64,000 nucleotides of DNA from Eledone cirrhosa (lineage: Eukaryota), in contig OZ024749.1 in assembly GCA_964016885.1 (NCBI GenBank), positions 8,928,001 through 8,992,000 on the forward strand, written 5' to 3'. Below, one piece after another: positions 1 through 64,000 of the stretch (positions are counted from its first letter, which is position 1; every line of letters starts with the position of its first letter). The notes under the pieces are model-generated. The model had not been told where the DNA came from. It worked only from the letters and a program-made list of their open reading frames with translations, and did no database searches. Made by a program: the position numbers and the translations under genes.

Positions 1-399
1 CACATGCACACAAACACACATGCACACACACACACACACACACACAAACATACAGACTCACACACAATCACACACATGCACACACATGCACACACACATG
101 CACACACACACATGCACACACACACACACATGTACACACACACACACATGCACACACACACACACGCATACACACACACACAAACACACAGACTCACACA
201 CAAGCACACACACACAAACACACAAACACACATACACACACACAAACACTCACACACATGAACACACACACATGTATGCATATATATACATACATACGTG
301 TATATATATATATATATGTGTGTGTGCGCGTTTTTGTTTGTATGTATATATCTATATGTGCATCTATACATATATACATATATACATATATACACACAC

Positions 400-493
<94 letters not shown>

Positions 494-600
494 GTGGGTA
501 GGGAGGTAGGTAGATAGTAGATAGATACCCCCACACACACATACACACATACACACTCACACATACACACTCACACATACACACATGCACACGCGTATAT
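1..600. repeat. Compound (CA)n/(TA)n/(GA)n microsatellite
   Basis: Direct reading of the dinucleotide runs; the His/Thr and Tyr/Ile ORFs here are artefacts. Confidence 0.97.
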
Positions 601-782
601 ATCTGTATACACAGTAAATATGTTATTAATGACCAGTTTAAACTGAAAGAACCACAGATAAATAAGTTATTCACTACTTAGTGTACAGAGGAAATATCTA
701 GTTATGTGCTTCTTACAAGACTAGTTCTGTTCCGTCGAATAGAGCTGTTCTGGGGACATATATGTATATAAATATAGTGAAT

Positions 783-897
783 GTCTGTGGCTGAGTGGTT
801 AGGGAATTGGATTCGCAATCGTGAGTTTGTGAGTTTGATTCCTGGACCAGGCAATGCGTTGTTTCCTTGAACAAGACACTTTATTTCACGTTGCTTC
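783..897 (+). mobile_element. tRNA-derived SINE, 3'-truncated (family 1)
   Basis: A-box-like tggctgagtggtt and B-box-like gtttgattcc, then gtttccttgaacaagacactttatttcacgttgct, which is shared with 56572-56830. Confidence 0.8.
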
Positions 898-985
898 TTC
901 TACCTGGAGAAGTATTAACAATTGGAAAGACCAACGGAAACATTGTTTCCTCGGTCCGATTTGACGAAAGTCAATCGACTGTCGA

Positions 986-1024
<39 letters not shown>

Positions 1025-1094
1025 GAAGTAATTCCGTCGGAAAAGTCCAGGAAAAAAGAGTGCTGTATGTAGGTAACAGAGCTTAATAGTTATA

Positions 1095-1175
<81 letters not shown>

Positions 1176-1393
1176 GAATAATCGAGAATCGGAATTTCAG
1201 CCCACGAAATCACGATAAACAATATCCGATATATGTGGCAGAGGGCTCAATAATTTGTAAAAATCAGAGCTGTAACTATCGTTAAAATACCAACACATAG
1301 AGGTCATGCCTAAAATCACCCATGCAGCCGAAAATAAACGACCAGGAAGATTCGGGTCACTCAAATAAAATATCAATAAATTAATAAATTAAA

Positions 1394-1430
<37 letters not shown>

Positions 1431-1660
1431 AGTGTAACTTGGAGTTACTGTAGTTTCACCCGGGTGAGCACTCGATGTTTAGGTTCACTTCAGTGTCGAG
1501 GTGTAGAGCTAGACAGAGTGTATTATATTGAAAAGATAACAACTACAGGCGAAAACATCCCCCTGATCTATTCCACCAATCAAAACAATCCTTATTGTCC
1601 AACATATGCACTTCTGACTTTATCATATAGCATGTATTCATTTTCTACTAGTATTTTAAG

Positions 1661-1746
1661 GGGTCCGTCGAGCTGTGGATTACAGAGTCGGGTAAGATCG
1701 ATAGAGATCGAACCTTGAGCTGATCAGTGGCGAAACGCGCGTCACC
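1661..1746 (+). ncRNA. Hammerhead-like motif, family B (long stem II, degenerate core)
   Basis: ggt-CCGTCGA-gctgtggat...gatcagtggc-GAAA-cgcgcg-TC-acc; a second copy lies on the minus strand at 3363-3447. Confidence 0.55.
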
Positions 1747-1794
1747 AACCAATAAATGTAATGAAGGAGTAACCAATCGTCCTTGTTATCTTTT

Positions 1795-1823
<29 letters not shown>

Positions 1824-1827
<4 letters not shown>

Positions 1828-2186
1828 ATCAAAAGATGGTTAAAAGAGTTCCAAGTATTTTATTATGTGCATTTCCAAAACAAATATCATGATGGGATGA
1901 TATCCGCGTTCTCATCAGATAAAATAGGGAGACATGATATGAAGCTTAAAAAACACTTGTGAGCAGTGAAGTTTTAAATCAACATTTGAAAAATAAAATA
2001 AGATGGATATATGAGATTGGGAAAAAGTGAGGGGGTGGGGGTGGAAAGGGTAAGGAAAAGGAATAAATAAGAGTAAAGGATGGGTGGGGGAGGAGTATAA
2101 GGAGAAAGGATGAGAGAGGAGGAGAAATGGGTGATAGAGAGAGAAAGATAGCCTTTACAAATGAGAAAATATTGTCTCAGTCCTAC

Positions 2187-2190
<4 letters not shown>
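1824..2190 (-). mobile_element. Diverged Naiad-PLE terminal repeat (pLTR) with HHR at ~1856-1926
   Basis: Aligns by eye to 33692-34000 and 37300-37613; the minus strand reads ttttat-CTGATGA...GAAA-tgcaca-TA-ataaaa. Confidence 0.8.
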
Positions 2191-2261
<71 letters not shown>

Positions 2262-2269
2262 AGTTTGTC

Positions 2270-2309
<40 letters not shown>

Positions 2310-3112
2310 GTTTGTTCGAAGCTCGAGATTTATCCCTAATAGGATATATCAAAATGCGAACGACCCGAGGGTAGGGACATAATCCTGGTATGTATATAAA
2401 CATTTCTAACTTTAATTTTATACCTAATTGTGTATGGTTGACCGTATATTTAATCGATTTCCACGTGCTGTCGAAATGTTGGGTAAAAACTCTATGGCGG
2501 TTGGCCGCAAAGAGATTGCTATCGTTTATTTATTTACTGTTTCTTCGTAGGTGGCTTTTAATCTTATAGCCTGGTCTAATTGGTTTTTTGTGTGGTTAAT
2601 TATGCTAATTGGGAGAGGAAATGGTGTGTATATATTATCAAATGATTCTATGGACATATTTTATAGTATATATATATATATATATATATATATACAAATT
2701 AATATAAATTAATATATTTGATAAACACAAATACCAACATATCCATGTTTGTATTGTAAATGACTAAGTTAGCTAGTTTGAAATATACTAATTATAATAA
2801 TACAGTTTGCCTGTCTCGATTTAAAATAATAAATCAATAAAAACAAAGCATATTGGCAAATGGCCGTGGTGCTTGGACATATTTTATTATGCGCATTTCG
2901 AAACAACATGGATATGTTGGTATTTGTGTTTATCAAATATATTAATTTATATTAACTTGTATTACACGGCTCAGAAATACTTCTTTCTTTGAGCTATTTC
3001 ATTGTAAAGGACTGCCTGAGTTTTGAACTCATTATTAATAGTATATTGATATACATATATATGTATCCAGGGATTGTAACGCGAAATTACTGTAGAGTGT
3101 TATATAATAATT

Positions 3113-3232
3113 GTTTCTACTTTTGGCACAAGGCCAGCAATTACCCAGTACATTACTGGTACTTTATGTTATCGACCCCGTAAGGATGAAAGGCAAAGTT
3201 AACCTCGGTGGGATTTGAATTCAGACCATAAA
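3113..3232 (-). mobile_element. SINE family 2 fragment
   Basis: Reverse complement of 9820-9940 (ttcaaatccc...ttaactttgcctttcatccttacggggtcgata...gtaccagt). Confidence 0.8.
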
Positions 3233-3362
3233 GAGTGTAATATAATAATAGAAGGACAAATGGGAGGAGAAATGGGTGATAGAGAGAGAAAGATAGCCTT
3301 TACAAATGAGAAAATATTGTCTCAGTCCTACATTATATATATATACATTAAGTTTATTGGTT

Positions 3363-3447
3363 GGTGACGCGCGTTTCGCTACTGATCAGCTCAAGGTTCG
3401 ATCTGCATCGATCTAGCCCGACTCTGGAATCAAAACCTCGTCGGACC
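3363..3447 (-). ncRNA. Hammerhead-like motif, family B
   Basis: Minus strand: ggt-CCGACGA-ggttttgat...gatcagtagc-GAAA-cgcgcg-TC-acc. Confidence 0.6.
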
Positions 3448-3742
3448 TCTGTGGTGGTAATGACAGAATGAATATACATGACACACAAAAGGTCTAACCT
3501 TCATATATGTATATATATAGAGATATATGTGTGTGTGTGTGAGAGAGATAGAAAGATCTGTATGTATAAATACATATATGTGTGTGTGTGTGTATATATA
3601 CTCATATGAATGCATATGAGTGTGTGTGTGCGTGTGTGTGAGTGTGTGTGTGCGTGTGCGTGTGCGTGTGTGTGTGCGTGTGCGTGTGTGTGTGTGTGCG
3701 CGCTTATATATGTATGCACACACACACACAAATCTATACGTG

Positions 3743-3779
<37 letters not shown>

Positions 3780-3884
3780 CTTATATATATGCACACATAC
3801 ACACAAATCTATACGTGTACGTCGTGTAGAAACAGAAAATTAATACGTACACATATACATACAGACCCATATATATATCTGTGT

Positions 3885-3921
<37 letters not shown>

Positions 3922-4243
3922 GAAGAAGAAATTAAAAGATGGTTAAAAAAGTTCCATATATTTTATTATGCGCATTTCGAAAACAACATCATCCTGGGAC
4001 AGAAGTTGTGTTCTCATCAGATAAAATAAGGTAACATGATATGAGGCCTAAAAACACTTGTCAACAGGAAAGTGAAAAGTCTACATAGTCTACTTTCCTG
4101 TTGACAAATGTTTTTAGGCCTCATATCATGTTACCTTATTTTATCTGATGAGAACACAACTTCTGTCCCAGGATGATGTTGTTTTCGAAATGCGCATAAT
4201 AAAATATATAGAACTTTTTTAACCACCTTTTAATTTCTTCTTC
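3922..4243. mobile_element. Palindromic pair of Naiad-type pLTRs, each with a type I HHR (minus ~3959-4028, plus ~4137-4205)
   Basis: ~150-bp inverted arms; the plus strand reads ttttat-CTGATGA-gaacacaact...gttgttttc-GAAA-tgcgca-TA-ataaaa. Confidence 0.88.
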
Positions 4244-4334
4244 AATATATACTCCAGTTCTACCAACTGTTGAGTGCTACTTATCTGATATATGCATAGT
4301 TTTACTGTTCTACAATATTACTCACCTTCTACAC

Positions 4335-4365
<31 letters not shown>

Positions 4366-4384
4366 ATTATATACATATATATAC

Positions 4385-4494
<110 letters not shown>

Positions 4495-4959
4495 ATATAT
4501 ATATATGTATATAATTATATATATATATACATATATATATATATGTGTGTAGAAGGTGAGTAATATTGTAGAACAATAAAACTATAAATATATACATATA
4601 AATATATATATATACAGTATATGATTCTAAAGACATGATTTATGATATATACATATATATATGTATATAATTATATATATATATACATATATATATATAT
4701 GTAAAAGGTGAGTAATATTGTAGAACAATAAAACTATGCATATATCAAATAAGTTATATATATATATATATGTATATATATACATATGTACATTTATACA
4801 CATATACACATATATATATGTGTGTATATACACATATGAACATATATGCATATATAGATATATACACCTATCCACATATATGTACATGTAGAGAGAGAAA
4901 CAGAAAGAAAGAGAAGGGGAGAAATTGGAGACCAGGAAACATATTGAGTTTGCTGTGTA

Positions 4960-5105
4960 TATGTGAATATGCGTGTGTGTGTGTTTGTGAATATGCGTGT
5001 GTGTGTGTTTGTGAATATGCGTGTGTGTGTTTGTGAATATGCGTGTGTGTGTGTTTGTGAATATGCGTGTGTGTGTGTTTGTGAATATGCGTGTGTGTGT
5101 GTTTG
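4960..5105. repeat. ~24-bp minisatellite (gtgaatatgcgtgtgtgtgtgttt), ~6 copies
   Basis: Direct reading. Confidence 0.9.
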
Positions 5106-5140
5106 TGCGTCTGTACGCCGATGACTGCATATACATACAC

Positions 5141-5204
<64 letters not shown>

Positions 5205-5290
5205 GTGTATGTATATGAATGCATATATATTTGTGTGTGTGGAAATATTTAAATATGTATGCACACTTTACAGACTTACAAAATCTATAC

Positions 5291-5333
<43 letters not shown>

Positions 5334-5384
5334 TGTACATATGCGTATGCATATATATACATATGCGTATACATATATGTATAT

Positions 5385-5435
<51 letters not shown>

Positions 5436-5616
5436 GTGTGTGTGTGTGTATGTATATATATATACTTATATATATTTGTACATATGTACATATGTACATA
5501 TATACACATATACAGATATATACATATAAACACATATACACACATACACACATACACACATATATACATGTATATATGTGTGTGTGTATATATACCAGTA
5601 TGTGTGTATGCAATGC

Positions 5617-5672
<56 letters not shown>

Positions 5673-6159
5673 ATATCTGTGTATATCTATGTATATCTGT
5701 GTATATCTGTGTGTATGTGTGTGTATGAGTATCTGTGTGTACGTGTGTGTGTATGTATTTGTGTACATATATGTGTATGTGTGTGTATATGTGTGTACAC
5801 AAATTATACTAGTCACTCCAAGACTCTCTCAGTAAGCAGAATTAGTTTTGGATAATTTAAAAGCAATAACTAAACTTATTGTGTTATTTTTTTTCCTGAA
5901 ATTACTTTCAACATGACAAATGAATAACAAAGATTTTTACTTATGTATTCATTTACTAATTCCAGTCAACAGACTGCGGCCATGTTGGGGCAATCTGGGA
6001 GTCAACAAAGAGGAATTATTCGTACTAACTTTTTTGTAATTTTTCATGTATATTATTTATTCAATCTATTTCTATATGTCGGTAAATCCCCTCCAGGGCC
6101 TTCTTGCTTCGTACTCTATGACCAGAATTTTGGTAAATATTATTATCATTTGGAATATA

Positions 6160-6345
6160 GGGCGGTGGATTGTCTGTACTGTTAGAGCGTCGGACACTAT
6201 GGTTCGCGGCATAGAGTTGCGGCCCTTTACGTAGATGTTCAAATCCCGCCGAGGTTACCTTTGCCTGTCATCCTTACGGGATCGATAAAATAAAGTACCA
6301 GTAATGAACTGAGTAATTGTTGGCCTTGTGCCAAAAGTAGAAACA
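6160..6345 (+). mobile_element. SINE family 2 (tRNA-like head), running into a tandem array of its own 3' part
   Basis: B-box-like gttcaaatccc; homologous to 9753-9940. Confidence 0.8.
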
Positions 6346-7932
6346 ATTATTATATTACACTCAGTAATACACTGAGGTCGATTTAATCGACTTCCCCCTC
6401 CTTTCCCAATTGCTGGCCTTGTGCCTAAAATAGAAACAATTATTATATTACACTCAGTAATACACTGAGGTCGATTTAATCGACTTCCCCCTCCTTTCCC
6501 AATTGCTGGCCTTGTGCCTAAAATAGAAACAATTATTATATTACACTCAGTAATACACTGAGGTCGATTTAATCGACTTCCCCCTCCTTTCCCAATTGCT
6601 GGCCTTGTGCCAAAAGTAGAAACAATTATTATATTACACTCAGTAATACACTGAGGTCGATTTAATCGACTTCCCCCTCCTTTCCCAATTGTTGGCCTTG
6701 TGCCTAAAATAGAAACAATTATTATATTACACTCAGTAATACACTGAGGTCGATTTAATCGACTTCCCCCTCCTTTCCCAATTGTTGGCCTTGTGCCTAA
6801 AATAGAAACAATTATTATATTACACTCAGTAATACACTGAGGTCGATTTAATCGACTTCCCCCTCCTTTCCCAATTGTTGGCCTTGTGCCTAAAATAGAA
6901 ACAATTATTATATTACACTCAGTAATACACTGAGGTCGATTTAATCGACTTCCCCCTCCTTTCCCAATTGTTGGCCTTGTGCCTAAAATAGAAACAATTA
7001 TTATATTACACTCAGTAATACACTGAGGTCGATTTAATCGACTTCCCCCTCCTTTCCCAATTGCTGGCCTTGTGCCTAAAATAGAAACAATTATTATATT
7101 ACACTCAGTAATACACTGAGGTCGATTTAATCGACTTCCCCCTCCTTTCCCAATTGCTGGCCTTGTGCCTAAAATAGAAACAATTATTATATTACACTCA
7201 GTAATACACTGAGGTCGATTTAATCGACTTCCCCCTCCTTTCCCAATTGTTGGCCTTGTGCCTAAAATAGAAACAATTATTATATTACACTCAGTAATAC
7301 ACTGAGGTCGATTTAATCGACTTCCCCCTCCTTTCCCAATTGCTGGCCTTGTGCCTAAAAGTAGAAACAATTATTATATTACACTCAGTAATACACTGAG
7401 GTCGATTTAATCGACTTCCCCCTCCTTTCCCAATTGCTGGCCTTGTGCCTAAAATAGAAACAATTATTATATTACACTCAGTAATACACTGAGGTCGATT
7501 TAATCGACTTCCCCCTCCTTTCCCAATTGCTGGCCTTGTGCCTAAAATAGAAACAATTATTATATTACACTCAGTAATACACTGAGGTCGATTTAATCGA
7601 CTTCCCCCTCCTTTCCCAATTGCTGGCCTTGTGCCAAAAGTAGAAACAATTATTATATTACACTCAGTAATACACTGAGGTCGATTTAATCGACTTCCCC
7701 CTCCTTTCCCAATTGCTGGCCTTGTGCCTAAAATAGAAACAATTATTATATTACACTCAGTAATACACTGAGGTCGATTTAATCGACTTCCCCCTCCTTT
7801 CCCAATTGCTGGCCTTGTGCCTAAAATAGAAACAATTATTATATTACACTCAGTAATACACTGAGGTCGATTTAATCGACTTCCCCCTCCTTTCCCAATT
7901 GCTGGCCTTGTGCCTAAAATAGAAACAATTAT
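6316..7932. repeat. 93-bp tandem repeat, ~17 near-identical copies, SINE-derived
   Basis: Unit tggccttgtgcctaaaatagaaacaattattatattacactcagtaatacactgaggtcgatttaatcgacttccccctcctttcccaattgc; matches the 31-aa periodicity of the ORF. Confidence 0.96.
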
Positions 7933-8002
7933 TTGGAATGTATATATGGACTGCCCGGTTATTTATGACTCAGCTTCTCTAGTAATTTCCATATTACCTC
8001 CG

Positions 8003-8215
8003 ATCCAGGGCCTTCTCACTCATGTTGGAGGGAACCCCTCCCTGGTTGACCTCAAATCCAGGGCTTTCTCATCCCCATTGGAGGTAACCCCTCCCTTGTT
8101 GATCTCCATCCAATCCAGGGCTTTGTCACTCCAGTTGGAGGTAACCCCTCCCTGGTTGACCTCCAATCCGGGACCTTCTCACTCCTGTTGGAGGTGACCC
8201 CTTCCTAGTTGACTC
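8003..8215. repeat. Degenerate ~54-bp tandem repeat, ~4 copies
   Basis: Recurring ccagggc..tctcactc..gttggaggtaacccctccctggttgacctc. Confidence 0.75.
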
Positions 8216-8299
8216 CCAACACCTTCTCTTTGGTTTTGGTCATATCTTCAGCGGGTAGCCGCAGATGTACTGACCACTCTTGGTCAATTGTGGGACTCC

Positions 8300-9720
8300 A
8301 TACTCTAGTACTCTATATTATGGTACTCTATACTGTGGTACTCTATACCATGATACTCTATATTGTGGTACTCTATACTGCCGTACTCTATACTATGATA
8401 CTCTATATTGTGGTACTCTATACTGCCGTACTCTATACCATGATACTCTATATTGTGGTACTCTATACTGTCGTACTCTATACCATGGTACTCTATACTG
8501 TGGTACGCTATACTATGATACTCTATATTGTGGTACTCTATACTGCCGTATTCTATACCATGATACTCTATATTGTGGTACTCTACACTGTCGTACTCTA
8601 TACCATGGTACTCTATACTGTGGTACGCTATACTATGATACTCTATATTGTGGTACTCTATACTGTCGTACTCTATACCATGATACTCTATATTGTGGTA
8701 CTCTATACTGCCGTATTCTATACCATGATACTCTATATTGTGGTACTCTATACCGTGGTACTCTATACCGTGGTACTCTATACTGTGATACTCTATACTG
8801 TGATACTCTATACTGTTGTACTCTATACCATGGTACTCTCTATTATGGTACTCTATACTGTGGTACTTTATACTGTGATACTCTATACTGTGATACTCTA
8901 TACTGTTGTACTCTATACCATGGTACTCTCTATTATGGTACTCTATACTATGATACTCTATATTGTGGTACTCTATACTGCCATACTCTATACCATGATA
9001 CTCTATATTGTGGTACTCTATACCATGGTACTCTATACCGTGGTACTCTATACTGTGATACTCTATACTGTGATACTCTATACTGTTGTACTCTATACCA
9101 TGGTACTCTCTATTATGGTACTCTATACTGTGATACTCTATACTGTGATACTCTATACTGTTGTACTCTATACCATGGTACTCTCTGTTATGGTACTCTA
9201 TACTGTGGTACTTTATACTGTGATACTCTATACTGTTGTACTCTATACAATGGTACTCTATATTGTGGTGCTCTATACTGTGGTACTCTATACTGTGATA
9301 CACTATATTGTTATACTCTGTACTGCGGTACTCTATACTGCGGTATTCTATATTGTGGTACTCTATCTATACTATGATACTCTATATTGTGGTACTCTAT
9401 ACTGTGGTACTCTATATTGTGGTACTCTATACTGCGGTAATCTATACCGCGGTACTCTATACTGTGGTTCTCTATATTCTGGTACTCCATATGGTACTTT
9501 ATACCGTGGTACTCTATATTCTGGTATCGTATACTGTGGTACTCTATACCATGGAATTCTCTACTGCGGTTCTCTATATTGTGCTACTCTATCTATACTA
9601 TGATACTCTATATTGTGGTACTCTATACTGCGGTACTCTATATTGTGCTACTCTATACTGTGGTACTCTATATTGCGGTACTCTATATTGTGCTACTCTA
9701 TACTGTGGTATTCTATACTT
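8300..9720. repeat. 15-bp minisatellite (gtactctatactgtg), >90 variant units
   Basis: Direct reading; produces the 5-aa periodic ORFs (VLYTV, GTLYC, IEYHS). Confidence 0.96.
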
Positions 9721-9752
9721 TTAGAAATGTTGTGATAGTTGTTTGTAAAGAT

Positions 9753-9940
9753 AGGCGATTGGCAGTATCGGTAGAGGGTCGGACGCCATGCTTTGGCGCA
9801 TAGAGTTACGGCCCTTGCCATTCTGAGTTCAAATCCCGCCGAGGTTAACTTTGCCTTTCATCCTTACGGGGTCGATAAAATAAAGTACCAGTAATGTACT
9901 GGATAATTGCTGGCCTTGTGCCTAAAGTAGAAACAATTAT
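9753..9940 (+). mobile_element. SINE family 2, near full length
   Basis: tggcagtatcggtag...gagttcaaatcccgccgaggttaactttgcctttcatcc...gtaccagt...tggccttgtgcctaaagtagaaac. Confidence 0.82.
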
Positions 9941-9984
9941 TCTAGAATGTCATATCTTAGGACATAACTAGAGAATGATTCTGA

Positions 9985-10330
9985 TAAATTGATTCCTGGA
10001 AAGACGTTGACAGTGTTCACACTGGCGGATTCCTGGTTAGCCAAGAGTATTGAGCAGGTTATATTGCACATGTCATAAATAAGCGGAATATGAATTGATA
10101 TAAACCATTGATATAAACCATATCGTGTGTGTAGAGAGGGAGTTATAATTACAAAAAGGAGTCTTATTGCAAGAGAAATTATTTCCCACAGAGAGTCCTC
10201 AACAGTGCTCCTTCTCTATCTGGTGTTAATACGTTGAAGGTAGAATATAGTGATTAGGATAGGGATTACTAATAACCTTCTCTTGTGGATGACCTCAAGT
10301 TGTATGGTGCTGGTGAAAAACAATTGGATA
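9985..10330 (+). pseudogene. Ancient R4-like LINE reverse transcriptase remnant
   Basis: gtggatgacctcaagttgtatggtgctggtgaaaaacaattggat translates as VDDLKLYGAGEKQLD, matching VDDLKLYAKN of the R4 copy at 40.8 kb; upstream RT motifs are heavily decayed. Confidence 0.5.
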
Positions 10331-10589
10331 TGAAGATCGGTTGAAAAGTTCGTAAACTGACCAAAGTACTCTCGTGGAATGACCAAATGAAGTTTATTTT
10401 TCAACATAGTTCTTGGAATGAAACAATGCATCTCAAAATGTGAGATGAAATGAAAACCAGAGATGAGGTTACATTGGAATCGATTTATTAGTCCCTATAT
10501 TTTGGATTTCTAATCCATCATCGGAGGAGGGGGGCTGTCCGGAGACATTTTTGAGATTTAATGGGGAGGAATCTACGGGGTCCTGTGTT

Positions 10590-10880
10590 GCTCGTGTCAG
10601 TGTCAGTCGCTGGAGATTTGATGGGGAGGACTCTATGTGGTGGTGTGTTGATAGTGTCAGTGTGAGTATCTGGAGATTTGATGGGGAGGACTCTATGTGG
10701 TGGTGTGTTGATAGTGTCAGTGTGAGTATCTGGAGATTTGATGGGGAGGACTCTATGTGGTGGTGTGTTGATAGTGTCAGTGTGAGTATCTGGAGATTTG
10801 ATGGGGGGACTCTATGTGGTGGTGTGTTGATAGTGTCAGTGTGAGTGTCTGGAGATTTGATGGGGAGGACTCTATGTGGT
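10590..10880. repeat. 60-bp tandem repeat, ~5 copies
   Basis: tggagatttgatggggaggactctatgtggtggtgtgttgatagtgtcagtgtgagtatc repeats in register on successive 60-nt lines. Confidence 0.95.
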
Positions 10881-11310
10881 CCTGTGTCAGTGTCAGCGTC
10901 TGTCACTGACACTAGACTGCTATATTTTCTCTCGACCTCGAAAGAGTAAAAGGCAAAATTTACCAGGACAAGTCCAGAGAGACGGAACGAATGACACAAA
11001 GCATTCTATCTGACCTTCTAACATATCTGCCTAACTCACCACATTGTATATTGTGCTACTGAGAGAACCATCACTTGCTCGATTTGATTGCTATTGAATT
11101 TATTGACCCCAAAAAAGAAGACAGCAAATGTTAAAAATCTGACGCTCTAACAACTTTACCACTTGGCCGAGTTTTCTGCTTAATTAACCCTGCCTTGCAC
11201 ACAACAACCCTTGTTATGGCTTATGCGCCATACTTGAAATCAAGCATTTCTGATGCTTCAGTCAGCAATAATGTGAAAAAGGAATTCAATACATTCAGAA
11301 TAAAAATCAC

Positions 11311-11407
<97 letters not shown>

Positions 11408-12239
11408 CACATACAGGCATACATACAGGCACACACACAAACACACACATACACACACACACATACACACACACATATATATGTAATAAAGAAGTTCTAG
11501 GCGTTTCTTCATGTTCTTTTATACGTTTGCGTCTATTTTTCTTCTTTCTCAAGCATCCAGACTTTTTTTCCTCTCTTCCGATGAAAGATTGATGTCCGAA
11601 AGGTTAATATTCTTTTCCAACTCTTTCAAGCCTTAAACTATTAGACCAATATCGTATGATATTGTTTTTCTGGCTAATTATTATTGATTATTTCTCTAAT
11701 GCGTATAATTGTAGTTGTGTCTATATCGATATATATCTGTATGTATGCATAGACGAATGGGTTTGAAGTAAATATATACAGCTTCTAGTGTATAGGTCTG
11801 TGTATGTGCATGTACGTGTATCTTTGTGGGTGTGTGTGTGCGTGCATGTGTGCGTGTGCGCGTGTGTGTATGTGTGTGCGTGCGTGTGGGGGGTGTCTAT
11901 GTGTGTGTGTGCGGGCGTGTGTGGGGGTGCCTATGTGTGTGTGTGTGCATGTGTGTGTGAGTGTGTGTGTGCGTGCCAGTGTGTGTGTGTGTGCGTGCGT
12001 GTGTGTGGGAGGGGGGCTACGTGTGTGTGTATGTGTGTGTGCGTGTGTGTGCAGGCACGAAATATGTTTCGTTTGTAGCATACAATTTCATGAATATAGA
12101 TGTGCGCGTGAATATGTGCATATAAATGTGTCTATATGCGAATATACATACATATACGCGTATATATGTACGCATACACACACATACACAGTCACACGAA
12201 CTCACACACGCGCACGCGCACACACACACACACATATAC

Positions 12240-12289
<50 letters not shown>

Positions 12290-12363
12290 TTTTACAGGAG
12301 TACAGCAACAAAAAAGAGCAACATATGAGACAGGTGTTATATTACAGCTACAACAGTGGCAAA

Positions 12364-13838
12364 GTACAAGATACAAGACTGAGGTTATATTTAATTAAAG
12401 GTACAACAGTGACAGAGTACAAAATATAAGACTGAGGTTATATTTAATTAAAGGTACAACAGCGACAGAGTATAAAATATAAGACTGAGGTTATATTTAA
12501 TTAAAGGTACAACAGTGACAGAGTATAAAATATAAGACTGAGGTTATATTTAATTAAAGGTACAACACGACAGAGTACAAAATATAAGACTGAGGTTATA
12601 TTTAATTAAAGGTACAACAGCGACAGAGTATAAAATATAAGACTGAGATTATATTTAATTAAAGGTACAACACGACAGAGTACAAAATATAAGACTGAGG
12701 TTATATTTAATTAAAGGTAAAACAGTGACAGAGTACAAGATACAAGACTGAGGTTATATTTAATTAAAGGTACAACAGTGACAGAGTACAAAATATAAGA
12801 CTGAGGTTATATTTAATTAAAGGTACAACAGTGACAGAGTACAAAATATAAGACTGAGGTTATATTTAATTAAAGGTACAACACGACAGAGTACAAAATA
12901 TAAGACTGAGATTATATTTAATTAAAGGTACAACACGACAGAGTACAAAATATAAGACTGGGGTTATATTTAATTAAAGGTAAAACAGTGACAGAGTACA
13001 AAATATAAGACTGAGATTATATTTAATTAAAGGTACAACACGACAGAGTACAAAATATAAGACTGAGGTTATATTTAATTAAAGGTAAAACAGTGACAGA
13101 GTACAAAATATAAGACTGAGATTATATTTAATTAAAGGTACAACACGACAGAGTACAAAATATAAGACTGAGGTTATATTTAATTAAAGGTAAAACAGTG
13201 ACAGAGTACAAAATATAAGACTGGGGTTATATTTAATTAAAGGTACAACAGTGACAGAGTACAAAATATAAGACTGAGGTTATATTTAATTAAAGGTACA
13301 ACAGTGACAGAGTACAAAATATAAGACTGAGGTTATATTTAATTAAAGGTACACGACAGAGTACAAAATATAAGACTGGGGTTATATTTAATTAAAGGTA
13401 CAACACGACAGAGTACAAAATAAAAGACTGAGGTTATATTTAATTAAAGGTACAACACGACAGAGTACAAAATATAAGACTGAGGTTATATTTAATTAAA
13501 GGTACAACACGACAGAGTACAAAATATAAGACTGAGGTTATATTTAATTAAAGGTAAAACAGTGACAGAGTACAAAATATAAGACTGGGGTTATATTTAA
13601 TTAAAGGTAAAACAGTGACAGAGTACAAAATATAAGACTGAGGTTATATTTAACTAAAGGTACAACACGACAGAGTACAAAATATAAGACTGAGGTTATA
13701 TTTAATTAAAGGTAAAACAGTGACAGAGTACAAAATATAAGACTGGGGTTATATTTAATTAAAGGTAAAACAGTGACAGAGTACAAAATATAAGACTGAG
13801 GTTATATTTAATTAAAGGTTAAACAGTGACAGAGTACA
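12364..13838. repeat. 52-53-bp tandem repeat, ~27 copies
   Basis: Unit aagactgaggttatatttaattaaaggtacaacagtgacagagtacaaaatat. Confidence 0.96.
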
Positions 13839-13996
13839 CCAAGTACAGAGAGTACAATAACGAGAAATGTCTCTACTGTACATACAACAGTGTTGCTATA
13901 GATATTAATTGACAATTTAATATATTTTTCATTAAACAAGTCAATTAGTAAATTCGTTCATTAGTTTATGCTGAAGCATGCACTAAATTATACGGA

Positions 13997-14047
<51 letters not shown>

Positions 14048-14133
14048 TATGTATACGTACATACATATATGTATACAGACGTACAGTAGTATGTATATAT
14101 ATACATACATGCACACATATATATATGTACGTA

Positions 14134-14409
14134 TGGATTTACCGAAAATTTATTATAATGTTCGGTTTGTTTGTAAACAAACAGCCCGAATTAAGCCGTA
14201 CAGTGTTCGAAAACCATCGTCGCCCTTTTCTTCAACACTGACAAAGGAACGATGAACTAGTTTCAAGCTTATTAGCTATCGTCAGCATCGTATACCTTCC
14301 TGTCAGATGATTGAACGTTTGAAAGTATATACTTTCCTTATGCATATTAACGGCTGAGCAGCCTAATTTGCATATCGAGTGAGTTAGTACGGCTGATACT
14401 TAAATGTAA
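14134..14409 (-). mobile_element. ~275-bp non-coding HHR element with octamer motif, flanked by ~87-bp direct repeats
   Basis: HHR at 14249-14291 and ATGCAAAT at 14366-14373 on the minus strand; direct repeats at 14047-14133 and 14410-14498; related to 38096-38427. Confidence 0.7.
14249..14291 (-). ncRNA. Type I hammerhead ribozyme
   Basis: acgatg-CTGACGA-tagctaataagctt-GAAA-ctag-TT-catcgt; perfect 6-bp stem I, extended by ctgacagga/tcctttgtcag. Confidence 0.85.
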
Positions 14410-14587
14410 GTATGTATACGTACATACATATATGTATACTGACGTACAGTAGTATGTATATATATATACATACATGGACACATATATATATGTACGTACA
14501 CATATATATAGCATTATTAAGAGTGAGAAATGAAATTTCATTTCATTCTTTTCCATTTATTTATATATGTATATATGTATATATGTA

Positions 14588-14676
<89 letters not shown>

Positions 14677-14695
14677 GTGTATATATATATATATG

Positions 14696-14786
<91 letters not shown>

Positions 14787-14803
14787 ATATATATATATAT
14801 ATA

Positions 14804-14910
<107 letters not shown>

Positions 14911-14911
14911 A

Positions 14912-15000
<89 letters not shown>

Positions 15001-15019
15001 GTGTATATATATATATATA

Positions 15020-15141
<122 letters not shown>

Positions 15142-15231
15142 CGTGTGTGTGTATGCATATATATACCTATTTCTTTCTCACTATTTCACTCTATATATAT
15201 ATACAAACACACGCACACACACACACGCACG

Positions 15232-15283
<52 letters not shown>

Positions 15284-16499
15284 GCGATGAAATACCAATG
15301 ATGGTTGGAAAATCACTGACGAGGACTATTTTTATCATATGTAACCCATGTGCAAACCACGCAGTATTCTTCTTTCTTCTCATGTTTTTATATATATATA
15401 TATATATAGATATATATATATAAAACAGAGTGCTGTAGTTTGCTTGACCCATTGTTGAATAGGAAACACAAATTTAAATAATTTTGAAAACCATACAATG
15501 CATTAGAAAGAAAATCAAAGTTGCTAAGATAACAAAGGAATCTTACCTTAGCAAGTTTGATAATCCCAAATATTATCGAGTCTAAAAACCCATTATCAAG
15601 GTAGTATACCTATCAGAGACTTAAAAGAACGTTCGAGGTTGACTTGTTTGTTTGGAAAGCAGATTTAAGTTAAATCTGCTTTCCAATCAGATCGATCTTT
15701 TAAGTATAACGGGTTTTTAGACCCGAAAACATTTAGGATTACCAAAGAAGAAGAAGAAGAAGAAGAAGAAGAAGAAGGCGTCGCCATCATTGAAACCGAT
15801 GGAGGCCCATTTCACCATTGAAAGTCATACTCAACGCCTGGTGTCATCGGTAAGGTTGCAATGGTTGGAATTCCGTCTTAGACTTGTTGTCTCGTAAACA
15901 TGGCAAGGAAGAAGTATTGTTGTGTATTTTTATAGTGTTTACATAAAACACCTGGTGACTGGATGTGGTGTGGTGTGGGGGGAGGGGGTTGTGTTGTGTG
16001 GTGTGTGTTTGTGGTGTGTGGGGCGTGGGGGTGTTGTGTGTGGGTGGGGGGGGGGGGGGGGGTATGTATGTGTTTGTGTATGTATGTGTCAATATGTATC
16101 TGGTTATGTATGTATGTGTGTGTGTGCTTGTGTATGTATGTGTCTATATGTATCTGGTTATGTATGTATGTGTGTGTGTGCTTGTGTATGTATGTGTCTA
16201 TATGTATCTGGTTATGTATGTATGTGTGTGTGTGCTTGTGTATGTATGTGTCTATATGTATCTGATTATGATGTGTATGTGTGTGTGTATGTATGTGTGT
16301 ATATGTATGTGTGTATATGTATCTGGTTATGTATCTATGTGTGTATATGTATGTATGTGTGTATATTATGTATGTGTGTATATGTATCTGGTTATGTGTG
16401 TATGTGTGTGTGCTTGTGTATGTATGTGTGTATATGTATGTATGTGTCTGCCTATATGTATATGGTTATGTATGTATGTATGTGTGTATATATACGTAT

Positions 16500-17105
16500 G
16501 GTCACCAGTTGGTGCTACTGGTAACATGTATCCCAGTACAACCTGTCACATGGTCGGGTCGTTGGCGACTAAACTGGCAACCCCACCAAGGTTTCTTGGT
16601 GAGGAGGGTGACTTTGGACATCCTGCAGGACTAAAAACAAAACCTGTCAAAGGGCAAAGGAGCTCTTAAGAATCAATGGCCATCCAAAATCACCGGGAGA
16701 GATGACCCCTTAGCCTTTGTCAAGGCAGAATTCTAGGAGAAGGAAAACTCTGATATAACACCTGCAACCCTGATGGTATCCAATAATGTTGACTTGTTCT
16801 TCTTTTTGGTAAATATCATCTTGGTTAAGAGAGTGGAACTGGCTTTGTGCAGTGCCTTTGCTCACTATAAAAGCTTCACGGCACAGGCATTGCTTTATAT
16901 CTGGAGATCTCTCTGCACTTGTCGTCACATGGTACCATGGGCCCAGCACTATGTGTCAATAATTGTCACAAGTGTACTGTTTGTACCAGAGTTTTCAAGT
17001 CGCTGGCTGGACTAAAAAGTCACACTCGTTCAGCGCATCGGTAGGAGTTCTCCTACATGGATATAAAGTAGTGGCCGTACTCGAAAACGAGTTGGCAGCC
17101 ACCAT
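16500..17105 (+). mobile_element. ~600-bp non-autonomous retroposon with RTE-type 3' tail (copy 1)
   Basis: Near-identical to 43212-43816; its 3' end tggccgtactcgaaaacgagttggcagccacca matches the RTE tail at 52222-52258. Confidence 0.85.
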
Positions 17106-17274
17106 ATATATGTATGTATGTGTCTATATGTATGTGTGTATATGTATGTATGTGTCTATATGTATCTGGTTGTGTGTGTATGTGTTGACATAGTCGTCCC
17201 CCCTCCCTCCAAGTCTTATCTCATCTCGAAACACCTGCCTAAGATGAACTTTAACCGGAACTACTTTGATGGAT

Positions 17275-17321
17275 GTTGTTATTGTGATTGTTGTTATTGT
17301 TGTCATGGTCACCATGTTATT

Positions 17322-17357
<36 letters not shown>

Positions 17358-17662
17358 GCTGCTGTTGTTGTGGCGTCCTTCTGGTTGTTATTGTTGTTGT
17401 CAGAAATATTGTTGTTGTTGTCAGAAATATTGTTGTTGTTGTTGTTGTTGTCAGAAATATTGTTGTTGTTCTTGTTGTCAGAAATATTGTTGTTGTTGTT
17501 GTTGTTGTTGTTGTCAGAAATATTGATGCTGATATCATTGTTGTTGCTGTTGTTGTTGCTGCTGCTGCTGTTATTGTTGTTGTTGTCATCATTGTTGTTG
17601 TTGTCGTCATCGTTTCTGCTGCTATCTATTTCGGCATTGTTGTTGTTGGTTGTTGTTGTTGT
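17275..17662. repeat. (GTT)n trinucleotide tract with interspersed tcagaaatat units
   Basis: Direct reading. Confidence 0.93.
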
Positions 17663-17883
17663 CCTATTCACCAACCAACACCACTGATCAGCCTATCAAT
17701 CAATAACTGAATCAATACCAATAAAATAATCAAAAATCCTTATTAAACAATGTATACAATGTTCGATCTCCGGAAACATTCTAAAACCAGAAAAAATCGA
17801 TTTCTTTAGGATTCTCATAAAATTATCTTTCGACGTTTTTTCTAAAATATCATTTTAATTCAATTTATCATAAATATGTGTAT

Positions 17884-17959
<76 letters not shown>

Positions 17960-18011
17960 TGTATATATATATATATATATATATAAAAATATATATATAT
18001 ATATATATATA

Positions 18012-18069
<58 letters not shown>

Positions 18070-18160
18070 TTGTTAAACAATATTCAATGATTATGTCAAA
18101 GAATGAGTTTTACAGTAGATTGGAAGCACTCAACGGTAAAATAATTTTCAGGAATTATTA

Positions 18161-18447
18161 ATATATAAGTATTAATAAAATAGATGTTCTTTTGATCAAT
18201 TACATTTTATTATACATATTTCGGAGGTACAACAGTACGTCCTCATCATACAAAATATAATGATACATGACATACCCTGAGATGTTAAATGGTTAAGATT
18301 TAATCAAGGTAGTTAACCATTTAACATTCCAGGGCATGTCATGTATCATTATATTTTGTCTGATGAGGACGTACTGTTGTACATCCGAAATATGTATAAT
18401 AAAATGTAATTGATCAAAAGAACATCTATTTTATTAATACTTATATA
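18161..18447. mobile_element. Palindromic PLE-type terminal repeat pair, family C; HHR at 18353-18405 (+)
   Basis: attttgt-CTGATGA-ggacgtactgttgtacatcc-GAAA-tatgta-TA-ataaaat; the minus arm core is mutated (ATGATGA); a partial copy lies at 56478-56557. Confidence 0.85.
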
Positions 18448-18588
18448 TATATATATATATACAGTATATATATATATATATACTGTACACATATATATAT
18501 ATATATATACTGTATATATATATATATATATATTGTATATATATATATTGTATATATATATATATATATATATTGTATATATATATAT

Positions 18589-18627
<39 letters not shown>

Positions 18628-18903
18628 ATGTGTGTGTATGTGAGTCAGTCTATTTGGGTTCGCTTATTGTTATACAAAATAGATAAATAGATAGTGACTA
18701 TTGAGAATATATATATACAAACCTATATATATATATATACATACGTATATATGTATATGCATATATACGTATATATGTATATGCATATATGCATATATAT
18801 GTATACATAATATATATATATATATATCAATGTATATATACATATATATATATATACACACACACACACATATATATATCAATATATATATATATATATA
18901 TGC

Positions 18904-18937
<34 letters not shown>

Positions 18938-18978
18938 AGGAGGTTATAGTTCACTTGAAGCATTGTGTAATGAGGTAT

Positions 18979-19445
18979 AAACGTTTGAATATGTGTAATA
19001 AGGCCAAGACAATGCAGGTATGGACATAGAAAAAAGAATGCAATAGTGAAAGATATTGATGTGAATTCGTCTTTCACCTTGAATTTATTTAAATGTCCTT
19101 AATTTTCGAGATAATATCTCTTCTTCGGAGGGAAGTAAAGGTCTCAAACCAGCGTCTTTAAATCTCTAGTCAAGCCATGCTGACCGGAAATAGTATAGAG
19201 TATAGATAGAGTATAGAGTATAGATACTCTATACTATTTCCGGTCAGCATGGCTTGACTAGAGATTTAAAGACGCTGGTTTGAGACCTTTACTTCCCTCC
19301 GAAGAAGAGATATTATCTCGAAAATTAAGGACATTTAAATAAATTCAAGGTGAAAGACGAATTCACATCAATATCTTTCACTATTGCATTCTTTTTTCTA
19401 TGTCCATACCTGCATTGTCTTGGCCTTATTACACATATTCAAACG

Positions 19446-19448
<3 letters not shown>
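18979..19448. mobile_element. Near-perfect ~470-bp palindrome with minimal HHR-like motifs (family D)
   Basis: Arms are reverse complements; cct-CCGAAGA-agagatattatctc-GAAA-at-TA-agg at ~19296-19331, mirrored at ~19095-19135. Confidence 0.75.
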
Positions 19449-19528
<80 letters not shown>

Positions 19529-19927
19529 CTGTATATATATGTGTGTGTGTGTATGTTTTTATATATATATATTGCGAGATTTCTTTTGACAAACATGTTT
19601 TACAATTTATTTTTTATTTCAAATATTTAGCTAAGATTTTAGAGAATGTTTATTTTAAAATAAATAACATTTGTCTTCTTTGTCTGTTCCTTAAATTGTT
19701 TTAAGTGTTATTTTTGTTTCTGATGTTTTTATTGTTGTTGTTGTTATGGTGATTTTAATAGTATTTTATTTCATAATTTCTCTCGTTCAGGGTAAGATAA
19801 GATATTTATGTCTCACCTGAGAGTGTTATTAAATAAAACACGTTTGGGCGTACATAGTCTGGAACACAGGCACACACATACACACACACATATAAATGTA
19901 TATATTTGTATATATATATATATATAT

Positions 19928-20014
<87 letters not shown>

Positions 20015-20060
20015 TATGGAATACTGTTGGCTTCTTGCTACAATACTTTCTATACCTTTC

Positions 20061-20136
<76 letters not shown>

Positions 20137-21076
20137 GCAAAAGCTCTATTTAAATTGTTGGGATACAACAAACAAATATTTTTATAACTGATATAAAGCA
20201 CTCGACAAGTATTTGGACTAGATATACGATATTAACAAATGGAAACTATATTTATAAAACCATACCAGATAGAAAAATGCGTACAGCAAAAAAAAGTGAT
20301 ATTGTTGGAATATAAACCTTTAAAAATACAGGACAAGAAACTAAAATAAAACTTTAAAAGAATAGGACAAGAAACTAAGATAAAACTTTAAAAGAATAGG
20401 ACAAGAAATAAAAAATTTTCGGAGGTGCAGTGGACAGGGGAGAGGATGGGTAGGTGTGAAAGGTGGAGTGACGAGGGGGTGTATTAGTAGAGGTGTTAGT
20501 GGGATGTGTGTGTGTGTGTGTGTGAGAGAGAAGGGGTGTGGGGAGCGGGGAGAGGAAGGGGGAGAGAAAGGTGTGGGGGCCGGTGGAGGGAGTGTAGTGT
20601 ACTGGCGTGTGTGTGCGTGTTTGGATGAGTGTGTGTGTGGTGAAGGAGGTGTTAGTAGGTGTTAGTATACTGGTGGTGGGGAAAGGGTTGAATGCGGGTG
20701 TTAGTGGGGGTTAGTGGTGGTAGGGTGTGTAGAGTGGGGGTGTAAGTGGGTGTGTGTTCGTGTGTTTGGGGTCGGGGGGATGTTAGTGGTATTAGTTGTG
20801 GGGTGGTGTGAGTGGATGTGTGGGTGAGGGTTAGTGGTGGTAGTAGGGTGTGTGGTTAGTGTGAGTGCGTATATATATGTACCGGTGGGTGTGTGCGTGA
20901 TAAGAGGAGGGGGGAGAAAGGATGTTAGTATTGTTAGTTGGGGAAGGGTGGTCGGGTGTAGGGTGGGGGTGTTAGTATTGTTAGTTGTAGGGTGGACGGT
21001 GAAAAGGAGGAGTGTGTTAGTGGTGTTAGTGGGGGATATGTGTGAGTGGGGGGGAGGAAGACAGGGCGGTCGAAGG

Positions 21077-23804
21077 CTAAAGGAATAGGGGTGGGAAGTT
21101 CAGGCCGGGGGGAGTGTGGGTCTGTAGGGTGAAGATGGTGCGTTGTTCGACCCTGAGGAGGGTGGCGAGTGTTCCGTGGCATTGGAGTAGGCCACAGACT
21201 GTGAGGTGGTGCGCGGAATGTCCAGGGGAGCCAAAGTGGCGGGCGATGGGGGAACTACCGCCGAGACGAATATCTCGGAGGTGTTCGGTAAAACGGTCCG
21301 CCAGGCGATGTCCAGTCTGTCCGACGTAGGTTGCGCTGCACGCCGTGCAGCGAAGTCCATAGACTAGGTTGGAGGAGGTGCAGCGGAAGGCATGCCGGAC
21401 AGAGAGAGAGTGGCCGTTGGGACCCTGGAAAGTGGTGGTGTTGGTGATGTGGGGACAGGTGTTGAAACGAGGCCTGGAACAGGGAAGGGAGCCGGGAGGG
21501 AAAGAGAGCGTGGGTTGGGGGGTAGGGAGCTGCGGACGAGGAGGGTGCGGAGATTGCGTGCGCGTTTGAAGGAGGGAAGATGTGGGAGGTGGAGGAGTCG
21601 GACTGGAGGCGTCGGAAGGGGCTGAGGATGGTGCGGTGGAGGTGTAGGGTGGAGGGGTGGTAGGTGATGGGGAAGGGGAGACGGTAGGCGGGTGTGCGGT
21701 GGCGTGGGGTGAGGGTGGTGGAGCGGTGGACAGCACGGGCGCGAGTGAGAGCGGTGTGGACGAGAGGGGGGGGGTAACCTCTGCGGATGAAATGGCTAAC
21801 TAGGGAAAGGGCCTGGGACTCAAAGTCAGCATCTCGGCTCCAGAGGCGGCGGTTCTTGAGGAGTTGGGAGTAGGGAATAGAGTGTTTAGTGTGTGTAGGG
21901 TGGGAAGAGGTGAAGTCGAGGTAGCAGTGGGAGTCGGTGGGTTTGAAGAAGGCGGAGGTGACGAGGGAGTGGTGGGAGGGGTCGAAGGCGACGGAGATGT
22001 CTAAGAAGTGGACGTGGGTGGTGGAGATATAGGTGGTGAAGTGGAGGGAGGGGTGGAAGGAGCAGAAGAAGGAGAGAAAGGAGTCGAGCTGTTCTCGGGT
22101 GAGGGTCGTGGCTTCGATACAGTCGTCGATGTAACCACCGTAGAGTTCGGGCGTGGGGCCGGTGTACTGGGCAAAGATTTGGGCCTCAACATGGCCAACA
22201 AAAAGGTTGGCATAGTTCGGGCCCATTCTTGTACCCATGGCTACCCCCATGTTGGTAAAACTCACCCGAGAAGGAGAAACAGTTGAGGGTGAGGACCAAC
22301 TCGGCGTGGCGAAGGAGGGTGGGTGGAGGGGATGGGGGAGGGGGGTGGGCGAAGGTCGAGGTAGTACTTGAGGGCACGTAGGCCGTCGGCGTGGGGTATG
22401 ACTGTATAGAGCGACTTGATATCTAGGGTGAAGAGGAAGGGCTGTGGGCCGGGTGGGAAGGTGAAGGAGTCGAATAGGGAAAGGGCGTGGTTGGTGTCGG
22501 GGATGTGGGAGGGGAGGGTGGTGACGATGGGGGGCGAGGATGGAGTCAAGAAAGGCAGAGATGAGTTCGGTGAGGCAGTTGCAAGCGGAGACGATGGGGC
22601 GGCCGGGGTTGTCGAGTTTGTGGAGTTTGAGGAGGAAGTAGATAGTGGGGGTGGGGGGGACGATGAGGTGGGAAGCGGTGGGGGGAGAGGGAGGAGGAGA
22701 CAAGGTGTTGGATGGTGGAAGAAACTTGTTGTTGGTAGAGGGGTGTGGGATCGGAGGGTGTCACGGAGCTGCCTGAGGGCTTCAGCCGTGTAGAGGTCAG
22801 CGCGCCACACCACCACGGCGCCTCCCTTGTCCGCCGGTTTGATGACGATGTCATCTCGGCTACGGAGGGAGCGGAGAGCGAGTAGTTCGCCCCGTGAGAT
22901 GTTATTCCGTTGGGACCGGTGGTGGAAGTCGAAGCGATTTACTGCGCTACGGCTGGCATCGACGAACGCGTCCAGGGTGCTAAATTGCCCTGGGGCCGGC
23001 GTCCAAGATGATGGTCGTCGGCCCAGGGCGAGAAACGGGTCTGGGGCGTTCGGAGCCGGTGGCTTTTGACCGAAATGTGCCTGTAGCTTCGTGCGTCGCA
23101 CGAATCGCTCGACTTCCGTTCGGGTACGGAACTCGTCGCTGTGCGGAGTGTGGGGTATGAAGCGAGGGCCTCTACTGAGGAGTGAGCGCTCAGGTGCGGA
23201 GAGGGGAGGTCAGGGGGTATGGTGACAACAAGTGGTGGGGTTTGGGTGTGTGGGGGAGGAGGGGAGGGTGTGGTGAGAGGTGAGGTGGAGGGTGGAGATT
23301 CGGTAGGGGTGTGGGGTGAGGGAGGGGTGTGGAGTCATAGGAAGGGGGATTGAGGGGGGGGGGGGGGGGGGGGGGTAGCTTAAGGGCTTTGGTGGAGGTG
23401 AGGAAGAAGAAGAGGTCGTGGTTGAGGTTTTGGATGAAGAGGATGGCGTGGGCGAGGAGAGGGTGGCAGGCGGAGTTAAGGCGGAGGAGGGTGGGGGTCA
23501 GTTGGTAGTCAAGTTTGCGGATGGTGGAGAGGGAGGCGCGGAGGGAGTTGCCCATTAGGAGGCGCGAGGATCCGGTGAGGATACGTTGGGTGGAGGGGTG
23601 GAAGTGTAGACGGAAGCCGAGGAGGATAAGGTGGAGGTGGAGGCAATGGCTGAGGAAATGGATGTGGCTGGAGTGTCGGGTTTTGGCGAAGAGAAGGTAG
23701 GAGAGTTGAAGGGCCGAGGGGAGATAGCATGATGGGAGGAGGGGGGTGAAAAAAAGTTTGAGGCTGGTGTGGAGTTGGTGGTGAAAGGATCTCAGGCTGG
23801 GCAT
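21077..23804 (-). pseudogene. PLE polyprotein, multiply frameshifted
   Basis: IVIKPADKGGAVVV, NPGRPIVSAC, FTLDIKSLYTVIPH, GVAMGTRMGPNYANLFVG, YIDD, FLDI, KPTDSHCYL..TSSHP...SIPYSQ; GIY-YIG domain CTSSNLVYGLRC..C...YVGQTG..L..RF.EH. Confidence 0.92.
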
Positions 23805-24235
23805 GGTGGGCGTGGAGTGAAAGCAGGGGGAGGAATGAGAAGGAAGGTGTGTGAAGTGGGGGGGACGAAGGGGTGAGTGCGAAAGATAGGAAGAGACGGG
23901 GAAGGGAAAATCAAACCGAAATAACGTAAGGAGAGGAGAGTATACACAGGAAATCATGGACAAAAAATCATAGACAGAAATAAACAAGTACAGTAAATAC
24001 ATCAATCCAAAATAATGCAAAGAAAGGAAAAAACAAGTTGTGGAAAGGTGTGGGGGAAAATTCAGAGAGGGGTCACGGCGGATTAGATCGGGTTGAGCCG
24101 GTAGTCAAGGTAGTATTCCAAGGTGGTATGGAAGCCGTGGGAGCGTGTATTGTAAAATTGAAAGGGAACAAAACAGAGAGGCAGTACGAACAAAGGTTTA
24201 TTAGTTTCACGCTCTTGAGAGTGGGGTGGTGGTGG

Positions 24236-24273
24236 GGAACGACGTTTCGGGCATAAGCCCTTCTTCAGGCGAA
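24236..24273 (-). ncRNA. Minimal hammerhead motif of the GC-rich PLE
   Basis: CTGAAGA-agggcttatgccc-GAAA-cg-TC; stem I is weak. Confidence 0.7.
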
Positions 24274-24855
24274 AAGTGTGGGAAGAGAGTTCCAAGGGTG
24301 TGTTGGGGAGTGGGGGAGAGACATTTAGAAAAAGGGGGGTGAGTGGAAACGGTACAAATGAAAATAAATATGAAAGCATAATAAAAATAAAAATAAACAT
24401 GAAGTTAAACAAGTGGTGGAAGGGTGTGGGGCGTGTAGGGGTGGTGGCGGGTGGAGTGGGGAGAGGGAGACGGGGTGTCCGAGCGTGGAGGGCTGAAGGT
24501 GGTGTGTGTGTGTAGATGTATGTGAATGTGAGAGTTGGGTGAATGTGAGAGTTGGGGGAAGAACGGGGTTGCATGTTCAGGAAAAGGTGTGAGGGGTGGG
24601 TTGTAGGTCGGTGTGTGTGTGTGTGCGTGTCTGGATGGGGAGGGGTCAGATGGGGGGGGGGACAATTAGGTGGGAATAGGTGGGGGTGGGGGGAGGAGGG
24701 AGGAGGAGACAAGATGTATATATTAGAAAGTAAGGTTTTTTTACAAAATGAAAAATAACAGAGGTGTCCTACACGAGTGAAAGTATAAAGAAAAAAGATG
24801 AAATCGAAAATGCAACTGGAGTCTTATTTTTAAAAAAATATATATATTTATTTGG

Positions 24856-24897
24856 TTCCTTTACCGGTTTCGCAGTTCTTCTGCTTTTCAAAAGTAG
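24856..24897 (-). ncRNA. Hammerhead-like motif with U3-A8 core variant
   Basis: ctt-TTGAAAA-gcagaagaactgc-GAAA-ccgg-TA-aag; identical motif at 33259-33300 (+). Confidence 0.65.
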
Positions 24898-24924
24898 AGT
24901 TGAGATGGAGGGTCTGTGGTTTTT

Positions 24925-26632
24925 CTCTCTCCACTCGTCACAGTCCTTCGTTATCTCCACCGTGAGCTTCAACGATCTGAGGTCTGTTCTCACCACCTCC
25001 GCCCATGTTTTTCGTGGTCTACCTCTACCACGTCTTCCTTCAACTGGCATTTCCTGGCACTTCTTCACCCATCGGTCATCCTCCATGCGCATCACATGTC
25101 CATACCACCTCAGTCTCCTCTCCTGTACACTACATTCTATCCCTCTCAGACACAGTTTCTCTCTCAACACATCCATGCTGGGTCGTTCACGTACATTTAC
25201 ACTGCACATCCAACGGAGCATGCTTGCCTCATTTCTCTCCAGCCATCGCATATCCTCTGCAGTTACTGCTCATGCCTCACTACCATGCAGCAGCATCGCG
25301 CTCCTCACACAGGCATCATACAACCAGCATTTCGTACGTAGGGAAAAACCCTTCTTCATCAGCAGAGGAAGCAGCTCCCTAAACTTCTTCCAACCCGTCC
25401 TTATTCTAGATACTATGGCCTCGGAACACCCTCCTCCCATGCTAATCTGATCTCCTAGGTACCGGAAGCTATCCACCACTTCTATAGCACCCTCCTGCAT
25501 TTGAAAAATGTGTCTATCAATGCGACTTCTACTATCTAATTTCCCTGTACATCTACTGCATACATATTTCTCCCTACCTGTTAGTTTGCCTGCTATCCCG
25601 CTACATCTCTTGTGTACACAGGATCTGCATTGTGTGCATTTTATAGAATTTATGCCAGTTCCTTTTCTGCATATCGAACATGGCCATTTCCCTGATGGAA
25701 TCAGAGTTTTGTCCTCTTTTCTACTCATCAACACTTTTGTCTTAGCTAAGTTCACTCTTAGTCCTCTTGCTTGCAACTGCTGTTTCCATAGCCAGAATTT
25801 ATTCTCTAGCTCCTCTACTGATTCTGCTATAAGAACCAGATTGTCAGCATAGAGAAGTTCCCATGGACAGCCAGTCTTAAATTCTTCTGTTATGGCTTGG
25901 AGGACTAAAATGAACAAGAGCGGGCTGAGGACCGAACCTTGATGTACTCCTATTTGTATCTGGAATTCCTCACTAAACTCCATTCCTACCCTGACTTTAC
26001 TGAGAGTACCTCTGTACAAAGTTTGCACTGTCCTCACAAGCCATTCCTCAACACCTAGTCTCCTTAGGGATCATCAGATGACAAATCGCCTTCTCTAGGT
26101 CAACAAAGGCTAAGTATAGTGGCTTATTTTTCTCTAAGAACCTCTCTTGCAATTATCTCACCAAAAAGAAGGCATCTGTTGTACTCTTCCCAGGCACAAA
26201 ACAAAACTGCATCTCATCTAGTGTGACCCTTTCTCTAATTACTTGTGCTAATATCCTTTCTGCCACTTTCATAACCTGATCCATCAGTTTTATACCCCTA
26301 TAAATGCTCCTCTCCAGAGCATCCCCTTTACCTTTGTAGCAATTTATGAGAATACTGCTGCACCAGTCTTTGGGTATGACACCACCATATATAGCCTGAT
26401 TGATGATACGTGCAACCAGTTTAGTGCCTAAGTCCCCTGATGCCTTCAGTATCTCAGCAACTATTCCCGATGGTCCAGCAGCCTTACCATTTTTCATTTC
26501 CTTAATCGCCTCTTGGACCCTATATCCGTCAATCTCAATAGCTGGTCCCTCTGTCGGATCTACTAAGGGTAATTTCTCTCTCTCCCATTCGTTCTCCACA
26601 TTCAACAGTCTCTCATAATGACATTCCATATA
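24925..26632 (-). pseudogene. RTE-clade LINE, 5'-truncated and disrupted RT region
   Basis: KAAGPSG, YKGKGDALERSIYRGIKLM, GKSTTDA, GVHQGSVLSPLLF, ELLYADN (DD->DN), RLRWYGHVMRM, GRGRPRKTW; split over three frames. Confidence 0.93.
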
Positions 26633-26903
26633 GATTGATTTAGAAGCTCAAAATAGTCTTTTACAATTAGCTACAGGAAGGGAATCTTTGCGAGCCGTTT
26701 AATATAATTGGATATATGAGAGGGGCTAACCCAGATATTAGTATACATGTGTTTCAATTGCAAATGACCAAGTTAGCTAGGTTGAAAAAATACTAATTTA
26801 AATCAAGTCAGGCAAATTAGTATTTTTTCAACCTACCTAACTTGGTCATTTGCAATTGGAACACATGTATACTTATATCGGTGTTCATTCCTCTCATATA
26901 TGC

Positions 26904-26970
<67 letters not shown>

Positions 26971-26973
<3 letters not shown>

Positions 26974-27122
26974 AAAAGATGGTTAAAAGAGTTCCATGTA
27001 TTTTATTATGCGCATTTCAAAAACAAATATCATCATGCAATAATATTTGTGTTTTCATCAGATAAAATAGGAAGACATGATATGAAGATTAAAAAACACT
27101 TGTGGATAGTGCAGTTTTAAAT

Positions 27123-27184
<62 letters not shown>

Positions 27185-27340
27185 ATTTAAAACTGCACTA
27201 TCCACAAGTGTTTTTTAACCTTCATATCATGTCTTCCTATTTTATCTGATGAAAACACAAATATTATTGCATGATGATATTTGTTTTTGAAATGCGCATA
27301 ATAAAATACATGGAACTTTTTTAACCATCTTTTGTTCTTA
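26971..27340. mobile_element. Inverted pair of Naiad pLTRs with (TA)n spacer; HHRs at ~26999-27069 (-) and ~27238-27308 (+)
   Basis: ttttat-CTGATGA-aaacacaaatattattgcatgatgatatttgttttt-GAAA-tgcgca-TA-ataaaa. Confidence 0.9.
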
Positions 27341-27389
27341 TATATTATATATAAACATATATATATTTATATATACATAAACATATATA

Positions 27390-27429
<40 letters not shown>

Positions 27430-27571
27430 TATACATATTTATATATTATATATATATAAATATATAGGAATGAGTAGGACCCCTACGGCTTAGTTATAAA
27501 TATATATATATATTTATATATATAAATATATATTGACATTGGATTTTATATAAATATATATATAAATATAC

Positions 27572-27658
<87 letters not shown>

Positions 27659-28175
27659 GTATATATATATATATATAAATATGTATGTATATATAAGTTG
27701 CCTTGGTTGCCCTTGAAATATATATAATAAAATAATTATAGTTTTATAAATATAGTTTCCATTTATTAATATATTGAATATTTACTCCACTAAGCTGTTG
27801 AGTGCTTTATATAAGTTATAAAATGTTTAAGCTTGTTGAATCCCAACAAATTAAATATAACCTCTGCATATATGAATATATATATATGTGTATATATATA
27901 TATAAACGCATATATATATATGTATATATATAGATATATATAAGAACAAAAGATGGTTAAAAAAGTTCCATGTATTTTATTATGCGCATTTCAAAAACAA
28001 ATATCATCATGCAATAATATTTGTGTTTTCATCATATATATATATATATATACATAAACATGTATATATATATATATACATATGTATATATGTATATATA
28101 TATATAAATATGTATATATATATATATATATATATAAATATGTGTATATATATATATATATATTCATAAATATTG

Positions 28176-28213
<38 letters not shown>

Positions 28214-28229
28214 GATACATATATATATA

Positions 28230-28269
<40 letters not shown>

Positions 28270-28977
28270 CATACACACATAAATATGTAAATATAAATAC
28301 ACATAAATATATAAATACATTATATCATTTGTATGTTAAAATAATGATGTCTTTATTAAAATAATAGAACAAAATTACTTCAGTAACGCCAGCTCAATAT
28401 TGAACCTCGCACCTCGTTACGAAACAATGAATGCCCATTACTCTTACTAACGAAGCTATCATAGAATTTACTGAAATTTTTTTATATTTAAAGTATTAAA
28501 ACCTTAATTCATTTATTTAATTATAAATACGGAAAGTGCAGCGATAGAATATAAATAAAACATCAAAATAATCATAATATTCGACATTGTTTTAAGAATA
28601 ATAGTGTAAAATTAACATTGACACCGGTTTCGTGATTTCACGTTTTCCTTAACCTTTCGCTCCCACGGTAACTTGATGTTCAGATTCAAGAGAGATGGGC
28701 AATAAATTAATGTTTCATATTTATTTACTTGTATTGAACAGGGAAGAAGTTGCCGGGAAAGAAATTAAAAACTTTTCCGCGGTTCTAAAAAAAAATTGAC
28801 CCATTACCCCTCCCATGATGCAACAGTAGAGGTAAATACTTTAACGGTTTAGCGACATCAGTTCCCCAAATTTCCCCGAGCCCGAAATCTCAGGAACGAT
28901 AACTCTGTTTTTACTTAATCGCAAAAAAGATGTGTATCTCTTTTCTTTGCTTAAACTTTAATCTGTTCTTTTAATAT

Positions 28978-29109
<132 letters not shown>

Positions 29110-29324
29110 TAAAAGAACATAAATATATATATATATATATGTATGTATATATTAAAAGAACAAAACGTCCATAATTATGTATATATATGTGAAAATGTAT
29201 ATAAATAAGTAAATATATATATATGTTTGATGTGTATAGTTAGATGTAAGTGTATTCATGTATTAAAGTGCTTATATATATATATGTATGTATATATGTG
29301 TATATGTATGTGTATGTATATGTG

Positions 29325-29391
<67 letters not shown>

Positions 29392-29954
29392 GTATGTATA
29401 TATGTGTATATGGATGTGTAAGTATGTGTATGTGTGTACACATGGACTAGAGTATGTATGTATATATGAGTGTGTCTATACGTGTGTATATAAAGATAAG
29501 TTGAGTATGAAAATGTATACACATGAGCGCGTATGTATGTACGTGAATACATGTGTGTATATATATGTGTATGCATGTGTATATATATGTAAGTATGAAT
29601 ATGTGAATTGTGAGTATATGTATTTTGTAGAGGTGTGCAAATATATTTGTGTGTGAATGCGTGGGTGAAAGGATACGTACACTTGAAAGAAAAATTTAAG
29701 TCTGAATGTTAATTAAGTGCAAACACAAAACCAACCACGCATATCTTTACTATCTCTAATCCTTCTATAGATTTAGAAAAATAACCAATAATATATTCTA
29801 TAAAAAATGTCAAAACAACAGATGGGAATCTAATTACTCACTGCCACCAAGAATTCTCACTGCTATCGAAAAACCACTCCTTCAACTATTCTTCTAACAA
29901 CTTCACCCCTCCCTCCTAATATTCTCTATAAAAACTAAATAGGTCCTCAGTAAT

Positions 29955-30074
29955 ATTATTCTGATGAAATGACAGTAAATAATAACATTGAAATATTGAA
30001 TGTCTGCATAACTAAAAGTTTGTAGATAGCTGTTTTAGGTTATGTAACTGTTATAGAAACACGTGTCAATAAAT
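29955..30074 (+). ncRNA. Type I HHR with ~88-nt stem II domain (family F)
   Basis: ttatt-CTGATGA-aatgacagt...actgttata-GAAA-cacgtg-TC-aataa. Confidence 0.7.
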
Positions 30075-30134
30075 TCCTTTCAACTAAACTGTATCCATTC
30101 AAATCTTTCTCTCTATATATATATATATATATAA

Positions 30135-30448
30135 TATAAGATCAAAAGATGGTTAAAGGAGTTCCATGTATTTTATTATGCGCATTTCAAAAACAAACAT
30201 CATCATGCAATAATATTTGGGTTTTCATCAGATAAAACAGGAGAACATGATATGAAGGCTAAAAAACACTTGTGGATAGTGCAGTTTTAAATCAACATAT
30301 CATTGAAATGCGCATAATAAAATACATGGAACTCCTTTAACCATCTTTTGATCTTATATTATGTATACTCCAGTCCTACAAACTGTAGAGTGCTTCTTAT
30401 CCGATATCTGCATTGCTTTATTGTACTACAATAAAACTCACCTCCTAC

Positions 30449-30508
<60 letters not shown>

Positions 30509-30595
30509 GGAGGTGAGTTTTATTGTAGTACAATAAAGCAATGCAGATATCGGATAAGAAGCACTCTACAGTTTGTAGGACTGGAGTATACATAA
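30135..30595. mobile_element. Cluster of Naiad pLTR and 90-bp extension fragments in inverted arrangements; HHR at ~30169-30238 (-)
   Basis: Near-identical to 33601-33860. Confidence 0.85.
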
Positions 30596-30612
30596 TATAT
30601 ATATATATATAT

Positions 30613-30700
<88 letters not shown>

Positions 30701-30887
30701 AATGAGAAAGTGTGGCACTCCGTCGGTTGCAACGATGAGAATTCGTTTTTATTACTAATTTCCTTTGTATATATTTTATATGAAGGAGATTAATCATTAT
30801 TGCAATATTTGAGGTTCTCGTTAATTTTTGACATGTTACGTACGTACGTAACTACGTGTGTTTACACTCTTTACAAATTATCAATGG

Positions 30888-30948
<61 letters not shown>

Positions 30949-31000
30949 GAAGGAAATGTTATATATTAATAAATGGAAACTATATTTATAAAACCATATT

Positions 31001-31066
31001 TATTTTATTATATATATTTCAAGGGCAACCAATGCAAATTATGGTGCGCTGTCATCAGATAAAATA
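31001..31066 (-). ncRNA. Type I HHR, family E
   Basis: tattttat-CTGATGA-cagcgcacca...tggttgccctt-GAAA-tatata-TA-ataaaata. Confidence 0.75.
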
Positions 31067-31284
31067 CAGATTTGTTTTATAAATAAATATTGACATACCC
31101 GGAAAAAAAGACAACCTTAACGGTTGGAGCTTCCTGGATAGGAAATTTTTCAGCTTGTTGAATCCCAGCAAATTAAATATAACCTATGCATATATATATG
31201 TGACAATCGATTTTTAATCTAAAGTTATATGTATATATATATGTATATATATATACATGTATATATATATGCATATATATATAT

Positions 31285-31350
<66 letters not shown>

Positions 31351-31472
31351 ATAAATTATCGAGATTCGCATTTCGGCCCACGAAATAACGAAAAACAACC
31401 TCCGAGATGTGAGGCAAGTGCTCAATGGTTCAGATGAACCAGAGCTATAACAAACGTTAAACGCCAAACACT

Positions 31473-31598
<126 letters not shown>

Positions 31599-31673
31599 GA
31601 AGGAAATGTGGTAAGGAACCAGGTGGACCATAACGCACCAAAGTACTCAATACTTGAGGTAGTAGAGTGGGTA

Positions 31674-31754
31674 ATAGGAACCAGTAAGACCCCGACAGCT
31701 GAGCTCAAGCCGTTTCGACGGCTTGAAATCAGCTGTCGGGGTCTTACTGGTTCC

Positions 31755-31757
<3 letters not shown>
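31674..31757. repeat. Near-perfect 84-nt hairpin
   Basis: ataggaaccagtaagaccccgacagctga..tcaagccgt-ttcg-acggcttga..tcagctgtcggggtcttactggttcctat. Confidence 0.9.
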
Positions 31758-31824
<67 letters not shown>

Positions 31825-31872
31825 TAGATAGATACAATTTTATAATATAAATATATAGAGAGAGATACAATT

Positions 31873-31916
<44 letters not shown>

Positions 31917-32164
31917 CGCCAACCATTCTAAGTTCGTAATCTGACTGGCATACAGACACATATGTGAATAAATCGCAATAGATTCTAATATTACACACAG
32001 ACAGACACACTCTAATATAGGAATGAGGTACTATTGTAGGTCTCGGTCTCTCACACACAGAGACAGAAATGAAACTCGAGTTACAGGAAGGTAACCCTGG
32101 GTAGGTGGACACATTGTAAAAAAACATGTGGTATCGTTCACGCCTTTCTTGGTGTGGTTAGTCA

Positions 32165-32203
<39 letters not shown>

Positions 32204-32287
32204 ATCATACATAAATACAAATCATACATAAAAAAAAACTTTCCCCCCTAAAACTTTCTTCCACCTATATTACATTAAAAATCGATT

Positions 32288-32368
<81 letters not shown>

Positions 32369-32590
32369 AACTATGTGTTTATTATATATATATATAATAA
32401 ACACATTAAACTATTGATAATTTGTAAAGAGTGTAAACACACATAGTTACGTAGGTAACTTATTAAAAATTAACGAGAACCTATTGCAATAATGATTGCA
32501 TATATTTCATATAAAATATACAAAGGAATTTAATTAATCATTAGTAATAAAAACACGAATTCCTATCGTCGTAACCGACGGAGTGCCGCA

Positions 32591-32697
<107 letters not shown>

Positions 32698-33258
32698 AAG
32701 TAATTTGTGTTAAATAGTTGTATATTATAAGAACAGATTAAAGTTTAAGCAAAGAATCGTTGCTTTTAGCCCTAACGAGAGACACATAAATACAAAGCTT
32801 GCTCGACTGAAACTTATTTTTGCACCCATTTTTGCGATTAAGTCAAAACAAAGTTATCGTTCTTGAGATCGGCTCGGAAAAAATTTGAGGAACTGATGTC
32901 GCTAAATCGTCAAAGTATTTACCTCCACTGTTGCATCATGGGAGAAGTAATGACTGAATTTTCTTTTTTAACCACCGAAAAATTTTTAATTTCGTAATTT
33001 CTTTTCCGGCATCCTGTTCCTTGTTTGATATTAGTCAATAAATATGAAGCAATTAATTCATTGCCCATTTCTCTTTAGTCTGAACATCAAGTTACCATGG
33101 GAGCGAAAGGTCAAGGATTACGTAAAATCCCGAAACCGGTGTCAATTTTAATTTTACACTATCATTCTCAAAACAATGTCGAATATTATGATTATTTTGA
33201 AGTTTTATTTATCTTCTATCGCTGTACTTTCCGTATTTAAAAAACCACAGACTCAATT

Positions 33259-33300
33259 CTACTTTTGAAAAGCAGAAGAACTGCGAAACCGGTAAAGGAA
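33259..33300 (+). ncRNA. Hammerhead-like motif with U3-A8 core variant
   Basis: ctacttTTGAAAAgcagaagaactgcGAAAccggTAaagg. Confidence 0.65.
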
Positions 33301-33530
33301 CCAAATAAATATATATATATTTTTTTTAAATAAGACTCCAGTTGCATTTTCGGTTTCATCTTTTTTTCTTTATATATATATATATATAAGATCAAAGATG
33401 GTTTAAAGAGTTCCAATTTTTAACCATCTTTGATCTTATATTATTTATACTCTAGTCCTACAAACTGTAGAGTGCTACTTATCCGATATTTGCATTGCTT
33501 TATTGTGCTACAATAAAACTCACCTCCTAC

Positions 33531-33604
<74 letters not shown>

Positions 33605-34134
33605 GGAGGTGAGTTTTATTGTAGTACAATAAAGCAATGCAGATATCGGATAAGAAGCACTCTACAGTTTGTAGGACTGGAGTATACATAATATAAGATC
33701 AAAAGATGGTTAAAGGAGTTCCATGTATTTTATTATGCGCATTTCAAAAACAAACATCATCATGCAATAATATTTGTGTTTTCATCAGATAAAACAGGAG
33801 AACATGATATGAAGGCTAAAAAACACTTGTGGATAGTGCAGTTTTAAATCAACATATGAAAAGTGGTTTTAGATTGATGTGTGATATTGGGAAAAATATT
33901 TTATTTAGAGAGGGGGTGGGATGGAAAGGATGAAAAAGGGGAGGAGATGAGAGGGAGAGATGGGTGATAGAGAGAAAGAGATAGTTTTTATAACTGAGAG
34001 GAGATATATTGTTTTACATAGAGAGGTTGAAAACCGTTGGAAGATAATGTATAAATTAAAAAAAATTGAAAATTAACGAAGGGAGGATATGTGCGAGGAA
34101 AAAATATTTTATTTAGGGAGGGGGGGGGGGGAGG

Positions 34135-36489
34135 ATGAAATCTGAATTCACCAAACTTCTTATTGAAAAAACTGACTCCTTCGTAAGAAGACTTAGATGG
34201 ACAGCCTATTTCTATGACCAGCGCCTAAAAGGGAACTTCCATACCAAAGAACATAACTTCCTCGATCATCTTTTTAATTCTAGACGAAATCCTCCTTCCA
34301 ACAAAAATCTAGTACAATTCGAGGAAGAATTAACTAAAATAATTAAAAATCTTAAATTCAAGAGATACCCTTACAAAGGACAAGAGCACCTTGTAAATCT
34401 CAAGAACACAATCTGTAACCTAAATTCCTCAAAAAATGTTTTAGTCCTCTCTGACAAAACCAATAACTTATATGGTATTTCCAAGGATAATTATAACAAC
34501 CTTATCCTAAAGGAACTTAGGAAAAAGTATCGTAAAACCAACCATGAAAATTTAGAATACATAAACCTTGAAGCCTATGATATTATGTCAAAACTTGGCA
34601 TTGAAAAAAAGACCGAACCATTCCTCCCAAGAACTCCGAGGATAAATCTCAAGGATCACAAAAACAATTTTCGCACTGAACTACCTGTTAGATTAATCGC
34701 CCCCTCTAAATCTGATTTGGGGGTTGTTAGTAAAGCCATCTTGGATAGAATTATCCCACAGGTTAGTTCTAATTGCTCTTCTTTGAACCTAAATTTATGG
34801 TTTGGTACTTCTGAAGTGATTGGCTGGTTCAACAAATTGGATAATAAAAACAAACTAAAATTTATTCAATTTGATATTGCCAGCTACTATTCCTCCATTT
34901 CGCCTTCACTTCTCAATAATGCTCTATCTTTCGCACTTAAATATTCTGACATCACCACAGATGAACTTCACATCATCCTCACCGCACGTAAAACCATCCT
35001 AGAGTTCAACAACGAATATTGGACCAGAGCCGATACCTCTAACAACTTCGACATCACAATGGGAGCATCCGATTCATCCCAATTGACTGATTTAATTGGT
35101 ATCTTCATTTTGAACTCTTTGAGTCGGAAAATTCCTCAACTTCGCGGTGGAATTTATCGTGACGATGGACTCTTTACTATCCTAAATTGCAATATAGTTA
35201 ACCTTAATATTATTAAGAACAATATACGTAATCTCTTTAACCAACATAACCTAAAAATTGAATTTGATAATAGTATCAAACTAGCTAATTTCTTGGATGT
35301 ATCTCTTAATCTTGACACTGGCCTATATTACCCTTACCATAAAAACAATGAGAACCTAAATTATGTTAACTTTAAATCTAGCCATCCTACCAATATCAAG
35401 AGTGCTATAGTTAGTAATATTGGAAAAAGAATATCTAACATATCTTCTAATAAAAACATCTTTGATGCTAACGCCAATTACTATAATAACGCACTTTCTA
35501 AAGCCGGCTATCCAGATAAAATCAAATATAGTAAAGAAACAAATTCTAGAAAAACTTACAGTAGAATAATTAATCATGACCATTCCAATAATTTTAATAA
35601 AAGACCTAGATACAAAAACATAATCTGGTATAATGCTCCTTTCTCCATCTCTATTAATAACAATATTCCTAAATTATTTTTTAGTGCCTTAAATAAATGC
35701 TTCCCTCCCTCATATATCTATAGTAAAATATTTAACAAACACACCATCAAATTTTTGTATTCTACATCCTCCAATATTTCCAACATCATCTCTAAACACA
35801 ACAATAAAATACTAAATACTAAATCTCTTCCTTCCAATATTGAATTTCATAATAACAGTAATAGTACTCCCGACGTCATTGTAAACCCTAGGCTAACTTC
35901 TGTAAACCCAAATACAACGTCAAACACAACTTCGCTAAATGTTCATAATCCAACTCTAAATCAAGAAACTATTATTCCTATTATTCCTATCGCAAACAAC
36001 TTCTCCAATCCAATTCCTTCTATAGATAACACTAGGTCACTCATTAATAATCTCTCTAATTGCAACTGCCGCATTAAAAATAAATGTCCTCTCAACAACC
36101 ATTGTCTCGATAAAAACTTAATTTATGAATGTAAAATTATAACTAGCACCAATTCCTTCACCTATTTTGGCTCCACTTACACCTCTTTTAAAGCTCGTCT
36201 CTATAATCATCATTCATGTTTCAAATACAAACTTAAAAGAACCAACACTGCTCTCTCAGAACTCATATGGTCCTTAAAAGACAAAAACATTAAATATACC
36301 ATCTTTTGGAAGAAGGTTTCTTCTGCATCCTCATACTTGAACAGCTCTCTATCTAAAATCTGTAATCTCTGCCTAAATGAAAAATTTACCATTATCTCTA
36401 ACCTAGATTCTATAATAAATAGACGTACAGATTTGTTTTCTATTTGCCTGCATAAATTCCATAGGACATTTCACAAAGTATACAGTTAA
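34135..36489 (+). CDS. PLE reverse transcriptase + GIY-YIG endonuclease (Naiad-like), 784 aa, uninterrupted
   Basis: SDKTNNLY, LKDHKNNF..VRLIAPSKS, FIQFDIASYYSSI, FDITMGASD, GIYRDDGL, NFLDV, YVNFKSSHP, IWYNAPFS; CNCR..KCPL..CL..LIYEC...YFGST..FK.R..NH; CNLCLNEK...NRRTDLFSICLH. Confidence 0.93.
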   Translation: MKSEFTKLLIEKTDSFVRRLRWTAYFYDQRLKGNFHTKEHNFLDHLFNSRRNPPSNKNLVQFEEELTKIIKNLKFKRYPYKGQEHLVNLKNTICNLNSSKNVLVLSDKTNNLYGISKDNYNNLILKELRKKYRKTNHENLEYINLEAYDIMSKLGIEKKTEPFLPRTPRINLKDHKNNFRTELPVRLIAPSKSDLGVVSKAILDRIIPQVSSNCSSLNLNLWFGTSEVIGWFNKLDNKNKLKFIQFDIASYYSSISPSLLNNALSFALKYSDITTDELHIILTARKTILEFNNEYWTRADTSNNFDITMGASDSSQLTDLIGIFILNSLSRKIPQLRGGIYRDDGLFTILNCNIVNLNIIKNNIRNLFNQHNLKIEFDNSIKLANFLDVSLNLDTGLYYPYHKNNENLNYVNFKSSHPTNIKSAIVSNIGKRISNISSNKNIFDANANYYNNALSKAGYPDKIKYSKETNSRKTYSRIINHDHSNNFNKRPRYKNIIWYNAPFSISINNNIPKLFFSALNKCFPPSYIYSKIFNKHTIKFLYSTSSNISNIISKHNNKILNTKSLPSNIEFHNNSNSTPDVIVNPRLTSVNPNTTSNTTSLNVHNPTLNQETIIPIIPIANNFSNPIPSIDNTRSLINNLSNCNCRIKNKCPLNNHCLDKNLIYECKIITSTNSFTYFGSTYTSFKARLYNHHSCFKYKLKRTNTALSELIWSLKDKNIKYTIFWKKVSSASSYLNSSLSKICNLCLNEKFTIISNLDSIINRRTDLFSICLHKFHRTFHKVYS

Positions 36490-37510
36490 TATTCAATTCT
36501 TTATCAATTTAGAATCTTTTCTCAAAGGCACATATACATACACCTCTTTAAAATATACCCATCTTCCTACCTTACTTTAAAGGGCATTATACACTCTATA
36601 ATACTTGTTTACTCATTACCCTCATTCTATCTTCACCTTGTAAAATCCTTCATAACATATACATTTGTTTTTTTGACGTTAGAATATTCATCCGCAATCA
36701 TTATTATTTCTTCTCTCTATCATAAATCTTTTTAATCTCAATTTCATCCTTAATTTATTATTTTTTTCTCCCCATCAACGAACTCATTCTTAATACATAT
36801 TAACTCTTTATTCGCATATATTATCAATTCCTTCAATATACAAACTTTAACTTCACATTATTTTTCTCAAATCCTTCTACACACAAACCTTAATAATTTT
36901 TCTCTTCGTTAATTTTGAAATTGCCACAATACTTATCAACATACACTTTTTTTTTACGTTAGAATATTCATCCACAATTATTATTTTTTCTCTCTATCTT
37001 CATACATAAATTCCCTTCGTTAATTTTCAAATTCCTTTAATTTATACATTATCTTCCAACGGTTCTCAACCTCTCTGTGTAAAACAATATATCTTTTTCT
37101 TAGTTATAAAAACTATCTCTTTCTCTCTATCACCCATCTCTCCCTCTCCACCTTCACTCTCATCTCCTCCCCCTGTTTTCATCTCCCCCCCCTCCCTAAA
37201 TAAAATATTTTTTCCTCGCACATATCCTCCCTTCGTTAATTTTCAAATTTTTTTAATTTATACATTATCTTCCAACGGTTTTCAACCTCTCTATGTAAAA
37301 CAATATATCTCCTCTCAGTTATAAAAACTATCTCTTTCTCTCTATCACCCATCTCTCCCTCTCATCTCCTCCCCTTTTTCATCCTTTCCACCCCCCTCTC
37401 TAAATAAAATATTTTTCCCAATATCACACATCAATCTAAAACCACTTTTCATATGTTGATTTAAAACTGCACTATCCACAAGTGTTTTTTAGCCTTCATA
37501 TCATGTTCTG

Positions 37511-37577
37511 TTTTATCTGATGAAAACACAAATATTATTGCATGATGATGTTTGTTTTTGAAATGCGCATAATAAAA
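37511..37577 (+). ncRNA. Type I hammerhead ribozyme in the Naiad 3' pLTR
   Basis: ttttat-CTGATGA-aaacacaaat...gtttgttttt-GAAA-tgcgca-TA-ataaaa; palindromic stem III. Confidence 0.9.
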
Positions 37578-37609
37578 TATATGGAACTCCTTTAACCATC
37601 TTTTGATCT

Positions 37610-37723
<114 letters not shown>

Positions 37724-37739
37724 GTATATATATATTTAG

Positions 37740-38030
37740 AAAAAGGAAAAGAATGACTTCACATGTACTTCTAAACAATTTAATTTTATAATTTTACAAT
37801 TTGGATTTGTAGATCTAATAAATTCTGTGTTAACTTCGGCGGGGAAATTTTTAAAGATTTCTGGCTAACTTCCCTGGAGAACTTTCTCGCATTCGCTGGT
37901 GGCGGTTGTCAAACTGAGATCAATAACAAAGAACTTACTATATCTACAAAACCAAATTGTAAAATTATAGCATTATAAAATTAAACTGAATTGTTTAGAA
38001 CTACAAGTGAAGTCATTCTTTTCATTTTTA
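37740..38030. mobile_element. Foldback/MITE-like element with ~80-bp imperfect inverted termini
   Basis: aaaagaatgacttcac.tgta.ttctaaacaatt...tttacaatttgg.tttgtagat is mirrored at 37942-38025. Confidence 0.6.
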
Positions 38031-38065
38031 TTTAGACATACCTAACTGTACCAAGGAATTCACAC

Positions 38066-38095
<30 letters not shown>

Positions 38096-38096
<1 letters not shown>

Positions 38097-38427
38097 CGTA
38101 TATTGAAGCGAAATCCTATTTCTTTTCTATTATAAGTTGAGCCAACTTATGCAGCTTCATATGCAAATATGCAAATGAGATTAATCACCTCGTTTACACA
38201 GACGAGAAAACTATTTATTCTCGCCTGTCTTCTAGTCCAGCAGTCGCAAGCAGTGGGAAGGACCGGCCTGACGATGGCCAGTTAAGCCTGAAATGCATAG
38301 ACGGTTGTCCCTCCTTGCTTCTACTGGACATCACGAGAGGGCGTTAGCCCCCCCCCCCCCCCCCCCCGGTGTTTGCATACCTACGGCTTCCTAAAACCGT
38401 ATTTCTTTGGGGATACGAAATATTTAT
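38096..38427 (+). mobile_element. ~330-bp non-coding HHR element with tandem octamer motifs
   Basis: ATGCAAAT twice at 38161-38176; HHR at 38262-38305; inserted between (TA)n and (CA)n. Confidence 0.7.
38262..38305 (+). ncRNA. Type I hammerhead ribozyme
   Basis: accggc-CTGACGA-tggccagttaagcct-GAAA-tgca-TA-gacggt; outer stem tccagcag..gcaag/cttgc..ctactgga. Confidence 0.82.
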
Positions 38428-38494
<67 letters not shown>

Positions 38495-38670
38495 AACTTA
38501 ACTGTCACCACAGAATATGAACCTCAAGATTGCGAAAGCATGAAAGTACTTGTTCAGTTAACACTTAACATTTAATATTCTACCATACTGTTTCATTATA
38601 ATATCATTAAAATTTTAAAGGATTGTAAATAAAACGAGTAAATCAGACAAAGTTGGAATTCCTTTTATTA

Positions 38671-38794
<124 letters not shown>

Positions 38795-38999
38795 CAAATA
38801 GAAGGTTTATAAAGATAGTAAATGCTAAAAAATAACGAATCTGGATGTACATATATATTTGTATTTATGTTTGTAGATAAACATATATAATATATTGTTA
38901 TACTTTGGGGGGGTCATGTCGCCAATAAGAAACACACGCACCAGTTGCTTTCACTTCAATTTATTATATATTTATAAATTTATAAATTTATAAATTTCT

Positions 39000-39455
39000 G
39001 GTTGGTTGGTTGGTTCCACAACCAGATAGTTGTTTATATATAGTCATAGTTCTTTCGTCACACACTCTGTGACCTCTTCAGTGACTGGGGATTCCTTTCT
39101 TTGTTTCTGTGCCTCTCCTTTGTTCTGTCCTACGCCATTTTGTTTCTGTGTGTGTGTTGTGTGCTCAGTCTGCGCATGTGTTACATCCGGGTGTCTGTGT
39201 GTGTTTATGTTCATTTATTTATTTGTTTATTTACATGTTACTGGTTGGTTGTTTGTTCTATGTGTGTGTGTGTTTTCATTTTGTCCTTAATTGTAAGTTG
39301 TGATGTTGCTGTTCCACTCATATTTTCTATTTAATTTTGGTTGTAATTCTTTTATGTTTATTGCCTCTGTAATTTGTCTAAACATTGCGTCTTTTCTGTG
39401 TGTAGATTCTATTTTTATTTCTATGTTCTCTAATTTACCCTTGTGTTCTATTTCT
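39000..39455 (-). mobile_element. 3' end of a third PLE family (GIY-YIG C-terminus, UTR and HHR)
   Basis: EHKG...HRKDAMFRQITEAINIKELQPKLNRKYEWN resembles the R..E..I...LN end of PLE endonucleases; the HHR lies ~200 nt downstream on the same strand. Confidence 0.75.
39042..39086 (-). ncRNA. Minimal type I HHR, family G
   Basis: agtca-CTGAAGA-ggtcacagagtgtgtgac-GAAA-gaac-TA-tgact; perfect 5-bp stems I and II. Confidence 0.85.
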
Positions 39456-39907
39456 ATATATATATACACATTATGTTGAAAAGGTAACACACTAGAGAGA
39501 GAGATAGTGCGCTATCAATCAAACAGGGAAAAACCACCAGTGTATGGAATCTATAGCCCATGGTAGGCAGAGTAGACACACAATAATTAAAAGTATAAAT
39601 TAAAGTGTAAATACATACCTCGATAACTATCTAACACACACGTACAAATCCAAAGAGATCTATTTCGCCAATAAGTTGTGTTACCTTTTACTCTCTGGTG
39701 TGTTAACTTTTCAACATATTGTATTATAAAGAGCTCAAGATTCCTTCTCCTTTGGGCACATTACTGACAGGGAAAACCGAGAGTCTATGGCTCCGTTAAT
39801 TGATCGTGATATATTTCTATATATATATATTTATGTATAGGTATGTATGAATACATGCCTATTCATATGTATACATATATATTTGGATATAGGTTTGTAC
39901 ATATATA

Positions 39908-39939
<32 letters not shown>

Positions 39940-39944
39940 TACAC

Positions 39945-43070
<3,126 letters not shown>

Positions 43071-43121
43071 ATACATATATATGTATGCATACATGTCTAT
43101 TTGTATGTATACATATATATT

Positions 43122-43182
<61 letters not shown>

Positions 43183-43211
43183 ATACATGTCTATATATAT
43201 ATACATATGTC

Positions 43212-43816
43212 AGGTCACCAGTTGGTGCTACTGGTAACATGTATCCCAGTACAACCTGCCACATGGTCGCGTCGTTGGCGACTAAACTGGCAACCCCACC
43301 AAGGTTTCTTGGTGAGGAGGGTGACTTTGGACATCCTGCAGGACTAAAAACAAAACCTGTCAAAGGGCAAAGGAGCTCTTAAGAGTCAATGGCCATCGAA
43401 AATCACCGGGAGAGATGACCCCTTAACCTTTGTCAAGGCAGAATTCTAGGAGAAGGAAAACTCTGATATAACACCTGCAACCCTGATGGTATCCAATGAT
43501 GTTGACTTGTTCTTCTTTTGGTAAATATCATCTTGGTTAAGAGAGTGGGACTGGCTTTGTGCAGTGCCTTTGCTCACTATAAAAGCTTCACGGCACAGGC
43601 ATTGCTTTGTATCTGGAGATCTCTCTGCACTTGTCGTCACATGGTACCATGGGCCCAGCACTATATGTCAATAATTGTCACAAGTGTACTGTTTGTACCA
43701 GAGTTTTCAAGTCGCTGGCTGGACTAAAAAGTCACACTCGTCCAGCGTATCGGTAGGGGTTCTCCTACATGGATATAAAGTAGTGGCCGTACTCGAAAAC
43801 GAGTTGGCAGCCACCA
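43212..43816 (+). mobile_element. ~600-bp non-autonomous retroposon with RTE-type tail (copy 2)
   Basis: Colinear and near-identical to 16500-17105. Confidence 0.87.
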
Positions 43817-44249
43817 TATATATATACATACATGTCTCATATATTTATATCAGGAACAGGAAGATAGTAGTAATGGAAGAATGGAATAACGAAGCACTCA
43901 GCTATTAGCAAACTGAAACTGGCAAACCCATCTTATTACTTTCCGCCATTATCCCAACCCAACCCGTTTATCTCCCCTTGCAATACTCCGCCTTCACAGA
44001 ACATCAGTGACATAAGGCAGGGTCGGATTGTGTTGTTAATATAATGCTAATATCATTGTTATGTTATCGTATATAAACTCGGTACATTTCTATACATTCG
44101 CATTAATTCGTTATTTCCTAAGGTAGCTAATGTTGTATGGAAATGAAAAGAAGGTGTTTGTTTGGGTATGTGTGTGTATATACTTGTATGTGTGTCTAAA
44201 CGTTGTAATGTGTATGTGTGAATGAATATAGGTGTGTGTATAGGTGTTG

Positions 44250-44315
<66 letters not shown>

Positions 44316-44419
44316 AACAGATTCTAAATGAAATCTATTCGCACATACACACTAACAGGCATATATATTTATATACACTGCACCTGTGTACTTATTGTAC
44401 TTATATGTGGGATGAGTGA

Positions 44420-44469
<50 letters not shown>

Positions 44470-44824
44470 CCATAGGTAAGTCATGTTACATAAAAAGACA
44501 GCCATTACACGTCCCCAAAAAACAGCACCACTAGCTCCGCCAACACCACCACTACTACTACCACCACCACTACCAAGCCAACACCACCATTACTACTACC
44601 ACCACCAACACCACCAACAATAACAACAGCAGCAATAACAACAACTAAAGCAACAACAACAACTATGATAACAATTACAATATCACAGACAAAAGCATAA
44701 CTTCAATTGTTCTAAGACTTGTGAATCTACGTCTTATGAAATATCCCCCCCCCCCCCCACACCCACCCACCCCCGAGGAACTTTCTAGCTAAGAATATCG
44801 CATTTCTTTGATATTTTCAATTCT

Positions 44825-44962
44825 TTATCTATCTATCTATCTATCTATCTCTCTATCTCTCTATCTCTCTATCTATCTATCTCTCTATCTATCTATCTCT
44901 ATCTCTCTATCTATTTATCTATCTATCTATCTATCTATCGATTCATCTGGCTATGTATCTAA

Positions 44963-45004
<42 letters not shown>

Positions 45005-45142
45005 CTATCTCTCTATCTATTTATTTATCTATCTATCGATTCATCTGGCTATGTATCTAACTATCTATCTATCTATCTATCTATCTCTATCTCTCTATCT
45101 ATTTATTTATCTATCTATCGATTCATCTGGCTATGTATCTAA

Positions 45143-45198
<56 letters not shown>

Positions 45199-45220
45199 CT
45201 ATCTATTTATCTATCTATTT
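44825..45220. repeat. (TCTA)n tract with three cgattcatctggctatgtatctaac interruptions
   Basis: Direct reading. Confidence 0.92.
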
Positions 45221-45268
45221 ACCCTCTTTCTCTCTATATATTTAAATATATATACAACTATCTTTCTT

Positions 45269-45300
<32 letters not shown>

Positions 45301-45524
45301 TACCGTTCTATTGTCTATGAGAATCAATCTTTCAATGGTAGAATATACCTGGTGAGGTCCACATAATTTATTGAATTAGAGAATAGCAGAATGAGAAGAA
45401 CATCGGTGCAAGTGATAACGGAATGGAGTGTTTTTATATTTTACTTTTCATGATTTAGTGCAGAAATACAGAGTAGAGTGCAAGGTGCATGATGGTGGAT
45501 TGATAATGTTGAGTGCCGAGTAAA

Positions 45525-45985
45525 CAGTGCAGAGTGTCAGAGTGTACAGCACCAGTGCACCACAGTGCACCACAGTGTACCACAGTGTACCACAGTACAC
45601 CACAGTGCACAGTGTCAGAGTGTACAGCACCAGTGTATCACAGTGTACCACAGTGCACCACAGTGTATCACAGTGTACCACAGTGCACCACAGTGTACCA
45701 CAGTGCACCACAGTGTACCACAGTGTATCACAGTGTACCACAGTGTACACAGTGTATCACAGTGCACCACAGTGTACCACAGTGTATCTCAGTGTACCAC
45801 AGTGTATCACAGTGCACCACAGTGTACACAGTGTACCACAGTGTATCACAGTGCACCACAGTGTACCACAGTGTACCACAGTGCACCACAGTGTACCACA
45901 GTGTATCACAGTGTACCACAGTACACCACAGTGCACCACAGTGTATCACAGTGTACCACAGTGCACCACAGTGCACCACAGTGCC
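45525..45985. repeat. 10-bp minisatellite (cacagtgtac)
   Basis: Direct reading. Confidence 0.95.
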
Positions 45986-46062
45986 GCGTGCAATAACAAA
46001 AGCGGTAGAGCATGACTAACAAAATACCTGAAGGTATCTTGTTATTTCATCATATAATGGCT

Positions 46063-46114
<52 letters not shown>

Positions 46115-46175
46115 GTGCATATGTATGTGTGAGTGTGTGTACATACCTATATATATATATAGGTTTATATATATG

Positions 46176-46208
<33 letters not shown>

Positions 46209-46256
46209 GTGTGTATATATATATGTATACATATACATATATATGTGTGTGTATAC

Positions 46257-46288
<32 letters not shown>

Positions 46289-46439
46289 ATACAGACACAC
46301 ATATAAACATATATTATGTACAAATATGCATACACACATATATATAAATACACACTCGTACATATACGTACATACATACACACACATATACATAAATACA
46401 TACATACATACAGACATACAGACATAAATACATACATAA

Positions 46440-47252
46440 AACATTGAAGATGTCACCCATGTCATCAGCAGCTGTCCAAAGATGTCATCGCGGTACTATC
46501 TACCTATGAGGCATGATGTAGTGGCCAAAACACTGTACAATGCAGTTAGTAGAAATGATAGCCCTGGTAATAAACACATTAAAAGCTTCAGCAATGTGGA
46601 AGACATCCATGTACATAATATGAAAGAGTACTGGTAGAATGTTCCAGTAAAAACCCCGATAAAATGCAGGCATAAAAGACCAAATATAATGATAAGGGAT
46701 AGAGAAAAGAAGGCATGCTCAGTAGTGGAAGTTAGCTGCCCAGCAGATGCCAATATAATATCAAAGATTAGCGAAAAGGAGAATATTTATGCAGAACTGA
46801 TGAGAAATCTGCAGATACTCCACCCTGATTACACCTTCAGATTTATGCCTGTGATTATTGGGGCACTTTCATATGTTATAACTGCCTCAATACATATCTT
46901 GAGAAGCTGGGCTTCACAGGAACAGAAAGAACACAACTAGTTAGGAAATTACAAGTACAATCTATTAATGGAACAGTAAAAATATGTAAAACATTCCAAA
47001 AATGTTGCATCTAATAACTGCATATATACATGTATAAATACAAAGCATATACATATGCACACATACAACTCAAAACATCCACATCCACACATACAATAAC
47101 ATCCATATCTACACATGCATGCATGCAGACATACATACATATCTACCTAGTTGATGTTGTGTAAATTCCAATGAGAGAGTCTGGTGTCTATGTTAGAAAC
47201 CGACTCTCTCTATTGGGAAATATTTGTGAAATCATAAAACCAGAAGAACATA
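46440..47252 (+). mobile_element. 5'-truncated R4/Dong copy (zinc-knuckle end + RLE + 3'UTR)
   Basis: EDVTHVISSCPKMSSRYYLPMRHDVVAK, then CRHKRPNIMI..VVEVSCPAD; the 3' part is the reverse-complement match of 40085-40660. Confidence 0.88.
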
Positions 47253-47327
47253 TACACATATACATACATACTTACATACATACATATACACCATACATAC
47301 ATACATACATACATATACATACATACT

Positions 47328-47409
<82 letters not shown>

Positions 47410-47539
47410 AGTATATATGTATATATATGTATATATATATATATATATATGTAAAAGTTCTATTTAAATTGTTGGGATACAACAAGCAAATATTTTTATA
47501 ACTGATATAAAGCACTCAACAAATAATTGGAATAAAAAT

Positions 47540-47748
47540 ACGATATTAACAAATGGAAACTACATTTATAAAACCATATTTATTTCATTAAACATATTTC
47601 AAGGACACCAAGTTAAATTATGGTGTGCTTTCATCAGATATTATATTTTATCTGATGAAAGCACACCATAATTTAACTTGGTGTCCTTGAAACATGTATA
47701 ATGAAACAAATATGGTTTTATAAATATAGTTTCCATTTGTTAATATCG

Positions 47749-47750
<2 letters not shown>
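47540..47750. mobile_element. Palindromic pair of family E pLTRs with two HHRs
   Basis: tttat-CTGATGA-aagcacaccataatttaacttggtgtcctt-GAAA-catgta-TA-atgaaa at 47646-47706, mirrored at 47582-47640; other copies near 20140-20265, 27700-27870, 30960-31190 and 57124-57230. Confidence 0.85.
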
Positions 47751-47791
<41 letters not shown>

Positions 47792-47824
47792 GTATATAAG
47801 TATATATGTATATATGTATATATG

Positions 47825-47858
<34 letters not shown>

Positions 47859-47882
47859 CATATATATATGTATATATATATG

Positions 47883-47917
<35 letters not shown>

Positions 47918-47918
47918 G

Positions 47919-47988
<70 letters not shown>

Positions 47989-48007
47989 GTATATAAGTAT
48001 ATATGTA

Positions 48008-48067
<60 letters not shown>

Positions 48068-48079
48068 AGTATATATGTA

Positions 48080-48143
<64 letters not shown>

Positions 48144-48343
48144 TAATGACGAGAGAGATGTAACAATCATGGAAGACAGAGTAGGAGATATGATAAATAT
48201 ATAAAGATAAAGAAAAGGAAAGATTTAATGGTAAGTAATCAAGAATGGATGGTGTGTGGGGGGAAGGGGCTGTGTGTGTCTGTGTGTGGAGAGAGGGAGA
48301 GGGGATAGATATATAGAGAGAGAGAAAGAGAGAGAAAGGGAGG

Positions 48344-48375
<32 letters not shown>

Positions 48376-48436
48376 GGTATATATATGTATATATATGTAT
48401 ATATATATATATATACATACATATATATATATATAT

Positions 48437-48483
<47 letters not shown>

Positions 48484-48496
48484 CATATATATATAT

Positions 48497-48595
<99 letters not shown>

Positions 48596-48596
48596 T

Positions 48597-48635
<39 letters not shown>

Positions 48636-48676
48636 CATATATATATATACATATATATATGTATATATATATATAC

Positions 48677-48723
<47 letters not shown>

Positions 48724-48749
48724 CATATATATATATATATTGTATATAC

Positions 48750-48836
<87 letters not shown>

Positions 48837-49117
48837 GACTGTGGTGTATATTGGCTGTTCTGTTAACGACCATCAATTGTAGACTAAACGGTGATTAAGC
48901 AGCAGCTTCATTAGAAGAAATATGCCCACGGCACTTACCTATATCCCAAGGTAGACGTGGCAGTGAGGGATGTAACTTCAGAAATGGAACACTTTCAATG
49001 TTACCAGCGACATTTATCTCTCATTAAAAATATCCTCACAGCAAATATTGGTTTTATGTCGTCTGTTTGTTTTTTTTGCGCGCGTTCACTTAGGTGTATG
49101 GGGCCTGAGGGGTGGAG

Positions 49118-51120
49118 TTGTGGTACTACTGGTGGTGGGGTTGTTGGTGGGACTACTGGTGGTGGGGTTGTTCGTGGGACTAGGTGGTGGGGTTGTTGGT
49201 GGGACTAGGTGGTGGTGGGGTTGTTGGTGGGACTACTGGTGGTGGGGTTGTTGGTGGGACTACTGGTGGTGGGGTTGTTCGTGGGACTAGGTGGTGGGGT
49301 TGTTGGTGGGACTAGGTGGTGGTGGGGTTGTTGGTGGGACTAGGTGGTGGGGTTGTTGGTGGGACTAGGTGGTGGGGTTGTTGGTGGGACTACTGGTGGT
49401 GGTGGGGTTGTTGGTGGGACTAGGTGGTGGGGTTGTTGGTGGGACTAGGTAGTGGTGGGTTTGTTGGTGGGACTAGGTGGTGGTGGGGTTGTTGGTGGGA
49501 CTAGGTGGTGGTGGGGTTGTCGGTGGGACTAGGTGGTGGTGGGGTTGTTGGTGGGACTACTGGTGGTGGTGGGGTTGTTGGTGGGACTAGGTGGTGGGGT
49601 TGAGGGTGGGACTACTGGTGGTGGTGGGGTTGTTGGTGGGACTAGGTGGTGGTGGGGTTGTTGGTGGGACTACTGGTGGTGGGGTTGTTGGTGGGACTAC
49701 TGGTGGTGGGGTTGTTGGTGGGACTACTGGTGGTGGGGTTGTTGGTGGGACTACTGGTGGTGGTGGGGTTGTTGGTGGGACTACTGGTGGTGGGGTTGTT
49801 GGTGGGACTACTGGTGGTGGGGTTGTTGGTGGGACTAGGTGGTGGGGTTGAGGGTGGGACTACTGGTGGTGGTGGGGTTGTTGGTGGGACTACTGGTGGT
49901 GGGGTTGTTGGTGGGACTACTGGTGGTGGGGTTGTTGGTGGGACTAGGTGGTGGGGTTGAGGGTGGGACTACTGGTGGTGGTGGGGTTGTTGGTGGGACT
50001 ACTGGTGGTGGGGTTGTTGGTGGGACTACTGGTGGTGGGGTTGTTGGTGGGACTAGGTGGTGGTGGGGTTGTTGGTGGGACTAGGTGGTGGGGTTGAGGG
50101 TGGGACTACTGGTGGTGGTGGGGTTGTTCGTGGGACTACTGGTGGTGGGGTTGTTGGTGGGACTACTGGTGGTGGGGTTGTTGGTGGGACTACTGGTGGT
50201 GGGGTTGTTGGTGGGACTAGGTGGTGGGGTTGAGGGTGGGACTACTGGTGGTGGTGGGGTTGTTCGTGGGACTACTGGTGGTGGGGTTGTTGGTGGGACT
50301 AGGTGGTGGTGGGGTTGTTGGTGGGACTAGGTGGTGGTGGGGTTGTTGGTGGGACTAGGTGGTGGTGGGGTTGTCGGTGGGACTAGGTGGTGGGGTTGAG
50401 GGTGGGACTACTGGTGGTGGTGGGGTTGTTGGTGGGACTAGGTGGTGGTGGGGTTGTTGGTGGGACTAGGTGGTGGGGTTGAGGGTGGGACTACTGGTGG
50501 TGGTGGGGTTGTTGGTGGGACTAGGTGGTGGTGGGGTTGTTGGTGGGACTAGGTGGTGGGGTTGAGGGTGGGACTACTGGTGGTGGTGGGGTTGTTGGTG
50601 GGACTACTGGTGGTGGGGTTGTTGGTGGGACTAGGTGGTGGTGGGGTTGTTGGTGGGACTACTGGTGGTGGGGTTGTTGGTGGGACTACTGGTGGTGGGG
50701 TTGTTGGTGGGACTACTGGTGGTGGGGTTGTTGGTGGGACTACTGGTGGTGGGGTTGTTGGTGGGACTACTGGTGGTGGGGTTGAGGGTGGGACTACTGG
50801 TGGTGGTGGGGTTGTTGGTGGGACTACTGGTGGTGGTGGGGTTGTTGGTGGGACTAGGTGGTGGTGGGCTTGTTGGTGGGACTAGGTGGTGGTGGGGTTG
50901 TTGGTGGGACTACTGGTGGTGGGGTTGAGGGTGGGACTACTGGTGGTGGTGGGGTTGTTGGTGGGACTACTGGTGGTGGTGGGGTTGTTGGTGGGACTAG
51001 GTGGTGGTGGGCTTGTTGGTGGGACTAGTTGGTGGGGTTGTTGGTGGGACTCGGTGGTGGGGTTGTTGGTGGGACTCGGTGGTGGGGTTGTTGGTGGGAC
51101 TCGGTGGTGGGGTTGTTGGT
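49118..51120. repeat. G-rich 22-27-bp minisatellite (ggtggtggggttgttggtgggactact)
   Basis: Direct reading; ~2 kb with extreme G-strand skew. Confidence 0.96.
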
Positions 51121-51388
51121 GTGTTGGTGGTGAGTGGCTGGCTGGTTGGTGAGCTACATTAATGTAGATATAGAACCATAAGATCTTTCATATAAAAAAT
51201 ACTAATAATAAACAATGTCTGCTCGATTAGACTTAAGGTAGATATGAGAGTATGTATGTATCTATATATGTATATATATATTGATGTATGTATTTATGTA
51301 TATATGTATGCATTTAAATATGTATATATATATATATATATGTATGTATATATGTATGAATGTATATATGTATGCATGTATATATGTA

Positions 51389-51813
51389 CATGAGGGAAAA
51401 GTTGCCTTTGAGGCATCTCGAATCGCACACGAGAAAGTAAAGCGGGACGTGAGGAAGGGTATTGCTGTTGCACTTCCAGACGGCGAGGGTCCTCCTATGT
51501 TTCTGACATGCAGCGTCTGTGCGAGACTCTGCCTAAGCAAAGCTGGACTCGAAAGTCATCTTCGCAGTCATAAAGTAAGACCAGTGGTTGACTACCAGGC
51601 TGCTGTTGGAGATGCTACTCATCATGCTTGCCAAACATGTGGTAGAGAATGTAAATCAGCAGGAGGACTCAAGCGACATGCAAAAGTACACGAACTCCAA
51701 CCACAGCCGACTATTCCCAGTAAATGTTTTGGTTGCCGACTCTGTGCAAGACATTTTAGATCATTGGCTGGGCTAAAAAGCCACATTCGATCGCAGCACT
51801 GTTAGTTGCTATC

Positions 51814-51853
<40 letters not shown>

Positions 51854-51932
51854 GCTTATGTGCGTGCGTGTGTGTGTATATATATATGAATATGTATATT
51901 ATTGTTGTTGTTGTCGTTATTAATATTATTGC

Positions 51933-51972
<40 letters not shown>

Positions 51973-52094
51973 GTTATTAATGTATGTGTGTATATATGTG
52001 TGAGTGTATGTGTATGTATGTGTGTGTGTATATATGTATGTATGTGTATGTATGTGTGTGTGTATATATATGTGTATGTATATATATATGTATA

Positions 52095-52127
<33 letters not shown>

Positions 52128-52158
52128 CTTTTCCCTTTTTTTTTTTTTTTTTTTTTTA

Positions 52159-52200
<42 letters not shown>

Positions 52201-52258
52201 TTTTTTTTTTTTTTTTATTGTGCAATGGCCATACTCGATAACGAGGGGGCAGCCATCA
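51389..52258 (+). mobile_element. 5'-truncated RTE-clade LINE 3' end: three C2H2 zinc fingers, microsatellite-filled UTR, stem-loop tail
   Basis: FEASR...KR..RK followed by CSVC..SKAGLESHLRSH, CQTC..SAGGLKRHAKVH and CRLC..SLAGLKSHIRSQH (stop at 51805); tail tggccatactcgataacgagggggcagccatca. Confidence 0.75.
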
Positions 52259-52384
52259 TATATGTATGTATGTATATATGTATGTGTGTATGTATATATA
52301 TATATGTATGAATGTGTGTATGTATGCATGTATATATGTATATATATATATATATGTATGTATGCATGTATGTATGTATATATG

Positions 52385-52417
<33 letters not shown>

Positions 52418-52419
52418 GT

Positions 52420-53012
52420 AAAGGCACTGCACAAAGCCAGTCCCACTCTCTTAACCACATGATATTTACCAAAAAGAAGAACAAGTCAACATCATTGGAT
52501 ACCATCAGTGTTGCAGGTGTTATATCAGAGTTTTCCTTCTCCTAGAATTCTGCCTTGACAAAGGCTAAGGGGTCATCTCTCCCGGTGATTTTGGATGGCC
52601 ATTGACTCTTAAGAGCTCCTTTGCCCTTTGACAGGTTTTGTTTTTAGTCCTGCAGGATGTCCAAAGTCACCCTCCTCACCAAGAAACCTTGGTGGGGTTG
52701 CCAGTTTAGTCGACCATGGGACAGATTGTACTGGGATACATGTTACCAGTAGCACCAACTGGAGACCTGACACTATAAAAGCTTCACGGCACAGGCATTG
52801 CTTTATATCTGGAGATCTCTCTGCACTTGTCGTCACATGGTACCATGGGCCCTGCACTATGTGTCAATAATTGTCACAAGTGTAGTGTTTGTACCAGAGT
52901 TTTCAAGTCGCTGGCTGGACTAAAATGTCACACTCGCTCAGCGCATCGGTAGGGGTTCTCCTACATGGATATAAAGTAGTGGCCGTACTCGAAAACGAGT
53001 TGGCAGCCACCA
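52420..53012 (+). mobile_element. Copy 3 of the 600-bp retroposon, with its 5' ~350 bp inverted
   Basis: 52420-52770 is the reverse complement of the 5' part; 52771-53012 is the 3' part in sense orientation. Confidence 0.88.
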
Positions 53013-53014
53013 TG

Positions 53015-53059
<45 letters not shown>

Positions 53060-53255
53060 ATGTATGTATATATGTATATATGTATGAATGTTTGGTCCCG
53101 TATCTCCTAATGTAGTCGTAGTGACATACGGCGATTGTCGGGCATTTTTAAGCCTATCGAAGTCCATCTGCTCTCCAGGTCTAAACACAGAAGGTTTCTT
53201 CTAGAGAAGAATAGAAAGTGAGAAAAAGCAAGAGAGAAAGCGATATAGAAGAAGA

Positions 53256-53385
53256 ATCGACCCCCAGTACAAGACTGGTACTTTTTTTACCGACTTCGAA
53301 AGAATGACAGGCAACGTTGACTTCGGCGGGATTTGAACTCAGAGTGCAGAGAGCCGGCAGGAATACTGCAAGGAATTCTTTCTAT
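53256..53385 (-). mobile_element. SINE family 2 fragment
   Basis: ggcgggatttgaactcag (B box on the minus strand) and ctggtact...atcgacccc. Confidence 0.75.
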
Positions 53386-53415
53386 CCTACTCGTTCCTAT
53401 ATATATATATATATG

Positions 53416-53447
<32 letters not shown>

Positions 53448-53577
53448 TGTGTGTTTGTTTGTGTGTGTGTCTGTGTGCATGTGTGTGCGCATGCATGTAT
53501 GTATCTTATATATATATATACATATATGTGTGTGTATGTGTGTGCGCGTTCGTGTGTGTATGTCTGTATGTTATATA

Positions 53578-53647
<70 letters not shown>

Positions 53648-53650
<3 letters not shown>

Positions 53651-53925
53651 AGGAGGTGAGTTTTATTGTAGTACAATAAAGCAATGCAGATATCGGATAA
53701 GAAGCACTCTACAGTTTGTAGGACTGGAGTATACGTAATATATAAGAACAAAAGATGGTTAAAAGAGTTCCATATATTTTATTATGCGCATTTCAAAAAC
53801 AAATATTATCATGCAATAATATTTGTGTTTTCATCAGATGAAAACACAAATATTATTGCATGATGATATTTGTTTTTGAAATGCGCATAATAAAATATAT
53901 GGAACTCTTTTAACCATCTTTTGTT

Positions 53926-53930
<5 letters not shown>
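53648..53930. mobile_element. Naiad extension + pLTR folded back at the HHR core
   Basis: Arms meet at ttttcatcagatgaaaac; the minus-strand core CTGATGA is intact but lacks most of stem I. Confidence 0.82.
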
Positions 53931-54012
<82 letters not shown>

Positions 54013-54028
54013 TAAAATAACAGATTAA

Positions 54029-54079
54029 AGTTTAAGCAAAGAATCGCTGCTTTCACCCTTAACCGGATCTTCTGAAACT
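54029..54079 (-). ncRNA. Hammerhead-like motif with CAGAAGA core (family H); further copies at ~57057-57107 and ~57541-57591
   Basis: agttt-CAGAAGA-tcc(c/g)gttaagggt-GAAA-gcagcgattctttgc-TT-aaact. Confidence 0.55.
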
Positions 54080-54308
54080 AACAAAGTCAATCTGTAAACG
54101 CAGAACTGGATATTTCAAAAAACGTTGCAACCGGAGGAAGACAGGAAGACGATACTTTGGTTCGTGGTAACGTTCGCTGGCAAAGAACGGGAAAAAACGA
54201 ATAATACGTCATTAATAGGAGCGGTGAAAAACAATTACGCGCAAAGACAGAACCACGTTTATGGTATAAAAGCCCTCTTTGGATTTTAGTCTTCAATTTT
54301 ATTATTAT

Positions 54309-54372
<64 letters not shown>

Positions 54373-54882
54373 TTAATACAACAAAAGCAATAGCAACAAC
54401 AACGACAACACCGATATTGGAAATTTAAAAGTAAAATGGCGACTGAATTTAGTGTATATCAGTTTAAGAATATGACAACATTCTTACAAGTATAAAGTAG
54501 TGTTAAGTTGTGAATAATCCGCGCCTCTTTTCCTCTAATACCTTCTCCATGCTAAATGTACTCAGAGGAAGTTGAAAGTTCAACTCAACCGAAAATAGAA
54601 TTCTATCTCTTTATCTTTTAACACAAAAACCAATATTTTTCTCTCACTTCGTGTTTACCTTTTCTGCGCCTTTCCTTTTCCCTCTCACTCCCTCTTTTAT
54701 ATATATGTTTATATATATATATGTTTATATATATATATATGTCTATACATATATGGGGAGGGTCATATTTGTGTAATAATATTGCCAGAATTAATAACAG
54801 AACACACTCACTGTTCGGTTGGTTTTCGCTTCTGTGTCTTTTATATCGGTTAATTTAATTTATTCGGTCCTCATATGTATAC

Positions 54883-54970
<88 letters not shown>

Positions 54971-54979
54971 GTATATATG

Positions 54980-55034
<55 letters not shown>

Positions 55035-55113
55035 TAATGTTTGTTTGTATGTATATATATATTATATACATATATACATAATTTATGTACATGTATATAC
55101 ATACAAATACATA

Positions 55114-55166
<53 letters not shown>

Positions 55167-55260
55167 GGGGGGAGAGAGAGAGAACAAAAGGCGAAGAAAA
55201 TGCAAACACATATATATATATGTATGTATACATATATATTTATATATATGAATGTATGTA

Positions 55261-55301
<41 letters not shown>

Positions 55302-55412
55302 CTTTCATACTATGTGTATCTCAAATCTCTAACAATTCCCTATTTCTCTCCAAGCCTTCTCCCTCTCTATTACACTCAGGTCTTCCACTTACTCTCCCTC
55401 GCCTCCCCCTCC

Positions 55413-55488
<76 letters not shown>

Positions 55489-56103
55489 ACACTACCATCT
55501 ATTATTGTTCTTTATCTATCTGAAATTGCACACAAACCATCTCTCGTGCCACTAACTCCAAAATAGTAGTAACTAATGATATTAATATAAGGGGCAGGGT
55601 AAGATTAGAGGGACGTGAGTGGTGTCGAAAGGAGGGGGTATGTTAAGCAGAGAAATAGATATTAAATACCTCTTCGCTCTAAATAAAATACTCCATTAAT
55701 TTCCTTCTTTCAGAAATCTTATTTTTCACACGGAAAATCGTGTCTCTTAAGACGAACGCTTTCAACTTGAAAAATTACAAATATTTCTTTCATTTTTATA
55801 ACTACTTGAAAATCATGAAACGCTTTCGGTGGTAACTGCGCACACATTACATAAAGCTTTAAAAGAGGTAATAACTACGGAATATCTCAACTAGAACTGC
55901 GGTTAGAAAGCATTATCGTTTATATTGACAAGAAGAGACAGCAGAAATTTAATTATTTAAGACTTTAAGAAATTTTCATTGGAAAGACATTAGAGATTAT
56001 TGCGTCCCGATCTTTTGTCGTGGAAACTGATTGCAATCATGGCCGCTGATGTTAAGGTAATTTCAGGTATTGCTACACACACATTCACACACATACACAT
56101 ATG

Positions 56104-56224
<121 letters not shown>

Positions 56225-56227
56225 GTG

Positions 56228-56471
<244 letters not shown>

Positions 56472-56571
56472 TACAAATATTAATAAAATAGATGTTCTTT
56501 TGATCAATTAAATTTTATTATACATATTTCAGAGGTACAACAGTACGTCCTCATCATATATATATATACGA

Positions 56572-56830
56572 AGGCGCATGGCTTAGTTGTTAGAGCATTG
56601 GGCTTGCAATCGAAAGGTTGTGAGTTCAATTCTCAGACCGGGTGATGTGTTGTTTCCTTGAGCAAGACACTTTATTTCACGTTGCTCCAGTTTACTCAGC
56701 TGAAAATGAGTACCAGCAATAGTTGGAGGTTTAACCCTGCGATGAACTGGCGTCCTGTCCAGGTGGGAGTCTTGAACTCGCAGTCGCTTCACCCCATGAA
56801 ACCGGAATAAGCACCGGCGAAAGCTTTCTG
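56572..56830 (+). mobile_element. tRNA-derived SINE family 1, near full length
   Basis: ggcgcatggcttagttgttag (A box), gagttcaattc (B box), ccttgagcaagacactttatttcac, aaccctgcgatgaactggcgtcctgtccagg. Confidence 0.85.
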
Positions 56831-56919
56831 GTTTAAGACAGACTTTAGACTTTTTTTAGATATATATACACACACACACACACATATATAAGCACACACA
56901 CACACACATACACATATAT

Positions 56920-56978
<59 letters not shown>

Positions 56979-57357
56979 TATGAGTTATTAACTCTGCCTT
57001 TTATTTGTTTATATATATATATATATATACATATATATATTAAAATAACAGATTAAAGTTTAAGCAAAGAATCGCTGCTTTCACCCTTAACGGGATCTTC
57101 TGAAACTATATATATATATATATACGATATTAATAAATGGAAACTATATTTATAAAACCATATTTATTTCATTATACATATTTCAAGGATACCAAGTTAA
57201 ATTATGGTATGCCTTCATCAGACAAAATACAATATATATCAGTTTTACAAATAAGCATTGACGTACCCTTTCAAAATGCGACCATTACTTTTGGAGGACA
57301 TCAGGATAGTGGTTTGTTTATATTATTTTAGTAAGTCTTAGTGTTAAGGACAATTAT

Positions 57358-57487
57358 GGAGAGAGAGAGAAAAGCGTGGAGAAAAAACGGAGAGAGAGAG
57401 AAAAGCGTGGAGAAAAAACGGAGAGAGAGAGAAAAGCGTGGAGAAAAAGCGGAGAGAGAGAGAAAAGCGTGGAGAAAAAGGGAGAGA
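57358..57487. repeat. 31-bp tandem repeat, ~4 copies
   Basis: ggagagagagagaaaagcgtggagaaaaaac. Confidence 0.9.
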
Positions 57488-57661
57488 TAAATAAAGAAAA
57501 ATATATATATATATATATATTTATTAAAATAACAGATTAAAGTTTAAGCAAAGAATCGCTGCTTTCACCCTTAACGGGATCTTCTGAAACTAACAAAGTC
57601 AATCTGTAAACGCAGAACTGGATATTTCAAAAAACGTTGCAACCGGGGGAAGACAGGAAGA

Positions 57662-58176
<515 letters not shown>

Positions 58177-58589
58177 TTTTTGATCTTGCATTATATATTA
58201 TGCAAGATCAAAAATGAATAACATACATGGATGATAACAATTAAAAAATGTCTTGCGAGGTTATTTGTTGAATGAAAAGGATAATCTAGTGGACGTATCG
58301 GAAGAGAGTCCTTCATCAGGAAAAAAACAAGAGTGAAGTTATGAGGGTGAAAAAAGAAGGAAGTAAAGAGAAATGGGGCTGATCAGTGGAGGTGAATTGG
58401 ACAGAAGTGTAAAAGGGGGCTTCAGGTATAAGGGGTTGTATGAGTTGGTAGAGCGTCCGACTCTATCAGAGGTGCTGACATGTGTGTGCGGTTGAGGTGG
58501 ATTGTTACTCTATTACAGATGTGTGTGTATCTCTCTTTATATATGTGTGTGTGTGTATAATTAGTTGGTAATAGGTGTGATGTGCATGT

Positions 58590-61500
58590 GTGTATGTATG
58601 TGTGTATTTGTGTGTATGTACACATGTGTATTTGTGTGTATGTACATATGAGTATTTATGTGTATGTACACATGTGTATTTGTGTGTATGTACATGTGTG
58701 TATTTGTGTGTATGTACATGTGTGTATTTGTGTGTATGTACACATGTGTATTTGTGTGTATGTACATATGAGTATTTATGTGTATGTACACATGTGTATT
58801 TCTGTGTATGTACATGTGTGTATTTGTGTGTATGTACATGTGTGTATTTGTGTGTATGTACACATGTGTATTTGTGTGTATGTACATGTGTGTATTTGTG
58901 TGTATGTACACATGTATATTTGTGTGTATGTACATATGTGTATTTGTGTGTATGTACATGTGTGTATGTACATGTGTGTATTTGTGTGTATGTACATGTG
59001 TGTATGGACATATTTGTATGTACATATGTGTATGTGTCTGTGTGTACATATGTGTATTTGTGTGTATGTACATGTGTGTATTTGTGTGTATGTACATATG
59101 TGTATGTGTCTGTGTGTACATATGTGTATTTATGTGTATGTACATGTGTGTATTTGTGTGTATCTACATGTGTGTATGTGTGTGTATGTACATGTGTGTA
59201 TTTGTGTGTATGTACATGTGTGTATGTGTGTGTATGTACATGTGTGTATTTGTGTGTATGTACATGTGTGTATTTGTGTGTGTGTACACATGTGTATGTG
59301 TCTGTGTGTACATATGTGTATTTATGTGTATGTACATGTGTGTATGTGTGTGTATGTACATGTGTGTATTTGTGTGTGTGTACATATGTGTATTTGTGTG
59401 TATGTACATATGTGTATTTGTGTGTATGTACACATGTGTATTTGTGTGTATGTACATGTGTGTATTTGTGTGTGTGTACATATGTGTATTGTGTGTATGT
59501 ACACATGTGTATTTGTGTGTGTGTACACGTGTGTATTTGTGTGTATGTACATGTGTGTATTTGTGTGTATGTACATGTGTGTATTTGTGTGTATGTACAT
59601 GTGTGTATTTGTGTGTATGTACATATGTGTATTTGTGTGTATGTACTTATGTGTATTTGTGTGTGTGTACATGTGTGTATTTGTGTGTATGTACATATGT
59701 GTACATGTGTGTATGTACACATGTGTATTTGTGTGTATGTACATGTGTGTATTTGTGTGTATGTACATGTGTGTATTTGTGTGTGTGTACATATGTGTAT
59801 TTGTGTGTATGTACATATGTGTATTTGTGTGTATGTACTTATGTGTATGTGTGTGTATGTACTTATGTGTATTTGTGTGTATGTACTTATGTGTATTTGT
59901 GTGTATGTACATGTGTGTATTTGTGTGTATGTACATGTGTGTATTTGTGTGTATGTACATGTGTGTATTTGTGTGTGTGTACATATGTGTATTTGTGTGT
60001 ATGTACATATGTGTATTTGTGTGTGTATGTACTTATGTGTATTTGTGTGTATGTACATATGTGCATTTGTGTGTATGTACATGTGTGTATTTGTGTGTAT
60101 GTACATATGTGTATTTGTGTGTGTGTACATATGTGTATTTGTGTGTTTGTACATATGTGTATTTGTGTGTATGTACATGTGTGTATTTGTGTGTGTGTAC
60201 ATATGTGTATTTGTGTGTATGTACATATGTGTATTTGTGTGTATGTACATATGTGTATTTGTGTGTATGTACATGTGTGTATTTGTGTGTGTGTACATAT
60301 GTGTATTTGTGTGTATGTACATATGTGTATTTGTGTGTGTGTACATGTGTGTATTTGTGTGTGTGTACACGTGTGTATTTGTGTGTATGTACTTATGTGT
60401 ATTTGTGTGTATGTACATGTGTGTATTTGTGTGTATGTACATATGTGTATTTGTGTGTATGTACCATGAGTGTATTTGTGTGTGTGTACACGTGTGTATT
60501 TGTGTGTATGTACTTATGTGTATTTGTGTGTGTGTACATATGTGTATTTGTGTGTATGTACATGTGTGTATGTACATGTGTGTATGTACATGTGTATTTG
60601 TGTGTTTGTACAGATGTGTATTTGTGTGTATGTACATGTGTGTATGTACATGTGTGTATTTGTGTGTGTGTACACGTGTGTATTTGTGTGTATGTACATG
60701 TGTGTATTTGTGTGTGTGTACATATGTGTATTTGTGTGTATGTACATGCGTGTATTTGTGTGTATGTACATGTGTGTATTTGTGTGTATGTACATATGTG
60801 TACATGTGTGTATGTACACATGTGTATGTGTGTGTATTTGTGTGTATGTACATGTGTGTATTTGTGTGTGTGTACTTATGTGTATTTGTGTGTGTGTACA
60901 TGTGTGTATTTGTGTGTGTGTACACGTGTGTATTTGTGTGTATGTACATGTGTGTATTTGTGTGTATGTACATGTGTGTATTTGTGTGTATGTACATGTG
61001 TGTGTGTACATGTGTGTATTTGTGTGTATGTACATGTGTGTATTTGTGTGTATGTACATGTGTGTATTTGTGTGTATGTACATGTGTGTGTGTACATGTG
61101 TGTATTTGTGTGTATGTACATGTGTGTATTTGTGTGTATGTACATGTGTGTATTTGTGTGTGTGTACATATGTGTATTTGTGTGTATGTACATATGTGTA
61201 TTTGTGTGTGTGTACATATGTGTATTTGTGTGTATGTACATATGTGTATTTGTGTGTATGTACATGTGTGTATTTATGTGTATGTACACATGTGTATTTG
61301 TGTGTATGTACATGTGTGTATATGTGTGTATGTACATATGTGTATTTGTGTGTGTGTACATATGTGTATTTGTGTGTGTGTACTTATGTGTATTTGTGTG
61401 TATGTACATGTGTGTATTTGTGTGTGTACATATGTGTATTTGTGTGTATGTACATGTGTGTATTTGTGTGTGTACACGTGTGTATTTGTGTGTATGTACA

Positions 61501-64000
61501 TGTGTGTATGTACATGTGTGTATGTACATGTGTGTATTTGTGTGTGTGTACATATGTGTATTTGTGTGTATGTACATGTGTGTATTTGTGTGTGTGTACA
61601 CGTGTGTATTTGTGTGTATGTACATGTGTGTATTTGTGTGTATGTACACATGTGTATTTGTGTGTATATACATGTGTGTATTTGTGTGTGTGTACATATG
61701 TGTATTTGTGTCTATGTACCTATGTGTATTTGTGTGTATGTACACATGTGTATTTGTGTGTATGTACATGTGTGTATTTGTGTGTGTGTACTTATGTGTA
61801 TTTGTGTGTATGTACATGTGTGTACATGTGTGTATTTGTGTGTATGTACATATGTGTACATGTGTGTATTTGTGTGTATGTACATATGTGTATTTGTGTG
61901 TATGTACATGTGTGTATGTACATGTGTGTATGTACATGTGTGTATTTGTGTGTATGTACATGTGTGTATTTGTGTGTATGTACATATGTGTATTTGTGTG
62001 TGTGTACTTATGTGTATTTGTGTGTATGTACATGTGTGTATTTGTGTGTGTGTACATATGTGTATTTGTGTGTATGTACATGTGTGTATTTGTGTGTGTG
62101 TACACGTGTGTATTTGTGTGTATGTACATGTGTGTATGTACATGTGTGTATGTACATGTGTGTATTTGTGCGTGTGTACATATGTGTATTTGTGTGTATG
62201 TACATGTGTGTATTTGTGTGTGTGTACACGTGTGTATTTGTGTGTATGTACATGTGTGTATTTGTGTGTATGTACACATGTGTATTTGTGTGTATGTACA
62301 TGTGTGTATTTGTGTGTGTGTACATATGTGTATTTGTGTCTATGTACCTATGTGTATTTGTGTGTATGTACACATGTGTATTTGTGTGTATGTACATGTG
62401 TGTATTTGTGTGTGTGTACTTATGTGTATTTGTGTGTATGTACATGTGTGTACATGTGTGTATTTGTGTGTATGTACATATGTGTACATGTGTGTATTTG
62501 TGTGTATGTACATATGTGTATTTGTGTGTATGTACATGTGTGTATGTACATGTGTGTATGTACATGTGTGTATTTGTGTGTATGTACATGTGTGTATTTG
62601 TGTGTGTGTACATATGTGTATTTGTGTGTATGTACATGTGTGTATTTGTGTGTATGTACATGTGTGTATTTGTGTGTATGTACATATGTGTACATGTGTG
62701 TATGTACACATGTGTATGTGTGTGTATTTGTGTGTATGTACATGTGTGTATTTGTGTGTGTGTACTTATGTGTATTTGTGTGTGTGTACATGTGTGTATT
62801 TGTGTGTGTGTACACGTGTGTATTTGTGTGTATGTACATGTGTGTATTTGTGTGTATGTACATGTGTGTATTTGTGTGTATGTACATGTGTGTATTTGTG
62901 TGTATGTACATGTGTGTATTTGTGTGTATGTACATGTGTGTGTGTACATGTGTGTATTTGTGTGTATGTACATGTGTGTATTTGTGTGTATGTACATGTG
63001 TGTATTTGTGTGTATGTACATGTGTGTGTGTACATGTGTGTATTTGTGTGTATGTACATGTGTGTATTTGTGTGTATGTACATGTGTGTATTTGTGTGTG
63101 TGTACATATGTGTATTTGTGTGTATGTACATATGTGTATTTGTGTGTGTGTACATATGTGTATTTGTGTGTATGTACATATGTGTATTTGTGTGTATGTA
63201 CATGTGTGTATTTATGTGTATGTACACATGTGTATTTGTGTGTATGTACATGTGTGTATATGTGTGTATGTACATATGTGTATTTGTGTGTGTGTACATA
63301 TGTGTATTTGTGTGTGTGTACTTATGTGTATTTGTGTGTATGTACATGTGTGTATTTGTGTGTGTGTACATATGTGTATTTGTGTGTATGTACATGTGTG
63401 TATTTGTGTGTGTGTACACGTGTGTATTTGTGTGTATGTACATGTGTGTATTTGTGTGTATGTACACATGTGTCTTTGTGTGTATGTACATGTGTGTATT
63501 TGTGTGTGTGTACACGTGTGTATTTGTGTGTATGTACATGTGTGTATTTGTGTGTATGTACACATGTGTATTTGTGTGTATGTACATGTGTGTATTTGTG
63601 TGTGTGTACTTATGTGTATTTGTGTGTATGTACATGTGTGTACATGTGTGTATTTGTGTGTATGTACATATGTGTACATGTGTGTATTTGTGTGTATGTA
63701 CATATGTGTATTTGTGTGTATGTACATGTGTGTATGTACATGTGTGTATGTACATGTGTGTATGTACATGTGTGTATTTGTGTGTATGTACATGTGTGTA
63801 TTTGTGTGTGTGTACATATGTGTATTTGTGTGTATGTACATGTGTGTATTTGTGTGTATGTACATGTGTGTATTTGTGTGTATGTACATATGTGTACATG
63901 TGTGTATGTACACATGTGTATGTGTGTGTATTTGTGTGTATGTACATGTGTGTATTTGTGTGTGTGTACTTATGTGTATTTGTGTGTGTGTACATGTGTG
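58590..64000. repeat. 24-bp microsatellite-derived minisatellite (tgtgtatttgtgtgtatgtacatg), >5.4 kb, runs off the window
   Basis: Direct reading; 8-aa periodic ORFs (MYIHTNTH). Confidence 0.96.

Follow-up and report, generated by a model that had tools for sequence, protein, structure and literature searches.

A dispersed hammerhead ribozyme repeat in the genome of Eledone cirrhosa, here called F1, carries upstream of its ribozyme a 12-mer that is identical to a promoter element of the host U6 and tRNA-Sec genes. We analysed this repeat in a stretch of 64,000 nt (the window; contig OZ024749.1, positions 8,928,001 to 8,992,000) and across the 3.0-Gb genome. That F1 is a non-LTR retrozyme, and as such an element of a known kind, is very probable. 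In the reading that we favour, and regard as fairly probable when taken as a whole, F1 has a U6-class promoter word plus TATA from which it is likely transcribed; its RNA is predicted to cleave itself as a dimer and is likely circularised, and a Penelope-like reverse transcriptase likely inserts copies of it into (TA)n tracts. We infer both self-promotion and self-cleavage from the sequence of the element.

In the window, the F1 insertion is located at about 14047-14561. The first-pass annotation had proposed a non-coding unit of ~275 nt; its non-coding nature was confirmed, but the insertion is larger and the underlying unit measures 429 nt. Alignment to a natural unit (L023) placed the sense block on the minus strand at 14047-14498. 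Numbering the 429-nt unit as offset (u) from the A of ATGCAAAT, the block starts with a partial upstream unit (u240-347), lacks 66 nt internally (u348-413, junction 14389/14388) and continues with the next unit from u414 through u326. On the 5′ side, sequence comparison identified an inverted arm (u350-393) on the plus strand at 14518-14561, which abuts a (TA)n tract. The 3′ end of F1 lies at a (TA)n target tract at 14001-14045, and a second long TA-rich tract runs from 14563 onward. The 12-mer, TATGCAAATTAG, is found on the minus strand at 14363-14374 and is identical to the element at −78 of the U6 locus L077 and at −80 of both tRNA-Sec loci. A TATATA box follows on the same strand at 14326-14331, 42 nt from the A of ATGC, and transcription of this copy is predicted to start (+1) near 14301. 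As had been annotated, the octamer is positioned upstream of a hammerhead on the minus strand: the first base of ATGCAAAT is 14373, and C3 of the CTGACGA core (14285) lies 88 nt further downstream.

Genome-wide we found 2,649 F1 candidates, and the best 40 scored besides the window copy were 95-98% identical. No co-oriented ORF was found upstream of the unit in 150 element loci, in agreement with the annotation of the repeat as dispersed and non-coding. The 429-nt unit is present head-to-tail in two tandem loci (L019 and L023), other F1-type units measure 408-501 nt and related arrays contain 6-30 units. F1 has a GC content of 36% and is strongly self-paired. An inverted arm is present at the 5′ side in 16/30 loci and (TA)5 or longer at the 3′ end in 24/30, and the second family described below, F2, shows the same pattern (17/30 and 24/30 loci, respectively). 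What precedes the F1 unit is either its own 3′ portion, or an inverted arm, or flanking sequence. The 3′ ends fall into two preferred classes, 18/30 ending by u335 and 10/30 running into u345-395, while 2/30 continue. With these partial tandems, inverted 5′ arms and (TA)n targets, F1 insertions look Penelope-like, and they match the anatomy of Penelope-like element (PLE) insertions as described in PMC8557442.

To compare the octamer with host promoters, we collected host small-RNA genes by Rfam family. The octamer proved to be part of a 12-mer, TATGCAAATKAG, that lies at −77 to −80 of host U6, U6atac, RNase MRP and tRNA-Sec genes. The host class can be written as TATG[CG][AT]AAT[GT]AG, with TATA at −30/−31. 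It was found in two single U6 loci and a U6 array (three distinct promoters), in the best U6atac locus, in RNase MRP and in both tRNA-Sec loci, MRP and tRNA-Sec having been looked up after the motif was defined. The U6 loci L089 and L090 and five of the six U6atac loci, which are probably pseudogenes, have no 12-mer at −78. In the U6 array copies L082 and L083, an insertion of ~190 nt between TATA box and gene start displaces the 12-mer. No 12-mer was found at that place in U1, U2, U4, U5, 7SK or RNase P; in most of these genes ATCAGT or a close variant is located at −56 to −67, more precisely at −56 to −59 in U1/U2/U4/U5 and at −64/−67 in the T-run-terminated 7SK and RNase P. The host promoters can be sorted into a 12-mer class (L076, L077, L078, L103, L260, L262 and L263) and an ATCAGT class (L091, L063, L282, L287, L261 and L109), and in many promoters of both classes TTACCTCCCTT occurs as a distal element between about −260 and −290. 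The U3 promoters (L293-L298) do not contain ATCAGT; three of these six loci harbour a 12-mer with two mismatches, TATGTAAAATAR, at about −74, 42 nt from TATA as in F1.

The motif is retained in the element. Exact ATGCAAATTAG was found in 27/30 F1 copies and exact ATGCAAATGAG in 26/30 F2 copies, and in either family the distance to the TATA that comes after it is constant; the octamer is positionally conserved across genomic copies. In the examined F1 unit sequence we found neither ATCAGT, the motif of host U1/U2 promoters, nor the distal TTACCTCCCTT, and the word of the element is that of the U6 class. Hence the earlier suggestion of an snRNA-type promoter was borne out as a match to host small-RNA promoters, but its proposed layout of a distal octamer and a separate PSE has to be replaced by a proximal U6-class element plus TATA. 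Since the 12-mer equals a host promoter word, the element likely drives its own transcription, and a working promoter in this retrozyme seems probable to us.

The distance between motif and TATA is 46-48 in all seven host promoters, whereas it is 42 in F1 (29/30), 43 in F2 (27/30), 43 in F3, 42 in F5 and within 42-43 in F6. The host spacing was found only in F4 (47; 8/15 copies with a TATA call) and in L176 (48). In insects this spacing is tightly conserved (PMC1761439). The offset of 4-5 nt from host promoters is one of the observations expected if F1 were an ordinary retrozyme, in which the 12-mer is shared by ancestry, is vestigial or kept as an RNA hairpin arm or protein site, and transcription comes from host read-through. 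We consider this explanation unlikely. It also draws on the lack of excess conservation within families: variation within F1 is 0.8% for the 12-mer and 1.0% for the spacer, conservation is 0.85 versus 0.82 in F5 and 0.83 versus 0.81 in F4, and the 12-mer is no better conserved than the spacer in any of the three. This is what would be expected of dead copies, in which case selection becomes visible only between families. In addition, 12-mer and TATA lie within predicted hairpins in F1-F3, so an RNA-level reason for keeping them is possible. However, the arm that contains the 12-mer is fixed while the arm that pairs with it differs among F1, F2 and F3. Moreover, the 12-mer is a word of host promoters, its distance to the TATA behind it is constant within each family, and in F4, an old family, this distance is 47, as in host genes. 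These points favour a promoter function of the motif.

A second unit, assigned to F2, lies on the plus strand at 38096-38430, opposite in strand to the first, with its core at 38268, helix III ATGCAT and an AUA triplet. Its 12-mer, TATGCAAATGAG, is located at 38168 after an 8-nt duplication. The F2 unit is 333 nt long (one full tandem, L044), and 2,729 candidates were found genome-wide, the best matches being 89-92% identical. The two window copies had been described as two units of one family with the same order of parts. This order is indeed the same, but blastn detected no similarity between the copies, which represent two families. The short shared blocks that had been taken as a sign of kinship are weak evidence by themselves: among shuffles, 66% of such sequence pairs have at least one 8-mer in common, and 7% a 10-mer. 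AGGGCG, TACGGCTT and GGAAGG were rejected as proof of F1-F2 kinship because they are near chance in shuffles; the 'ggaagg' of the window F2 copy differs from GGGAGG in the F2 copies compared. The octamer is significant because its 12-mer context matches host promoters and not because blocks are shared.

The 12-mer appeared in 10/20,000 shuffles of the F1 unit. The genome contains 37,404 exact 12-mers versus 623 for a reversed control, and a CTGANGA core 72-102 nt 3′ of the 12-mer was matched 27,266 times versus 0 in the control. In total, 12-mer and hammerhead core are combined in at least seven diverged families, most of which were first found through the motif itself; F3-F8 were revealed by patterns that excluded F1 and F2. 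F3 forms arrays of 461-468-nt units with a canonical G-C at 10.1/11.1, and F4-F8 are older families. In blastn searches F1 aligned with F6 and partly with F3, and F2 with F7. For F4, F5 and F8, similarity hardly goes beyond the motif and AT-rich stretches, and the only promoter-side match of F1 to any of these three is the 11-12-nt motif. When the hammerhead part was the sole query, the 12-mer was present within two mismatches in 16/29 F5 and 13/29 F4 copies; many of the F4/F5 copies without it look 5′-truncated. Eleven further hammerhead-like cores of the window were checked, and none is accompanied by the 12-mer. A strict motif-blind hammerhead scan, performed on loci chosen for these families and with a descriptor that missed the hammerhead of the coding element PLE-B (see below), gave 277 matches, of which 274 belonged to these families and 267 had the motif.

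Several loci of the superfamily deserve mention. The F3 arrays L110-L139 (C1:5.74 Mb) comprise ~30 near-identical units of 466-467 nt with the canonical G10.1-C11.1 pair and are the best candidate for expression and cleavage tests. An F3-type solo copy (L101:150-630) with a GUC triplet lies ~0.9 kb from the U1 gene that opens a U1 array, and stops exactly at its own T-run. In L052, which is the same as L418, an F1 fragment is joined to an F2 copy at a common ATGCAT with no spacer (~1954-1989), likely by a template switch. This chimera suggests that one machinery copies both families.

The F1 hammerhead is of type I. On the minus strand, its CTGACGA core (C3-A9) is located at 14279-14285, followed by helix II at 14265-14278, with a U.U at the base, four base pairs (AGCT/AGCT) and an AATA loop, and by GAAA (14264), the palindromic helix III ACTAGT and a GUU triplet at 14255-14264. 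The predicted cut site lies between 14255 and 14254, at u118/119 of the unit. Folding placed the hammerhead in an extended stem I at 14231-14315 (z −2.8; 2/200 shuffles fold equally well). The core, the AGCT/AGCT stem II, the GAAA and the long stem I confirm the annotation of a hammerhead in a long stem I; the hammerhead is not canonical, as the U.U occupies 10.1/11.1 in 30/30 copies, the triplet is GUU and helix III is just a 6-nt palindrome. Rfam returned no hammerhead match at the F1 unit at E≤10 and, for the window, only AT-repeat noise among the 150 matches listed; a repeat search of the window was dominated by microsatellites. An axolotl hammerhead with U.U at the base of helix II does cleave, according to PMC7229834.

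Hammerheads covary across the families. Of 112 distinct cores linked to a 12-mer, 104 pair at least 5/6 in stem I, a lenient count since the pairing register was picked for maximal pairing, and 84 of these 104 have a palindromic helix III. The palindromes vary (ACTAGT, ATGCAT, ACATGT, ACAGCTGT, AATCGATT and others). At H17, G is found in only four cores. The circular fold of the unit has a z of −6.9. When two hammerheads were cofolded, the dimer was 4.6 kcal/mol below two monomers; core bases are paired in this cofold, which is therefore no evidence for the active fold. For Xenopus, 8/9 retrozyme dimers assayed failed to cleave (bioRxiv 10.64898/2026.07.22.740005).

Next we mapped the 5′ ends of 30 F1 and 30 F2 copies with a query starting at the cut site. 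Ends at the cut site were seen in 0/30 F1 and 1/30 F2 copies, whereas 18/30 copies of each family extended to the 12-mer or beyond, and there was no pile-up at either the cut site or the predicted start. The template of F1 and F2 is continuous over cut site, start site, promoter and T-run. As 5′ ends pass both cut site and promoter, the copied RNA was likely circular or multimeric. This continuity can be accounted for by a religated circle or by an uncut multimer, but not by a terminated Pol III transcript. The missing ends at the cut site are likewise consistent with a rarely cutting ribozyme.

These ends bear on a further explanation, namely that F1 is a U6-like, SINE-type Pol III element whose main template is an RNA that starts at ~u72 and terminates in the T-run close to the end of the unit. 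T-runs come after every host gene that has the motif at −77 to −80, and a T4-T6 run is found 33-50 nt ahead of the next 12-mer in F1, F2, F3 and one F4 unit, near the longer class of 3′ ends. Such an RNA would be without promoter, yet 18/30 copies per family reach the promoter and just 4/30 end close to the predicted +1 (40-62 nt upstream of the cut). F1 3′ ends often lie several bases past T4, and the 18/30 that end at u335 do so earlier. T-run avoidance in the predicted transcript was not significant either (probability of a run-free shuffle 0.54, 0.41 and 0.16), and 34 T4 runs were counted in the bodies of 35 F3 units, about one each. We regard this explanation as very unlikely.

Combining the insertion anatomy with the retrozyme cycle proposed in PMC7229834 suggests the following cycle for F1. 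The promoter of one tandem unit would fire ~72 nt downstream, and the RNA would pass the promoter of the next unit up to the next hammerhead. Two hammerheads would then pair their palindromes into helix III and free a unit-length RNA, which a host ligase could close. A PLE reverse transcriptase/endonuclease would prime at one of two AU-rich sites and copy for more than one round; in this way a promoter upstream of its own start site could be inherited. If the promoter works, the chances are about even for Pol II, somewhat below even for leaky Pol III and small for the use of both. Pol II is slightly favoured because the RNA must cross T4-T6 runs. A more speculative proposal, which we consider possible but rather doubtful, is that a retrozyme lineage took a Pol III-class external promoter of the host and that a motif-to-TATA distance shortened from 47 to 42-43, by about half a turn of the helix, converted it to a Pol II promoter. 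After such a switch, the RNA could continue past the element's own T-runs, and the promoter could be copied together with the circle. Indirect support comes from the positions of ATCAGT by class, from the U3 spacing of 42 and from F4, the old family with a spacing of 47, in which T-runs follow the core at 39-76 nt, in contrast to the abundant families, whose spacing is short.

F1 likely depends on PLE-type machinery, and the retrozyme families coexist with PLE-like elements in this genome. The candidate helper in the window is a young coding PLE-like element (PLE-B) on the plus strand at 34117-37617, with a 790-aa frame and a hammerhead at 37517 but no 12-mer. Including its hammerhead-bearing 3′ repeat and an inverted 5′ arm at 33788 it covers 33700-37617, and its 150 listed genomic matches are 97-100% identical. 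In the PLE-B family some copies have frames of ~820 aa (97-99% identity), and the hammerhead lies ~1 kb past the ORF in 27/30 loci. A window scan revealed a second, frameshifted PLE-like element on the minus strand at 20300-24400, with a minimal hammerhead at 24268. The Atlas look-alikes have GIY-YIG, RVT_1 or HTH_animal in part of their members, while a Pfam scan and a PDB search with the PLE proteins gave no matches; the clade of the window PLEs may be Hydra-like.

The insertion anatomy of F1, being that of PLEs, raises the question of whether the unit is the pseudo-LTR of a further coding PLE, as Xenopus retrozymes derive from pLTRs (bioRxiv 10.64898/2026.07.22.740005). We give this idea very little credit, with the reservation that two PLE families were probed. 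The 12-mer was found downstream of the endonuclease in 0/30 PLE-A loci, where the hammerhead was reached within the flank in only 9/30, and in 1/30 PLE-B loci, in this one without a hammerhead. The sequence preceding the unit, as described above, is its own 3′ part, inverted arm or flank, and a co-oriented upstream ORF was also missing in 58 F4/F5 loci. PLE protein matches occurred at 6/150 element loci, all of them downstream or on the opposite strand. The annotated distinction from PLE pLTRs holds for both coding PLEs tested. In a search for partners by direct junctions in 418 loci, we found the one F1-F2 chimera and no junction that would identify a helper. Elsewhere in the window, further hammerhead-like repeats without the 12-mer are present at 47637/47652, 57221, 31058 and 18360, some as inverted pairs. 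A ~300-nt element with imperfect terminal inverted repeats, possibly a MITE, adjoins the F2 copy at 37737-38040. Long inverted repeats around (TA)n at 30365-30589 and 33447-33685 have Rfam plant miRNA hairpin scores below threshold and are probably inverted repeat tails.

For the source of the high constitutive expression of animal retrozymes, we here offer a candidate promoter. As it is defined by identity to the host U6, U6atac, MRP and tRNA-Sec promoters, the question can be tested with point mutants. F1 illustrates how an upstream promoter, which a SINE cannot carry, would be inherited by a mobile element that has a circular or tandem intermediate. Moreover, the two small-RNA promoter classes defined here are useful for the design of U6-driven expression in this animal group. 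If the spacing switch were true, the more than 27,000 cassettes of promoter and ribozyme would be a natural series on polymerase choice at snRNA promoters, and also a large pool of binding sites for U6 factors.

Among known systems, the hammerheads of PLE pseudo-LTRs share with F1 the palindromic helix III, partial tandems, an inverted 5′-truncated arm, (TA)n targets and alternative 3′ ends ~40-57 nt apart (Cervera & de la Pena 2014, PMC4209133; Craig et al. 2021, PMC8557442). In contrast to them, F1 has no ORF and no G10.1-C11.1 pair, its stem I is long, and it contains the 12-mer that both PLE repeats of the window lack. Metazoan non-LTR retrozymes are likewise tandem repeats of a short, non-coding unit; each unit has one type I hammerhead, low GC and strong self-pairing, and they coexist with PLEs (PMC7229834; bioRxiv 10.64898/2026.07.22.740005). 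Their units measure 170-400 nt, with 350-390 bp in mussels (Cervera & de la Pena 2020, PMC7229834), or range over 51-972 bp (Li et al., bioRxiv 10.64898/2026.07.22.740005). The units found here reach 429-501 nt, so that F1 is slightly above the former range and within the latter, and no pLTR parent was found among the two PLEs tested. In the parts read of these two sources, no promoter is named for metazoan retrozymes, PMC7229834 using the word only for T7 constructs, and no cephalopod is mentioned. Our search of the literature, conducted mostly at the level of listings, returned no description of an octopus retrozyme, no U6-class promoter of a retrozyme and no 12-mer motif.

Newt satellite 2 resembles F1 as a hammerhead tandem repeat with a dimer-dependent ribozyme, as is predicted for F1. 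The newt repeat has an octamer/PSE promoter, whereas the motif here is the host U6-class proximal element plus TATA. Transcription of the newt repeat by Pol II from an snRNA-type promoter is given as a secondary statement in PMC2220036 and PMC6765202. The candidate promoter of F1 is an upstream, type-3-like element. In this it differs from the schistosome hammerhead repeat Sm-alpha, the promoter of which is tRNA-like and gene-internal in type. The SINE-like schistosome repeats have their own promoter, with the upstream unit transcribing the next one, apparently by Pol III (PMC6765202). Self-promoting hammerhead repeats have a precedent in newts and schistosomes; what appears to be new in F1 and its relatives is that their motif matches a defined class of host promoters exactly and is kept across many families at very high copy number, with a shifted spacing.
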